From the NCBI GenBank assembly GCA_965206595.1, contig OZ242214.1, positions 2,528,001 through 2,592,000 of the forward strand: a stretch of 64,000 nucleotides of DNA, read 5' to 3'. The translations under genes and the position numbers were made by a program. Below the pieces are notes generated by a model. It saw only the letters and a list, made by a program, of their open reading frames with translations. It ran no database searches and had not been told where the DNA came from. This DNA is from Candidatus Latescibacterota bacterium. GTDB lineage: Bacteria > Latescibacterota > UBA2968 > UBA8231. Within the stretch, counting starts at the first letter, position 1. Each line of letters opens with the position of its first letter. Below, in pieces: positions 1 through 64,000 of this stretch.

Positions 1-738
1 CAGTGCGGCTACTACCGCGTCGATGTCCGACCAGTCCGCATCCGTCTCGTTGGTCTTCTTCTGGAAGGTGCCGCGCCAATCCGGGCGGAAGTCGCTGATG
101 GTCCCTTCGTAGAGATTGCCCCCTGGATCGGAGAAATTGCGCTCGAGAAAGGCGGTCTTGATGCTCTCGACGTTCGCCAACAGGCCCAGGTTTTCGCCGT
201 TGACGGAAACGATGGCAAAGTTGCAGCGCGGCGCCGGCAGGCCGGCGGAAGCGAAGACGTGGTAGGCCATGCAGGTGTTGAGCAGGGACGGGTCCTGCCG
301 GGCATTGTTCAGGGTCAGGCGCTTCACGGCGCCGCCAAGGAGCTGGCCGTCGACGAACTTGTCGAAGCGGACCTTGAGCGCCGGTTTCACCTCGCTCAGC
401 GATCCGAGGAACCCCTTCTTGCGCACCCCCACCCGGGTGTGGGCTTCCCCGTCCACGGTCACGGTCGCCTCGAACCAGGTGAAGATCTCGTCCGCGGGGC
501 TGTCGAGGCAGTCGGCACCGCCGAGTAAATCGACGAGGGTCCGCGTCTGGGAACGAAGGAGGTCCCAATCCCCGGGGGCCATCTCGATGTTCACGTCGAG
601 CACGCGGTCGAGGGCGAACCAGGGGTCGCTGGGATGAGGGGCGTCGGTTGGGGTTTGTCCGGACGACGGCCGGACCGCCAGGAGGAGCCCTGCGATCAGT
701 GCGTATCTCCACCGCCGGCTCGAGGCATTTCCTTTCAC
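1..738 (-). CDS. CotH kinase family protein, secreted; runs off the left edge
   Basis: Not in the ORF track. Manual translation from GTG 738 gives MKGNASSRRWRYALIAGLLLAVRPSSGQ (signal-like)...VGVRKKGFLGS...KPALKVRFDKF...LTLNNARQDPS...PAPRCNFAIVSVNGENLG...VESIK...GNLYEG, which are typical CotH motifs. The frame stays open to position 1. Confidence 0.8.
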   Translation of the reverse strand, partial: MKGNASSRRWRYALIAGLLLAVRPSSGQTPTDAPHPSDPWFALDRVLDVNIEMAPGDWDLLRSQTRTLVDLLGGADCLDSPADEIFTWFEATVTVDGEAHTRVGVRKKGFLGSLSEVKPALKVRFDKFVDGQLLGGAVKRLTLNNARQDPSLLNTCMAYHVFASAGLPAPRCNFAIVSVNGENLGLLANVESIKTAFLERNFSDPGGNLYEGTISDFRPDWRGTFQKKTNETDADWSDIDAVVAAL

Positions 739-845
739 CGGGGCTCGCCCCCGGTTGCCGCTCATTGCGAGTCCTTTCACCCGCCCCGGGCGGCTTCTCT
801 GCAGGCCGGGTTCACACGGGTGATGCGGAATGGATGGGATGCCGC

Positions 846-1952
846 TCACAGCGGCATGTACGACAGGTCGAAGGCCCTTTCGACGAGCCAGCCGAGCCCG
901 AACAGCAGCACGATGACGGAGACCCCCTTGATGAAGGCACCGCGCCAGGCCCTGCGGCCGACCCAGAGCACGAGCGGCAGCAGCACGGCGACGATGGCGA
1001 CTTGGCCGATCTCCACCCCGACGTTGAAGGCCAGCAGGGAGGCGACCAGCTCCTGCGACTTGGTCGGCAGCCCCAGCTCGCGCAGCACGTTGGCGAACCC
1101 GAAGCCGTGCACGAGGCCGAAGAAGAAGGTCAACCGCCAGCGGTGGTGCGGCCGGGGCCTCCACAGGTTCTCGGCGGCGACGTAGGCGATGCTGAAGGCG
1201 ATGCCGGCCTCCACCAGCCGCCCGGGAAGGGAGACGACGTCGAGGGCGGCGAGGATCAGGGTGATGCTGTGGGCGACGGTGAAGGCGGTGACCACCTTGA
1301 CCAGGCCCAGCGGCCGGCCGCCGATGGCGATCAGGGCCAGCAGGAACATGACGTGGTCGTACCCGAGGAAGATGTGCTCGATGCCGAGGAGGGTGAAGTC
1401 GGCGACGTGGTCGAGGAGCCCGGGATCGCGCAGCCGGAACCGGCGCTGGGGGGTCGCCGCGTGCAGGACCGCTGCCTGGCCCGGCCGGTCCCCGGCCTGA
1501 AGCTTGACCAAGCAGCGGTGATCGGGGGCGAAGCGGTCGAACAGGGCGAAGCGGACCTCGAGGGTCGCGGGGTCTCCCGGGAGCCGGCCCCTCAGGGGAA
1601 CGTCGAGAAAGAGGTTCCCCTTGTCGTCGAGGCGCAGCCCCCCCTCGCCGACCGACAAGGCCACGGGATCCCCTTCCGCAGTGATCTTCAGGGCCTGCTC
1701 GAGGAAGGTCTCGACCGTGTCGCTGCCGTCGAGCATTTCCTGCCGCCGCATGATGCCGTCTCCATCCGCGTCGAGATCGAAGGCGGCCATGAGGTCGGTT
1801 TCGTCGAAGGAGACCCTGGCTTCCAGGCTTCCGTCCTGGCCGATCTCCACGCTGATGTAGCTGGTGTTGATCTTGTGCGCCGCGGCGCCCGCCGGAGGCA
1901 GCAGCAGGGCGAGGGCAACGGCGAGACTGCGAATCAGGCTACTCCTCTCCAT
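846..1952 (-). CDS. HupE/UreJ-family membrane protein with N-terminal extracytoplasmic domain
   Basis: Signal peptide ending AAAH; GIEHIFLGYDHVMFLLAL, FTVAHSITL, FGLVHGFGFA and FNVGVEIGQ motifs. Confidence 0.85.
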   Translation of the reverse strand: MERSSLIRSLAVALALLLPPAGAAAHKINTSYISVEIGQDGSLEARVSFDETDLMAAFDLDADGDGIMRRQEMLDGSDTVETFLEQALKITAEGDPVALSVGEGGLRLDDKGNLFLDVPLRGRLPGDPATLEVRFALFDRFAPDHRCLVKLQAGDRPGQAAVLHAATPQRRFRLRDPGLLDHVADFTLLGIEHIFLGYDHVMFLLALIAIGGRPLGLVKVVTAFTVAHSITLILAALDVVSLPGRLVEAGIAFSIAYVAAENLWRPRPHHRWRLTFFFGLVHGFGFANVLRELGLPTKSQELVASLLAFNVGVEIGQVAIVAVLLPLVLWVGRRAWRGAFIKGVSVIVLLFGLGWLVERAFDLSYMPL

Positions 1953-2397
1953 CGAAATACTCCGCCTCGGTCATGCGCCCCAGTTTTCCCGGGGGGCGTA
2001 TCAGCCACTTGTCCGAATCGGGATAGTAGACCGGGTCGCTCGCCGGATTGTCGGCGATCACGTAGTAGACCAGGTCCTCGGTCTCGCTGGGGTTGCGGAT
2101 CTGGTGCGCGGTTCCCGGCGGCTGCACGAAGGCGTCCCCTTCTCCCACCTCGAAGGTGCGGTCGTTGCGGCGCACGATGCCGCGGCCCCTGACCACGAGG
2201 TAGAACTCCCACTGCACCTGGTGGGCGTGGCAGGGGAAGTTGATCCTCCCCGGCGGCAGCCGCACCCACTCGACCTCGAACGGCTGCCCCTCGGTTTCGA
2301 GGGCGCCGGAGACATCCTTCTCCGAAATCCCGTATTTGCCCGAAGGGGACTGGCGGGATTCCTCCGCCAGCTCGGACAGGTTGATTTTCTCGATCAT
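1939..2397 (-). CDS. Cupin domain protein
   Basis: PCHAHQVQWEFYLVVRGRG...PPGTAHQIRN cupin motifs; ATG 2397 preceded by GAGGTGA. Confidence 0.85.
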   Translation of the reverse strand: MIEKINLSELAEESRQSPSGKYGISEKDVSGALETEGQPFEVEWVRLPPGRINFPCHAHQVQWEFYLVVRGRGIVRRNDRTFEVGEGDAFVQPPGTAHQIRNPSETEDLVYYVIADNPASDPVYYPDSDKWLIRPPGKLGRMTEAEYFDGEE

Positions 2398-2583
2398 GCT
2401 CTCACCTCTTGCAGGGATGGGTACTGAAATGACCGGTTGTTCTTCCAGGCCCGCCTTCTGCCCGGCGGGCGAATCGACCTGCAGCCGATTCACGAACCTT
2501 CCGCGGCCGCGTGCCTGACGGCCTATCCATAAAGTTGCTCTGTAGGCGAAGCCGAAGCCCGGATGGACTGTTTCAACGGGATA

Positions 2584-3774
2584 CTAATCGAAGAAACCGG
2601 CATCCTCTTCCGACAGGTGCCGCTTCGCCTCCTCGACGACGAACTCCACCCCGAGGCCCGGGGTGTCCCAGACCTCGACGTGGCCGTCTGCGACGATCGG
2701 GTCGGGCAGCCCGGTGACCATGTCGAGCCAGAACTCCTCGTACCCGCCCGGCATCTCGAAGGCGATGTAGTTCTGCGGCAGGGTGGCGGCGAGATGGACG
2801 TGGGCGGCCAGGCCGAAGAGCCCGTCGATCACTCCGTGCGGGGCCATCAGGATGCCGTGGAGGTCGGCGTACTCGGCGATCCACTTGGTCTCCGCTATGC
2901 CGCCGACGTCGGCCGGGTCGGGGCCGACGACGTTCACCGCCTGCTTTTCGAACAGCTCCTTGAAATGCTGCCGCAGGTAGATCTGCTCCCCGGTGTGGAT
3001 CGGCGTCGAGGTGCTGCGCGTCACCTCCCGGTAGAGGTCGGCGAGCACGTAGGGGACGTAGTCGCCGGTGATCATGTCCTCGAGCCACATCAGGTTCAGC
3101 GGCTCCACCGCCCGAGCCAGCCGTATCGAGTCGGGGACCGTCATTCCCGGACCGCAGTCGAGGGCGAGGCCGACCTCGTCCCCCAGCTCCTGCTTCATCG
3201 CCTCGGCGCAGGCGATCACGTGCTTCAGGCCGCGTTCCGTCAGGGGGCCCCGGTTGGCGTGCCAGCGGCCGCCGGAGCCCTCCCCGTAGAAGAAGCCGGG
3301 GACGTCCGCGGGCATGCTGCTGTGGAAGGAGACGCCCATCTTGAACAGGGTGAACCCCTGCGGCAGCTCCCTGACGGCGCGGGCGGCGGCGGCGTACTCC
3401 TCGGGCCGGGAGCCGCTTACCGGCACCGGCGAGCCGGTCAGGTAGACCCGCACCCGGTCGCGGATCTTTCCCCCGAGCAGCTTGTACACCGGAATCCCGG
3501 CGGCCTTGCCGGCGATGTCCCAGAGCGCCATCTCGATGGCGCTGACGGCGCTGCCCCAGGGCTTGAAACCGCCGAGCCGGCGGATGCCGAGCATGACGCG
3601 CTCGACGTCGGTCGGGTCCATGCCCAATACGAGGTCGCGGTAGAAGAGGACGTGGGGCTTGAGGTAGGGCTTGGAGGACTCCACCTGCCCCGTTCCGACG
3701 ATCCCCTCGTCGGTGAGGATGCGGATTACGGGATGGCCGCCGATGACGGCGCACTTCAGATCGACAATCTTCAT
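2584..3774 (-). CDS. Mandelate racemase/muconate lactonizing enzyme (enolase superfamily)
   Basis: SAIEMALWDIAGK, WLED, TGEQ, PGLGVE motifs. Confidence 0.9.
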   Translation of the reverse strand: MKIVDLKCAVIGGHPVIRILTDEGIVGTGQVESSKPYLKPHVLFYRDLVLGMDPTDVERVMLGIRRLGGFKPWGSAVSAIEMALWDIAGKAAGIPVYKLLGGKIRDRVRVYLTGSPVPVSGSRPEEYAAAARAVRELPQGFTLFKMGVSFHSSMPADVPGFFYGEGSGGRWHANRGPLTERGLKHVIACAEAMKQELGDEVGLALDCGPGMTVPDSIRLARAVEPLNLMWLEDMITGDYVPYVLADLYREVTRSTSTPIHTGEQIYLRQHFKELFEKQAVNVVGPDPADVGGIAETKWIAEYADLHGILMAPHGVIDGLFGLAAHVHLAATLPQNYIAFEMPGGYEEFWLDMVTGLPDPIVADGHVEVWDTPGLGVEFVVEEAKRHLSEEDAGFFD

Positions 3775-4001
3775 GGGGTTATCCTGAACCGTGAATGCCT
3801 GCGGCGATGAGAGGAAAATCGCCGGGCGTCATGCTGTCCCTTGGTGAAAATCGCTTTGGGGTGAGAATCCGTGGCCGGGGCCGGCCGCAGCCCGGAGGGG
3901 TTTTTGCCGGGGCTGCCCGGTAACGTTCATGCGGAAAGAAAATATACCTATCGTCAGGATCGGCGATCAAAGCGGACTGCCATCAATTGTCGAGGAGAAA
4001 A

Positions 4002-5111
4002 ATGTACGACTTCATCGTCATCGGGGGCGGCGTTCTCGGCGCCGCCACGGCCTTTCACCTGGCGCGCGCCCAGGCCCGGGTGCTGCTGCTCGACCGCGGC
4101 GACGAGGGGCGCGCCACGGCCGCGGGGGCCGGGATCGTTTCTCCGGCGACCTACCGCGGCGATTCCGACGTCTGGTACCGCTTCAGCCAGGCGTCGTACC
4201 GACACCTTTCCTCGCTGGTTCCCGAGTTGGAGGCAGAAGGGGCCGGCACCGGGTTCGACCGCTGCGGGCTGCTGCTGGTGGCGGTCTCCGACGACGAGCA
4301 GGCCCCCTTCGAGGCCGCCTCGCAGCGGATCCTTGCGCGCCCTGAGCGGGGTCCGGTTCGCGCCGTCGGGGCCGCGGAGGCCCGGGAGATGTTCCCGGCG
4401 CTCGCCGCATCGGCGCGGGCGCTGCACAACCAGGACGCCGCCCGCATCGACGGCCGGCTCCTGGCGCGCGCCCTGCTCGAGGCCGGGGAACGCCGCGGAC
4501 TCGAGCGCCGGTCCGGTTCGGCCGACAGCCTCCTCCTCGAAGGCAGCCGGGTCGCCGGGGTCCTGAGCGCCGGCGAGCGGATTTCCGCGGGGAACACGGT
4601 TATCGCCGGCGGGGCCTGGTCCCGGGGTTTCTCGGAACAGCTCGGCATCGATATCCCGGTGGCCCCCCAGCGCGGCCAGATCATCCACCTCGACCTCGGC
4701 GGCACCGACACCTCCTCCTGGCCGATCGTCAGCGCCTTCCGCGACCATTACATGGTGCCCTGGCCGGACAGCCGGATAGCCGTCGGCGCCACCCGCGAAA
4801 CCGGCTCCGGCTTCGACCCGCAGGCGACCGCGGCCGGCATCGTCGAGGTGCTCTCGGAAGCCCTGCGCGTCGCCCCCGGCCTCGCCTGCGCCTCCATCCG
4901 CGAGACCCGCGTCGGGCTGCGGCCCCTGTCGGCGGACGGCATGCCGGTCATGGGGGCGGTCCCCGGATGGGAGGGCCTCTACCTCAACACCGGCCACGGC
5001 GCCAGCGGCCTGCAGCTCGGCCCCTTCAGCGGGCGCGTCGTCGCCAACTCCGCCCTTGGCAACGAGCCGGGGTTCGACCTCTCCCCCTTCGCAGTGGACC
5101 GTTTCCTGTGA
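4002..5111 (+). CDS. FAD-dependent oxidoreductase, DAO/glycine oxidase family
   Basis: VIGGGVLG, AGGAWS, PQRGQ, GLRP...DGMP, TGHGASG; GAGGAG RBS before ATG 4002. Confidence 0.9.
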   Translation: MYDFIVIGGGVLGAATAFHLARAQARVLLLDRGDEGRATAAGAGIVSPATYRGDSDVWYRFSQASYRHLSSLVPELEAEGAGTGFDRCGLLLVAVSDDEQAPFEAASQRILARPERGPVRAVGAAEAREMFPALAASARALHNQDAARIDGRLLARALLEAGERRGLERRSGSADSLLLEGSRVAGVLSAGERISAGNTVIAGGAWSRGFSEQLGIDIPVAPQRGQIIHLDLGGTDTSSWPIVSAFRDHYMVPWPDSRIAVGATRETGSGFDPQATAAGIVEVLSEALRVAPGLACASIRETRVGLRPLSADGMPVMGAVPGWEGLYLNTGHGASGLQLGPFSGRVVANSALGNEPGFDLSPFAVDRFL

Positions 5112-6274
5112 CCTCGCCCGCCGTTCCCGTGCGCCCTGTCACCTCGGGGCCGGGCTTCCACTGGTTCGGGTACTACGACAAGCTGCCGTTCGATCCGTCG
5201 GGGCGGTACCTGCTCGGCATGGCCGCCGACTTCGAGTCGCGGTCCCCCGAGCCGGAAGACGCCATCCGCCTCGGCATCATCGACACCCTGGAAGGGGATT
5301 CCTGGCGCGAGGTCGGCACGACCACGGCCTGGTGCTGGCAGCAGGGATGCATGCTGCAGTGGATTCCCGGATCGGACCGCCGCATCATCTGGAACGAGCG
5401 CCAGGGTGACCGGTTCGTGTCCCGCGTCTTCGACACCCGCTCGGGGGAATCGCGGACCCTGCCGGCCGCCGTCTACTGCCTGGCCCCCGGCGGCGACAGG
5501 GCGATCGGCACCGACTTCCGCCGCATCGACCACATGCGCCCCGGGTACGGGTACGCCGGCATCCCCGATCCGCACCGCGACCTGCTCGCCCCTGAAAACA
5601 GCGGCATCCACACCGTCGACCTGCGCAGCGGCGAGTCGCGGCAGATCCTGTCGATTGCGGAAGTGGCCGCCCTCCCCTACCGCCACGGCGACCTGTCGGA
5701 GGCGAAGCATTACTTCAACCACCTGCTGTTCAACCCCGACGGCACCCGCTTCGTCTTCCTGCACCGCTGGCGGTTCGGCGGCGGCGGTTTCCGGACGCGC
5801 ATGCTTACCGCCGCGGCCGACGGCTCCGACCTGCACGTCGTCGACGATTACGGGCACATGTCCCACTTCATCTGGCGCGATGCCGAAACCATCCTCGCCT
5901 GGTCCTGGCAGCCGGAAACGGGGGAGAGATTCTATCTCTACCGGGACCGCTCGCCGGAGGTGGTGCCCATCGCCAGGGACATGATGACCCTGAACGGTCA
6001 CTGCACCTACCTGGCGGACACGGACTGGATCCTCAACGACTGCTATCCCCGGGGCGGATCCCGGTCACAGGACCTGTACCTCTACCATGTCCCGACGGAC
6101 CGCCGGATCGACCTCGGCAGCTTCCACTCCCCCGGGGAGTACACCGGGGAGTGGCGCTGCGACCTGCACCCGCGCTCGAGCCCGGACGGCCGCCTGGTCA
6201 GCATCGACTCGGCCCACCGCGGCGCCGGCCGGCAGATCTACCTGCTCGATATCGGTGGGATCGTCGGGGGCTGA
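5108..6274 (+). CDS. Beta-propeller protein (oligogalacturonate lyase/TolB-like)
   Basis: HWFGYYDK, WCWQQG, HYFNHLLFNPDG, RCDLHPRSSPDG; GTGA overlap with the upstream stop. Confidence 0.65.
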   Translation: MTSPAVPVRPVTSGPGFHWFGYYDKLPFDPSGRYLLGMAADFESRSPEPEDAIRLGIIDTLEGDSWREVGTTTAWCWQQGCMLQWIPGSDRRIIWNERQGDRFVSRVFDTRSGESRTLPAAVYCLAPGGDRAIGTDFRRIDHMRPGYGYAGIPDPHRDLLAPENSGIHTVDLRSGESRQILSIAEVAALPYRHGDLSEAKHYFNHLLFNPDGTRFVFLHRWRFGGGGFRTRMLTAAADGSDLHVVDDYGHMSHFIWRDAETILAWSWQPETGERFYLYRDRSPEVVPIARDMMTLNGHCTYLADTDWILNDCYPRGGSRSQDLYLYHVPTDRRIDLGSFHSPGEYTGEWRCDLHPRSSPDGRLVSIDSAHRGAGRQIYLLDIGGIVGG

Positions 6275-6533
6275 ACCTGTCGAGGAAAACAGGGGACGAC
6301 CAGCCGTTGATCCCCATGCACCATCTCGACAACCACGTCACGGACCTTCGAGAAAAATCTGTACTCCAACCAATCGGTCCAAACTACCCCCCAGTTGTCG
6401 GAAAAAACATTCCCGACAACCAAATAGGTGCCTGGTGCACCACGACAAAAAAGCGGGGTCAAGAAAGGATCAAACCCAAACGCTTAAAAAAGGTGGAACA
6501 GTGGGGAAAAGTGGACTAAAAACCTACCCTCGA

Positions 6534-6556
6534 GTAGGGGCGACTGGTTCGTCCCC
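6534..6556. repeat. GTAG-headed imperfect hairpin (REP-like or terminator)
   Basis: GTAGGGGCGACTGGTTCGTCCCC, arms GGGGCGA/TCGTCCCC; a related half-copy GGGGACGACCAG lies near 6292. Confidence 0.3.
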
Positions 6557-6572
6557 GTTTTCATTATCATCA

Positions 6573-7469
6573 TCATCGAACGAAATAATCATCGAAATTT
6601 GGTTCAAAATCATCTGCTGGCTTTACAGTTTCTTGAATGACATCCTCTCCGTATTTCTCAGCAAGAAATCGTTCCCTATACAGATAAAAAGCTGCATCGC
6701 AAACTTTGGTGGTGTAATAGGCATTGAATCCACCTCCAATTACTGCCCCGGCAACAGGAACCACTTGGGCCAATTTAGCTTTGGTAAGACGTATTCCAAG
6801 AGAACGGGCAATGATTTGGATTATTTTTACCAGAGAATGCTTCTCTAAATCTTTCCACACCCTTTTCCTGGCTACATCCTGTGAAATCCTCACTAATTGA
6901 GCCATGGCGACCTGTTTAGCAGCGTCGTTCGGACTTGATGCCAAGCCGAGAATGTTAAGGGCGAACAATCTTTCTCTCTGGGAAGAAATGTCAAACCCAT
7001 AATACGTAGCGTACTCTCCTATTGCACGCTGATTGATCGTAATCAAGGCTGCAATATCGGGTGGGATTCCTGGTAAACCTACTACTCCTGCAACGAAACC
7101 CTCTCCAGTTGCAAGGGTTTTGTATTTTGCTGCCAAAAAGCCACATACCCTGTCAGCATCTTCTAAATCTAAAGTAAAAATATCCTCTGATTTTTTAATG
7201 TTGCCAAATCCAGCGTCTCTAAATTCTTCATATATGGCATAGGGTCGAACAGTCCATTGAGCAAAATCATTGAGCAATCCAACCAAGCCTCCTATTGCTT
7301 TCTCAATGACCCAATCAACCCCAGGAATTTCTGTTATATAACCTGTCGCCTTTTCCAAAGGCCAATTGATAATTTCCATGGTTTTGCCAAACCAACCAAT
7401 CGTAGGATTTTTCCACTCATGGATACTTTCAAGTGCGAATTTTTCAAATTCACTCATTCCATTCTTCAT
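6573..7469 (-). CDS. EcsC family protein
   Basis: AT-rich ORF; EGFVAGVVGLPGIPPDI...YGFD...KLAQVVPVAGAVIGGGFN...YRERFL pattern. Confidence 0.8.
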   Translation of the reverse strand: MKNGMSEFEKFALESIHEWKNPTIGWFGKTMEIINWPLEKATGYITEIPGVDWVIEKAIGGLVGLLNDFAQWTVRPYAIYEEFRDAGFGNIKKSEDIFTLDLEDADRVCGFLAAKYKTLATGEGFVAGVVGLPGIPPDIAALITINQRAIGEYATYYGFDISSQRERLFALNILGLASSPNDAAKQVAMAQLVRISQDVARKRVWKDLEKHSLVKIIQIIARSLGIRLTKAKLAQVVPVAGAVIGGGFNAYYTTKVCDAAFYLYRERFLAEKYGEDVIQETVKPADDFEPNFDDYFVR

Positions 7470-7569
7470 GATCTTTCTCCATTCGTGATCCCGGCGCCCT
7501 CCCAGGTAATCATATCCAACCATCCTGCGAGATTTTCTATTTTAAACAAAGGAAACCTTTGCATCAAGC

Positions 7570-8340
7570 CCCCAACGTACGCCAAGATCAAATCAAATTT
7601 TCCCCGGTTTGGACCCCTGACTTCAAGGGTCAAATCGAGACCATGGATGGCCCCTACTGCTACCCGCTGACCGTCTTCGAATGCTACGCCCGCTTCTTGC
7701 CGGGGTGCCAAGCCCTAGACGCACCCCCAGGGGCAGCTAAGTCGGCCGGTCTTCCACCGCTCCTTTTTCACGTATGGTCAGCCCGGTTTTATCCGAACCG
7801 ACAACGGCACCCCCTTCGCCTCCTCCAGGCTCTGAGTCGGACCTCCCGGCTGTCGATCTGGTGGGTTCCCCTCGGAACCCCTTCCCGAGCGCATTCTCCC
7901 AACTGGCCGCACAAGAATGGGCGCCAAAACCCCTGCACGGTACGCTTGAAGGGGAGGCCAACAATTCCCCCGGCGGGAAGGATTCGGACACCACTTTACC
8001 CGCTTTCGTTGCGAATTCAACCGGGACCGCAGAACGAAGCGTTGCCGCAACTACTTCCCGGAGGATTGAAACCATGCCACCACGTCCTTTTCCCCAGAAA
8101 TTGCCGACCTATACTACCCCACCCACTGAGAAGTACGGCTTGTCAGTATCAACGGGCGACATTCCCTGGGAAAACCCATCGGGTAGCCATCAGTCACGCG
8201 TTGCGTTAACAACCCATCGGCATGGAACCCCTTGATGACGGTATCTGGGAAGTGTGGTTCGGTCCCCTCAGACTTGGCCGCCTAGATGAACGACAGCTAA
8301 CCATCACCGACACTTTGGCTAAGGCCCTTCGCCGAGACCA
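7570..8340 (+). mobile_element. Degenerate IS481-like transposase (integrase core) remnant
   Basis: Fragments in shifting frames: VWTPDFKG...YCYPLTV...CQAL; IRTDNGTPFA; SRLSIWWVPLG...KNGR; EPLDDGIWEVWFGPLRLGRLDER. Confidence 0.7.
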
Positions 8341-8408
8341 TGTTCCCAGGCAATTTTGTAGAGGATGTATTGTCCGCTCAACTCATTTTACGCATCCAAA
8401 ATCGATTT

Positions 8409-9773
8409 TTACCTATGCCCGCCGTACCGGCGTAAAACCGTGGCCGTCCCCTCAGTCGCCCTACCTAAGGGGGTTTGACCAGACCGATTTATTGCATTGA
8501 CATCTGCGCCGTGGTTCACCATAACCTCAGCCGTTGCCACAGCCTTATTTACCGCCGCAACATGCAACGGCGTATCGTCATCGTTATCCTTTGCATTCAC
8601 ATTCGCTCCGTGTTTCAGTAACAAACCCGCCAACTCGTGAGCATCCTGGTGCGTCGAATAGTGGAGCGGGGTTATACCGTTGTTGTCTTCCGCGTTGACC
8701 GAGGCACTCCCGTCCAACAAGACCATGGCCGTCTGGTGAGCATTCACTACCGAAGCCACATGCAGCGGCGTTATGTTGTTCTCGCTATCCTTAGCATCCA
8801 CATCAGCCCCGTGTTGGATCAACAATCTGGCTGTCTCGTGAGAATCGTTCCGCGCGGCGGAGTGCAACGGTCTCATTCCATTGTTTGCGGGCACATCGGC
8901 ATCGGCCCCATGGCTAAGTAACAATCCAGCCGTATCATAAGCATCATTTTCTGCGGCATAGTGCAGAGGTGTTATACCTTCGTTGGGCTTGGCATTCACA
9001 TCCGCCCGGTGGGTAAGTAACAATCCGGCCGTCTTGTGAGCATCGTTTTCTGCTGCATAATGCAGCGGTGTCAGGCCCTCGTTATCTCCTGCATCCACAC
9101 TAGCTCCATATTGGATCAGCAATTCGGCCGTCTTGTAAGCATTCGTTATCCCCGCAAAATACAACGGCGTTCGGCCCTCCCTATTCTTCGGGTTGACCAA
9201 AGCCCCCGCATTCAGCAGCAATTTTGCCGTCTGGTGGGCGTCCTCCCGCGCCGCCAATTAAAGCGGTGTCCAACCATCGTTGTCCCTTTCATCCACATCG
9301 GCTTCGTGTTGGATCAACAATCGGCCCACCTGGTGAGCATCCTCTCGTGTCGCATAGTGAAGCGGTGTCCAGTCATCGTTGTTTTTCTCACGAACATTGG
9401 CCCCGTGGGTAAGTAACAATTCGGCGGTCTTGTGAGCATCCTCGCGGCCTGCATAGTGTAGCAACGTCCAGCCTTTTTTGTCCTTGGCATTTATATCGGC
9501 CCCGTGTTGGATCAACAATTCGGCCGTTTTCTGAGCATTCATCACGACCGCGAAAAAAAGCGGCGTCCAACCATCGTTATTCTTCGCGTTGACCAAAACA
9601 CCCTCATGCAGCAAATTCACGGCAGTCTCGTGAGCATCTTCGTGACCTGCATGGTGTAGCGGTGTATTGCCCTCGTCGTCCTTTTCGCTGACCGAGGCTG
9701 GTGGCATAGCTGCCTGCCGAATTCTCGACCATACCTTCTGCGCCCAGCCTTCATTGTTCTTTTTATTGACCAT
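8409..9773 (-). pseudogene. Ankyrin-repeat protein (~13 repeats) interrupted by in-frame TAA at 9258-9260
   Basis: Repeated GxTPLHxA...LLxxGADVNAKD units. The two ORFs are in the same frame, GWTPL*LAARED. AGGAGG RBS upstream. Confidence 0.85.
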
Positions 9774-10041
9774 CTAGACAATCCCTCCTTTTAAATTCCT
9801 GCTTCCTCTCATTAATGATCTCTAATCTCCGCAAGACGTTGCGCACCAAGCCCAAAACGATCCGCGTGTTTTATTGGGGACTCCTCCTCGCGTAACCAAC
9901 ACACTAAAGGAATGCTCAACGAAGCAAAGAACAACAAAATGATCGCCGCCAAGCTTTTGCCGAATCGCAAGTACCAAAAGGATATGCAATAGACCGTCAT
10001 ATCATCACTTGTGTGGCCATGCCCACCAGCATCCCAAACCC

Positions 10042-11115
10042 TCACCCCGAGTTCAGCAGCTCGTCCAGGCGCAGGGAGTCGGCGTAGGCGAACAGCGCCG
10101 GGAGGCCCCCGGTATGCAGAAAGACCACCGCCCCTCCGGCAACCTTCCCCTGGCGCACGTGATCGATCAGGCCGGACATCGCCTTGGCGGTGTACACCGG
10201 ATCGAGCAACACGCCCTCCAGCCGCCCCGCCATCAGCATGGCCTCGCGCGCCGCGTCGGTAAGCACCGCGTACCCGGGACCGATGTAGTCGGTCATGCTG
10301 ACGATTTCGGCCGGCTCGACCGCAGTCGAGATGCCGAGCAACTGCCCGCACTCGGTCGCCACCGAGGAGAGGCACTCCTCGAAGGTCCACCCCGAGGTCA
10401 CCGGCTCCGGCAGGGCCGGCAGGCCGACCACCCGGACCGGCGACTCGAGGTGCTTCAGGGCGAGGGCGATGCCCGCCTGCGTCGAGTCGGAGGAGCAGAG
10501 CCAGATTTCGTCGATGCTGACCCCGGCTTGGTCTGCCTGGTCGAACAGCTCGAGGGTGGCCGCGACATAGGAGACGGCGGACAGCCCGATTCCGGACTCG
10601 TCCCCGACGCGGGCGACGAACACCTTGCGCCCGGCCGCGGTCAGCTCCTTCCCCTTTGCCCGGACGCGGACCCCGAGGTTCTCCCAACTCCCTTCGTCCT
10701 CGGCGAGGTCCACATGCGCCCCCACCAGCAGGTCGAGCAGCAGGCTTCCCTGCACCTCCCGGTCGCGTTCGCCCCGGACCTTGCGCAGCACGAGGTGGCA
10801 CTCGAGCCCGAGCCTGGCGCAGGCCGCGGCGAGCTGGCGGCAGTAGTTCGACTGCACCGCGGCCCCTCCCACGACGGTGTCGGCCCCCTCCTCGAGGGCT
10901 TTCCCGAGAACGAACTCGAGCATCCGCGTCTTGTTGCCGCCGGTGGCCAGGCCGGTGAGGTCGTCCCGCTTGATCCATATCTGCGGGCCGCCGAGGGCCT
11001 CGGACAGCCTCGGGCAGTGCTCGAAGGGGGTCGGCAGGGTCGCGAGCCCGACCCGGGGCAGGCGGTCGAGGGCGAACTGCAGCTCGGCCCGCCTGCTGGC
11101 ATTCTGTTCGTTCAT
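10042..11115 (-). CDS. D-cysteine desulfhydrase/ACC deaminase family PLP enzyme
   Basis: IWIKRDDLTG..GGNKTR, QSNY, LLDPVYTAK, FLHTGG. Confidence 0.9.
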   Translation of the reverse strand: MNEQNASRRAELQFALDRLPRVGLATLPTPFEHCPRLSEALGGPQIWIKRDDLTGLATGGNKTRMLEFVLGKALEEGADTVVGGAAVQSNYCRQLAAACARLGLECHLVLRKVRGERDREVQGSLLLDLLVGAHVDLAEDEGSWENLGVRVRAKGKELTAAGRKVFVARVGDESGIGLSAVSYVAATLELFDQADQAGVSIDEIWLCSSDSTQAGIALALKHLESPVRVVGLPALPEPVTSGWTFEECLSSVATECGQLLGISTAVEPAEIVSMTDYIGPGYAVLTDAAREAMLMAGRLEGVLLDPVYTAKAMSGLIDHVRQGKVAGGAVVFLHTGGLPALFAYADSLRLDELLNSG

Positions 11116-11308
11116 GGGATAGTCTCCTGTCTTCGCAATTGGAGTGACGAAGTTCGGCCCCACCGGCTCTCCCGCGCCAGCATCTGAGGCTCGGCGGGCC
11201 GGGGCCCCCGGAAGGGCAAGTGCCCGCCGGGGAATCGGCCGGACTCCCGCGGTGGCGCTCCTGCTGCCGGCAACCCTTCAACACTCATCCATCTCCCCGA
11301 GGCCGATC

Positions 11309-13426
11309 ATGTCCGATCCTCGATTCTGCCTACATCCCGAAACCCCCTTCCCCGTCGGCGTCGAGTACTACCGGGCCCCCATCCCGAAACAGGAGGTCTG
11401 GGACGCCGACTTTGCCGCCATCCGGGCGGCGGGAATGCGCGTCGTGCGCAGCTTCAGCTTCTGGAACCACATGGAACCTGCCCCCGGCCGCTACGAGCTG
11501 GAGGACTTCGACCTGATGTTCGACCTGGCGGAGAAGCACGGCCTCCACGTCTGGCTCGACGTCACCCTGGCGACGCACGGCTCCTGTCCGGAATGGCTGC
11601 TGCGCGAGCACCCGGACATCCGCGCCGTGGACCGCAAGGGCAATCCCCTGATGGTCTCGGGGAGCGCCGCGGCCCCGCAGGGGGCCATCCTGCATTGTTA
11701 CGACCACCCGGTGTGGGAACAGCGCGGCGGCGACCTGCTGCGGCACGTGGTGCACCGTTACAAGGACCGGGGCAACCTTCTCGTCTGGGGCCTGTGGGAC
11801 GGGGTGGCGCCGGGGCGGGCGAGCATCGAACCCTACCCGTGCTACTGCGAGCATTCGCTGGCCGCGTACAAGCGCTGGCTGCGGGCGCGCTACTCCCTCG
11901 ACGAGCTCAACGGGGCTCTTCTGCGGCGCTACCGCACCTGGGAGGACGTCGCCCCGCCGCGCGACAACCACAACGTCGTCGAGATGCTGATGTTCCGGCG
12001 CTTCACCCGCGACAACCTCGTCGAAAAGCTGAGGTGGATGGTCGCCGAGACGCGCGCCATCGACCCCGGCCACGAGGTGCGCGCCCACGGCGTCGTCATC
12101 CCGCAGCCTTGGCACGAGGCCTGCGCCAGCGAGGTCGACAGCTGGGGCATGTCGATGTCGTCGAACAACATGCTGACCTCCTCGGACCCCTACCAGGTCG
12201 CCAACCGCGCCTTCGGCTTCGACGCCGCCCGCGCCCTGGCCCCGAACGGACGCTGGTGGAACGAGGAGATCTACGCGGGCATGGCCAAGGGCGGGGTCAC
12301 CTGGAAGAAGCAGTCTGCGCCGCAGGAGCTGACCGCTCTTCTTTGGCTGACCCTGGCAGGCGGCGCCTCAGGCTGCATGTTCTGGCAGTACCGGCCGGAG
12401 TATCTCAGCTTCGAGTCCCCCGGGTACAACCTCGCCGCCCTCGACGGCAAGCCGACGCCGCGGCTGCAAGCGGTCAGCAGGGCGATCGCGCGCATCGAGG
12501 GGATGAAGGAGCACCTGCCGGTCGACTGCGGCCGCGCCCGGATCGGGATCCTCTACCACGCCCCCTCCCAGGAGCTGTTCGGCCTCAACAACGAGGGGCA
12601 GCGCTACGGCTCCGACCTCACCGGAGTGTGGACGGCGTTGTGGCGGCACGGAATCGCCGCCGACCTCCTCACCCCCGCCATGGACTGGTCGGGATACGAC
12701 CTGCTGTTCCTGCCCAACCTCGCGCTCATGGACGGGGAGGCGCGCCAGCGCCTGGAGCGCACCCTCGCGGAAAGCCCGGGGACCCGCTTCGTCGCCGAGG
12801 GCAGCTTCGGCCTGTACTCCGAGGACGGACAGTCGAGCTACGATCCCCCGGAAGGGTTCGGGGAGCGTTTGGGCGTGCGCGTCGCCGACTTCTCGCAGGT
12901 GACCGGGCTCGACATCGAGGAGGGGCGTAATCTCCTGCGCACCCCCCTGGGAAACGAGCCCATCACCACCTCCTGCGGGTACGCCGTTCTCGAGCCGGCA
13001 GGGGGGTGCGAAAGCTGGGCGACCCTCGACGGCCAGACCGTGGGGGTGCGGTCCGCGGACGGCCGCTTCACCTGGCTCGGTCTCACCCTTTCGGCCGGCT
13101 TCGCGGACAAAGCGCCGCCGGAGCTGGTGCTGGGGCTGGCCGCGGAGGCCGGGGTGCGCCCCCCGGTGCGGGTCGAGGGGACCGAGGTGGTGCCGGTGGT
13201 GCGGCCCTCGCGGCAGGGGGGCTGGCTGCTCTTCCTCCTCAACATGCGGCGGTCCGCGGCGTCTGCGCAGGTCCGGACCGAATGGAAGCTGCAGAAGGTG
13301 GAAGACCTGTTCACCCGCAGCCTGCTGCCGCTTTCAGATGACGGGGACGGCTTCGAGATCGGCATCGACGGCTGGGAGGTGGCGGTCCTCCACTGCCGGG
13401 AGGTGGGAACCTCGCAAGGCAAGTGA
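11309..13426 (+). CDS. GH42-like beta-galactosidase
   Basis: GVEYY, WNHMEPAPGRY, PEWL, CYCEHS, FWQYR, and a C-terminal trimerisation-like domain. Confidence 0.75.
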   Translation: MSDPRFCLHPETPFPVGVEYYRAPIPKQEVWDADFAAIRAAGMRVVRSFSFWNHMEPAPGRYELEDFDLMFDLAEKHGLHVWLDVTLATHGSCPEWLLREHPDIRAVDRKGNPLMVSGSAAAPQGAILHCYDHPVWEQRGGDLLRHVVHRYKDRGNLLVWGLWDGVAPGRASIEPYPCYCEHSLAAYKRWLRARYSLDELNGALLRRYRTWEDVAPPRDNHNVVEMLMFRRFTRDNLVEKLRWMVAETRAIDPGHEVRAHGVVIPQPWHEACASEVDSWGMSMSSNNMLTSSDPYQVANRAFGFDAARALAPNGRWWNEEIYAGMAKGGVTWKKQSAPQELTALLWLTLAGGASGCMFWQYRPEYLSFESPGYNLAALDGKPTPRLQAVSRAIARIEGMKEHLPVDCGRARIGILYHAPSQELFGLNNEGQRYGSDLTGVWTALWRHGIAADLLTPAMDWSGYDLLFLPNLALMDGEARQRLERTLAESPGTRFVAEGSFGLYSEDGQSSYDPPEGFGERLGVRVADFSQVTGLDIEEGRNLLRTPLGNEPITTSCGYAVLEPAGGCESWATLDGQTVGVRSADGRFTWLGLTLSAGFADKAPPELVLGLAAEAGVRPPVRVEGTEVVPVVRPSRQGGWLLFLLNMRRSAASAQVRTEWKLQKVEDLFTRSLLPLSDDGDGFEIGIDGWEVAVLHCREVGTSQGK

Positions 13427-13699
13427 GCCGATGGTCAGGGAGGGGCCCTTTCAAGAACGCGACCGGAATTGCAGTGGGATCTGGCGAACCCGGCAATGCG
13501 GCGGTGGAATGGCTGGAACTCCCGAGGCCGGTTTGGAGGATTCTGCTTGCGAAGGCACAGGAGAAAGGCGGGGCAGCTGGCAATTCGATGACGGATTCCA
13601 ATGCCCCGGCCGGGGAAAGCCCGGGACCCATGCCGGCCTCCGGGCGTCCTTATTTTCAGGTTAATCGCGCACCCTAAACCGAACCGCAGGAGCCGATCC

Positions 13700-14764
13700 A
13701 TGAAAACCGCCATCGTCCTGACCCTCTCCCTGCTGCTGACCGCCGGCCTTGGATCCGCCCGTGCCGAACAGGAGCAGGCGACCTTCGCCGGCGGCTGCTT
13801 CTGGTGCATCGAGGCCCCGTTCGACAAGTACCCCGGCGTCATCTCGGCCATCTCCGGGTACACCGGCGGCACCGAGGAGGACCCGACCTACAAGCAGGTC
13901 AGCTCGGGCCGCACCTCCCACATCGAATCGGTGCTGATCACCTACGACCCGGAGAAGGTGGGCTACGAAGAGCTGATCAATCACTTCTGGCGCCAGTTCG
14001 ACCCGACCGACGCGGGGGGATCCTTCTACGACCGCGGCCACCACTACACCTCCGCGGTCTTCTATCACGACGAGGAGCAGAAGCGGATCGCCGAGGCGAC
14101 GCGGGCGGCGCTCGATTCCTCGGGGCGCTTCGACAAGCCGGTGGTCACCCCGGCCCTGCCGGCAACCACCTTCTATCCGGCCGAGGAGTACCACCAGGAC
14201 TACTACCGGAAGAGCCCCGGCCACTACAAGAGGTACCGCACCGGCTCGGGCCGCGACCGCTTCATCTCCAGGATCTGGGGGGACGATCCGCGCGCGGCGG
14301 CGATGCCGGGGAAGGCGCCGGACAGCCGTTTCTCCAAGCCTTCCGACGCCGTCCTGCGAAAGAAGCTGACCCCCCTGCAGTTCGAAGTCACCCAGCAGGA
14401 CGGAACCGAGCCCCCCTTCCGCAACGAGTTCTGGGACAACAAGCGGGCAGGGATCTACGTCGACGTCGTATCCGGTGAGCCGCTGTTCAGCTCGACCCAC
14501 AAGTACCGCTCCGGCACCGGCTGGCCGAGCTTCTGGCAGCCCCTCGTGTCGGAGAACGTCCTCGAGAAGTCCGACAACAAGCTGTTCATGACCCGCACCG
14601 AGGTGCGCAGCAAACACGGCGACGCCCACCTCGGGCACCTGTTCGACGACGGCCCCGACCCGACCGGCCTGCGCTACTGCATCAACTCCGCCTCCCTGCG
14701 GTTCGTCGAGAAGGACCGGCTCGAAACGGAGGGCCTGGGGGAGTTCGCCCAACTGTTCGAGTAG
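13700..14764 (+). CDS. msrAB: Exported bifunctional methionine sulfoxide reductase MsrA/MsrB
   Basis: Signal peptide; [16 protein letters not shown]; [23 protein letters not shown]. Confidence 0.95.
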
Positions 14765-14971
14765 CCGGGACTCGCGGTTCCACCCGACATCAGGCGCCGA
14801 GCCACAGGCAAGGCGCCTTTTCTTTTTCGGGCGCAGGGCTGTATTTCCTGCGGGCAATTCCGCGCGCTTCCGGGCCGCAGCCCGTGGCTGGGAAAACCCG
14901 GGCTTCCGCCAGGTTTCCGGCGGCCCCGGGGTCGCCTTTCCCAATCCACTTCTCCGGCAGGACATCCACAG

Positions 14972-16216
14972 ATGAAGGTTACCGAGATCGAAGTTCACGA
15001 GGTTACGCACCAGTACCACGACTGGATCGCCTACCAGCTCCTGCACTACGACGGTCCGCGGCGGAGCACCGTCTACGTCGCCCACACCGACACCGGGCTC
15101 ACCGGTCTCGGCGAGAAGGTGGGCGCCCCCGAACCGCCGGAGGTGCTCGACCAGTACATCGGCAGCAACCCCTTCGACTGGATCGGGGACGAGACCTCGA
15201 TCGCCCTCGGGACGGCGATGTACGACCTCATGGGACAGACCGCGGGCGTGCCGGTGTACAAGCTGTTCGGCCAGAAGTACCGCTCCTGGGTGCCGGTGTC
15301 GAGCTGGACGGTGTCGACCTCGCCGGAGCGCATGGCCGAGGCCGTCAGGCGCTACGCCGCCCGCGGGTTCACCTGGATGAAGTTCCACCTCTCACCGTTC
15401 GAGAACGTCTTCGAGCAGACGGAGGCGATGCAGGAGGTTGCCCCGAGGGGATTCCGCATCCACTACGACTTCACCGGCGGCGGCACCACCGACCACATGC
15501 CGGACCTGCTCGCGCGGCTATCCGCCTACCGTATCGCCGGATGCTTCGAGGACAGCATCGACGAGAGGGACGTCGAGGCCTCGATCGAGCTGCGCAAGCG
15601 GGTGCGCCTGCCGCTCGTCAGGCACCGGGCCGCCTTCGACGCGACCTACGAGGTAATGCAGGGCGCCTCGGACATCTACATGCTGGGGCACTGCAGGATC
15701 GGCAAGGCGGTGGAGGCCGCCGGCCTGTTCGCCGCCGGCGACATCCCCTTCATGATCCAGTGGGTCGGCAACGGCATCACCCGCGCCATGGTGACCCACA
15801 TGATGGCCGCCTTCCCGTCGGCGACCTTCCACGCCATCAACGCCGGGGAAACCTGCGGCAGCGACGTCATCGAGGAACGCTTCGAGCCGGTCAACGGCTT
15901 CGTACGCGTGCCTGAGAAACCAGGACTGGGGGTCACCCTCGACCGGGACCAGCTCGCCCGCCTGTCGGCTCCGGAGCCGTCCGCCTGCGATCCCTGGATC
16001 ATCCGCTCCCGCTTCGCCAACGGCGCGCGGATGTACCACAAGTACGACGCCCGGACCACCCGCCACTTCCTGGTTCGCCCCGACTGGGGCCGGGGCAAGG
16101 TGCCGATGAGCTACGACTCCCCGATCGCCACCGACTACTGGGACGACGACGGCTCGCCCGAGTGGCGGCAGATGATGCAGCGAATCGAAACGGAAGGGAT
16201 GGTGCTGGAGCGGTAG
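14972..16216 (+). CDS. Enolase-superfamily enzyme with C-terminal extension
   Basis: AMYDLMG..AGVPVYKLFG, PGLGVTLD. Confidence 0.8.
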   Translation: MKVTEIEVHEVTHQYHDWIAYQLLHYDGPRRSTVYVAHTDTGLTGLGEKVGAPEPPEVLDQYIGSNPFDWIGDETSIALGTAMYDLMGQTAGVPVYKLFGQKYRSWVPVSSWTVSTSPERMAEAVRRYAARGFTWMKFHLSPFENVFEQTEAMQEVAPRGFRIHYDFTGGGTTDHMPDLLARLSAYRIAGCFEDSIDERDVEASIELRKRVRLPLVRHRAAFDATYEVMQGASDIYMLGHCRIGKAVEAAGLFAAGDIPFMIQWVGNGITRAMVTHMMAAFPSATFHAINAGETCGSDVIEERFEPVNGFVRVPEKPGLGVTLDRDQLARLSAPEPSACDPWIIRSRFANGARMYHKYDARTTRHFLVRPDWGRGKVPMSYDSPIATDYWDDDGSPEWRQMMQRIETEGMVLER

Positions 16217-16225
16217 GAGCGGCGC

Positions 16226-16438
16226 TCATGCCGTCAAGCCCGCTTCTTTACGCAGCGGCTTGGTAAAAGTTTCCAAAACTACCAAGTCACTACTGGCGAT
16301 GGTGAACTGCCCGGCCTGGGCCTGCCGCCACATGGGTTCGAGCAACGTGCGGTAGGGTTCGATGCGCTCCACGCTGTAGATGAACCCGTTGGCATCGAGG
16401 TAGATCGGTCCGCTGGACGGAAGATTCAGCGGACCCAC
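16226..16438 (-). pseudogene. Truncated PIN-domain (VapC-like) toxin
   Basis: IYLDANGFIYSVE...SDLVVLETFTKP; only 70 aa, about half a PIN domain. Confidence 0.65.
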
Positions 16439-16659
16439 GATGCGCGTTCACCATTCAGGTAGGACTTCACGTCCTCTGCGGTTTTGAAAAGGCGCTGCCC
16501 AGGGGCTTCGTCCAGAATGTCAACAGCGGACCGTCGCAGTGACCCGGTGGAATGGCGCACGACCACATCGACGGATTTCCCCACCGGAAGTTTCAGGTCC
16601 ACGATTTCGATCTTGCCTCCAGGCAGTACCGTCGTCTTCAGATGCAGCACTTCTTGCAT
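16426..16659 (-). CDS. Putative antitoxin upstream of PIN gene
   Basis: 77 aa (TTVLPGGKIEI...VDVVV...YLNGERASW), GAAGGAG RBS, overlaps the PIN start. Confidence 0.65.
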   Translation of the reverse strand: MQEVLHLKTTVLPGGKIEIVDLKLPVGKSVDVVVRHSTGSLRRSAVDILDEAPGQRLFKTAEDVKSYLNGERASWVR

Positions 16660-16882
16660 GATTCGCGACTCCTTCATGAACTGGGCGGCCCAGGCGAGAT
16701 GGCTCGTCCCATCGGACAGGGCGTCTTGCGCGCGAAACAAAACCGCTCGGGATCGAAGACGCGCAGGCGCCCGGCGCCAAGCCCGGTCGGGCATGTAGCA
16801 TTAAAACCGGAAACCCGATGTTCTGACCTGTTGGTGACGGCTGTCAAGTCAGCTCAGGCCAAGGCTCATGAGACATCCCACC

Positions 16883-18173
16883 TTACTTTGCCAATGAGGC
16901 GCAGGACTGCCGAATCCGGTCCTGGTTCTCAATCTGATGAACCACCACCTGGGGTGAGACATTGAAGGACCCGGCGATCTCCTCGTAGTCGTCGCGACCA
17001 CTGTCTACCATTTCGAGGACGCTCTCGACCGGCGCCAGGAGTTCCGCCGCAAAAGCTCGACCTGCGGCTTGACGTTCCGCATCGTGCAGATCGTTCACCA
17101 CGGATCGGCGAGTATCCGGGAAGCACACCGCATCCCCGATCGCCCGCGCGAAAACGAAGTTCTGTGCTTGCGGTGCCCACCCGGCGGATCCACGATGACG
17201 CAGATGGACGTGAACGTCTTCTTCGTCGCGAGCCACGAGAGCCAGAACCCCTGGAATGTCCGGGGTGGGCGTGAAGTCGTCGGCCCCAAGCTTCTTTGCG
17301 ATGACCTCGGTGGAAGTGAATCGCTCTCCCGGCTCCCTGACAATTGCCGCTCGAAGCTCCCGTGCGGCACGGTAACCGATGGCCCAACTGCGCTCGCCGT
17401 CCTTCGATTTTGTCGAGTCCCCGATCTGCCTGGCAATATCAGGCAGATCCGGCAAACGCGATTCTTCACCCCACCGGTCTCCCGACAGACCAACCCAGGC
17501 AAGAAACTGCAAGGCATCGGCACGGGGCCGTGCCCTGAACCCTGCCAGGAACTCGATCAGGGGTTCTCCGGAAAACAGGTTTCCGGCGTCTTCGATGAAT
17601 TGCGCATCGGCATCTGAGATCAGGTAGGGATCGACTCCCAAGGCGCCGGCAGCTTCACAAAAGGCACGCTCATCCGGGTCCTTCCGCGAGGCGGAAACAT
17701 GTGACCAGCAAACGGCTGCCTCGGAGTCGGTAACTCCGCTGCATGACAGTTTGTCGACGACACGCTCAATGAAGTTCGACAGCGAGGACTCGGCGGAGTC
17801 GCGGGAGAGGGATTCGGTTCCTGCCTGCCAGAAGCGCAGATTCGGATTCTCAGAGGAGAGTTGCGCTCCGGCGACTTCGAACGTGGACCCATCGAACTTG
17901 AAGCTCAGATTGGGGAGGGCGAAGCCGGTCCGATAGTGCAGGATCGGATGCTCGCGATCCCGCCCTCCAAAAATCGACCACCAATCGGTGGCCAGGCCCC
18001 TCGGCGAGATGGACCGCGGGAACGGTAACATGTTCGAAGGTTTTCCTGGAACCGGGATCGAAATGGAGGCAGGCATTCTCTTCATTTACGAAGATCTGAA
18101 GTTCGCATAGCGTCGCCCGCTCTTCCCCCGAGGCGTTCGGCCCTTCGCCGATCCATTCAGTCGAAAACCGCAC
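16883..18173 (-). CDS. ImmA/IrrE-like domain protein with degenerate zinc motif; apparent frameshift at 17997-18000
   Basis: GTG 18173 frame (VRFSTEW...VPAVHLAEG) joins the 16883 frame (LATDWW...) if one G is removed from G4, giving 429 aa. C-terminus QNFVFARAIGD...RAFAAELLAP...FNVS. Homologous to 56171-57451. Confidence 0.7.
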
Positions 18174-18573
18174 GTCGCTCGTCCTCGCTGATCGGCCACC
18201 CTTTGTAATGACCGGCTTCTGGATTGAAGCACAGGCCAAACCAGTTCAGACCCGCTTCATCCCTGTAACAGACTTTCTTCGGGAAATCCTGGTCGGATTC
18301 CACGAATCGATACTGGCCGGCGCGAATCGCCCTCCGCACCCATTCGGTTGCCTGGTCCCGATCCTGTTGGGATGTCAGGGGGCAAACCGTGGTTGTCTGC
18401 TTACCCGAACGGCCGATCCTTCCACCTGGAAGCTGCCGTGCCATGGGCAATCCACCCCACCAGCGTTGGATTTTGTGTTCGGAGCTTCCCTCGTATCGAG
18501 CACGATCCGCCAGAACTTGACGTTGGGCGGCAGAGAGTACCCGAATTTTTCGCTTGCGCTTCGGACGTTTCAA
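18157..18573 (-). CDS. Small basic hypothetical protein, putative toxin
   Basis: YEGSSEHK...TVCP...RRAIRAG...YKGWP; overlaps the downstream gene; homologous to 55662-56174. Confidence 0.65.
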   Translation of the reverse strand: MKRPKRKRKIRVLSAAQRQVLADRARYEGSSEHKIQRWWGGLPMARQLPGGRIGRSGKQTTTVCPLTSQQDRDQATEWVRRAIRAGQYRFVESDQDFPKKVCYRDEAGLNWFGLCFNPEAGHYKGWPISEDERRAVFD

Positions 18574-18678
18574 ACAGTCCTCCGACCCTGGTCCCAGAAC
18601 CCCGGCCCTGATTCCACTGCCAGACCCCCCTTTACGTCCTTCTACCCGGGACGGTGTCTATCTACAAAAATTAAGGAC

Positions 18679-19059
18679 CTACTCGGTTCCCCCGCCTTCC
18701 GGTACGTGCGCCGAGACCAGGCCGATCCGGTTGCCTTCGGGGTCGCTGAAAAGGGCGAACGTCACCATCCCCGGGATCGTCGTCACCGGCACGACCTCCT
18801 CGCCGCCCAGCTCCACGGCCTTGGAGAGAGCAGCGTCGATATCCTCCACCTGCACGTAGAAGGTCGCGTGCGGGGTGCCGGTCGGGCTCGCGCCCACACC
18901 GCCGCCGATGCCCAGTTCACCTTCAGCCGCTTCGATTATTCCGTAGGGCATCTCCGGAGCGACGTTCCTGATCTCCCACTCGAAAAGGTTCCGGTAGTAG
19001 GCCTGCAAGGCCTCGTGGTCCTTGCCGACGATCTCGAAATGCACGACAGGGTTCTTCAT
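18679..19059 (-). CDS. VOC/glyoxalase family protein
   Basis: VVHFEI...FYVQVEDID...FSDPEGNRIGL. Confidence 0.9.
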   Translation of the reverse strand: MKNPVVHFEIVGKDHEALQAYYRNLFEWEIRNVAPEMPYGIIEAAEGELGIGGGVGASPTGTPHATFYVQVEDIDAALSKAVELGGEEVVPVTTIPGMVTFALFSDPEGNRIGLVSAHVPEGGGTE

Positions 19060-19214
19060 CTCCCGTTCTCTCCTTTGCTGTAGTTGGTGTCTGCCGGGGA
19101 CTCGACCAGGGCGGCCTAAAAACCAGGGAACGTCCGCAGAAACCTCGACGGCTTCCCAGGACTTCGATCCTCGCTTAGATCGAACGCAGCCGTGCCCCAG
19201 CTCGCAACCGCGGG

Positions 19215-20678
19215 TCACAGATCCGCGGTGCGCCAATCATTCAGCCCGGCGACGATGCATTCTTCAAGCCACACGCGGAATCGATCCTCTACGGATGTCG
19301 CATCTTCCCGGTAGTTGATCTGAAACACAGTGCGGGCCAATGCATTGGCCGGACTGGTTTCCCGGTCGTTTCTATCGGTCTGCACCCGCTGAAAAAAAAC
19401 CGCACAACAGGCAAGAACACCCCGAAACTCGTGACCTATGCCGTGAAATGCGACCAGGATCTGGCTCTGATTCTCATTCTGGATCACCAGGCGCGCCCAT
19501 GAGCGATACGTCTCGAGGTTGGCGAAGTACTCGAGCGTCTTCGCTCCTGCCACGACCTGTTGGCGGAAATAATGACTGCGCTCGTCGTGATCCCTCGCCC
19601 CATCAACAAAAACGGTAACGCGACCGAGCAGCGGCTTGACCTCTTTTTCGAAGGTCGCCCTAACCTCATTCAGTCGTCCCTCCGCGATTAGCCGGAGCTC
19701 TTCGGCCCGATCCTTGACGGTGTTCCATTCCTCAAGCAGCGCGTCGCGCCGATGCTCCAATTCCTTGCGTGTCGAAAGGATCAAGTCCTCTGCACGAACG
19801 GACTGTCCGACATCGCGAGACAGCCCTAGCGCCCGTACGAATTCCCGGCGCTGGATTTCGGAGAAGAAATCGACCAGCAGCGTCAAATCTCCCAAGTCAG
19901 CCGCTTCAAGCGCGTCAAGGTAGGTGCTCTTGCTGGCGCTTCGGACCACCAGCGGGAAACGCCCCGCCTTGACAAGAACAAGAGTCGCCAACGCTCGAGC
20001 TACCCGTCCGTTACCATCCTGAAAAGGATGTATCTGCGTGAAGCGATGATGGAGCCACGCCGCTTCGACTTCCGGAGCCACGCCCTCGTGATTCCGATGC
20101 AGCTCGATCAAGTGGTCCATTTCCGACGCAACCTGCTCAGGAGGACAGTATTCGTGAACCTCCCCTGAACGCCCAGTCGGATTGTTGGGTATTCGCTTGT
20201 AATCACCTCTCAAAAGGGGGATCTGTACCCGCTTTCCGAACTGATCCCTTCCTTCCGCGGTTTCCTGACTCTGCGTCAACAGGGCATGGAGTTCCTTGAT
20301 GTAGCTCGTCGACAATGGTCGTTCGTCTTTGACGAAGTCAAACACATACTCTATCGCCGCCTCATGATCGCGGATCATGGAGGCAGCAGTTTCCGGGGTC
20401 ACACCCGACCCGTGGGGAATCAGTGCCGCGTCTATGCCGTGTTCGATCAGAATCTCCGTAACCCCTCTGTCGAAGTCATACACCCGTTCGATCAGGCCGG
20501 TCTCAATCGCCCACTCCCTATGCAATTTCGTATTGAATTCCGGCAGCGCATCCGAATCTTCGAGCCGTGCACGCTCCTCCTTCCAGACGTTTGCCAACGC
20601 TGCGAGTTCGCCCTGCTTCAGGGTCGTCGGATCAACTTCATAGTCACGGATGGGATGCCACCGGTGTCCGTTGTTCAT
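19215..20678 (-). CDS. Fic family protein
   Basis: Canonical HPFQDGNGRVAR motif; N-terminal AIETGLIE. Confidence 0.9.
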   Translation of the reverse strand: MNNGHRWHPIRDYEVDPTTLKQGELAALANVWKEERARLEDSDALPEFNTKLHREWAIETGLIERVYDFDRGVTEILIEHGIDAALIPHGSGVTPETAASMIRDHEAAIEYVFDFVKDERPLSTSYIKELHALLTQSQETAEGRDQFGKRVQIPLLRGDYKRIPNNPTGRSGEVHEYCPPEQVASEMDHLIELHRNHEGVAPEVEAAWLHHRFTQIHPFQDGNGRVARALATLVLVKAGRFPLVVRSASKSTYLDALEAADLGDLTLLVDFFSEIQRREFVRALGLSRDVGQSVRAEDLILSTRKELEHRRDALLEEWNTVKDRAEELRLIAEGRLNEVRATFEKEVKPLLGRVTVFVDGARDHDERSHYFRQQVVAGAKTLEYFANLETYRSWARLVIQNENQSQILVAFHGIGHEFRGVLACCAVFFQRVQTDRNDRETSPANALARTVFQINYREDATSVEDRFRVWLEECIVAGLNDWRTADL

Positions 20679-20807
20679 CGATTCTATCTCCTGAACCCGG
20701 TTGCCGTTTGCCATGCGGCTTCCGGCGCTTCGATTGCTGCAAGAGTCCTTTTTAACCATTTCCGAATTTATGGCAGATCGGCCATCAGAGGGTGTCGCTC
20801 TTCTCCA

Positions 20808-22121
20808 TCAACCAGCCGGCTCCGGGCCGCCATGCCGCTTGTCGATCTTGTCGCGAACCAGCTGGATGTGCAGGCGCAGGTTGTAGAGCTCGTCGGTGTA
20901 GGACAGGGGCACCTCGACCTTGGCGGCCTCCTGCTCGATGCGGTCCAGCTCCTCGAGGGCCACCCTGGATTGCCCGGTCCCGGCGTCGACGGACAACTCG
21001 ACCGCGGACAGGTCGCGGTACCAGCGGTAGATGCGGGAGCGCACCTTCCAGCGGTAGGTGGGCACGGCAATGCGGAACAGGGGCACCAGCAGGGTGACGA
21101 GGGGCAGCAGGAAAAGGGCGGAGCGCTCGACGAAGACCGCTGCCCAGAACGGCAGGTAGCGCCTGAGAAAGGAGGGGCCGCGCTCGAAGTAGCGGCGCGC
21201 GTCCTCGATCAGGGGAAAGTCGAGGTGGTCCGCGGCGGGAAACTGGCCGGGCCGTTCGAAAAAGCCGCCCTGGGCGTGGACCTGGAAAGCGGCCTGGAGC
21301 ATCAGGTCGGTCAGGGCCGGATGGAAGTCGGTGCGCACGACCAGGGTGGCCGCCGGCGCCAGCAGGGTGACTCGGCGGCCGGGGATGTTGCGCCGCAAGT
21401 CGATGGCCCCTTCGGGCAGGACGACGCTGGACAGGTAGCGGTAGCGGCTGAGGTAGGCGTCGACCCGGGAGAAGTTGAGCAGCTGGATCCCGGGGTCGGC
21501 CAGCAGCTCGGCTACCACCGGGGCCCGGGGCGAGGCCACGAAGACCGCCGCGTCGACCGACCTCTCCCGCAGGGCCTGCGCCGCCCGGGCGCCCCCGAGG
21601 TCGGACAGCCGCGTGGGAGGCTGGTGCAGGCCGTTCTCGCGCAGCAGGGTCAGGGCCAGGGCCCGGGTGCCGCTGCCCTCGGGCCCGACGGCAATGGTGC
21701 TTCCCGACAGCTCCGGGAGGCGTTCCAGGGACTCGGGGCCGCGATAGAAGACCCACAGCGGCTCGTAGTAGAGGCTGGCCAGGGAAACCAGGCCGGCCTG
21801 CGAGGTCGTATCCGCCGCCCCGGTCTGGACAAAGGCCACGTCGACCGCGGCTCCCCGCAGCAGCCGCAGATTCTCCACCGACCCGGAGGTCTCCCTCACC
21901 TCCAGCTCGACCCCTTCCCGCGCCAGCAGGCCGCGGTACTCCAGGGCGAAACGGTGGTAGGCGCCCCCGGGCATCCCGGAGGCCAGGATCAGGCGCTCGG
22001 GCGGGGCCGGCTCGACCAGTTGGAAGAGCAGGAGGAAGACCAGCCCGGAGAGCATGAGGGCCGGTCCGTAGACCTTGAGGCGGTCGCGGTTGGGGCCTTT
22101 CAGCAGGTCGGAAACGCGCAT
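20808..22121 (-). CDS. TAXI-family TRAP solute-binding protein with C-terminal membrane anchor
   Basis: GGAY, TSGSVENL, YEPLWVFYR, GPEGSGT; C-terminal hydrophobic helix. Confidence 0.85.
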   Translation of the reverse strand: MRVSDLLKGPNRDRLKVYGPALMLSGLVFLLLFQLVEPAPPERLILASGMPGGAYHRFALEYRGLLAREGVELEVRETSGSVENLRLLRGAAVDVAFVQTGAADTTSQAGLVSLASLYYEPLWVFYRGPESLERLPELSGSTIAVGPEGSGTRALALTLLRENGLHQPPTRLSDLGGARAAQALRERSVDAAVFVASPRAPVVAELLADPGIQLLNFSRVDAYLSRYRYLSSVVLPEGAIDLRRNIPGRRVTLLAPAATLVVRTDFHPALTDLMLQAAFQVHAQGGFFERPGQFPAADHLDFPLIEDARRYFERGPSFLRRYLPFWAAVFVERSALFLLPLVTLLVPLFRIAVPTYRWKVRSRIYRWYRDLSAVELSVDAGTGQSRVALEELDRIEQEAAKVEVPLSYTDELYNLRLHIQLVRDKIDKRHGGPEPAG

Positions 22122-22164
22122 CGGATGGAAGGTCGGGACAGTCAGCCTGGATTCGAGGCTGCCC

Positions 22165-23010
22165 TCACTCCTCCTCTTCCCAGGAGTCGATGCCGAGCAG
22201 CTTGCGCCCCAGCGGCGTCAGCTCGGCGGTGGTCCCTTCGCGGTGCTCCTTCCCCTTCTCGTTCTTCCCCAGGCCGGTCAGACGCTCCCGCCACCAGTGT
22301 TCGCTCTCGGCCCGCGACTCCGCGCTCGGCTCGTCCGGGGCCGGGCCCATGGTGATGTACTGGCCGACGCGGGGAACTTTTGCGCGGTTCGGACTGGCCC
22401 CGTGCGGCAGGGCGCTGTGCCAGATCACCAGGTCGCCGGCGCCCCCTGCGACGGCGACGGCCTGATCGACGAACTGCTCGCGGACCCGCTCGCGCGGCTC
22501 GGCATCCCCGGGAAGCGACTGCAGCCACTCGCGCAGCTTCAGGTGGAACCCGGGGATGCATGCGAAAGCCCCCTGGTTCGCGGCGGTATCGGTCAGGTAG
22601 AGGATTCCCTGGACGCCGATCCGCTCGGGCAGCTCCTCGATCCGCAGGTCCCAGTGCAGCCAGGGCCCCACGAAATCGTGGCCGGGCCGTTGCGGCGGGT
22701 TGATGCTGGCGCGGTCGCGGCTGACGCGCAGCTTGCGGGTGCCCAGGATCTGCGCGAAAGCCTCGTGCACGCGCGGGTGCTGGCGGTTGTCCCACAGGGC
22801 CTGGTGCTGGTAGATCTCCTTCATGATCCCGCGCGGAGGATCGCTGTACCAGGTCTCCGGATCGCCGGGGTCCATCTCGGCGAACTCCCACACTGCCTTC
22901 TCGGCGGCGCGGCAATTCTCCGGCGGCACGGCGCGGCGCGCCACCACGTAGCCGTTCTCCTCCCAGAACTCGAGGTCTTCGCTGCTCAGCACGGGTTCGG
23001 ATGTCGTCAT
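22165..23010 (-). CDS. Phytanoyl-CoA dioxygenase (PhyH) family
   Basis: FWEENGY, LHWD, IPGFH, GDLVIWHSALPHG. Confidence 0.85.
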   Translation of the reverse strand: MTTSEPVLSSEDLEFWEENGYVVARRAVPPENCRAAEKAVWEFAEMDPGDPETWYSDPPRGIMKEIYQHQALWDNRQHPRVHEAFAQILGTRKLRVSRDRASINPPQRPGHDFVGPWLHWDLRIEELPERIGVQGILYLTDTAANQGAFACIPGFHLKLREWLQSLPGDAEPRERVREQFVDQAVAVAGGAGDLVIWHSALPHGASPNRAKVPRVGQYITMGPAPDEPSAESRAESEHWWRERLTGLGKNEKGKEHREGTTAELTPLGRKLLGIDSWEEEE

Positions 23011-23053
23011 CGGTCAATCCTCCCTCCTCGGATCGAAGCGGTGTTTCATCTCT

Positions 23054-23350
23054 TCAATACTGAAGCCGCTCCCTGCAAGAATCTGAAAAACTCCACCTCC
23101 GGTACCCGGGGACGTTATAGCGCCGCAGGAACCTTCTCGGGTAGGGAGCGACGTTGCCCCCGCACCAGTTCCACCAGATGCTGTCGACCCGGATTCCGGG
23201 ATCGTCGATGAAGGTGAAGCGGCGGGAGACGATCTCCTCCACCCCGCCGGCATACTGGTCGGGATCGACCAGCAGGTGTCGAGTTGAGGACCAGCCGGCG
23301 GGGACGCTCGACCGCCTCGGCGTGGGCGTCTGAAATCTCGCAGGCGGAGC
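23054..23350 (-). pseudogene. Fragment of a hypothetical (possibly TIM-barrel glycosidase-like) gene
   Basis: Broken frames: HAEAVERPRRLVLN / EEIVSRRFTFIDDPGIRVDSIWWNWCGGNVAPYP. Confidence 0.35.
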
Positions 23351-23354
23351 CCAA

Positions 23355-24146
23355 TTACCGCGGGTTCGGGGACTGCCCGTGAGCCGCCTCGATCACCTCG
23401 CGGGCGGCGCGGTACAGGTTGGAGAAATCGACGTTGAGATTGAGCCAGCGCACCTCGAGCGACATCCAGCGGGCGTAGGTCTCGGGGGAATAGAAGGTCG
23501 AGATCCCGAGGATCCGGCCGGACCTGCCGACCTTGGCGGCGACGATCTCGACCGCTGCGACGACCTCCGGGTCCTGATGCAGTCCCAGCTTGCCGAACGA
23601 CCCGGACAGGTCGTTGAGACCGAGGCAGTAGATGTCGACCCCGGGGACCTCGAGCATCTCGTCGAGGTTGGCGACCGCGTCCCTGTGCTCGATCTGGATG
23701 GCGACGATCGGCTCGTCCCCGGTCTCGGCGAGATAGTCGGCCTGGGCGACCGCCCCGTACCCCGTCCCCCGGCGCGGTCCGTACCCCCTGACCCCGCGCG
23801 GCGGGTAGCGGCAGGCCTGCACCGCGGCTTCGGCCGCGGCCGCGGTGTTGACCTGCGGCACGATGATGCCTGCCGGCGCCAAGTCGGCGACCGGCTTGAT
23901 GACGTCGACGTCGTTCCACTGCACGCGGATGAACGGCGCCGCCCCGGTGCCGCGGTGGGCGGTCACCATGCGCAGGGCGGTCTCAATCCCTATGGCGCCG
24001 TGCTCCATGTCGATCCAAGTGAAGTCGTAGCCCGCCTCGGCGATGAGCTCGCAGATCGAGGGGTCGGCGAAGGTCACCCCCATGCCGAGCAGGGTTTCTC
24101 CTGCCTGCATGCGTTCGCGGAACCGGTGCGCGTTGTTGATGTCCAC
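23355..24146 (-). CDS. HpcH/HpaI aldolase family
   Basis: GYDFTWIDMEHG, RYPPRGVRG, IQIEH, GLNDLS. Confidence 0.9.
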   Translation of the reverse strand: MDINNAHRFRERMQAGETLLGMGVTFADPSICELIAEAGYDFTWIDMEHGAIGIETALRMVTAHRGTGAAPFIRVQWNDVDVIKPVADLAPAGIIVPQVNTAAAAEAAVQACRYPPRGVRGYGPRRGTGYGAVAQADYLAETGDEPIVAIQIEHRDAVANLDEMLEVPGVDIYCLGLNDLSGSFGKLGLHQDPEVVAAVEIVAAKVGRSGRILGISTFYSPETYARWMSLEVRWLNLNVDFSNLYRAAREVIEAAHGQSPNPR

Positions 24147-24163
24147 TTGTCGATATCCCCGCT

Positions 24164-25417
24164 TCAGCTGTCGCTGACCACCGGCGCCCGGCTGGCGCGC
24201 TCGTGGAGGTCGGCGAACTCCCTGCTGCCATCGTCGTCGAGCAGCTCCGTGCGGCATCCCCAGTCGTCGACGGGGCGGTTCCCCTTGCCGAAGAAATCCC
24301 ACTTCTGGCCCGAGTTCGCGAAGTAGACGCGGGTGCCGCCCGGCCTGACCACGCAGGTCAGCCGTCTCGGCAGGGTGTGGTCGGCCTCCTCCACCCGGTA
24401 CTTCTCGAGGGCCTCCTCGTCCAGCTCGATCCCGAGGCCCGGCTCCTCCGGCACGCGCGCGTGCCCGTCGACTACCGGCAGCCGCTCCTTGAGCAGGCTG
24501 TGCTCGTAGAGCTCGTGGCAGGTGATCGTCGGCCACTGGGCCTGTTCGAGGACGGCGCTGAGATGCAGCGACAGCGCCGTGGTCGGCGCCGCCCCGACCA
24601 TCTGCAGGAAGAAGGGCATGTTCACCGCGGCCGCGGCGGCGCCGTCGCGCATGATCCGCGACACCCCGCCCCCGAGGATCCAGCCGTCGCAGACGCCCCC
24701 CATCTCCAGTCCCTCGCGCGCCCCGATGGCGCCGTAGTGGTGGGCGACGGGCCTCTCGATCTGCGTGCGCAGGTAGCGGTTGCCGGAAGCGTCGTCCCGC
24801 GGCAGCGGGTCTTCCCAGATCTTGATCTTGGGGAAGGCGCGCTCGAGCTCCCGCAGCAGCGGCACGGCGTTGGCGGCGTTGTTGAGCATGGCGTTCCAGT
24901 CGGCGTCGATGCGGAAGTGGTCGGGAGTGACTTCGCTGATGCGGCGGATGGTCTCGCGCACGTCCCACCAGGGCCGCGTCTTGATCTTGATGCAGTTGTA
25001 ACCCAGTCCGACCGCGGTCTGCGCCTCGACAGCGTACTTCTCCGGCGACATGTCGAGGTCCCAGAAGGAGATCGCCGCCCAGTCGCGGCACTTGCTGCCG
25101 AGCAGCCTGTAGAGCGGCACCCCGGCCAGCTTCCCCGCGGCGTCGAACAGCGCCATCTGCAGCCCGGCTCCGAGCGAGTCGTCCCACATCGTCTCGAAGG
25201 GGGATCGGCCCATCACCTTCTCCTCCGCCTGCACCCTCCCCCAGGTGTAGTTCTGCACCGTCTCCCCCCAGCCGCTGATCCCGGCGTCGGTGTCGACGCG
25301 GGTGATCTCGAGCTCCGACCAGGTGTGAATGCCGGCCCGTTCCATCTCGCGGCGCACCCTGTCGACGAAGGGAACCACCAGGGTGAAGCGCTCCATGCCG
25401 GTTACTTTTGCCGTCAT
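24164..25417 (-). CDS. Enolase-superfamily enzyme with C-terminal extension
   Basis: MALFDAAGK, KIKTRPW, DWN, WEDP, PGLGIELD. Confidence 0.85.
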   Translation of the reverse strand: MTAKVTGMERFTLVVPFVDRVRREMERAGIHTWSELEITRVDTDAGISGWGETVQNYTWGRVQAEEKVMGRSPFETMWDDSLGAGLQMALFDAAGKLAGVPLYRLLGSKCRDWAAISFWDLDMSPEKYAVEAQTAVGLGYNCIKIKTRPWWDVRETIRRISEVTPDHFRIDADWNAMLNNAANAVPLLRELERAFPKIKIWEDPLPRDDASGNRYLRTQIERPVAHHYGAIGAREGLEMGGVCDGWILGGGVSRIMRDGAAAAAVNMPFFLQMVGAAPTTALSLHLSAVLEQAQWPTITCHELYEHSLLKERLPVVDGHARVPEEPGLGIELDEEALEKYRVEEADHTLPRRLTCVVRPGGTRVYFANSGQKWDFFGKGNRPVDDWGCRTELLDDDGSREFADLHERASRAPVVSDS

Positions 25418-25577
25418 CGTCTCCGTCCTGTCTCGGTACTGGATGGGCTGAATCGGCACCCCCGGGCGCCGGCTTCCCAAGGCGCCGCAGCGAGTCTCAG
25501 GGGATGGGGTCGGCCAGCGAGGGCAACGCCACGGAACGGAGCCGGGATCTTCGTGCCACAGGTAATGGATGCTGCCG

Positions 25578-26366
25578 TCATCTGCGCACCGACGGGGCCC
25601 GCATGACCGCCTGCTGCTCTTCGGTCATGTCCCGGATGTAGTCGGGGTAGGTGATGGTGTGGGCGCCGCCGCTGTAGGCCTGGAAGCCTGGGCTGAACTT
25701 GTAGAGGAGGGCCCGCCGCTGGTGGGCCGCCGTCCAGGGCAGGGTTCCGTGGGTCAGGGTCTCGGTGAAGACGACCGCGTCCCCCGCTTTGGCGTTCACC
25801 TCCAGCACGTGCTCCTGGTGCCGGTGCCAGAACTTCATTGCCTGCGGGCAGGGCAGATTCGACTTGTGGCTTCCGGGAATCACCGCCACGCCCCCGTCCC
25901 CCTGGCCTTCGTCGGCGAACAGGTACTCGACCACGGTCAGCCCGGTGTAGATGCGGCCGTCCTTGAAGAAGTAGGCCTCCGAGAAGTTGGGACGCTCGAC
26001 TCCGCCCCCGTGCAGCACCCCGCCCTCGCAGCCGGCGTTCATGGCGATCAGGCCCGGCCCGTGATCGAGGCGGTACCCCTCTCCGAGAATTCCCTCGAGA
26101 TACGGCTTGACTCCCGGATGCAGGAGCAGCTCCCGGAACAGCTCGCACCAGGGACGCTCCCAGGCCAGCATCCCGCCCAGGTCGAGGCGCCTCGACGTGC
26201 CCTGCAGGGCGACCGATTCCCCGGCCAGGGAACGGTCGATCTCCTTCATGCGGCCGGCGTTGCGGTCGATGGCCTCGTTGCCGCGGCGGACCTCCCCGGG
26301 CGACAGCACTTGCGGCAGCACGAGGAAGCCGTTGAGGTCGAACAGGTATTTCTCTTCGTCGTTCAT
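25578..26366 (-). CDS. Phytanoyl-CoA dioxygenase family
   Basis: YLFDLNGF, LHGG, IPGSHK, GDAVVFTETLTHGT. Confidence 0.85.
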   Translation of the reverse strand: MNDEEKYLFDLNGFLVLPQVLSPGEVRRGNEAIDRNAGRMKEIDRSLAGESVALQGTSRRLDLGGMLAWERPWCELFRELLLHPGVKPYLEGILGEGYRLDHGPGLIAMNAGCEGGVLHGGGVERPNFSEAYFFKDGRIYTGLTVVEYLFADEGQGDGGVAVIPGSHKSNLPCPQAMKFWHRHQEHVLEVNAKAGDAVVFTETLTHGTLPWTAAHQRRALLYKFSPGFQAYSGGAHTITYPDYIRDMTEEQQAVMRAPSVRR

Positions 26367-26548
26367 TCGCGGTCACTCCCTGCCAGCCCGTTGAAATAGT
26401 CCATCGGGGCTGCGGCCTTACAGAGCAACTTTGTCAACGGGCTGCTAACCCGGGCAGGACGATCGGTGCCGAGCATTTGCCTTGGCGGCCGGCGGCGAAA
26501 CCGGCCTATACTTGCACCGATTCCAGCACCGCAACGGGGAGACAAAGT

Positions 26549-27811
26549 ATGACCGGATCGAATTCACAGACAGTTCTGATACGGCCCGGACTGCTCGCCG
26601 ACGGCCTCGGCGGCAGCGCCCGATCCGGGGAGTCGGTCCTCGTGCGGGACGGCCTCATCGCCGCGGTCGGACCGGCGGAAGCGGTCGACAAGGAGGCACC
26701 GCCCGGTACCCCGGCGATTGACCTGCCCGGCTGCTGCCTCACCCCCGGACTGATCGACGGCCACACCCACCTCAGCCTCGCCGGGGACGGCCGCGCCTAC
26801 GACGAGATCTTCCCCGAAAGCGACGAGACCATGGTGCTGATCGGGGCCATGAACATGCGCCGGCACCTGCGCGCAGGCATCACCACCCTGCGCGAGCACG
26901 GGGCCCGCAACAGGATCGGCTTCACCCTGAAGGAAGGACTGCGGCTGGGGTACATCCCGGGGCCGCGAATGCTGGTCAGCGGCCGTCCGATCACCTGCAC
27001 GGGGGGCCACTTCCACATGTGCAACGAAATCGCCGACGGCGAGGAGGAGATCCGCCGCTCGGTGCGGCGACTGGTGCACGAGGGGGCCGACTACATCAAG
27101 GTGATGGCCTCCGGCGGGGGGACGACCGGCACCATCCCCGGGATCGCCACCTACTCGACCCGGGAGCTGCAGGCCCTGGTCGGAGAGGCGCGCCAGTTTC
27201 ACCGTCTCACCGCGGCCCACTGCCGCGCCAAGGAGTCGATGGTGAGGGCCGTCGAGGCCGGCATCGACCTGATCGAGCACGTCGAGTTCCTCGACCCGGA
27301 CCACGAGATGCGTTTCGACCCCAAGGTCGCCGAGATGCTGGCGGAGTCCGGGATCTGGCTCAGCCCCACCCTGCAGGCCTGGACCAACTACCCGGTGATG
27401 GTGGCCCTGCGCCGGCGGCGCGGCGAGGGGGACTTCGGCGCCGAGGAAGAGGCCGCCCTCGCCCATCTCGAGCAGCGGGCGGAGAAGCGCCTCGATCTGA
27501 TGCGTCGGATGCTCGACTACTGCCTGAAGGAACGGCTCGTTCCGGGCACGGACTCGGGTGTGGGGAATCTTGCGTTCGGCCACATCGACTACGACCTGCA
27601 GCTGCTGGTCGAATGCGGCTTCACCCCGGCCGAGGCCCTGATCTCCGCGACCCGGATCTCCGCGGAGGCTGCGGGCATCGCCGGACAGGTCGGGACCATC
27701 GAGGTCGGAAAGGAAGCCGACCTGACCGCTTTCGGCGGGGACCCGACCGCGGACGTCGCCGCCTTCAGCGACGTCAGGGCGGTGTTCCAAGCCGGGGTGC
27801 GGGTCCGGTAA
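26549..27811 (+). CDS. Metal-dependent amidohydrolase
   Basis: PGLIDGHTH, GADYIK, AAHC, IEH, GTDSG, GKEADL. Confidence 0.9.
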   Translation: MTGSNSQTVLIRPGLLADGLGGSARSGESVLVRDGLIAAVGPAEAVDKEAPPGTPAIDLPGCCLTPGLIDGHTHLSLAGDGRAYDEIFPESDETMVLIGAMNMRRHLRAGITTLREHGARNRIGFTLKEGLRLGYIPGPRMLVSGRPITCTGGHFHMCNEIADGEEEIRRSVRRLVHEGADYIKVMASGGGTTGTIPGIATYSTRELQALVGEARQFHRLTAAHCRAKESMVRAVEAGIDLIEHVEFLDPDHEMRFDPKVAEMLAESGIWLSPTLQAWTNYPVMVALRRRRGEGDFGAEEEAALAHLEQRAEKRLDLMRRMLDYCLKERLVPGTDSGVGNLAFGHIDYDLQLLVECGFTPAEALISATRISAEAAGIAGQVGTIEVGKEADLTAFGGDPTADVAAFSDVRAVFQAGVRVR

Positions 27812-27898
27812 GGACCGCGCCTGTAGTACCTCCGCTACACCGCCCTTGAGGGGCTGCGACTTTCAGGCCGGGACGGGGGCCCCGGGATTGGGGTAAAC

Positions 27899-28106
27899 TG
27901 CCCTGGGGCGGCCGTCACCGGCGATCCGGTCGACCGCCAGGAACCGGGTGCCGCCCAAAGGCCTGAGCACGGGAACTACCCCGCAAGGGGCAGTCGCCGA
28001 CCGGAGCCTTCTCAATGAAGGGGGCCCCAAGAACCGCCCGGTAACGCCTGGTGCCGGCGATGGGAACCCGCGCGAAGGGAACGCAGGGGCACCTTCCATA
28101 CAGGTG
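27899..28106. ncRNA. Candidate structured non-coding RNA
   Basis: Nested complementary segments and a CCCC-GCAA-GGGG hairpin in a 330-bp gap between convergent genes. Confidence 0.35.
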
Positions 28107-28141
28107 ACGCGGAAGAAGCCCGGGGCAAGGGCGCTCCCCCA

Positions 28142-29728
28142 CTAATCGGAGGCGTGCTCATAGGGACCGAGATCGTCGTCGACGAAGGAGCGGTGGTAGT
28201 TCCTGCCCATCAGGTAGCGCGTCTCCAGCTCGACGTCCCGCACCGTCACCGGCATGGTCACCGCCTTGTCGCGCTCGTGCAGCTTCACCTCGATCTCGTT
28301 GCTGCCCTGGACCGGCCAGTGCTCCTCCTGCAGCCGGAACACGAACCAGTAGGCCGACCCGGCGCGGTAGCGGGGGCGGCTCATCCGGTACATCTCGTTG
28401 ATCCGGCGCTGACAGCTCTCCGGCAGCTGCTTCCCGTTGAGATGGAAGCTGACCCGGTCGAGCTCGGTGGTCGACATCAGGCGGAAACGCAGAATCACCT
28501 CGTGCACCCTGCCGGCCGCCGCCCAGCGCCGCAGATCGTCGCTGACCCTCAGGTGCACGGCCGCGCTCTCCCCCTCCTGCAGTTCCTTCGGCAGCTCCAT
28601 CTCGACACCCGGCTCCAACTGCGGTTCCGGGTAGCGGCCTGTCATGGTCGGCGCGAAGTAGAACTTGTCCCTAGGAGCCATGATGTCCGGGTGGGGGAGC
28701 TCGCGCAGGCGCTCGTAGAAATCGGCCCCGTACGGCCACAGGTTGAACCAGTGCGCCAGGTAGAGGCCGTCGACCCCCTGGTCCCAGTAGTTGGTGGCGC
28801 AGGCCCGCGTCATCGAGACCGGGCCCTCCCCGAGGCGGTCGGAGTCGACATGCGACTGGATGGCGCCGATCACCTTGCAGCCCGAGCCGCGTGCCGCCTG
28901 GACCAGCTCCGTGTAGTCGGCGTTGGTGTTTATCAGCTCCGGGCCGGAGAAGGTCTGCGCCACCAGGGCGTCGACGATCCCCTCGTCGATCCAGGCCTTC
29001 ACGTCCATGCCGACCCCGTTGCATCCCTCGATGCTCGCCGGGATGCGGATGACGAGATGGCGCTCGGGCCCGCTTGCCTTGACCTCTTCGTACACCCGCC
29101 GGATCCAGGCGCTCAGGACCGGCTTGCCCTCCTCCACCTCGTCCGGGTGGAAGTAGTGGGGCGTGTAGTTCATCTGCAGCTCGAAGCCGTCGCCGTCGTA
29201 TTTGCGCAGTGTCTCCGCGATCAGGGCGAAACGCTCCTCGCGCACCTCCTCGTGCATGAAGTCGAGGCAGGTGGCGTACGGCAGCTCCCCGGTTCCGGGT
29301 TTGGCGCCGATCTCGAGGTGGGTGTTGTCGAAGCGGAAGTTCGAGCAGCGGGTGTCGCTCTCCCGGTCGCCGCGTCCCTGCTGCACCAGCAGCGTCGGGT
29401 AGAAGGCGATCCCCTTCTCGCGGGCCCGCTCCGAGACGACGCGCAGCGGATCGTGCCCGGCGTCGATCAGGGCGCGGGCGTTCTGGTGCGCGCGCCGGAA
29501 GATCTCGTGAGACCATTTCTCCATGTTGTGGCCCCACAGCTCCCCGACCTCGGTGTCGTGGAGCACGGTGCGGCCGTCCCCCAGGCAGAACATGATGGCG
29601 TCGACCGGGGTGCCTGCGAGCTCGTCCACCGCCTGCTCGTACTCCTCCTTCTGCATCGGCGGCTCGTACATGTAGATGAGGGGATGCCTGCCGTCGTGGT
29701 AGAACATGATGCGGGGTATGTCAGCCAT
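28142..29728 (-). CDS. Hypothetical glycoside hydrolase-like TIM-barrel protein
   Basis: MFYHDGRH...GHDPL...LDFMHEEVRE...DGFEL...GVDGLY. Confidence 0.6.
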   Translation of the reverse strand: MADIPRIMFYHDGRHPLIYMYEPPMQKEEYEQAVDELAGTPVDAIMFCLGDGRTVLHDTEVGELWGHNMEKWSHEIFRRAHQNARALIDAGHDPLRVVSERAREKGIAFYPTLLVQQGRGDRESDTRCSNFRFDNTHLEIGAKPGTGELPYATCLDFMHEEVREERFALIAETLRKYDGDGFELQMNYTPHYFHPDEVEEGKPVLSAWIRRVYEEVKASGPERHLVIRIPASIEGCNGVGMDVKAWIDEGIVDALVAQTFSGPELINTNADYTELVQAARGSGCKVIGAIQSHVDSDRLGEGPVSMTRACATNYWDQGVDGLYLAHWFNLWPYGADFYERLRELPHPDIMAPRDKFYFAPTMTGRYPEPQLEPGVEMELPKELQEGESAAVHLRVSDDLRRWAAAGRVHEVILRFRLMSTTELDRVSFHLNGKQLPESCQRRINEMYRMSRPRYRAGSAYWFVFRLQEEHWPVQGSNEIEVKLHERDKAVTMPVTVRDVELETRYLMGRNYHRSFVDDDLGPYEHASD

Positions 29729-29929
29729 CGGTATGCCTCCAATTCGGATCAATTGATGGAAAGAGTTGCCGATTCGTCGCCGCGAGATGCTGCCGGCGGG
29801 GTTTCAAGCTGTCCAACGGTATCGTCTTGACGTTAGCCTGGAGCGACCGGTCGCGGCAACCGGTGATGCACCCTTATACCTGGTGCCGAGCGGTCGGCAG
29901 GCCATCGGGCGCCACCGCCGGCCGTTCAG

Positions 29930-31027
29930 CTACCTGAACCAGTCGTAGTGCAGCCCGAGGCTGCGGTCGGGAAGCGGCAGCTCGACCTTCCCGCCGCCCC
30001 GGGCCGACGACTCCTTGAGGGCGACCTCGACCTCGAGCGCGATCCCCACCCGGCGGCCCGAGTTCTTGGGCTCGTCGAGGTCTCCTGCAATGCACCTCAT
30101 CACGTCGTCGACGCAGTAGACGGCCCCGTACGGAAGGTTGAACTGCGGCTTCGGCCACGGTACCGGCACCCGGCCCTTGGCGCCCTCGATCTCGATGTCC
30201 TGGAACAGCTGCCAGCCGTCGCCGAAGTCGAAGGTCATCTCCCCGCTGCTGCCGGTCAGGCGCACGCCGGGAGCGCCGTGGCGGAAGTGCATCGCGTGCC
30301 CGCCTTCGGCCCAGGCCATCCCCTGCCCCTGAAACTCGCTGCTGCCGGATTCGCGCCGGGGTCCGTCGCCGCTGCCGACCACCCAGTCGGGAAGCCGGTC
30401 GAGGAAGTAGGACCAGTTCTGGTGCTGCGCCCCGGCGCCGCCGGCCTCGATCGACTGCAATTCGCCGATGGCCCCTTCGTGCAGCAGACGCTTGGCGACC
30501 GCGAACGACGGATGGGTGGTGGTGATCGAGCCGCAGTTCAGGGGCACGCCGGCCGCGGCGCAGGTTCCGACCATGCGGTCGACCTCCTCGAGGGTGTGGG
30601 CCATCGGCTTCTCGGTGACGATCCCCCTGGCTCCGCACTCGACCGCGAGACGGGTGAGGTCGGCGCGGTGCCGGGTGTTCGTCGCCACGGCGACGATCTC
30701 CGGCTTCACCTCCCGCAGCATGGCCTCGGCATCGGTGTAGACCGCGTCGATGCCGTAGCGCTCGCTGAAGGCATCCAGCCTTTTGGTGTCCCTGTCGGCC
30801 GCGGCGACCAGCTCGGTGTCCGGTCGGCTCCACAGCGCCTCGGAGTACGAGGTCGGGTTGCCCTCGTCCCCGGGGTGATCGTGGTGATGGAAGCGGCGGT
30901 GGACGTCGAGCTCCGGGGTCGGCCTGTCGCTGTCCTCGATCTCGAAGCGGTCGCCGATGCGATGAGCGAGGTCGTAGAGCAGCCCCATCCAGCCCAGGCC
31001 GATGACCGCGGCGCTGTAGTTTGCCAT
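29930..31027 (-). CDS. Gfo/Idh/MocA oxidoreductase
   Basis: VIGLGWMG, VAVAT...H, EKPMA. Confidence 0.85.
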   Translation of the reverse strand: MANYSAAVIGLGWMGLLYDLAHRIGDRFEIEDSDRPTPELDVHRRFHHHDHPGDEGNPTSYSEALWSRPDTELVAAADRDTKRLDAFSERYGIDAVYTDAEAMLREVKPEIVAVATNTRHRADLTRLAVECGARGIVTEKPMAHTLEEVDRMVGTCAAAGVPLNCGSITTTHPSFAVAKRLLHEGAIGELQSIEAGGAGAQHQNWSYFLDRLPDWVVGSGDGPRRESGSSEFQGQGMAWAEGGHAMHFRHGAPGVRLTGSSGEMTFDFGDGWQLFQDIEIEGAKGRVPVPWPKPQFNLPYGAVYCVDDVMRCIAGDLDEPKNSGRRVGIALEVEVALKESSARGGGKVELPLPDRSLGLHYDWFR

Positions 31028-31118
31028 GTCGTCCTCTCCTGTCGGTGTTGGAATTCGATGTGAGATTGAGCCGGGGATCAGGCCGCGCCCCTGGGCGCGA
31101 AACCGCGATTGCAGGCGC

Positions 31119-32126
31119 CTACTCGTCCCAGGGAAGCGGCACGCCGAGGCGCGCCCCCACCTCCCGCAGCTGTTCCTCCTCCAGCTCGCCGTAGCGGATG
31201 CCCTCGCGGCGGTGCAGCTGCATGCGCCGCTCCTCGATCGCCCCGGGCAGCAGCGCCTCCTCCATCCCCGGCATCGGCTCGTACGAGGCGCGCACGTCGG
31301 CGACGAGGCGGTCGACTTCGGCGCGGAAGTCCGCTTCGGAGAGCAGGCCGTCGATGCGGATGGCGAGCACCATGCCTCCGGAACCGGCGGCAGGCCAGGA
31401 CTGTTTCACCTCCCCGGCGCGCGCCAGGCCGACGCCGGCGAGCCCGCCTCCGAGCAACGTCGCCACCGCGGTGTATCCCATGCTCTTGTAGAAGGCGGCC
31501 GGGATCTTTTCGTGCAGGGCGTCGAACTCCGGGCCGCGCTGGTAGTCGGCCATGATGCAGGTCGCCGCGTCGAGGACAATCGGGGGCCCCTCTCCCGACG
31601 GCAGCGCAAAGCAGATCGGCGGGTTTCCGTAGTAGGCGAGCTTCGGCCTCTCCCCGGCTCCCCGCCGGTTGCCGTGATCGCGGGTCCCCTGAACCGAGAA
31701 CCCGATCATCCCCGCCTCCATGCAGATGCGGGCGTAATGTCCCGCGGAGCCGTAATGGCCGATGTGGCGCACGGTCGCGATCCCGAGGCCGTACTCCCGA
31801 GCCTTGGCCACGGCCATCTCCGAGGCTTGCGTCATCGGCAGGTACCCGAGCGTGCCGTCGCCGTCGAGGGCCGCCTGGGTCGGGCTCTCCTGCAGCACCG
31901 CGACCTCGGGACCCGGGTTGAGCTCGCCGGTTTCGAAGGACCGGCAGTAGCGGTTCAACTGGCGGGTGCCGTGGGAGCGCACCCCGCGCAGGTCGGAGTT
32001 GACCAGCAGGCGGCTGATGCAGGCGGCGTGGCCGGGGCGGGTCCCGGCCCTTTCGAAGCAGCGGGTCGCGAAGGCGAGGAGCCGTTCCTCCTCGACGATC
32101 AGGTACTCTTCAGGCGGTCTGTTCAT
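31119..32126 (-). CDS. Ldh_2 (type 2 malate/L-lactate dehydrogenase) family oxidoreductase
   Basis: DLRGVRSHG, HYGSAG, GNPPI, LDAAT, LLPG. Confidence 0.85.
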   Translation of the reverse strand: MNRPPEEYLIVEEERLLAFATRCFERAGTRPGHAACISRLLVNSDLRGVRSHGTRQLNRYCRSFETGELNPGPEVAVLQESPTQAALDGDGTLGYLPMTQASEMAVAKAREYGLGIATVRHIGHYGSAGHYARICMEAGMIGFSVQGTRDHGNRRGAGERPKLAYYGNPPICFALPSGEGPPIVLDAATCIMADYQRGPEFDALHEKIPAAFYKSMGYTAVATLLGGGLAGVGLARAGEVKQSWPAAGSGGMVLAIRIDGLLSEADFRAEVDRLVADVRASYEPMPGMEEALLPGAIEERRMQLHRREGIRYGELEEEQLREVGARLGVPLPWDE

Positions 32127-32301
32127 TCCCCTTCTCCTGCGCCTGCCTGCGGGTGTCCTCCTGCCCGGGGCGGGTAGTCTTCAGTGTCTCCGAAACTGGG
32201 TTCGCGGATGCTTCTTCTGCGCTGGAAACAGCCGAAACCATGCCATATCTTGCGAGCCTTCATCCCCGTCGCCCCCTCAAAACACAAGATCGGACCAGCA
32301 G

Positions 32302-33444
32302 ATGAAGCTCGATGTCGTCGAGGTTACCAGGGAGATCGTCAACTTCCCCTCCGAAAGCCTGACCAGCAACGTCGCCTGCACCCGGCACAGCGCCAAGATG
32401 TTGCGGCAGTTGGGCTTCCAGGTCGAGAGCCTGCCGTACACCGACGCCAACGGCGTCGAGAAGCTCAGCGTTGTCGCCAGGCTCGGCAAGGGAACCGGCG
32501 GGCTCGCGCTGATGAGCCACAACGACGTCGTCCCCGCCAACATGGAGGACGGCTGGACCGGGGACCCCTACGATGCGCGGGTCTCCGGCGGCAAGGTGAT
32601 CGGCCGCGGTAGCGCCGACATGAAAGGGCCGCTGGCCGCCTCGATCTGCGCTGCCGCCCGCTTCAGGGCCGGCGACCTCAAGGCGCCGCTCTACATCGTC
32701 ATAACCGCGGACGAGGAGATCTCAGGTGTCGGGGCCGGCATGGTGACCGACGAGTCCCGCCTGTTCGCCGAAGCCGCGGACGGCTACGGGATCGTCTGCG
32801 AGCCGACCCGCCTGCGCGTGGTCCATGCCCACAAGGCCGGGATGTCGTTCGTGGTCACCTCGAATGGGAAGCCGGCGCACACCAGCACCCTGCGGGGGAT
32901 CAACGCCAACCTCAAGATGATTCCCTTCCTGCAGGAGATGGCCGAGCTCAACGAGCTGGTGCTCACCGCCGAGCGCTTCCGCAACGACGAGTTCGACCCG
33001 CCGCACTCGGAGCTGACGATCAGCGTCAACGACCACAACATCGCCATGAACATCAGCCCGGCGCGCAGCGTCTGCCGCCTCTCCTACCGCTGCATGCCCG
33101 GCGTCGACCCCAGCGAGATCGTCGAGCGCGTGCGGGACTCGGCGCGCCGGCACCGCCTCGACTGCCGCTACAACAGTTCCGGCAGCCCGGTGTACACCCC
33201 GGTAGATTCCCCCTGGGTGCGGACCGCCCTCAGGCTCACCGGCACGCGCAAGGCGCGCACCGTGCCCTTCGGCACCGACGGCATCCATTATGTAAGGAAG
33301 ATGAAGCAGCTGCTGGTGCTCGGCCCGGGGGACATCGCCCAGGCCCACACCGCGGACGAGTGGATCGAGGTCGATCAGCTGCGAAAGGGGGTGGAGGTGT
33401 ACTCCCGCTTCATCGACCGGGTCTGCGTGCAGGGGGAACTGTAG
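32302..33444 (+). CDS. M20 peptidase (ArgE/DapE-like deacylase)
   Basis: SHNDVVP, GRGSADMKG, DEE, EPT, AHTADE. Confidence 0.9.
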   Translation: MKLDVVEVTREIVNFPSESLTSNVACTRHSAKMLRQLGFQVESLPYTDANGVEKLSVVARLGKGTGGLALMSHNDVVPANMEDGWTGDPYDARVSGGKVIGRGSADMKGPLAASICAAARFRAGDLKAPLYIVITADEEISGVGAGMVTDESRLFAEAADGYGIVCEPTRLRVVHAHKAGMSFVVTSNGKPAHTSTLRGINANLKMIPFLQEMAELNELVLTAERFRNDEFDPPHSELTISVNDHNIAMNISPARSVCRLSYRCMPGVDPSEIVERVRDSARRHRLDCRYNSSGSPVYTPVDSPWVRTALRLTGTRKARTVPFGTDGIHYVRKMKQLLVLGPGDIAQAHTADEWIEVDQLRKGVEVYSRFIDRVCVQGEL

Positions 33445-33603
33445 CGGATCGGGAAGGAGTCCATTCGGCCAGCCCTGTCCACCGCTTGCCGCGGGCTTGC
33501 CGGGGGGCCGCCGAGGCAGGCAACCCGGCGAGACTGGAAGATCCCGGCTTCAATCGAGGGATTTCCCGGCAGTCCCGCGGCTTGGCGCGACCGCGGGCGG
33601 GGC

Positions 33604-34644
33604 TCAGGCAGTCACCGCCCGCTCGAGAAGCCCCTTGGCGATCAGCGCCTCGGCGATCTGGATGGCGTTGAGGGCCGCTCCCTTGCGCAGCTGGTCGCCG
33701 CTGACGAACAGCTCGATGCCGCGGCCGTCGCTGCGCGAGATGTCCCGGCGGATGCGCCCGACGAGCACCTCGTCCCTTCCCGAGGCCTCGATCGGCATCG
33801 GAAAGTGGTTGTTCCCCGGATCGTCGACGATCTGGACTCCCGGTGCCGCGGCGAGGACTTCCCTGGCGCGCTCCGGGCTCATCGGCTCCTCGAACTCAAT
33901 GTTGACCGACTCGGAGTGGGCGCGCATCACCGGGACGCGGACGCAGGTCGGCGCGATCCCGATGGCGTCGTCGTGGAAGATCTTCCGCGTCTCCCGGACC
34001 ATCTTCTCCTCTTCCTCGCAGTACCCCTCCTCGCCGATGGCGGAGTTGTGCGAGAACAGGTTGAAGGCGATCTGGTGGGGCAGCTCCCGCGGCGAGGCCG
34101 GGTTGCCTGCCAGCACCTGGCGGGTCTGCTCGTCCAGCTCGGCCATCGCTTTGGCCCCGGCGCCGCTGATCGCCTGGTAGGTCGACACCACGGCGCGCCG
34201 GATCCGGTTGACCTGGTGAAGGGGCCAGATGGCGACGTCGAGGATGATGGTGGAGCAGTTGGGGTTGGCGATGATGCCGGAATGCCACTCGAGGTCCTCC
34301 GGGTTGATCTCCGGGACGACGAGGGGGACCTCCTCATCCATGCGGAAGGCCGGGGTATTGTCGACGACGACGGCGCGGCTGGCGATGGCGCGCGGGGCGA
34401 ACTCCCGGCTGATGGCCCCGCCTGCCGACGACAACACCAGATCGATGCCGTCGAACGAGGCTTCGGCGAGGTCCTGCACGATCAGCTTCTCGCCGCGGAA
34501 CTCGATCTCCCTGCCGGCAGAGCGCCGCGACGACAGCAGCTTCAACTCGCCCACCGGAAAGTTCCGCTCCGCCAGGAGCTCGAGCATCACTTCTCCTACG
34601 GCGCCGGTGGCCCCGACGAGGGCAACGTAGTACCTGTCTTCCAT
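33604..34644 (-). CDS. asd: Aspartate-semialdehyde dehydrogenase
   Basis: VGATGAVG, NPNCST, CVRVPVMRAHSE, LRKGAALN. Confidence 0.96.
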   Translation of the reverse strand: MEDRYYVALVGATGAVGEVMLELLAERNFPVGELKLLSSRRSAGREIEFRGEKLIVQDLAEASFDGIDLVLSSAGGAISREFAPRAIASRAVVVDNTPAFRMDEEVPLVVPEINPEDLEWHSGIIANPNCSTIILDVAIWPLHQVNRIRRAVVSTYQAISGAGAKAMAELDEQTRQVLAGNPASPRELPHQIAFNLFSHNSAIGEEGYCEEEEKMVRETRKIFHDDAIGIAPTCVRVPVMRAHSESVNIEFEEPMSPERAREVLAAAPGVQIVDDPGNNHFPMPIEASGRDEVLVGRIRRDISRSDGRGIELFVSGDQLRKGAALNAIQIAEALIAKGLLERAVTA

Positions 34645-34755
34645 TAATCCTATACCTCCATGTTCCAATAAATTTCCGACTGGCATTTCAGTGGTTGAAT
34701 CAGATTGAGATCCCGAAACCGGCCGCCGCTCTGCGTCCCTCCGGCCCTCAACAGC

Positions 34756-35940
34756 TCACGCCATCAACATCTCGATCATGCGATGGCCGTGGTCCAGCTT
34801 CTCGGCCCCCTGCTCTGCCGCGGCCTCGCTGTAGGACGGCATCCCGTCCGCCTCGATCCCGGAACCCCAGAGAACGAACGGCACGGGCTCGCGGCTGTGC
34901 GTACGTAGCGCGATCGGGGTGCGGTGATCGGGCGCCAGCAGGATGCGCGCCGGTTCCTTCAGGGCCTCCAGCCCGGAGAGCAGGGTGCCGACTACCTTGC
35001 CGTCGAAATCCTCGATTGCCCGCTTCTTGCCCTCGACGTCCCCGTTGTGGCCGGCCTCGTCAGGAGCCTCGACGTGGACGTACACGAAGTCATCGCTTTT
35101 CAGGGCGGCCAGGGCATGCTCCGCCTTGCTGGTGTAGTTGGTGTCGAGGTACCCGGTGATCCCCGGCACGTGGATGACCCTCAGGCCCGCGGCGACGCCG
35201 ATGCCGCGCACGAGGTCGACCGCGGAGATCACGCCCCCGGTAACCCCGAACCTCGATCCGATCCCCGGCAGTTGCAGGGCGCGGCCCGACCCCCAGAGCC
35301 AGATGGCGTTGGCCTGGTAAAGCCCGGACGCCGCCCGCCGTTTGTTCACCTCCGCCCCGGCGAGCACCGGTTCCGCCTCCGCCATCAGCCGGCGGATCTC
35401 CCCCGCCCCCTCGCCGCTGGGCAGATGCGCGGCAATCGACTCCCCCATGATGTCGTGGGGAGGGAAGGACTTCAGCTCTCCGGGGCCGTTCGTGTAGACC
35501 ATGAGATGCCGGTACCCGACCCCGGGATGGAAGCTGATCCCGTCCCGCTGCAGTTGCGCCGCGATCAGCGCCACCAGCTCCGCGGCCTCTTCGGTGCCGA
35601 TATGGCCGGCGCTGTAGTCGGCGAGGATGTCCCCGTCGCGGGTGATGAGGTTGCAGCGGAAGGCGACGTCCCCCTCACCGAGCGGCACCCCCATGCTCGC
35701 CGCTTCGAGCGGGGCGCGGCCGCTGTAGTGGACGCGGCTGTCGTACCCGAAGATCTCGAGGTTGCCGACGTCGCTGCCCGGATGCTGCTCCGGCGGGATC
35801 GTCTGTACCAGTCCGCCCCTGCCCTCGCGCGCGAGGCGGTCCATGTGCGGCGTCGCCGCGGCCTGCAGCGGGGTGCGACCACCGAGCTCTTCGAGGGGGT
35901 AGTCGGCAGCGCCGTCGGGAACCAGGACCAGGTACTTCAT
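34756..35940 (-). CDS. apgM: Cofactor-independent phosphoglycerate mutase (ApgM-type)
   Basis: DGAAD, PGSDVGN, HVEAPDEAGH, PDHRTP...RTH; TAATG coupling to hom. Confidence 0.88.
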   Translation of the reverse strand: MKYLVLVPDGAADYPLEELGGRTPLQAAATPHMDRLAREGRGGLVQTIPPEQHPGSDVGNLEIFGYDSRVHYSGRAPLEAASMGVPLGEGDVAFRCNLITRDGDILADYSAGHIGTEEAAELVALIAAQLQRDGISFHPGVGYRHLMVYTNGPGELKSFPPHDIMGESIAAHLPSGEGAGEIRRLMAEAEPVLAGAEVNKRRAASGLYQANAIWLWGSGRALQLPGIGSRFGVTGGVISAVDLVRGIGVAAGLRVIHVPGITGYLDTNYTSKAEHALAALKSDDFVYVHVEAPDEAGHNGDVEGKKRAIEDFDGKVVGTLLSGLEALKEPARILLAPDHRTPIALRTHSREPVPFVLWGSGIEADGMPSYSEAAAEQGAEKLDHGHRMIEMLMA

Positions 35941-37238
35941 TACAGCTCTTCCATGCGGATCAGGACCACGTCCTCCTCGACCATCTCCAGCCGGTTCAGG
36001 GCGGCCACCGCCTGCCTCATCGCCTCTTCCCGGGCCTCGTGGGTGACGATGATCAGGGGGACGCTGCCGCCCTGGAGGTCGCGTTCCTTCTGGATCACCG
36101 AGGCGATGCTGATCCGCTCCTGCGCCAGGATGCGGGCGATGCGCTCGAGGACCCCGGGCTTGTCGGCCACCAGCAGGCGCAGGTAGAAGCGGATCTCCGC
36201 GTCCCGCACGTCGGCGAAGGCCCGCCCCCCTTCGGCTGGGATCATGTCGCGAATCGCCGGGCCGGCCCCCGATGCCCGGCGCTCGGCGAGCTCGACCATG
36301 TCGGCGACCACGGCGCTGGCCGTCGGCATGCGGCCCGCCCCCTTGCCGTAGAAGACCTGCGTGTCGACGGCGCTGCCGACCACCTCGATGGCGTTGAACT
36401 CGTCGTGGATGTTGGCCAGCAGCGACTCGCTCGGGACCATCGCCGGGTGCACGCGGGCCTCCACCCGGCCCCCGGCGCGCTTGGCGATGGCGAGCAGCTT
36501 GATCGTGTACCCGAGCTCGCGGGCGTACTCGATGTCCTCGGCGGCGATCCCCTCGATCCCCTCGCAGTAGATGCCGGCGTGGGTGCCGGTGGTGTGGAAG
36601 GCGATGCGGCACAGGATCGCCAGCTTCTGGGCGGCGTCCATGCCGCTGACGTCCATGGTCGGGTCGGGCTCGGCGTAGCCCAGGGCCTGGGCCTCGGCCA
36701 GAATCTCCGCGTAGCTGCCCTCGCCGCGGGTCATGCGGGTCATGATGTAATTGGTGGTGCCGTTGAGGATGCCGTACAGGGACTCGACCTCGTTGGCGAC
36801 CAGGCCGTTGCGCAGGGAACGAATGATCGGGATGCCGGCGGCGACGCTGGCCTCGAACATCAGGTCGGCCCCATTCTCCAGGGCAAGGGCGAAGAGCTCG
36901 TCGCCGTGCTCGGCGAGGACGGCCTTGTTGGCGGTGACCACGTCCTTGCCCGCCTCGAGAGCGGCGCGGATCCAGTCGGCCGCGGGCTCCGCCCCGGTCA
37001 GCTCTACCACCATTCCGACGCCGGGATCGCGGACAACCTCCAGGGGATCCGCGGTAAGCAGACCGGCGTCGACCTCGACGTCCCGCGGCCTGCCCGGGTC
37101 GCGCACAGCGATCCGCCGGATCTCCAGGGCCGCCCGGCGCCGCCGCATCGACTCGGAGGCGTCCCCGACCAGACGGACGACGCCGCCGCCGACGGTGCCG
37201 AGACCGATCAGCCCCACTCCGAGGGAGGAAGCGGTCAC
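35940..37238 (-). CDS. hom: Homoserine dehydrogenase with ACT domain
   Basis: GLGTVGGG, VVTANK, GILNGTTN, GYAEPDP, DKPGVL. Confidence 0.96.
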   Translation of the reverse strand: MTASSLGVGLIGLGTVGGGVVRLVGDASESMRRRRAALEIRRIAVRDPGRPRDVEVDAGLLTADPLEVVRDPGVGMVVELTGAEPAADWIRAALEAGKDVVTANKAVLAEHGDELFALALENGADLMFEASVAAGIPIIRSLRNGLVANEVESLYGILNGTTNYIMTRMTRGEGSYAEILAEAQALGYAEPDPTMDVSGMDAAQKLAILCRIAFHTTGTHAGIYCEGIEGIAAEDIEYARELGYTIKLLAIAKRAGGRVEARVHPAMVPSESLLANIHDEFNAIEVVGSAVDTQVFYGKGAGRMPTASAVVADMVELAERRASGAGPAIRDMIPAEGGRAFADVRDAEIRFYLRLLVADKPGVLERIARILAQERISIASVIQKERDLQGGSVPLIIVTHEAREEAMRQAVAALNRLEMVEEDVVLIRMEEL

Positions 37239-37419
37239 GGCGTTCTTCCGGGAAATGAAGTGCCGTTGTCGGGAACGTGGCCCCGCAGGCAATCGGCGCG
37301 CCTCGGGCCTTCGCGCCCCGGATGCCTTTCATGGCCCCCCTGCGGGGCGATGCCCCAACTGCCTTCCAGGCGCCCGGGCAAGCTCGTGCACTGCATGCTG
37401 CTCACGCTCGGCATGCCGT

Positions 37420-37896
37420 TCATCCCCCGTACTCCGTGGCGCACCAGGTGAACAGGGTCTCCCACTCCCGCCGCTGCAGGGCCACGAGATCCGCGGGAGT
37501 TTCTGCGTGCCGTTTCTCGACGGCGCTTATGAAATCGCCGGGATCGTACCCGATCCGGGATATAGCCGGATGGTCCCCGACCTTGTTGAACCAGTAGCGG
37601 CTGTTGTCGAAGTCCCCCTCGCGGCGATGCATGATCCCGTGCCAGAAGGAGCCGGTGGCGTCGTCGATCTGCTGGCAAATCCGGTGGCTGCGGTCGAGGT
37701 CGTCGGCGTAGAGCCAGAGGGCCGCCTGCAGGACCGGAGCGGCCAGCGCCTCATCCTCGAGCACCGTTTCGACGCTGCCGGCGGCAGCGGCCGGCGGGGG
37801 CCCGGAGACGACGAGGCGGTCCAGCGACGACTGCCGGGGAAGTTGGTTCCACAGCGGCTTCAGTGCCCGCGCCACGGCCTCGGGAAGGTCCTTCAT
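37420..37896 (-). CDS. Conserved hypothetical protein
   Basis: SHRICQ...WHGIMHRREGDFDNSRYWF; GGAG RBS. Confidence 0.75.
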   Translation of the reverse strand: MKDLPEAVARALKPLWNQLPRQSSLDRLVVSGPPPAAAAGSVETVLEDEALAAPVLQAALWLYADDLDRSHRICQQIDDATGSFWHGIMHRREGDFDNSRYWFNKVGDHPAISRIGYDPGDFISAVEKRHAETPADLVALQRREWETLFTWCATEYGG

Positions 37897-38001
37897 CGCT
37901 CTTCTCCTTGTTGTCGTAACTTCAGTGTGTGAATGTACATATGACAGTTTGTACGGTCAACGGAAGGGCTTGTTTGCGTTGCCGTAGGAGCGGATTCCCG
38001 C

Positions 38002-38628
38002 TATGATCTGGCCGCCATGACCCACCTGCTCACAGCCCTCGCCTGCGCCCTGGCGAGCGCTGCCCCTTCCTCCACCCCTGCGGCCCCCGACCCCGGCGCG
38101 GATTCTACCGGCACTTCCGAAGAGCTCATCCTCCCTGCCACCTTGCAGGACATCGACGGGCGCGAGCTCGACCTGGCGGAACTGGTACGGCGCCGGCGGG
38201 TGGTGTTCGTCACCCTGAAGGCGCCGTGGTGCCAGGTCTGCTCGCGGCAGCTCGTGCGCCTGCGGGCGCTGCAGTCGCGGCTGAGCCAGTGCGGGACCTC
38301 CTTCGTCGTCCTTGCGCCCGGGCCGCCCAAGGAAATCTCCGAGGTCCGGCGCATCACCGGCTTCTCGGCCAGCTACGTCGAGGACGTCGGTCTTGAGCTC
38401 GCCCGCGGCCTCGGCCTGCAGCTCGCCGAGGACCAGATCCAACCGGCCATCTTCAGAATAGACCGGCACCTGCGGGTTACCTGGATGCAGGCTGGCCGCT
38501 CCGGCCGCTACTACGGCGACCGCGGCCTGCTGCGCCATCTCGACTGCGGAAAGGTCGAGACGGTCACCCTCCCGGGGCTGCGACCGCTTGATAGCGCTGG
38601 CATAGAAACGACCGCTCCCTACCGATAA
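38002..38628 (+). CDS. Exported peroxiredoxin-like/thioredoxin-fold protein
   Basis: Signal peptide, APWCQVC motif. Confidence 0.65.
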   Translation, partial: YDLAAMTHLLTALACALASAAPSSTPAAPDPGADSTGTSEELILPATLQDIDGRELDLAELVRRRRVVFVTLKAPWCQVCSRQLVRLRALQSRLSQCGTSFVVLAPGPPKEISEVRRITGFSASYVEDVGLELARGLGLQLAEDQIQPAIFRIDRHLRVTWMQAGRSGRYYGDRGLLRHLDCGKVETVTLPGLRPLDSAGIETTAPYR

Positions 38629-38711
38629 GCCAGCCCCGGCCTCGCTCGGGCTCCCGCGGCCCCGGTGCGGAAGAATCACTGCCGGCTCCCACCCGGGATC
38701 CGGTTCGGATT

Positions 38712-40226
38712 TTACTGTCCGGACACGGTCGTTCCTGGCGGCGGGCTTTTTCGCCCCCGCCCCAGCGACCTCACCAGTGCCCGGATCTCGTGCCGTTCCC
38801 CAGGGTGCATCCAGAGGGCAAGCGCCGAAACCGCGGCGAAGACCCCGCTCCCCAGGACGAGGCGGACCATGGCGTCGTCCACGGGCTGGGCGGCCGCGGC
38901 GCTGACCAGGGCGACGGTGGAGGAAATCGCCGCGACCCGCGCCAGGCGGCTCCAGGGCAGCAGGTCTGCGAGCCCGCGGCGCAGATGGCGGGAGATCAGA
39001 AAAACCAGCAGGGAGATCTGCAGCCAGGTTGCCAGCAAGGTGGCAAGCGCCGGACCCAGGAGCGCGTGCCCGGGGGCGTGGACAGAGAGGACCTGCACGA
39101 AGGCGACGCTCAACGCCAAGTTCAGCAGCAGATCCCCGACGCTTCCCCAGAGCGCCCAGTGGGCCTTGCCCGTGGCGATGAGCAGGGGGTTGTAGACCGC
39201 GCAGCGCAGGGGAAGCATCAACAGGAAGACGCGGAACACGCCTTCGGCCTCGCGGTACTCCTCCGGAACGTAGAGGGCGATCAGCTCCCCGGCGAAGGCG
39301 AACAGGTAGCAGAACAGCGGCAGAATGAACAGGGCCAGTCCCCCCACCGAGCGCTTCCAGAGCGCCGCAATCCCCGCGAGATCGCCGTCGCGGTAGCGGG
39401 CGCTTATCTCCGGAACGAGGACGGTGATGACGGCGCTGAGGAGAAGGCCGACCGGCACCTCGATCGCACCTATGTGGTAGATGCCGAAGGCGCTGGTCGA
39501 AAAGAAGAGGAAGACGACGAGCCGGTCGACGTTGCGCGAGAGGCTGCCCACCGCGTCGTTGAGGCCGATCTGGAAGGAGTAGCGGAGCAGCTCGCCGAAG
39601 CGGTCCCCGGGGGGCCACCCGAACCCGACCGCCCTGGCCACCAGCAACGAGGCGACGGCGCAGCGCAGCAACGCCAGCGCCGACACCGCCCACAGGAATT
39701 CCGCCAGCCCCCACCCGTTAAGCGCGACAGCCAGGGCGGTGGCGATCATGCCGGCGGCAGTGCCGAAGGCGAGCCCGGCCTGCCACGTCGCCCTGCCCGC
39801 GGCCACCAGCGCCGACTCGACATATCCGGCGGCAACGAGGGCCGCGGCATACGGCAGAAACGGGGTGATGTAGGTGCCCAGAGCGGCGAAGTCGACACCC
39901 TCCCACGACAGCTCCGTCATCGCCGCCAACCTGAGAAGCCCGGCGAGGATCAGCCCGGAGGAGAGCAGGCAGAGCGCCGTCTGCGACACCAGCACCGCCT
40001 GCCCGTGCGAGTTGCGGCGGGGGAAGAAATACAGCAGCCCGGTCGGCAGGCCGGCCAAGAAGACCGGGACCAGGGTGTTGGCGAGGACCCAGACGCTGCC
40101 GAAGCGGCCGAACTCCTCCGGCACCCAGACCCGCGTCAGGATGACGTTGACGGCGAAGATGCTGGCCGTGGAGACGCCCCGGGCGCAGGCGACGATCGCT
40201 ATCTTGCGGGTCAGGCCTTCAGCCAC
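38712..40226 (-). CDS. Polysaccharide flippase (Wzx/MOP superfamily)
   Basis: Many TM segments; DRLVV...FGIY pattern. Confidence 0.8.
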   Translation of the reverse strand: MAEGLTRKIAIVACARGVSTASIFAVNVILTRVWVPEEFGRFGSVWVLANTLVPVFLAGLPTGLLYFFPRRNSHGQAVLVSQTALCLLSSGLILAGLLRLAAMTELSWEGVDFAALGTYITPFLPYAAALVAAGYVESALVAAGRATWQAGLAFGTAAGMIATALAVALNGWGLAEFLWAVSALALLRCAVASLLVARAVGFGWPPGDRFGELLRYSFQIGLNDAVGSLSRNVDRLVVFLFFSTSAFGIYHIGAIEVPVGLLLSAVITVLVPEISARYRDGDLAGIAALWKRSVGGLALFILPLFCYLFAFAGELIALYVPEEYREAEGVFRVFLLMLPLRCAVYNPLLIATGKAHWALWGSVGDLLLNLALSVAFVQVLSVHAPGHALLGPALATLLATWLQISLLVFLISRHLRRGLADLLPWSRLARVAAISSTVALVSAAAAQPVDDAMVRLVLGSGVFAAVSALALWMHPGERHEIRALVRSLGRGRKSPPPGTTVSGQ

Positions 40227-40350
40227 TTGGTAGCACAGGCTTGTTTTTTGGGCGCGGCCGGCGCCGGGACCGGGGCAGGCGCTTCCGGGAAAAGCCAGAT
40301 TCCTCCGAGTGGAGGCGGAAATCCCGACACGCTGCGGTCCGCGACTTGGA

Positions 40351-42093
40351 TCACCCCGGCTCTTCCGCCGGCGCGGCGCTCACCGCGACCCGCGCCACCG
40401 CGTCGAGCTTCTCGACGATCTCGGGGGCGATCTCGCTCCTCGGGACGTGCTCTGCCAGCTCGTAGAAGTTCTTCTTCGCCATCAGGTTCGGCAGGCCGAG
40501 CTTCTCGAAGTAGGCCTCGAAAAGCGGCACCAGGAAATCGTCGCTGGCCTTGATGTCCGGGTCCCAGGGAGACCCCTTTCCGAGCGTCTTCAGGGCCGAT
40601 TCGATTTCCGCGATCGCCTCGTGCATAGCCTTCAGGCGCCTTTTCGCCTCGGCACCGGTGAACAGCGGACCCGGCACGGCTTCCTCGGCCGACGTCGCGG
40701 CGTACGCCTCGAGAGTTGCCGGCGAGCAGACGTAGCTCTCGATCTCCCGGCGCTTCCAGGTCAGGCACTCCACCGGGGAGAGGTCCGGTGGATCCGGTTC
40801 GAAACGGTCGAAGAGGGCGACCCCGCGCAGCTCGGGCAGGGCCTCCTTCAGGCCGTGAAAATGGTCCCGAACCGCCCTGGGCTGATTGCCCACATACTTC
40901 ACGAAGGGGCGCTCGAGAGCCCGGGCAGCGCCCTCGTGGCCCAGCCGCCTGGCGAAGGCCTGCAGAATCGAAAGGTCCGTCGAACCCTCGAGATAGAGCA
41001 CCCAGCCGGTCTGCTCTGCCTGGTAGTACTGTTCGAACCCGATTTCCCTGAGCGCCTTCTGCACCTGGCTGCCGCGGTCGTCGATGCGATGCGGCTTGCC
41101 GACGAAGGCCACCACCAGATCCCGGCCTGCCGCCTCGTTGAGCAGCACCTCGGAGTGGCTGGCGGCGATGATCTGACTCCCGCTTTCGCCAGCCACCTCG
41201 GTGAGCAGGCGGTAGATCTGGCGCTGGCGGAGTATCTCCAGGTGCGCGTCCGGCTCGTCGAGCAGCAGCACGGCCCCCGGATTCGCGTACATGTACGCCA
41301 GGAGAAGCAAAGTCTGCTGCAGACCCCGACCCGCCGAGGACAGGTCGAGCTCGACGTCTTGCTCGCGGTAGGTCATTGCGATCTCCCCGCGCTCGGCAAT
41401 GTAGCGGGGAGGGCGAATCTCGGAACCGAACATGCTCTCGATCTGACCGACGAGCCTTTTCCACACAGCTTGGTTTTCGTCGTGGACCTGCAGGCAGAGA
41501 TTGCGCAGCACCTCCGCGGTGCGCCCCTCTCCGACCCGGACGTTGACCGCCCCTTCATCGAGACGCGTTTCCGTGGCCGCCAGCCCGGACATGGGCGGAA
41601 GGAAAGCGACCCGTACGGTTCCCGCTTCGACGGGGACCGGCATGCGATCAGGGGTCTTGCCCGCGGACAGACGGAGCGGCCGGCAGTAGAAGGACTCGTC
41701 GTTGGCGTAGTCGAACTCCAGCCCACAGGTCCAACACTGATCGTTGGTCACTCCTTCGACGACGATTTCGATGCAGATGTTGCTGGTGACCTGGCGGCCC
41801 TCGACTTTGCGAACGTTCCGCACGTGCAACCCCCGCCACAGGAGGTTGGCGTCGGGAACCGGGATGGCAACGAGGTCGCGGCGGTTGACCGTGACCCCGG
41901 GGCGTTTCTCCGGTGCGCTCTTTCCCGACCGCTTCTCGTTCCAGCGCCTGAGGCCGATGTCCCAGAGGGCCAGCGCCTGCATCGCGGAAGTCTTCCCGGA
42001 GTTGTTGGGGCCGATGAAGACCACCGGGCTCCCGAGCTCGATCTCGACCTCGTCGAAGCGTTTGAAGTTGCGGATGGTGAGCCTGGTCAGCAT
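40351..42093 (-). CDS. ABC-type ATPase fused to TOPRIM-like domain (OLD-like)
   Basis: IRNFKRF, GPNNSGKT, SAGRG, LLLDEPDAHL, ASHS; LYLEGSTD...LFDR...REIESY. Confidence 0.8.
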   Translation of the reverse strand: MLTRLTIRNFKRFDEVEIELGSPVVFIGPNNSGKTSAMQALALWDIGLRRWNEKRSGKSAPEKRPGVTVNRRDLVAIPVPDANLLWRGLHVRNVRKVEGRQVTSNICIEIVVEGVTNDQCWTCGLEFDYANDESFYCRPLRLSAGKTPDRMPVPVEAGTVRVAFLPPMSGLAATETRLDEGAVNVRVGEGRTAEVLRNLCLQVHDENQAVWKRLVGQIESMFGSEIRPPRYIAERGEIAMTYREQDVELDLSSAGRGLQQTLLLLAYMYANPGAVLLLDEPDAHLEILRQRQIYRLLTEVAGESGSQIIAASHSEVLLNEAAGRDLVVAFVGKPHRIDDRGSQVQKALREIGFEQYYQAEQTGWVLYLEGSTDLSILQAFARRLGHEGAARALERPFVKYVGNQPRAVRDHFHGLKEALPELRGVALFDRFEPDPPDLSPVECLTWKRREIESYVCSPATLEAYAATSAEEAVPGPLFTGAEAKRRLKAMHEAIAEIESALKTLGKGSPWDPDIKASDDFLVPLFEAYFEKLGLPNLMAKKNFYELAEHVPRSEIAPEIVEKLDAVARVAVSAAPAEEPG

Positions 42094-42280
42094 CAGTGGG
42101 AATCCGGTTCGATCAGCTTCTGGAGGCCATCACGCTCGTCAGGGTTCGGGTCCGCCTGTCTGCAACCCCTTGATGCCGGACACGCGCATTCGTATCCGGC
42201 AGATATCGAAGTGGCCTTGGAGGAATACCTTCTGTCCGACCCGCGATGAGAGTGGATTTTCAGCCATTTTGCCAATCCTC

Positions 42281-42668
42281 TTACCAGATGCGGTTGACGC
42301 CATACCGGTCAAAGAGCGTCTCGACCGACACGAGGGGGAGGTCGAATGCCAGGGTTTGCGCGATCAACATGCGGTCGAAGGGGTCGCGATGCGGTCCCGG
42401 CAACCGGCCGGCACGTTCGCCGTTGTGGACGGTAATCGGCAACTCCTGGAACCCCCTGGCTCGCGATGCAGCCGGCAACGTCGTGCGCCACCGCCTCGGC
42501 CCCCGCGAGCTTTCCAAGTCGATGCGTGGTAGCGATCTCCCATGCGGAAGCGGCGCTGATGAGGATATCGTTCTCCGGGCGGGCGATTGCGGCGTGGGCG
42601 GCCATGGACAAACGCTTGTTCCCGGTCAGCCATCACTAGAAGGCATGCGTGTCGAGCAGGATGCGCAC
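42281..42668 (-). pseudogene. VapC PIN toxin pseudogene
   Basis: VRILLDTHAF**WL (tandem stops) and a frameshift in G5 at 42452-42456; HRDPFDRMLIAQ. Confidence 0.85.
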
Positions 42669-42673
42669 GGGAC

Positions 42674-42907
42674 TCACGACTCCCAGGCGGCCAACTCGGC
42701 CTTCGGGAGCGGGTCGAAGAAACTGTCGTCGACCACAAACTGGCCCTTCATGGCGCCGAACCGCCGGATGCCCGGACGATCTTCGTAGCGGACGAGCCGA
42801 GCAACCGGTATACCGTTGCGGACAATCACGACCTCCTCACCGGCCTCTGCCCCCGCCAGGAGGCGGGAGAGCTGGATTTTGGCTTCATGGACATTGACAA
42901 CTGACAT
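42674..42907 (-). CDS. Phd/YefM antitoxin
   Basis: VNVHEAKIQLSRLL...GEEVVIVRNGIPVARLV. Confidence 0.9.
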   Translation of the reverse strand: MSVVNVHEAKIQLSRLLAGAEAGEEVVIVRNGIPVARLVRYEDRPGIRRFGAMKGQFVVDDSFFDPLPKAELAAWES

Positions 42908-42938
42908 CGTTGGACTCCTCTCGCAACAGCTTCAATCT

Positions 42939-42954
42939 CGACTTAGCTAAGTCG
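42939..42954. promoter_or_regulatory. Palindromic operator upstream of phd
   Basis: Perfect 16-bp palindrome CGACTTAGCTAAGTCG. Confidence 0.6.
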
Positions 42955-42974
42955 TATAGCCAAGTCGGTTCAGG

Positions 42975-43403
42975 TCAAATCCCGGGAGATAATCCCCCAC
43001 TCAGGAAATCGACCGGACTCAAAATCGGAATGTTGTGAAATGGCGACAGTACCTGCAGGTCCTGATCGCCGGTGACAACACATTCAGCCTCTCCCATGAG
43101 CGCCGTTTCGAGAAACTTGTCGTCTTCCGGATCGCGACATCCCAGTCTTGCTCCCACGATCGACACCCATTCCGAAACGGGCTCGAGCAGGGCCAGAAAT
43201 ACCGACCGGTCTTCACGGCGTACATAGTTGGCGAACTTGGAATGACCGAGCCGGGTCTCCAGCTCGTCGAAGGTCTCGTCGGAGAATAGAAGAACCCCGT
43301 TCGGCGCTCGTATTGCATCCACGACCGCCCGCGGCGACCCATCGGGTTTCAGTGCAGCGCTGATCAGAACGTTCGTATCCAGAACGACCCGATCAGCTTT
43401 CAT
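42975..43403 (-). CDS. PIN-family putative toxin
   Basis: VVLDTNVLISA...CRDPEDDKFLE...VTGDQDL. Confidence 0.9.
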   Translation of the reverse strand: MKADRVVLDTNVLISAALKPDGSPRAVVDAIRAPNGVLLFSDETFDELETRLGHSKFANYVRREDRSVFLALLEPVSEWVSIVGARLGCRDPEDDKFLETALMGEAECVVTGDQDLQVLSPFHNIPILSPVDFLSGGLSPGI

Positions 43404-43644
43404 CGGCCAGGAGTTCTTCCAGGCGCTCGGCGGTCAAACCGCTGGCCGCGGCCTCGGCTCCCAGACGGTCCATGGTCTCGGTCAGGCGAGCCCATGCCGC
43501 GCCCCGCAGCCGTTCGTACTGTTCCATCGACATCACGACGCCGACGGGCCTGCCTTTCTTGGTAACGCAGACAGGAGCGCTTTGGGCGGCATCCAGCAAG
43601 CGGCCGAACTGGTTTTTTGCCTCTCTGGCAGCGATCTCTTTCAT
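43393..43644 (-). CDS. Phd/YefM antitoxin
   Basis: AREAKNQFGRLLD...VTKKGRPVGVV. Confidence 0.9.
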   Translation of the reverse strand: MKEIAAREAKNQFGRLLDAAQSAPVCVTKKGRPVGVVMSMEQYERLRGAAWARLTETMDRLGAEAAASGLTAERLEELLADES

Positions 43645-43650
43645 GGACCT

Positions 43651-43664
43651 ATAATAGCTATTAT
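43651..43664. promoter_or_regulatory. Palindromic operator/-10 region directly upstream of phd
   Basis: Perfect 14-bp palindrome ATAATAGCTATTAT, 6 bp from the ATG. Confidence 0.6.
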
Positions 43665-43848
43665 GGCCTTCTGCGGCACACTTCACCCAATTCAGTTGTA
43701 GCTTCTTCCAGCCATTAACTCAGGGACATTAACCAGTATATTCCCTTCCCGCCGAAAAGATTCCAGGCCATGGACTGTAAACCGATGCGCCCGCCATGGC
43801 CGGCGGATTTTCTCATTTCATTACCCAGTACCTGACGCCTGACCGGAA

Positions 43849-44757
<909 letters not shown>

Positions 44758-44903
44758 TGCCGCGCTCTGCGGGCGGAAGGGCTCCGGGAACCTGGATCCG
44801 GGCCCGGTGGTTTCCAAACCGGTGGGAGAAACAAGGCGGCACCTACTGCGCGGCACCTACTGCGCGGCTTATATTCTCAGGCGCGCAAACCGGACAACTG
44901 CTG

Positions 44904-46580
44904 ATGACTTCATTTAACAACGGCCACCTCATCGACGCCTGGCGCGGGCAGCCTGCCCCCCTGCTGCCGGTGCTGCACGCCTTCCACGACCGCGATCAGT
45001 TCCTCAGCGATGCCGCCATCGAGGAGGTGGCCGGGGGCCTGAAAATCCCCCTCGCCGAGCTCTTCGGCACGGTGACCTTCTACCATCACTTCGCCCGCAA
45101 CCGCCCCGGGCAGGCCGCCCCCCGGGTCTGCAGCGGCCCGGTCTGCTGTCTGCGCGGCGCCGGCGATCTGGTCGAATCCCTCGAGGGCGCCACCCCCATG
45201 CCCTGCTCCGGGCGCTGCGACGAGCCGATCCCGGTGCTCGTCGGCCACCAGACCCTGGTGGGGTCCCCGGACGGGACCCTGCGGGAGCTCCCTTCCCCGC
45301 TGCCCGCCCCCAATCCGGGGGGCTGCGAGGAGTGCGTCTTCGCCGGCATCCGCCTTCCCGGCCGCGCCGGCATCGGGGGGTACCGCGGCAGCGGCGGGTA
45401 CGAAGCGCTCGAGCGCGCCCTCGGGGACATGCCGCCGGAGGAGCTGCTCGACCTGATCGCCGACAGCGGCCTGGCGGGACGGGGCGGAGCCGGGTTCCCG
45501 ACCGGGCAGAAGTGGCGGGCGGTCGCCGACGCCCCGGGGAGTCCGAAGACGGTGGTCTGCAACGCCGACGAGGGAGAGCCGGGCTGCTTCAAGGACCGCG
45601 CCCTGCTCGACTACGACCCCCATGCCGTGATCGAGGGGATGCTGCTGGCTGCCTACGCCTCCGGGGCGGAGCGGGGGTTCATCTACCTGCGCTACGAGTA
45701 CCCGGAGACCCAGGAGATTCTCGAGCGCGCCATCGCCGAGGCGGAGGCGGCCAACCTGCTCGGGACCGACATCCTCGGCAGCGGCTTCGAGTTCCGCCTC
45801 TACCTGAGGCGCGGGGCCGGGGCCTACATCTGCGGGGAGGAGGGGTCGCTGCTCAACAGCCTCGAGGGGCGCCACCCGTTCCCGCGCAACCGCCCCCCCT
45901 TTCCGGTCACGCACGGGTACGAGGACCTGCCGACCGTGGTCAACAACGTCGAGACCCTGGTTTCGGCTCCCCCGATCGTGCGCAACGGGGCCGCCTGGTA
46001 CCGGGGGCTCGGCCTCGGGGAGCACGCCGGCACCAAGCTGATCAGCCTCAGCGGCGACATCGAGCGCCCCGGCAACTACGAGGTTCCGCTCGGGCTGCCC
46101 CTGCAGACGCTGCTGAACGACTGGGCCGGCGGCGCCCCGGGCGGCAGGTCGATCCAGGCGGTGACCATGGCCGGCCTCTCCGGCGGCTTCCTCGCCGGCG
46201 ACGACCTCGACGTCACCCTCGACGAACCGGACATTCGCTCCCGCGGCTCCTTCCTCGGCGCCGGCGGCATCATGGTCTACGACGACAGCCGCGACATGGT
46301 CGAGGCCGCGCACGGGGCCATGGAGTTCTTCGCCGAAGAATCCTGCGGCAAGTGCTTCCCCTGCCGCATCGGCACGCAGCGGTTGACCGAGCGCCTCTCC
46401 GGGGCCCCGGGGTCGCCGCGAAAGCCGGCTGCCTGGCGCCGCGAGGTGGAGGACATGGGGGCGGCGATGGCGGCGACCAGCGCCTGCGGTCTCGGCACCG
46501 CGGCCCCCAACATCACCCGCAGCTTGATGAAATACTTTCCCGGAGAAGTGGACAGACACGTGCGCGCCGCGGGCGCGTGA
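44904..46580 (+). CDS. NuoE-NuoF-like fused diaphorase subunit of an NAD-linked formate dehydrogenase
   Basis: N-terminal 2Fe-2S Cys pairs; GRGGAGFP, NADEGEPG, YICGEE, ESCGKCFPCRIG. Confidence 0.9.
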   Translation: MTSFNNGHLIDAWRGQPAPLLPVLHAFHDRDQFLSDAAIEEVAGGLKIPLAELFGTVTFYHHFARNRPGQAAPRVCSGPVCCLRGAGDLVESLEGATPMPCSGRCDEPIPVLVGHQTLVGSPDGTLRELPSPLPAPNPGGCEECVFAGIRLPGRAGIGGYRGSGGYEALERALGDMPPEELLDLIADSGLAGRGGAGFPTGQKWRAVADAPGSPKTVVCNADEGEPGCFKDRALLDYDPHAVIEGMLLAAYASGAERGFIYLRYEYPETQEILERAIAEAEAANLLGTDILGSGFEFRLYLRRGAGAYICGEEGSLLNSLEGRHPFPRNRPPFPVTHGYEDLPTVVNNVETLVSAPPIVRNGAAWYRGLGLGEHAGTKLISLSGDIERPGNYEVPLGLPLQTLLNDWAGGAPGGRSIQAVTMAGLSGGFLAGDDLDVTLDEPDIRSRGSFLGAGGIMVYDDSRDMVEAAHGAMEFFAEESCGKCFPCRIGTQRLTERLSGAPGSPRKPAAWRREVEDMGAAMAATSACGLGTAAPNITRSLMKYFPGEVDRHVRAAGA

Positions 46581-46595
46581 ACAGGAGCACCCGAC

Positions 46596-49388
46596 ATGAC
46601 AACGACGACAGCACCTGAAGAGACCAGGGTCGCCGGAAACGGCGCCTTGCTGGAGAACGGCCGGCCTCCTGCCGGTCAGGCGATATCCATCGACGGCACC
46701 GAGGTCGCCTTCACCGAGGGGGAGACCATTTACGAGGCCGCCACCCGCTGCGGACACGACATCCCCACCCTCTGCTACGACCCGCGCCTGGAACCGTTCG
46801 GGGCCTGCCGGCTGTGCGTGGTGGAAGTCGAGGGAGCGCGCACCCCGGTCGCCTCCTGCACCACCAGGGCGGTGGCCGGGATGGCGGTGCGCACCGCCAG
46901 CGGCGAGGTCGAGAAGCACCGCAGAACCCTGCTGGAGATGGTCGCCTCGGAGAACCGCCAGATCGACGTAGACCCCCTCACCTCGTACGCCTCCCAGGAG
47001 CTGGCCCACCTCGTCGATCGCTACGACGCCCGCGGCGGCCGCTTCGCCGGGGCGAAGTCGGGAACGAGCAAGGAGGACGACAACCCCTTCCTGCTGCGCG
47101 ACTACGAGCAGTGCATCTCCTGCTACCGCTGCGTCCGCGTCTGCGCCGAGCAGGAAGGTGATCACGCCATCAGCGTCATGAACCGCGGCTTCCACACGCA
47201 GATCACCACCGAGTTCGACGGCCTGCTCAAGGGCTCCTCCTGCACCTTCTGCGGCCAGTGCGTTCAGACCTGCCCCACCGGGGCCCTCGGCGACAAGAAG
47301 GCCTTGCGCTCCGCGGAGCTGCCGGGCGAGATCGAGAAGACGCGCTCGGTCTGCCCGTACTGCGGGGTCGGCTGCTCGGTCGATCTGCTGACCAAGGAAG
47401 ACGCCCTCGTCGGCATCCACCCGGCCATGGACGGCCCGGCCAACGAGGGGGCGCTGTGCGTCAAGGGTCAGTTCGCCTTCGATTTCGTCCAGCACGGGGA
47501 CCGCCTCGCGCACCCGATGGTCCGCGGCGAGGACGGCGAGCTGCACGAGTCTACCTGGGACGAGGCCCTCGAGCGCGCCGCCGAAGGTTTCCGGCACGCC
47601 GTCGACCGCTACGGCGAGCACAGCGTCTACGGCATCGCCTCCGGGCGCGCGCCCTCGGAAGCGGCCTACACCATGCAGAAGTTCATCCGCGCGGGGTTCG
47701 GCACCAATCAGATAGACAACTGCAGCCGTGCCTGACACGCTCCTACGGTTGCCGGTCTGGCAGCCACGATAGGGCGCGGCGCCATGTCGAACCCGCTGGC
47801 CGACATGGCGAAACCCGACGTGATCTTCTGCATCGGGACCAACATGACCGAGTGCCACCCGGTGGCGGCGACGGGGATCAAGAAGGCCATCGCCCGGGGG
47901 GCCAAGCTCATCGTCGCCGACCCGCGGCGCATTCCGCTGGCCGACATGGCCGACCTCTACCTGCCGCTGCGCGTCGGCTCCGATGTCGCCCTGCTGGCGG
48001 GGATGGCCCACGTCATCGCCCGCGAGGGGCTCGTCGACGAGGAGTTCATCTCCCGGCGCACCAGCGACAGCGGGGCTTTCTTCGAGCACATCGGAGGCTT
48101 CACCCCGGAGTGGGCGGAGGGGATCTCCGGGGTGCCCGCGGCCGACATCGAGAAGGCGGCAATCTGGTACGGCGAGGTCGAGCGCGGCGCCATCTACTAC
48201 ACCCTCGGCATCACCGAGCACATCTGCGGCGTCGACAACGTGCGGTCGCTGTGCAACCTGGCGCTGATGACGGGCAACCTGGGCCGCGAGGGGACCGGCA
48301 TCAATCCGATGCGCGGCCAGAACAACATCCAGGGGGCCGGCGACAGCGGCGCCCTGCCCGACCACTACCCCGGCTTCCAGAAGGTCGGGGACCCGGCCAA
48401 CCGGGAGAAGTTCGGAAAGCTGTACGGGCGCGAGATCGACGGCGAGCGCGGCATCACCAAGGTGACGGCCCTCGACCGCTGCGGCGACGGCATCCACGCG
48501 ATGATCATCAACGGCGAGAACACCCTGATCTCCGACCCGGACCGCGCCCACTGCCAGCACGCCCTCGAAAGCCTCGACCACCTCGTCGTCATCGACATCT
48601 TCCTCACCGAGACCGCGGAACTCGCCGACGTCGTCTTCCCGGCGACCGCCTTCGCCGAGACCGACGGCGTCTGCGTCAACACCGAGCGCCGGGTGCAGCG
48701 GCTGCGCGCCGCGGTGCCGCCCCCGGGAGAGGCGAAACCCGACTGGTGGGTCGTCAGCCAGATCGCGCGGCGGATGGGGATTGCCGGCTTCGATTTCGCC
48801 AGCGCCCGCGACGTCTTCAACGAGCTCTGCAGCCTGTCGCCGATCTACGCCGGCCTCGACTGGGACCGCATCGAGCGCAGCGAGTACCAATGGCCGGTGC
48901 CGCACAGGAATCACCCGGGAACGCCGATCCTGCACGAGGAGGAGTTCCTCAACGGCCGCGGCATCTTCAGCCGGGTCGAGTACCGCGACCCGGCCGAGTC
49001 GGTCAGCGCCGAGTTCCCGGTCTGGCTGACAACAGGCCGCCGGCTGCCGGCCTACCACACCCACACCCAGACCGGCCGCGCCCTGGGAATCGACTACCTG
49101 CTGTCGGAGGAATCGCTGGAGGTGCACCCGGACGACGTCGCCGCCTGGGGGCTGACCGAGGGGGGCTGGTGCCGCCTGAGCAGCGCCAGGGGGGAAGTCG
49201 ACATCAAGGTGCGGGCGACGGACCGGTCGCCGCGGGGCACGGTGTTCGCGAGCTTCAGCTTCAGCGAGGTGCCGGTGAACGTGCTGACCGGATCCGGGTA
49301 CGACCCGGTGACCCACACCGCCGAGCTCAAGGTCTGCCCGGTGCGCGTCGAGCCGCTGCCGGGCCCCGGCGCCAGCACCGCCTCCTGA
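46596..49388 (+). CDS. fdhF: Formate dehydrogenase alpha subunit, selenocysteine at TGA 47733-47735
   Basis: NuoG-like Fe-S N-terminus, CPYCGVGC, DNCSRA-U-HAPTVAGL, RGQNNIQG; the two ORFs are in frame (930 aa in total). Confidence 0.93.
47736..47772 (+). promoter_or_regulatory. Bacterial SECIS element
   Basis: Stem-loop GGTTGCC-GGTCT-GGCAGCC (47747-47765) starting 11 nt after the TGA; resembles the E. coli fdhF SECIS. Confidence 0.85.
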
Positions 49389-49693
49389 GCGCCTGCCCGC
49401 CCGGCTTCCCGGGGAACGGGTTCCGCGGAAGCAGTCGCGCCCGATTCCCCTCAGTCCGGCTCCCCGGGGTAGCCAGGCGCCCAGTTTTGGAAAGGCGCCC
49501 AGCGGCTCCTCTCGACCTTCGAGCCGTGGCCGCCTCCTTGGCGGCGCCTCTGCATGGGCCGCGTTGCCCGGCCCGATTCGGCAAAACCTGGGCCGCCCTC
49601 AGCGCAGGACCGATTCGCACTGCCGGAATCCGGCACGGGCCAGCCTTTAGATTGACCTCCGCTCCGGTCCCCGGCTGACCTGCCGGCCGGGCC

Positions 49694-50563
49694 CTATCCC
49701 TTCCAGGTGTGCAGCGCCGCGCCCCACACCCTTTCGATCTCGCCGCGGGCGACGCAGGCATCCTTCCAGACGTCGGGGAAGCACTCCAGGGCGTACCCCG
49801 AGCCCTGCGGACCGAGCTCGACGACGCCGTACAGCTCCGTCCCGCTCTTTGCCCCCTTCAACCAGGACTCCAGCATGGGTCCCAGGAAATGGTCGCGCCA
49901 CAGGGCGAAGTCGCGGTCGATGCGGCCGCGGCCGTTGGTCACCGGGGTCTGGCAGTGGCTGCCGGTGAAGGGGCGGAAGTGGATCAGTTCCCCTGCCCTC
50001 AGCAGGTCCGGCCGGGCATTGGTCTTCGGCTCCCAGTAGTTGGGGGCCCGCACCTGCTTGATGATGGCCGGATGGGAGTGGTCGAAGTTGATGCGCAGCT
50101 TCTCCTTGTAGCGGCGCTGGTACGCGTCGGCGAGGGCGAAGGTCTTCTCCGGCGTCTCCGTGCAGGTGTCGCGGTGGACCTCGATGGCCGGCTGCAGCCC
50201 GAGCTTCCTGCCCGCATTCATCGCCGCTCTCGCCACAGGTACCGAGACCTCGAGCTCAGTGTCGTGATCGCAGAGCTGCACGTTGACGTGGTAGGCCCCG
50301 ACCTCGACGAACTCCTTGAGGGTCGGCTCGGCCTGCTCCACCTCGGCGATATCGACGCCGCCGACGTAGACCATGCCGTGTTTCTCGCACGCCTTCGCCA
50401 GGTCGGGATCGGCCGCGTGGCTGAAGCCCGCGAACCCGGCCTCCTTTGCCCGTCTGACCTTGGTCTCCATCGACCAGGGTCGTTTCGCCGACGGGTAGTT
50501 CTGCAGCGTCCAGTTGGCGGCGCACAGGTGCAGCTTCGGTTTTACGGCTACTTCTTTGGCCAT
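49694..50563 (-). CDS. Xylose isomerase-like TIM-barrel protein
   Basis: IEVHRDTCTE, NFDHSH, IHFRP, VELGP. Confidence 0.7.
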   Translation of the reverse strand: MAKEVAVKPKLHLCAANWTLQNYPSAKRPWSMETKVRRAKEAGFAGFSHAADPDLAKACEKHGMVYVGGVDIAEVEQAEPTLKEFVEVGAYHVNVQLCDHDTELEVSVPVARAAMNAGRKLGLQPAIEVHRDTCTETPEKTFALADAYQRRYKEKLRINFDHSHPAIIKQVRAPNYWEPKTNARPDLLRAGELIHFRPFTGSHCQTPVTNGRGRIDRDFALWRDHFLGPMLESWLKGAKSGTELYGVVELGPQGSGYALECFPDVWKDACVARGEIERVWGAALHTWKG

Positions 50564-50598
50564 GGCGATCTGCTCCCGTTGTCTCAGGTGATGGGTGC

Positions 50599-51429
50599 TC
50601 AGTGGGTAATCCGGCCGGCGCCGGAATAGATGTTGAAGCCGCGTCCGCGCAGGAACCCCAGCAGCGTCAGGCCGGCCTCGCGCGCCAGGTCGACCGCCAG
50701 GCTCGACGGCGCCGAGACCGCGGCGACCACGGCTATCCCCGCCATTCGCGCCTTCTGCACGATCTCGAAGCTGGTGCGGCCGCTCACCATCAGCAGCGAC
50801 TGCTTCGGGGGCAGGCGGTCGCGCAGGAGAAAGGACCCGACGAGCTTGTCGACGGCGTTGTGGCGCCCGACGTCCTCGCGCAGGGCAAGCAGCTCTCCCC
50901 GGCGGTCGAAGAGCCCGGCCGCGTGCAGCGAGCCGGTCTGATCGAACACCTTCTGCGCCTGCCTCAGCTTGGCGCTCAATCCGTACAGGGTTTCGGCGCC
51001 GATGCGGAAATTCGCCTCTGCCAAAGGGGGGGCTTGGGCTGCGATATGGTCGATGCTCGCCTTACCGCACACGCCGCAGCTCGAGGAGGCGTAGAAGTTG
51101 CGCTTGAGGCGGTCGAAGTCGAAACGGACCCCTTCGGCCAGCCTGACCTCGACGACGTTCTCGAGGTTGGGCGGCTCCGCATCCTTGCAGTAGGAGATCG
51201 CCCCCAGCTGTCCGGGTGCGTCGATCAGGCCTTCGGTCAGCAGGAATCCGGCGACCAGGTCGAAGTCGTCGAGGGGGGTGCGCATGATCACGGCGACCGC
51301 TTCCCCGTGCAGGCGGATTTCCAGCGGTTCCTCCACCGTGACCAGGTCGGGCCGCGCCGTATGCTCCCCCCCGCGGTAATCGACCACCTCGCGCTCGACG
51401 ACTCGAACCTGTGTGCGTTCCCGGGCCAT
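50599..51429 (-). CDS. fdhD: Formate dehydrogenase sulfurtransferase FdhD
   Basis: EEPLEI, SSCGVCG, EDVGRHNAVDK, SGRTSFE. Confidence 0.95.
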   Translation of the reverse strand: MARERTQVRVVEREVVDYRGGEHTARPDLVTVEEPLEIRLHGEAVAVIMRTPLDDFDLVAGFLLTEGLIDAPGQLGAISYCKDAEPPNLENVVEVRLAEGVRFDFDRLKRNFYASSSCGVCGKASIDHIAAQAPPLAEANFRIGAETLYGLSAKLRQAQKVFDQTGSLHAAGLFDRRGELLALREDVGRHNAVDKLVGSFLLRDRLPPKQSLLMVSGRTSFEIVQKARMAGIAVVAAVSAPSSLAVDLAREAGLTLLGFLRGRGFNIYSGAGRITH

Positions 51430-51430
51430 C

Positions 51431-52885
51431 CTACATCGGCCCGACACGGCGGGGACCCCGGTCCATCGCCAGCATGGAGGCGTCGAAGCTCCGCTTCATC
51501 AGCTCGAGCTTCAACGGCTGCGCCTCCGGCTCCGACCACATGTTCTCGAACTCCTCCGGGTCCTCGTCAAGGTCGTACAGCTCTCCCTCGTCGTGGCCGT
51601 GGTAGACGACGAGCTTGTAGCGCTCGTTGCGGTACATGGTGGCGAAGGTGCCGTCCGGCAGATCGACGGCGTCGTAGTACTCGCAGCGCACGAAGTCGCG
51701 GTGCTCCACCTCCTCGCCGCTGAGCAGCGGCAGCAGGGAACGGCCCTGCATGCCCCCGGGCACCTCCAGCCCTGCCAGTTCCAGCAGGGTCGGCGCGATG
51801 TCGAGGAGCTCCACCAGGGCGTCGCAGCGAAGGTCGCTGCAGAGCCTCGGCGGGCAGGAGAAGATCAGCGGCACCCGCACCAGCCCCTCGTAGAAGCGGC
51901 AGCCCTTCTGGATGAGACCGTGGTCGCCGAGCATCTCCCCGTGATCGCTGGTGAAGATGACGACCGTGTCCTCGAGCTGCCCGCTGTCCTCGAGGGCCTG
52001 CACGATGTCGCCGACGCGGTCGTCGATCAGCTCGATCATCGCGTAGTACGCCGCCTGCAGGGTGCGGGCGTCGCGGTCGGTGAAATCCCCCTCCGCAGGC
52101 GCCGCCGCTCCCGCCCCCGGAGTCTTCGGCGTCAGCGGATTCCGGATGTCGAGCTGGCCGGGGCGGCGCCCCTTTGACTGGAAATCGACCGCGGCGAGGC
52201 GGTGCTGCTGCTCGAGGTCGCTTTCGGCGAACAGCGGCCCGGGCATGCGCTCGCGGTCGAAGCGGTCGCGGTACTGCTTGGGCGGGTTGAACGGCGGATG
52301 CGGGTCGTAGATGTTGACGCTCGCCAGCCACGGCCCCTGCCGTTCCCCGGTGATGAACTCGATCGTCTTCTCGGCGCACCAGGTGGTCTGGTGCAACTCC
52401 GCCGGGACCCCGTCCCGGTCGGCGATCAGGGTGCCGAGGACCTCTCCCTTCGAACGCACCCAGTCGGCGTAGTCGTGCCCCTGCTCCCAGTCGTCGCGCG
52501 GGGCGTGGCTGTACTGCCAGTAGCGGTAGCCGTCGTCGGTGCGCGGCTCGATGCGGCCGCTGGCGCTGGCCAGGTGCAGCTTGCCGATCAGGCCGCAGTC
52601 GTACCCGGCGCCGGCGAGCGTTCTGGTGACCAGCTCGGGGGCCTCGGGGGGAAAGGACTCGTTGCCGTTTCCCAGCACGTGCACGGCGCTGGGGTAGCAG
52701 CCGGTCAGAAAGCTCGCCCGGCTCGGAGTGCAGATCGGGCTCTGGCAGTAGGCGCGGGTGAAGCTGACACCGCTGCGCACGATCCTGTCGATGTTGGGAG
52801 TCGAGACCAGCCTGTTGCCGAGCGCGCCGATGGTGTCGTAGCGCTGCTGGTCGGTGCAGATCCAGAGAATGTTGGGGCGTTTCAT
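51431..52885 (-). CDS. Sulfatase (Cys-type)
   Basis: PNILWICTDQ, CTPSRAS, GKLH, SDHGEM. Confidence 0.93.
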   Translation of the reverse strand: MKRPNILWICTDQQRYDTIGALGNRLVSTPNIDRIVRSGVSFTRAYCQSPICTPSRASFLTGCYPSAVHVLGNGNESFPPEAPELVTRTLAGAGYDCGLIGKLHLASASGRIEPRTDDGYRYWQYSHAPRDDWEQGHDYADWVRSKGEVLGTLIADRDGVPAELHQTTWCAEKTIEFITGERQGPWLASVNIYDPHPPFNPPKQYRDRFDRERMPGPLFAESDLEQQHRLAAVDFQSKGRRPGQLDIRNPLTPKTPGAGAAAPAEGDFTDRDARTLQAAYYAMIELIDDRVGDIVQALEDSGQLEDTVVIFTSDHGEMLGDHGLIQKGCRFYEGLVRVPLIFSCPPRLCSDLRCDALVELLDIAPTLLELAGLEVPGGMQGRSLLPLLSGEEVEHRDFVRCEYYDAVDLPDGTFATMYRNERYKLVVYHGHDEGELYDLDEDPEEFENMWSEPEAQPLKLELMKRSFDASMLAMDRGPRRVGPM

Positions 52886-52979
52886 CCTGTCTTCTGGTGT
52901 CCTTCGGGGGGCGCGAACCGCTGGAATATAGGTTGGGCAACCCTGCCTGCAATCGCCTCGCGGCAGCCCGAAGGGCGCT

Positions 52980-54299
52980 TCAGCTTTCGGGACCGAAGCG
53001 CTCCCGCACCAACTCGAGGGCAGCCTCGCGGGAGCGGACCGCACCCTCGAGCTGGGCGTCCTCCACCGCGGTGAGGATCTCTTTGAAGCGGGGGCCCGGG
53101 GCAAACCCCATGGCGATGAGGTCGGCGCCGCTGATCAGGGGAGGCGGCTCGAGGTCCTCCCTGCCCTCCTGCTCGAGCCGCTCGCTGCAGAAATCGTGCA
53201 GGTCGAGCAGCCCGTGGCTGGCGAGGCAGTCGATGCGGTGCAGCTCGAGCAGCTCCGGGAAGTACTCCTCGCGCAGGAAGCGCTTGAGCTTGCTCGGCCG
53301 CATCTCCCTGACGTTGCGGAAGCGCATGTGGTGGGCGGTGAGCTCGCCGATCCGCTCGATGTCGGCGTTCGCCATCCGCAAGCGCCGGCATATCTCCCCG
53401 GCCATCCTGGCGCCGACCACCTCGTGCTTGTTGAAGCGGATGCGGTCGGCGACCGCATAGGTGGGCGGCTTGCCGACGTCGTGCAGGAGCACACTCCAAG
53501 CCAGGGTCCGGGGCGGGTCCCGCAGTTGCTCGAGCATCATGCGCACGTGGGTCCAGACGTCCCCTTCCGGGTGGAACTCCGGCGGCTGGGGGACCCCCTC
53601 CATTATTGCCACCTCCGGCAGGATCGCCCGCATCAGGCCGAGGTCCATGAGCAGTTGCGCCCCCGCGGCCGCGCCCCCCTCGGTCAGGATCATGGTCAGC
53701 TCGTCGCGGATCCGTTCGGCGCTGACCGCGGCAATCCGCTCCGCCCCGGCGCGGACCGCCGCCAGGGTCCCGGGTTCGATGGCGAAGTCGAGGCGGGCGG
53801 CGAAACGGACCGCCCTCAGCATGCGCAGGTAATCCTCCGAGAAGCGCTGGTCCGGGTCCCCGATGGCGCGGATCAGCCTCTTCTCGATATCGGCGCGGCC
53901 CCCGACGTAGTCGATGACGCGGCCGCTGGCGGCGTCGTAGAACATCCCGTTGATGGTGAAGTCCCGGCGCTGCGCGTCCGCCTCCGGGCCGGCGAACTCC
54001 ACCTCCAGAGGGCGGCGGCCGTCCTCGTAATCCCCGTCCTTGCGGAAACGGGCCACCTCGTAGCGGCCGTCCTCGAGTAGGACGGTGATGATGCCGAACC
54101 TGGCGCCGATGGCCAAGGTGCGGTCGAAGAGGCCCCTCACCGCGTCCGGACCGGCGTTGGTGGCGACGTCCCAGTCCTTGGGCTCGCCGCCCATCAGGAG
54201 GTCGCGCACGCAGCCGCCGTTCAGGTAGGCCTGGTACCCGCGGTCGTTCAGGGTGCTCAGGATCCGCAGCGCCCCCGGTTTTACGTCGTCGTTGTTCAC
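52980..54299 (-). CDS. CCA tRNA nucleotidyltransferase/poly(A) polymerase with HD domain
   Basis: GGCVRD, DWDVAT, RRDFTING, EDYLRMLRAVRF, LLHDVGK. Confidence 0.9.
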   Translation of the reverse strand: MNNDDVKPGALRILSTLNDRGYQAYLNGGCVRDLLMGGEPKDWDVATNAGPDAVRGLFDRTLAIGARFGIITVLLEDGRYEVARFRKDGDYEDGRRPLEVEFAGPEADAQRRDFTINGMFYDAASGRVIDYVGGRADIEKRLIRAIGDPDQRFSEDYLRMLRAVRFAARLDFAIEPGTLAAVRAGAERIAAVSAERIRDELTMILTEGGAAAGAQLLMDLGLMRAILPEVAIMEGVPQPPEFHPEGDVWTHVRMMLEQLRDPPRTLAWSVLLHDVGKPPTYAVADRIRFNKHEVVGARMAGEICRRLRMANADIERIGELTAHHMRFRNVREMRPSKLKRFLREEYFPELLELHRIDCLASHGLLDLHDFCSERLEQEGREDLEPPPLISGADLIAMGFAPGPRFKEILTAVEDAQLEGAVRSREAALELVRERFGPES

Positions 54300-54403
54300 G
54301 ATGGCAAAGGTATTGCCTGTAGTGCGTGCGCGCGCAATTCCGCGGGAATTCGGTCGCCGCCCTCGTTCGTACCCTGGCTTACGAGCGCAGGCATCGGGCC
54401 GCA

Positions 54404-54433
54404 TTGACACGTCGCCGCAAGCCCGTTTACCGT
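54404..54433 (+). promoter_or_regulatory. Possible sigma70 promoter for the purH-like gene
   Basis: TTGACA-N18-TACCGT. Confidence 0.35.
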
Positions 54434-54470
54434 AGCGCCGGACCGTTCACCGAATGGAATGGAGACGATA

Positions 54471-55064
54471 ATGACCAGGGTGCGGCGCGCCCTCGTCAGC
54501 ACCGCGGACCGAACCGGGGTCGCGGAGCTGGCGCAGGGACTGGTAGAGCTCGGAGTGGAGATTCTCTCGACCGGTGGAACCGGGGCGGCCCTGAGGGAAA
54601 CCGGAATTCCGGTGACCGAGGTGGCCGAGGTAACCGGCTTTCCCGAGATCCTCGACGGCCGCATCAAGACCCTGCACCCGCGCATCCACGCCGGACTGCT
54701 GGCCCTGCGCGGCAACGACCAGCACGTGGCGACCTTGCGCGAGCACGGCATCGAGCCGATCGACCTGGTCTGCGTCAACCTCTACCCGTTCGAACGGACG
54801 ATCGGCCGCCCCGGCTGCACCCTTGCCGAGGCGATCGAGCAGATCGACATCGGCGGCCCCTGCATGCTGCGTTCCGCGGCCAAGAACTGCGAATCGGTCT
54901 ACGTGCTGAGCTCCCCGGACCAGTACGGGGAGGCCCTGGAAAAGCTGCGGGACTCCGGCGGCGTCATCGACCCGGAGTACGGACGCCGGCTGGCGCTGGA
55001 GGCATACCGGCGCACCGCCCGCTACGACCGCGCCATCGCCTCCTACCTTGCGGAGCAGGTTTGA
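54471..55064 (+). CDS. purH: IMP cyclohydrolase (PurH N-terminal domain only)
   Basis: STGGT, GRIKTLHP, VNLYPF, IDIGGP, AAKN; ends after YDRAIASYL. Confidence 0.85.
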   Translation: MTRVRRALVSTADRTGVAELAQGLVELGVEILSTGGTGAALRETGIPVTEVAEVTGFPEILDGRIKTLHPRIHAGLLALRGNDQHVATLREHGIEPIDLVCVNLYPFERTIGRPGCTLAEAIEQIDIGGPCMLRSAAKNCESVYVLSSPDQYGEALEKLRDSGGVIDPEYGRRLALEAYRRTARYDRAIASYLAEQV

Positions 55065-55094
55065 GCGGATGCCGCGGCGGGCGGTCCCTGCCGC

Positions 55095-55394
55095 TCAGAC
55101 CCGGCTGCCCGACCAGCGCCCCTTCCAGTACTCGCCGAGATCGACTTCCCCTTGGATGCGGTCCCCGCTCGCTTTGCCGGTGAAGCGGTAGGTTGCGCCG
55201 ACCCCCTGGTACTGGATGTCGACGCTCATGTCGATATCCTCTCCAACCACCCTGCCCCCGACTTCGTACTCCCCGTACTGGGAGCGATACCTGCCCGATA
55301 TCGCCGATCCGGCCTGGCTCAGGTGGGCGCCGTGACGGGCCCTGGCGCCGATGAAGTCCACGTCGATCTCCCACTCGCCGCTGAAGATGGCCAT
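55095..55394 (-). CDS. Small all-beta hypothetical protein
   Basis: FSGEWEIDVDF...LGEYWKGRWSG; GGGAGG RBS. Confidence 0.7.
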   Translation of the reverse strand: MAIFSGEWEIDVDFIGARARHGAHLSQAGSAISGRYRSQYGEYEVGGRVVGEDIDMSVDIQYQGVGATYRFTGKASGDRIQGEVDLGEYWKGRWSGSRV

Positions 55395-55661
55395 TGGATC
55401 CACCCCTCCCTTTCATATCTGCCAGGTCAGGGACCCGCTCCGCACGCCTGCGACGACCAAGGATTCAAAGGTTATTCCAGCATCGTGCTGTTTTGAAGCA
55501 GATGCCGAAAGGCACCCTGCCAATCTTCTCGTCTGGACTGGGCCAACTACCCCGTAGCGGAACAGGACGCTCCTGGCCGGTCTGCTGGCGATCCTGCCAC
55601 GGTTCGATATTTTGATAGAAACAATCTCGGTACAAGGCTGCGGGGAACCACCACAAAAAAA

Positions 55662-56174
55662 ATGAGAAAACCATCCAAGCGTTCGGGACTTCCCCCCAGG
55701 CAATCGGAAAACACCAAAAGGCGGCTGTTGAAAGCCCCCTCAAGCGCCTTGATTTCAAAGATGTCGAATTCGGTCACTTACAAGGGCAGTTCCAAGCACA
55801 AGAGGTATCCACACCGGTACGGACTGCCTCAGTTTAGTGGTCAGAGAGGGGACGCTACCCTGTGCGACGATCATGCAAGCTTTGCACCCTCACAGATGTC
55901 CGGAATTCCGGCAATGATCCGTCGAGGACTGCGGGCCGGGCTGATTGGCCACGGGAACCGCATTATTTGGGCAGTGGCGGACGACGGATGGATTTTCGAG
56001 GGGCGCCTGACGAATGTTGCCACGAATGAATTTCATGGGTATCCGGTAAGACCTTCCGAGGCGATCGCCGAACTGGTTTACAAGAGGTTTTCCTCCTGGG
56101 CAAAAACCCGCGGCACTAGTCAGAACCAATTGGCCGCCAAGGCCTGCAGGGACAGGTACGGCTTCAAGCGATGA
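55662..56174 (+). CDS. Small basic hypothetical protein, putative toxin
   Basis: YKGSSKHK...TLCD...RRGLRAG...FHGYP; ATGA overlap with the next gene. Confidence 0.7.
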   Translation: MRKPSKRSGLPPRQSENTKRRLLKAPSSALISKMSNSVTYKGSSKHKRYPHRYGLPQFSGQRGDATLCDDHASFAPSQMSGIPAMIRRGLRAGLIGHGNRIIWAVADDGWIFEGRLTNVATNEFHGYPVRPSEAIAELVYKRFSSWAKTRGTSQNQLAAKACRDRYGFKR

Positions 56175-57451
56175 GTGAATTCAACATCGAAACGCGCAAA
56201 CCGGAATCCCACGAGGACCTGGATCTGCGATGCATCAAGATCAGTTCGGGCGACACCTCGTTCACGCGGCTGATTCGACAAGGTTGTAGCGAACCGGACG
56301 ACTATCTACGTGTTCCCCCCGCACAGCTGGCCTTTTGGCTCATCGACAACTGGTGGCGGCTCCGCTGGGAACCACCGTCAGGCTCCTTTGTGCCAGAGTG
56401 GCGACTGGCGCACGACCTGTCATCCATCGGAGGGGGATACATTTGGCCGCGGGTGGCAATATGGGGCGAGGGGCACAGGATAGGTATTACTTCGCATGAA
56501 GATCATTCGGATTCATTGCGATTTCTTACGAGCGGCTTGTTCTATGTAGCGGCTTCTGCCGTGGAAGACAGTATCGACCAGTTCATCAATTCGCTTCTCG
56601 AAGATTCAATCTCCGATCGCCAGGCACTGGGGACAGCGTACGCGGCCCTGTTACAGGAAAGGGACGACAAGGACATAGGTACCTGGCGGAAAGTGGAGGC
56701 CAAGCTGGGATTCGATGTGGATGAGGCACCGGAAACGCTCATTGAGCGCTTGGCGGTTTTGATTGAGCAGTACGGCGAAGAGGCTATTGAAGAAGCGGCC
56801 CTCGCCCATCAGGGAGGCGATTCGGCGACTGTGCTCCAAGAGGAGATGAAGGCCGCTCGCACCTCGAACATTCGGATGGAGCTGCCCAAGGACGTTCGGG
56901 AGATAAAACTTGGTCCGCATCGAGCTTTGATCCCACCGTGGCAACTAGCTGAGAAGGCCGCTACGGACTTGCGCAAGCAGCTTTCGATCCCGCCCGGCCC
57001 TATCCTCAACAGGCTCCTTGGCGAGGTTTTCGCTATCAACGTGCAGACTTTCCTGACCAGGCGGGGTCCCTCCCGGCTTAGATACGGCCTTCGCCTCAGA
57101 GATGGCGATGGCGAGGCCAGCTTGGTGGCTTTGGAGAAAAGACGGTCAGATGCGCGCAGGTTTGAACTATGTCGTATGCTCGGAGACGTGATCTGGTCGG
57201 GTAACGACAAGTTGGGGCCGGTTTCCACCGCAAAGTCGGCTCGCCAGAAGTTCCAGAGAGCCTTTGCGCAGAGCTTCCTGTGTCCCTTTGCCGACCTTGA
57301 GGAGTACCTGGAAAACGACCACCCGACAGATGAGGGCATACATGCCGCCGCGCACCATTTTCTTGTTTCCGAACTCATGGTGCAGTCGCTTTTGGTCAAC
57401 AAGGGCGTAATGGCGCGTCGTGAAGTGGAGGAACGGATTGACGCGGCCTGA
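56171..57451 (+). CDS. ImmA/IrrE-like domain protein with degenerate zinc motif
   Basis: LAFWLIDNWWRLRWEP...RRFELCRMLGD...RAFAQSFLCP...FLVS. Confidence 0.75.
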   Translation: MSEFNIETRKPESHEDLDLRCIKISSGDTSFTRLIRQGCSEPDDYLRVPPAQLAFWLIDNWWRLRWEPPSGSFVPEWRLAHDLSSIGGGYIWPRVAIWGEGHRIGITSHEDHSDSLRFLTSGLFYVAASAVEDSIDQFINSLLEDSISDRQALGTAYAALLQERDDKDIGTWRKVEAKLGFDVDEAPETLIERLAVLIEQYGEEAIEEAALAHQGGDSATVLQEEMKAARTSNIRMELPKDVREIKLGPHRALIPPWQLAEKAATDLRKQLSIPPGPILNRLLGEVFAINVQTFLTRRGPSRLRYGLRLRDGDGEASLVALEKRRSDARRFELCRMLGDVIWSGNDKLGPVSTAKSARQKFQRAFAQSFLCPFADLEEYLENDHPTDEGIHAAAHHFLVSELMVQSLLVNKGVMARREVEERIDAA

Positions 57452-57694
57452 GATCGCCTCCATTGGCAAAGGGAATTTCAAGGCGGCCGGATATAGCAGA
57501 ATACTCGTTCGCATGCAGCATACCCTGATGCTGCCCTCCCCATCTCCTTCCGGACGCCGGTCTCGATCTGTCTCTGCGCATGAACTGGGCGGTTGGAAAT
57601 TGCCACGGGCAAGCTCCGATGTCAGGGCACCACCTCCGACCAATAGAAACCCTGTCCCCGCCCCGGCGGGACAGCACCGACCGAGCAGACGGAC

Positions 57695-58576
57695 ATGCCC
57701 CGAAGAATCAACCGACCCATAGAGCTTCTCGAGCAGGACCAGCCGGTCTATTACGTCGGAGGCCACACCGGGCACGTCCTCACCCGCGGGCAGGGCATCG
57801 CGGACGCCGGAACCTGGGCCGACTATATCAACGTCGGCATGGAGCACGGGGCCTTCGACATGACCGGTCTGGACGCCTACATGCAGGGACTGATCGAGGG
57901 CCCGACCAACAGCGGCCACCGCACCCCTGCGGTCATCGTCGAGGCCCCCGTCGAGGCCTCGGGGGAGCAGATTGTCCGCTTCAACGCCTGGCAGTTCCGG
58001 CAGATACTGGCGCGCGGAGTGCACGGCATCCTCCTCTGCCAGGCGGAAACGCCGGATGCGGTCAGGGCGTTCGTCGAGTCCTGCCGCTACCCTGTCGCCC
58101 GGATCGGCGAAGGCCGCGGGTTGGGCATCGGGACCCGGGGAGTGGGCGCCGAGCCCTCGGCGGCCCACGTGTGGGGCGTTGACGCTGAAGAGTACGTCCG
58201 CCGCGCCGACCCGTGGCCGCTCAATCCCGAGGGGGAGCTCCTGCTCGGCCTCAAGGTGGAGTCCGCCCGGGGCGTGCACACCATCGAGCAGATGCTCTCC
58301 GTTCCGGGGATCGGATTCGCCGAAATGGGCCCGGGCGACCTGCACATGTCCTACCGCATACCGCGTTTGCCCGGGCCCTACACCGACCCGCGGATCATCG
58401 AGGCTCGCGAAAGGGTCAAGGCGGCCTGCGACGCCAACGGCGTTTCCTTTCTGGAGGCGGCCACCCCCGAAACCGTCAGGAAGGCCATAGACGAAGGGGT
58501 CCGCATCATCGCCGGCCACGGGGAGGACACGGCCGAGGTGGGGAGGGGCTACACCAACCGCAGGATGCCGGTGTAG
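57695..58576 (+). CDS. HpcH/HpaI aldolase-like protein
   Basis: GMEHG, CRYP, LKVES, GPGDL. Confidence 0.75.
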   Translation: MPRRINRPIELLEQDQPVYYVGGHTGHVLTRGQGIADAGTWADYINVGMEHGAFDMTGLDAYMQGLIEGPTNSGHRTPAVIVEAPVEASGEQIVRFNAWQFRQILARGVHGILLCQAETPDAVRAFVESCRYPVARIGEGRGLGIGTRGVGAEPSAAHVWGVDAEEYVRRADPWPLNPEGELLLGLKVESARGVHTIEQMLSVPGIGFAEMGPGDLHMSYRIPRLPGPYTDPRIIEARERVKAACDANGVSFLEAATPETVRKAIDEGVRIIAGHGEDTAEVGRGYTNRRMPV

Positions 58577-58793
58577 TCAGAGCAATCATCCAATGAGAAC
58601 AAGCATCCACTTGACAAAAAAAGGAGCGCACCCGGAATTACTGTGATGTGGGAAAGCCCATATCTTGGGTTCACAGGTATAAACCCAGTCCCGCGCTGTG
58701 GAGTAGATCGCGATCTAAAGATGCATGCATACTTACCCATTCAGGATTGGGTTAATCGGGCACAAGAAATTTTCGCAAAAAGAAAGGAACCAT

Positions 58794-60634
58794 ATGGAGA
58801 TTTCACCAGAAAAACAAAATATCGATCGTGTATTTTCAACGACGACATACCATATCGATTTTTATCAAAGAGACTACCGGTGGGGAGATGAGCCGGTAAA
58901 ACGGCTCCTCGACGATTTGTTCTACAAATTCAACGAGCAATACGAACGATCAAATGATCTCGACCCAAATCAGGAAAATATAGCGGGAAAATATCCTTGG
59001 TACTATTTGAACACGTATGTAACAAATACCATTGATGGAAGAGTCTACGTAGTAGATGGCCAACAACGCCTGACAACACTATCACTCATCCTGATCAAGT
59101 TACGGCATATGGCCGTCCTCATGGGTTCAAATCTCGAACGCTGGATTAGTTCTAAAATCGCCGGCCATTCTGGATACGAAACAATGTTTTGGATGAACCA
59201 TATTGACCATGCTGAGACACAAAGGGCCCTTTTCAAAAACGCCTCGATGAAGGAGATTCCAGATAAGACAGGAATAACCGCAGAAAACATGAAAGGGAAT
59301 TACGAGACAATCAGAGAATACCTTGATGATTCACTCCCAAATAAGCACAAATTTGAAACGTTCGTGTTTTATCTTCTTCATCGTGTCGTACTAATAAACC
59401 TGGCAGTTGAACAAACGGATGTGCCAATGGTATTTGAGGTTATAAATGATCGAGGAGTCCAGCTCAGACCCTATGAGATTTTGAAAGGAAAGCTTCTCGG
59501 CCAGATTGAAAAACGCGAATTGGACATGGAGGGATATCGTCATCTTTGGGAAAATAAGGCAGCAGAAATAAACTTTTATAACGAGCACCAATTCGACGAA
59601 TTCTTCAGGTTTTTTTAAGTGCAAAATTTGCAAAAGATCGGAGAGAAGGACAACTGTTTGATGGCAACTATCACCGAATGATGTTTACGGAGGAAATGGA
59701 CAAAAGACTCCATCTCGACCATAATCCAAGCGGGGTGAAAAATTTTCTGAAAAGCCAGTTTTCCTACTATAGCAGCTTATACGCAAAAGTGCTCAATGTT
59801 TATGAAACCCGAACTTCCGGATACGATTCTGTATACTATAACCATCTTCTCGATCTAGATGCTCCGTTTCTGTTGGTTCTTTCTGCCTGCGAACTCAATG
59901 ATCCTGAGGAAGATGGAAAAATTGTGGCAATCGCCAAGGAAATCGATCGTTACTTTGCATTACTGCAGCTTCAGAACGCGTACGATAGTAACGACTTTGC
60001 TGACTCTCTCTATTCAATCTCAGAATCAATTCGAAATGCAGGGCCAGAAAGTTACCGTGGGGCGTTTGATTTAAAACTAGTAGAAGCATTAGAAAACCAT
60101 CTAAATAGATCAAATGCGGAGCCACTAAGTTATTCGACCTTTAAGCAGACCGGAATAAACCTTAATTTGCGATTTAAACGTTACTTCTTTGCGAGAATTG
60201 ACGAATTCCTAGCCGAAAATATGAATCTTAGCCCCAAACATGACATTGCCGATCTCGTGACTCGGACCGGGTATAAAACAGGGTTTCATGTTGAACATAT
60301 ACTATCCTACAATTCCGAAAATCCTTCCCTTTTTCACAACGATGATGAGCTATTTGAACAGGAAAGAAACAGGCTGGGAGGAATCCTCCTTCTAAAGGGG
60401 AAGGACAATATTTCAAGTGGAAATGAATCTTACCAAGAAAAACTCCGCACCTATGCTAACACGTTGCACTGGAATGAGACTTTGCGAGAAGATAGTTATA
60501 AATCCAAACTCGACATGAGTAGTTTTCAAAGGAAATTCAATCTCGATTTGGGCCCACTTAATCGCTACGGACCCGAGGAACTAGAAACAAGACACCGTCT
60601 GCTCTTTGAAATGACCAAGATCATTTGGGCTTGA
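58794..60634 (+). pseudogene. GmrSD-like DUF262-DUF1524 (HNH) restriction nuclease, frameshifted at T7 59610-59616
   Basis: FYQRDYRW, VDGQQRLTT, FEVINDRG; HVEHIL...NRLGGILLL...N; AT-rich. Confidence 0.85.
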
Positions 60635-60716
60635 TTCGGTGCCTAAAAATAACTTTATTTAGTTAAAGTTTCAAAACCAGGTCATTGCTCTGGAAAATTC
60701 CTCTATACAATACCCT

Positions 60717-61820
60717 CTAACCGGCCCCTGACAACAGCTCCGCCAGCCGGCGGGCGACGATCTCGTCCTCGCCCTTTTCCATCACATGCGCGGCCACCGT
60801 TACTCCCCCGGCCGAGGCGCTCAGCTCTATGCGGGGATCCCCCGCGGACAGCTCCCGCTCGACCTCGGCCGGGGCGATGCCCACGGCCTCGGCGTCCCAG
60901 GTGATCTCGAGGATCGGGGCGACGTTGGAGCGGCCGGGCTGGCGGATGCTCGTCGCCACCGGGCCGATACCCTCGACCGCGGCCGCCACCGTCGCCAGGC
61001 GGCGCTCCCACTGCCTCCACTCCGCCTCGTGGTCGCGCGCCACCCACTGTTCGACCGCGGCCAGCAGCCCCATCACCTCTTCCTTGCCGGCCTTCATCGG
61101 CCGCCCGATCGAGTGGTGGGGGGCCCCGTTGAGGAAGGCGACCCGCAGCAGTTCCTTGCGCCCGAGCACCAGCCCGGAGGACTGCGGGCCGCGCAGACAC
61201 TTGCCGCCGCTGTAGGCCACGGCGTCGACGCCGTCGGTGAGGTACCTGTTGGGGACGTCGGGCCGCTCCGCGGCGGCGTCGACGAGCGAGGGGATGCCGC
61301 GGGCTCTTCCGCAGGCGGCCATCTCCGCCACGGAGATCTCGCCGCGGTCGGCGGCGTCTCCCATCATCAGCAGCAGGGCGGTGCGGTCCCCCACTGCCCG
61401 CTCGAGCTCCTCCCGGGTGCGCACCTCGATCATCCTCACCCCGACGGCGCGCACCGCGTGGTCGTACACGTGGCGATGGCTGGGCTGCACGATCACCTCG
61501 TTTTTCATGCCGGCGGTGTCGGGCAGGCGCTCGATCTTCTCCGGATCCCCGCCGGCCACCGCCGCGGCCGTCACCTGCGCGAGCGCCGCAGCGCATCCGT
61601 TGACCACCAGTCCCCACTCGCACTGCATCAGCCCGGCGATACGCCTGCCGACCGCTTCGGCCAGCTCGTCGAGGTGGACGTAGCTCCGGGAAGCGGCCGT
61701 CATGGCCGCGCGCACCTCCGGCAGCAGCAGCGAGCCGCTGATGATGGTGTAATAGCCGCGGCAGTTGATCAGGGGCCTGACGTCGATGGCGCCGTACGTG
61801 GGAAAGCGGAGATCGCTCAT
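60717..61820 (-). CDS. SelA-like/DgaE-family PLP-dependent enzyme
   Basis: RPLINCRG, VDAAAE, YSGGKCLRGPQSSG, IGRPMKAGKEE. Confidence 0.8.
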   Translation of the reverse strand: MSDLRFPTYGAIDVRPLINCRGYYTIISGSLLLPEVRAAMTAASRSYVHLDELAEAVGRRIAGLMQCEWGLVVNGCAAALAQVTAAAVAGGDPEKIERLPDTAGMKNEVIVQPSHRHVYDHAVRAVGVRMIEVRTREELERAVGDRTALLLMMGDAADRGEISVAEMAACGRARGIPSLVDAAAERPDVPNRYLTDGVDAVAYSGGKCLRGPQSSGLVLGRKELLRVAFLNGAPHHSIGRPMKAGKEEVMGLLAAVEQWVARDHEAEWRQWERRLATVAAAVEGIGPVATSIRQPGRSNVAPILEITWDAEAVGIAPAEVERELSAGDPRIELSASAGGVTVAAHVMEKGEDEIVARRLAELLSGAG

Positions 61821-62395
61821 GCCGCTTCTTCGGCCGGTTCCATCTCCATGAAGTAGTAGCAGATCACGTGCATGAGCACGGTGTGGAGATCCTCGACGCG
61901 GCCCATGTGGTGGCTGTCGACGACGACGGCGAGATCGGCCGCTTCGGCCAGCCTTCCTCCCCCGAACCCGGTCCAGCCGATCGTCCGCATCCCCAGCTCC
62001 CGGGCGGCGGCCACGGCGTTTAGTACGTTGGCGCTGTTACCGGAGCCGGAAATCGCGATCAGCAGGTCGTCCGCTTCCCCGAGGTTGCGCAGCTGCTCGG
62101 CGAAGATCGAGTCGTAGTCGACGTCGTTGGCCAGCGCCGTCATCCAGGGGACGTTGTCGGTCAGGGCGGTGACCCGGAAGCGCTGCTGGCGCGGCCGGCC
62201 GAGGCTGGCCCCCTTGCCGAGGTCGTTGGCCATGTGACTCGCCGTGGCGGCGCTGCCGCCGTTGCCGCACAGGAAGATGCGGCTGCCCCGGTCGCGGGCT
62301 GCGGCGATCTCCAGGCGGCAGCTTTCAACGGCCTCGAGGTTCAGGCCCGCAAGCGCCCCCTGCAGCTCGCCGAGATAGTTGCGCAGATGGTCCAT
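61817..62395 (-). CDS. gmhA: SIS-domain phosphoheptose isomerase
   Basis: CGNGGSAA, ALAND, ISGSGNS, VEDLH. Confidence 0.8.
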   Translation of the reverse strand: MDHLRNYLGELQGALAGLNLEAVESCRLEIAAARDRGSRIFLCGNGGSAATASHMANDLGKGASLGRPRQQRFRVTALTDNVPWMTALANDVDYDSIFAEQLRNLGEADDLLIAISGSGNSANVLNAVAAARELGMRTIGWTGFGGGRLAEAADLAVVVDSHHMGRVEDLHTVLMHVICYYFMEMEPAEEAA

Positions 62396-62412
62396 GGTCC
62401 CCCCTCATCCCC

Positions 62413-63816
62413 CTATATATTGAGCGCCTCTCCGAAGGCTTCCGCGGCCGCTTCCATCACAGCCTCGGAAAGGGTCGGGTGGGCGTGAACCGCGGTGGCG
62501 AACTCCTCCCAGGTCGCTTCGATCTTCTTCCCGAGGGTCACCTCGGCGATCAGCTCGGTCGCCTCGGCGCCGATGATGGAGGCCCCTGCGAGGTCACCGT
62601 ACTGTTCGTCGAACACCAGCTTCACCAGGCCCACGGTCTCTCCGGCGGCGCGGGCTTTGCCGCTGGCGGCGAAGGGAAAGCGGCCGACCTTGACCTCGAG
62701 CCCCCGGACCCTGGCCTCCGCCTCGGTCAGCCCGACGCTGGCGACCTGGGGCTGGCAGTAGGTGCAGCTCGGTACGCTCTCCGGGTCGATCTCCGGGCGC
62801 TGCCTGCCGGCGATGAACTCGACCGCGGCGACCGCTTCTGCCGAGGCGGCGTGGGCGAGCTGCGGCGCGCCGACGACGTCGCCGATGGCGTAGATCCCCT
62901 TGACGCTGGTCTCCATGCGGCCGTTGACGGCGATCTGGCCGCGACTGGTCCTGACGCCGTTCGCCTGAAGTCCCAGGCCCTCGACGTTGCCCGTCACCCC
63001 GACCGCCATCAGCACCAGGTCGGCGTCGACTTCCCCCTCCTCGCCCCCGTCCCGGAAGGAGACGCGCATCCCCTTCCCGCTCTCGGCCACCCCGGTCACC
63101 GACACCCCGGTGCGCAGGTCGATCCCCTCCGCGGACAGGCTTTTCGCCAGGATTCCGGCGACCTCCTCGTCCTCGCGCGGCAGCACCTGGCCCTCCGCCT
63201 CCAGCAGGTGGACCTGGGAGCCGAAGGCGTTGAAGAACCAGGCGAACTCCGTGCCGATCGCCCCGGCCCCGATGATGGCGATACGGTCCGGACGCTTCTC
63301 GAGCACCATGGCCTCGCGGCTGGAGATCACCCTCTTCCCGTCGATCTCCACCCCGGGAATCGAGCGTGGACTGCCGCCGGTCGCCAGGATGACGCTGGCC
63401 GCCTCCAGGGTTTCGGTCCCGTCCGCGGATTCGACGGCCACCTTTTTTCCGGGGGTCAGCTTGCCGCGGCCGCGGAAAACGGCGACGCGGTTCTTCTTCA
63501 TCAGGAATCTCACGCCCCTCGCCAGGCCCCCGGAGATCTCCCGGCTTCTCGCGATCAGCCGGTCCCAGTCGTAGCCGACCTCCCCTACCGTCAACCCGAA
63601 CTCATCGGCGCGCTGGATCAGCCGGTAGAGCTCGGCCTGCTTCAGCAGCGCCTTGGTCGGAATGCAGCCCCAGTTGAGGCACACCCCCCCGAGTTCAGGC
63701 TCGGCCTCCACGAGGGCGGCCTTCAGCCCGAGCTGCGAGGCCCGTATCGCCGCGGTGTACCCGCCCGGTCCGCCGCCGATGACGGCGACGTCGAATCCCT
63801 TGTCCTTTTCAGCCAT
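62413..63816 (-). CDS. lpdA: Dihydrolipoyl dehydrogenase
   Basis: GGGPGG, GGVCLNWGCIPTK, HAHPTLSE. Confidence 0.96.
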   Translation of the reverse strand: MAEKDKGFDVAVIGGGPGGYTAAIRASQLGLKAALVEAEPELGGVCLNWGCIPTKALLKQAELYRLIQRADEFGLTVGEVGYDWDRLIARSREISGGLARGVRFLMKKNRVAVFRGRGKLTPGKKVAVESADGTETLEAASVILATGGSPRSIPGVEIDGKRVISSREAMVLEKRPDRIAIIGAGAIGTEFAWFFNAFGSQVHLLEAEGQVLPREDEEVAGILAKSLSAEGIDLRTGVSVTGVAESGKGMRVSFRDGGEEGEVDADLVLMAVGVTGNVEGLGLQANGVRTSRGQIAVNGRMETSVKGIYAIGDVVGAPQLAHAASAEAVAAVEFIAGRQRPEIDPESVPSCTYCQPQVASVGLTEAEARVRGLEVKVGRFPFAASGKARAAGETVGLVKLVFDEQYGDLAGASIIGAEATELIAEVTLGKKIEATWEEFATAVHAHPTLSEAVMEAAAEAFGEALNI

Positions 63817-64000
63817 TATCGCCCGCTTCCAACGCTGTTTTTCTGTGTAAACGAGTCGGACAATCTAAGGGCTGGGCAGTCTGCGTGCATTGCGATCTCC
63901 CGTGAGTGTCTTCCTGGAATAGCACCCCATGCGTCCCCGGCATCCCCTGCTGACGGCTGGCCGAATGGGTTTAAAAAAACCGTCCAACCGCAGGGTTGTC

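Follow-up and report, generated by a model that had tools for sequence, protein, structure and literature searches.

The gene pair and its lesions

The window, by which the whole analysed stretch of 64,000 nt is meant, carries on its minus strand a two-gene cassette whose features are listed in Table 1 together with those of a paralogous copy. The 138-aa small gene overlaps a GTG-started large gene by 17 nt, as described in the first-pass annotation and confirmed by the open reading frame listing and the sequence. A Shine-Dalgarno-like GGAGGA motif was read at 18578-18583 (minus strand), 4 nt upstream of the small gene's TTG, and the N-termini of homologues (MKRP...) lined up with this start in the alignment. 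The small-gene match in related loci ended 14 nt beyond the large-gene start; adding the stop codon makes the overlap 17 nt there too (counted over the 14 loci whose match reached the last residue, partial small-gene remnants included). The overlap suggests translational coupling of both genes.

Table 1. Coordinates in the window of the cassette, its lesions, its surroundings and its paralogue
Feature	Position	Strand	Remarks
Small gene	18157-18573	minus	138 aa, TTG start; putative toxin of the pair
Small-gene codon 102	18268-18270	minus	TGT (Cys); Trp in the family
Small/large gene overlap	18157-18173	minus	17 nt, small-gene stop included
Large-gene start	GTG 18173	minus	GAGGA at 18182-18186
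N-terminal frame, broken large gene	17850-18173	minus	107 aa: 59 authentic codons and 48 out of frame
Insertion site, GGGGCC (coding strand)	17995-18000	minus	One-base insertion after codon 59
C-terminal frame, broken large gene	16883-17994	minus	Family residues ~60-429
Glyoxalase-family gene	18679-19236	minus	In low-GC patch
Fic/DOC gene	19215-20759	minus	In low-GC patch
Low-GC patch	16000-20800		Holds this copy, the glyoxalase-family gene and the Fic/DOC gene
Small gene, paralogous copy 1	55662-56174	plus	170 aa
Large gene, paralogous copy 1	56171-57451	plus	426 aa, intact

The large gene is split into two frames. The N-terminal frame runs to a stop codon at 17850-17852, and the C-terminal frame, open upstream as far as an ATG at 18085, had been called as a gene with a 382-aa product (P0004); the "gene" called at the locus is a pseudogene fragment. 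The coding strand at the break reads GAG GGG CCT GGC C (CCCC at 17997-18000 and GG at 17995-17996 on the plus strand), and with one base removed the large gene comes to 1290 nt, or 429 aa plus stop. Homologues of ~428 aa run straight through the site as VHLAEGLATDWW, and related loci read GAGGGGCTGGCC (L012) and GAGGGCCTTGCC (L031) there. The first-pass annotation had arrived at 429 aa by removing one G from the G4 run; the length stands, and the source of the extra base has to be widened because, judging from the relatives' sequences at the site, it is either a G from that run or one of the two C that follow it. Dropping either base restores the same peptide, ...HLAEGLATDWW.

A large-protein profile was built from 44 homologues, with the sequences of this genome excluded, and was searched against the genome's 73,716 six-frame ORFs. 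The N-terminal frame was matched over profile positions 1-66 (E 2.3e-28) and the C-terminal frame over positions 58-426 (E 7.2e-183). The break site was in frame in all nine related loci with DNA read there, as it was in a 95%-identical relative (P0030) without the extra base; with the family as reference, the frameshift is real. The large gene of P0030, which belongs to the same close clade, has a second, independent frameshift, which weighs against the explanation favoured below. Deviations in the in-frame parts of the window's large gene were found at just 4 of 147 columns of at least 90% conservation (range among the 44 intact homologues, 0-12), for which reason the frameshift is regarded as recent. 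Programmed frameshifting was rejected, the shift being common to no relative read there and accompanied by no known signal. Also rejected were a terminator-like hairpin at 17994-17975 (one found, compared with 2.5 +/- 1.8 expected in shuffles; within conserved codons) and a promoter-like match at 18573-18545, inside the start of the small gene.

A second lesion lies in the small gene, 270 nt from the frameshift in its partner. Residue 102 is Trp in all 44 other rows of small-protein alignment A1 and in 15 of 15 related loci, and W102C is a lineage-specific change at an otherwise invariant residue. A ~97%-identical strain of another study (run X5) has C at plus-strand position 18268, which gives TGG (Trp). 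The residue is located inside a predicted core strand (100-104) and is absent from the predicted contact residues described below.

Both the extra base and the Cys-102 codon were carried by a Logan contig of run X1 (3498 nt, depth 24.5), which showed no differences and no gaps relative to the window over 16800-18700. Since this contig was built independently and reproduces the extra base, an assembler error is unlikely; as the window itself probably derives from this run, the agreement bears on the assembler but not on the reads. Runs X4 and X6 had no contig over 17952-18015. The X5 contig spans 17217-18543 with 43 differences from the window and one gap, for which no position was given, and the single gap is compatible with a relative that does not have the inserted base. 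Apart from the window itself, a DNA-level search of 41 relatives returned nothing but one 120-nt piece of 71% identity.

The two proteins and their predicted complex

The small-protein family comprises 554 representative clusters, and 70 homologues of ~137 aa were found among 94 candidates. Every one of the best 150 of the 554 representative hits was no longer than 297 aa, as for a stand-alone protein, and a search for longer fused forms found none, which is weak evidence. The family signature is Y-x-G-S-x-E-H-K ... C ... W ... Y-K-G-W-P. The window's small protein has a basic N-terminal tail. Searches of Pfam, NCBIfam and PADLOC returned no family match for the small protein, and no XRE or other HTH domain was found in it by Pfam. 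The PADLOC models, from a release which we take to contain Rosmer models, had no match at E <= 1 for any of the 5 proteins searched. A profile of alignment A1 had no matches to PDB sequences at E <= 10.

Folding of the small protein gave helices followed by a three-stranded antiparallel sheet at moderate confidence (pLDDT 73), with the invariant H33/K34 segment modelled at pLDDT <50. A Foldseek search of the PDB with this model returned nothing at E <= 1e-3. The best VIA match was a chain of the CDI entry 5t87 at Z 4.7-4.8, a score that is common by chance, followed by weaker matches to the YxiD-YxxD entry 9v8i (Z 3.9), the MqsR-MqsA entry 3hi2 (Z 3.5), colicin D (Z 3.4) and BrnT (Z 2.8). Entries of CDI toxin-immunity pairs, colicin D, YxiD-YxxD, MqsR-MqsA and BrnT recur in the top 50 VIA rows, the matched chain in some being unconfirmed. 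The predicted order of helices and sheet may resemble that of BECR-fold RNase toxins (CdiA-CT/CdiI, colicin D/ImmD, YxiD/YxxD of the Ntox50 family, RelE/HigB/MqsR/BrnT), at weak fold scores (Z 2.8-4.8). The named ESM Atlas clusters nearest to the small protein were DUF6972 and Ntox50, with scores of 0.76-0.78 that serve as leads only; neither Ntox50 (PF15542) nor DUF6972 in Pfam was matched at E <= 10 by any of 45 family members, and the Ntox50 signature, given as H, S, K, T, H, K, HxVP in PMC3482391, differs from that of the small-protein family. The small protein is presumably a toxin and possibly an RNase, its fold matches to RNase toxins being weak (Z 4.8 or less).

At least 508 homologues of the large protein were found among 8000 candidates scored; a search of a phage collection found none. 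The protein has three parts, namely an N-terminal beta domain of ~138 residues, a helical middle and a C-terminal ImmA/IrrE fold, and the model of an intact homologue (P0005) had a pLDDT of 92. Residues 254-418 matched CapP (7t5t_A; Z 14.5, rmsd 3.2, 151 aligned) and PprI (8sln_A; Z 10.5), and the peptidase-domain fold also matched a Mycobacterium tuberculosis regulator (6d2s/6cyj; Z 9.0/8.7). The C-terminal part has the ImmA/IrrE fold, which it has in common with the ImmA/IrrE/CapP metallopeptidases (Peptidase_M78, COG2856). By Foldseek, the model had no PDB match at E <= 1e-3 (7t5t reached a probability of 1.00 but an E of 0.026), and a profile of large-protein alignment A2 gave only chance-level matches to PDB sequences. 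Pfam Peptidase_M78 (PF06114) scored 24.4 bits for the protein of this copy (P0003), marginal against a cut-off of 22, and 20.3 bits, under that cut-off, for P0005; neither paralogous large protein of the genome was matched.

According to PMC2701414, HExxH is the zinc-binding and catalytic motif of COG2856 proteins. In contrast to those metallopeptidases, none of the 46 aligned large proteins contains HExxH, the segment there being F-A-R-A-I-G-D, and no XRE repressor is paired with them. Downstream, the segment ...RAFAAEFLAP... is conserved across the alignment. The C-terminal helices 381-428 are HTH-like, with matches to sigma region 4 and LuxR-type domains (Z 5-7). The N-domain (residues 1-138), compared as part of the whole-protein model, weakly resembled the immunity protein CdiI (5ffp_B; Z 6.6, 112 of 155 aligned, rmsd 3.5; 4ntq_B, Z 5.3), both scores being below the Z of ~8 that is clearly above background. 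The break falls within the beta sheet of this domain (strands 49-52 and 74-76) and not at a domain boundary; the C-terminal frame retains what is left of the N-domain together with the helical and the dead ImmA/IrrE-like domains.

The complex was modelled with the window's small protein and, in place of its partner, a homologue 74% identical to that partner; the alignments were unpaired. The ipSAE was 0.84 (median of 3 runs), compared with 0.00 for the best control; of 157 solved complexes 116 reached this mark, as did 2 of 215 mismatched pairs. The runs had at least 85% of contacts in common, with a partner pLDDT of at least 82. Predicted contacts of the small protein include residues 28-33, 57-63, 112-117 and 122-127, which hold invariant and near-invariant residues, and 52 contact residues were predicted in the large protein, 16 before the break and 36 after it. 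The model predicts that the two proteins bind, with the invariant motif of the small protein covered. In this respect the modelled partner resembles YxxD, which occludes the substrate site of YxiD (PMC12700104): it would lie over the side of the small protein that holds the conserved residues.

Distribution, paralogues and acquisition

The distribution of the cassette is patchy and multi-copy. Both genes were intact, co-oriented and overlapping in 14 of 21 related loci, the single-operon layout of type II toxin-antitoxin systems, and one or both were degraded in the other 7. The large gene was frameshifted in L020 and also in L031, near residue 127, where the small gene retains every conserved residue; such an intact small gene beside a broken large gene would not be expected of a small protein that is lethal on its own. 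In L011 and L015 the large gene was intact and the small gene broken or absent. One homologue is carried by a conjugative plasmid of Agrobacterium, flanked by two restriction endonuclease genes and an integrase.

Two distant paralogues had been noticed by the first-pass annotation, and the large proteins of the window are indeed only 21% identical in alignment A2, but the genome has three copies of the cassette. The large-protein profile matched the third copy (E 8.4e-23) as well as the 426-aa paralogue (E 3.5e-9); for the small members the paralogy is only marginal at sequence level (BLASTP E 6e-4; genome-wide profile E 0.011). Both small proteins of the window are encoded upstream of homologous large genes and have six invariant columns in common (G29, S30, H33, K34, G41 and C64). 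The genome-wide small-protein profile missed the third copy's small gene.

Of the earlier proposal, independent acquisitions with possibly different specificities, the part on independent acquisition is supported for this copy. Its closest relatives (74% identity) were in MAGs labelled as other phyla, compared with a best match of 46% identity among 168 genomes of its own phylum, and the subfamily query P0005 matched 10 of these 168 genomes, all of one family. The tree placed this copy in a clade of 7 rows (SH-aLRT 99), apart from both other genomic copies. This was a quick tree with SH-aLRT values only and a midpoint root, from which L038 was omitted for an internal stop and in which the badly extracted rows L040 and L041 (119 and 287 aa; very long branches) are to be ignored. 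Both window copies are in low-GC patches (0.56-0.62 vs 0.68-0.70), and a search for repeats flanking the patch around this copy found only short matches at chance level. For copy 1, an 84%-identical relative of the large protein was found in another genus.

Interpretation and significance

The closest described systems are RosmerTA (RmrT/RmrA) and the NetFlax "ImmA protease antitoxin" hub D25. In RosmerTA an antitoxin with a Zn-peptidase domain is combined with diverse toxins, and the ImmA node is toxin-first in 58% of cases (PMC10440598; bioRxiv 10.1101/2022.05.11.491447). These systems and the cassette are alike in having two genes, an antitoxin (presumed for the cassette) of ImmA/IrrE (M78) fold, a small toxin (likewise presumed) outside known families, a common toxin-first order and defence contexts. 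Unlike RosmerTA, the cassette has no HExxH in any of its 46 aligned large proteins and no N-terminal Xre HTH, the place of which is taken by the weakly CdiI-like beta domain of ~138 residues and the helical domain. The RmrTA complex of phage Kita was not predictable according to the same work, whereas the cassette pair gave a confident complex model.

On balance, and with moderate confidence, the locus is best explained as a toxin-antitoxin pair of the Rosmer kind whose peptidase domain is dead, the present copy having recently been inactivated and now decaying. In intact members, the upstream ~137-aa protein would be the probable toxin, possibly RNase-like and using the invariant G-S-x-x-H-K segment, and the downstream ~428-aa protein the probable antitoxin, whose N-terminal beta and central helical domains would clamp over the conserved surface of the small protein. 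The ImmA/IrrE-fold domain without HExxH would probably act as a scaffold, DNA-binding module or sensor, and not as a protease. The extra base after codon 59 interrupts the large gene within the domain predicted to bind the toxin, and the window copy is most likely non-functional and heading for loss. We propose that the broken antitoxin was tolerated because the toxin was crippled, W102C presumably having impaired the toxin before the frameshift arose; since the small gene is affected as well, the whole copy is probably decaying. The first-pass annotation had offered a choice between an assembly error and an activator role for the large protein, in case the small gene is a toxin with a truly broken partner. 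Nothing was found in support of an activator, and the choice leaves out the option favoured here, decay of the whole copy, to which the replacement of a Trp present in all 44 other small proteins points.

The roles may also be reversed, with the small basic protein as antitoxin or regulator and the large pseudo-protease as effector, so that an orphan antitoxin would be harmless. This is unlikely. The small ORF is open and the large gene broken here, in L031 and, probably, in the lineage of P0030; overall, the antitoxin gene most often comes first (PMC10440598), and COG2856 proteins were formerly predicted as toxins (PMC2701414). Against this, the large protein has no catalytic motif of any kind (HExxH in 0 of 46), its N-domain is weakly similar to immunity proteins of the CdiI type (Z 6.6 and 5.3), and the enzyme-like invariant S30, H33 and K34 belong to the small protein, where the model buries them under the large one. 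The opposite pattern occurs too, L011 and L015 keeping the large gene without an intact small gene, and ImmA-domain proteins were confirmed as antitoxins in RosmerTA (PMC10440598). An arrangement that is regulatory and not a toxin-antitoxin pair, with a small nucleic-acid-binding protein and a pseudo-protease anti-repressor as in ImmR/ImmA or DdrO/IrrE, appears very improbable. The HTH-like helices 381-428 at the end of the ImmA/IrrE fold (Z 5-7) and the basic tail of the small protein would suit it, but Pfam shows no XRE or other HTH in the small protein, a cleavage-based switch is impossible since the peptidase motif is absent, and the multi-copy, patchy, often degraded occurrence in defence islands is typical of selfish or defence cassettes.

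The state of the window copy itself can be read in two further ways. That the frameshift arose in sequencing or consensus calling, the organism itself having an intact 429-aa gene, seems improbable. The genome is one 7.05-Mb contig, from which long reads are likely, the break site is a short homopolymer, and X1 probably represents the same data as the assembly, its library and platform not being on record; yet the homopolymer run has only 4 bases, the X1 contig, built independently at depth 24.5, is identical over 1901 nt, the second lineage-specific lesion 270 nt off in the partner gene (W102C) is also in X1, and the same gene is frameshifted repeatedly in relatives (P0030, L020 and L031). 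We consider it equally doubtful that the copy still works, either through a split antitoxin of 107-aa and 382-400-aa fragments or through +1 slippage at GGG-C. Such function would be helped by the 36 of 52 predicted contact residues that lie after the break, by an ORF from ATG 18085 or 18031 that spans the remainder of the protein, and by the lack of decay in the rest of the large gene. The break is, however, inside the beta sheet of the N-domain and not between domains, GGG is followed neither by a stop codon nor by any known slippery context, and W102C argues for relaxed selection on the pair. Because no relative has the shift at the site (9 of 9 loci and P0030 in frame), conserved recoding is unsupported.

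A wider proposal goes with the decaying toxin-antitoxin pair and is put forward tentatively. The locus could belong to an undescribed, widespread cassette in which the dead ImmA/IrrE module is a sensor or switch and a signal of damage or infection, e.g. ssDNA, frees a small RNase-like toxin of a new kind from an immunity-like clamp, the frameshifts in the clamp gene (here, in P0030 and in L031) reflecting conflict or turnover of cassettes among co-resident bacteria from several phyla. By analogy, ssDNA may be the signal, as the PprI-ssDNA structure suggests for active relatives. Literature searches found no description of the pair, which may be included in the supplementary node list of the NetFlax paper. 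For the small partner, neither Pfam, NCBIfam nor PADLOC offers an assignment, and sequence comparison gives no relative of solved structure. If confirmed, the pair would be a new toxin-antitoxin type in which a Rosmer-like ImmA/IrrE domain has turned pseudo-enzyme and is fused to an immunity-like clamp. The window copy, with a lineage-specific Trp-to-Cys change in the putative toxin beside a fresh frameshift in its partner, is a natural experiment that could show which of the two proteins is toxic, and whether the toxin is inactivated before the antitoxin is lost.

Gene layout and frameshift in the large gene

This cassette copy comprises an upstream small gene, for a putative toxin, and a downstream large gene, for a putative antitoxin. 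The 17-nt overlap between them was also found across related loci. At the junction (18149-18198) several short contigs of ~87-94% identity from sequencing runs X1, X4, and X6 stacked precisely, with word depth in X1 up to ~100, and the DNA of the overlap region seems to be conserved among many related cassettes in these samples.

Features of this cassette copy and of a third copy located outside the window
Feature	Position	Strand	Remarks
Small gene, 138-aa ORF	18157-18573	minus	TTG start
GGAGGA	ends 4 nt upstream of small-gene TTG	minus	sequence reading
Large-gene GTG start	18173	minus	GAGGA upstream; 17-nt overlap with small-gene 3' end
Large-gene N-frame	GTG 18173 to stop at 17850	minus	59 residues, then 48 unrelated
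Large-gene C-frame	open 18085 to 16883	minus	encodes remainder of large protein
Third copy	G000:C1:2414678-2415832		locus L002: small gene 932-1360, large gene 1339-2655

At the break the coding strand reads GAG GGG CCT GGC, and removal of one base yields ...HLAEGLATDWW... within a 429-aa product. Of 8000 candidates scored, at least 508 were homologous to the C-frame product at E <= 1e-3. Full-length homologues were typically 421-460 aa among the 120 listed, the closest among the matches listed being 428 aa with 68-74% identity, and all those fetched at full length were continuous over the break site (VPAVH[LF]AEGL[AS]TDWWSIFGG). A profile built from 44 homologues, with the source genome's own sequences left out, was run against the 73,716 six-frame ORFs of the entire genome. 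It recovered the N-frame with E 2.3e-28 over profile positions 1-66 and the C-frame with E 7.2e-183 over positions 58-426. Break-site codons were in frame in all nine related loci with DNA read there (L012, GAGGGGCTGGCC; L031, GAGGGCCTTGCC). The one-base frameshift proposed in the first-pass annotation was thus borne out by the homologues, the genome-wide profile search, and the in-frame loci. The inserted base had been assigned to a run of four G; this is possible, but from the related-locus codons the neighbouring C is equally an option. The in-frame parts of the large gene deviate at 4 of 147 columns conserved at >=90%, inside the range of 0-12 for the 44 intact homologues, which points to a recent break. 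Near the C-terminus (16883-16990, minus strand), the window reads ...GRDDYEEIAGSF... where six other fetched sequences have ...DDYEIA[GS]SF..., a one-codon in-frame insertion in this copy.

Every sampled word of the window stretch was present in X1, which is probably the window's own source run. An X1 contig (3498 nt, depth 24.5) spanning 16800-18700 showed 0 differences and 0 gaps relative to the window, so an assembler error is unlikely as the cause; it leaves room for a systematic read error, the library type being unrecorded. No contig from X4 or X6 covered the break site. In X5, from a separate study, the interval 17217-18543 was covered by a ~97%-identical strain that differed by 43 substitutions and one gap of a single base. 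P0030, a 95%-identical metagenomic protein, is in frame at the G4 run and shifts frame ~220 codons later, and therefore represents a second, independent break of the large gene in the close clade.

Predicted proteins and their modelled complex

The small-protein alignment of 45 rows, which included both distant paralogues of the source genome, contained six invariant columns (G29, S30, H33, K34, G41, and C64). Residue 102 is Cys in this copy and Trp in all 44 other rows, as well as in 15 of 15 small genes translated from related loci. The window codon is TGT (18270-18268), with which X1 agrees; the X5 strain has C at plus-strand 18268, giving TGG. The residue lies within a predicted strand (100-104), outside the predicted contacts, and Cys102 would presumably destabilise the fold. 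A 66-aa open frame at G000:C1:4020124-4020321 (+) weakly resembles the central part of the small protein (genome-wide profile E 0.011; E 0.14 in another search). It had no detected large-gene relative beside it and may be an orphan fragment or a chance match.

Pfam gave no match for the small protein, and its model was of moderate quality (pLDDT 73, with residues 33-46 and 57-65 below 50). Foldseek returned nothing at E <= 1e-3 and the best VIA match was weak (Z 4.7-4.8). Weak VIA rows came recurrently from BECR-fold RNase toxin entries (CDI complexes, colicin D, YxiD-YxxD, MqsR-MqsA, and BrnT), and the nearest named ESM Atlas clusters were DUF6972 and Ntox50, at 0.76-0.78; neither family was matched in Pfam among members of the small-protein family. 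YxiD is described as a tRNase of the Ntox50 family whose substrate site is occluded by its immunity protein (PMC12700104), and Ntox50 as a BECR RNase by prediction (PMC3482391). The VIA rows and the clusters agree on an RNase-like protein, as leads and not as tests.

For the C-terminal portion of the large protein, Pfam Peptidase_M78 was marginal in this copy (24.4 bits, cut-off 22) and scored 20.3 in P0005, an intact homologue with 74% identity; the paralogous large proteins had no Pfam match, and NCBIfam and PADLOC searches returned nothing for either protein. The AlphaFold model of P0005 was confident (pLDDT 92, pTM 0.90). Residues 254-418 resembled CapP (7t5t, Z 14.5), PprI/IrrE (8sln, Z 10.5), and, at a Z of about 9, a regulator of M. 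tuberculosis. Residues 381-428 resembled helix-turn-helix domains (Z 5-7), and residues 1-138 resembled two CdiI immunity proteins, 5ffp_B at Z 6.6 and 4ntq_B at Z 5.3. HExxH was found in 0 of 46 aligned large proteins, which carry a conserved F-A-R-A-I-G-D at the corresponding segment; judged from this alignment, the ImmA/IrrE domain would be a pseudo-enzyme throughout all three subfamilies.

A complex of the window small protein with P0005 was modelled using a separate alignment for each, in three runs with three controls. Against 0.00 for the best control, the median score was 0.84, a mark also attained by 116 of 157 solved complexes and by 2 of 215 mismatched pairs. At least 85% of contacts were common to the runs, and partner pLDDT was >=82. 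This supports binding and does not demonstrate it. The large protein is predicted to touch its partner through the N-domain (8-52, 79-85, and 109-112) and a helical domain (149-197), with 16 of its 52 contact residues lying before the frameshift; predicted contacts on the small protein include the invariant or near-invariant segments 28-33, 57-63, 112-117, and 122-127.

Distribution and genomic setting

The comparison took in 21 related loci of species-representative genomes, with records labelled Spirochaetia, Vicinamibacterales, Gemmatimonadetes, and Dehalococcoidia/SAR202. Of these, 14 kept both genes intact, 2 (L011 and L015) had only the small gene broken or missing, 4 had both genes degraded, and 1 (L031), which retains all conserved small-protein residues, had only the large gene frameshifted. 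The L031 change, in a Vicinamibacterales MAG, is a one-base insertion near residue 127 (4255-4262; AGT GGC GGA vs AGT GCG GAG). The genome's third copy has an intact large gene (438-443 aa) and an upstream small gene sharing the Y-E-G-S-x-x-H-K motif; this small gene shares an open frame with a long upstream ORF.

Within the organism's own phylum, P0005 was matched in 10 of 168 genomes, in one family only (best identity 46%), and paralogue 1, the other window copy, in 14 of 168, a copy from another genus being 84% identical and congeners reaching at most 33%. A quick tree, which includes two faulty rows and precedes completion of a careful search, placed this copy with other-phylum sequences in a 7-row clade and the remaining two genome copies in a separate 7-row clade (SH-aLRT 99 each). 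Homologues were found on three plasmids, including a conjugative Agrobacterium plasmid on which the pair is flanked by two restriction endonuclease genes and an integrase, and none among phage records.

Each of the two window copies is located in a patch of low GC, which in the case of this copy also contains a glyoxalase-family gene (18679-19236, minus) and a 514-aa Fic/DOC-family gene (19215-20759, minus; Pfam E 1.9e-19). Two short ORFs without a Pfam match occupy 16226-16794 (minus); that at 16226-16438 resembles an N-terminal fragment of a PIN/VapC-type protein and may be a further degraded toxin-antitoxin remnant. Elsewhere in the window, 58600-60000 is strongly atypical, with GC down to 0.42 vs ~0.69 in the surrounding genome.

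Relation to known systems and state of this copy

Among described systems, RosmerTA and the NetFlax 'ImmA protease antitoxin' hub come closest. That work describes a Zn-peptidase-domain antitoxin with diverse unknown-family toxins, toxin-first order in 58% of cases, and an rmrA deletion that was not transformable, possibly from toxicity (PMC10440598; bioRxiv 10.1101/2022.05.11.491447). The cassette family has the same working arrangement, but its ImmA/IrrE domain lacks the zinc motif, it matches no defence-system profile models (PADLOC, which presumably includes Rosmer), and its antitoxin has an immunity-like clamp where Rosmer has an Xre HTH; it is therefore read as a variant of its own. The small protein is probably an RNase-like putative toxin, which would be neutralised through occlusion beneath a three-domain antitoxin with a catalytically dead ImmA/IrrE part.

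As L031 and P0030 show, breakage of the large gene can coincide with a small ORF that appears intact, which argues against the putative-toxin reading. The same two cases would fit a reversal of roles between the proteins, which we consider rather improbable, and also fit a small protein that is tolerated by the cell. In this copy the putative antitoxin has lost its reading frame within the predicted clamp, and the putative toxin has a unique substitution in its predicted core. The observation made in the first-pass annotation is confirmed, and its interpretation is supported in part. The first-pass annotation had reasoned that a broken partner beside a toxin implied either an assembly error or a large protein acting as activator; its doubt about the assembler was answered by the X1 contig, and its paradox disappears if the module is in decay, which is the simplest account of this copy.
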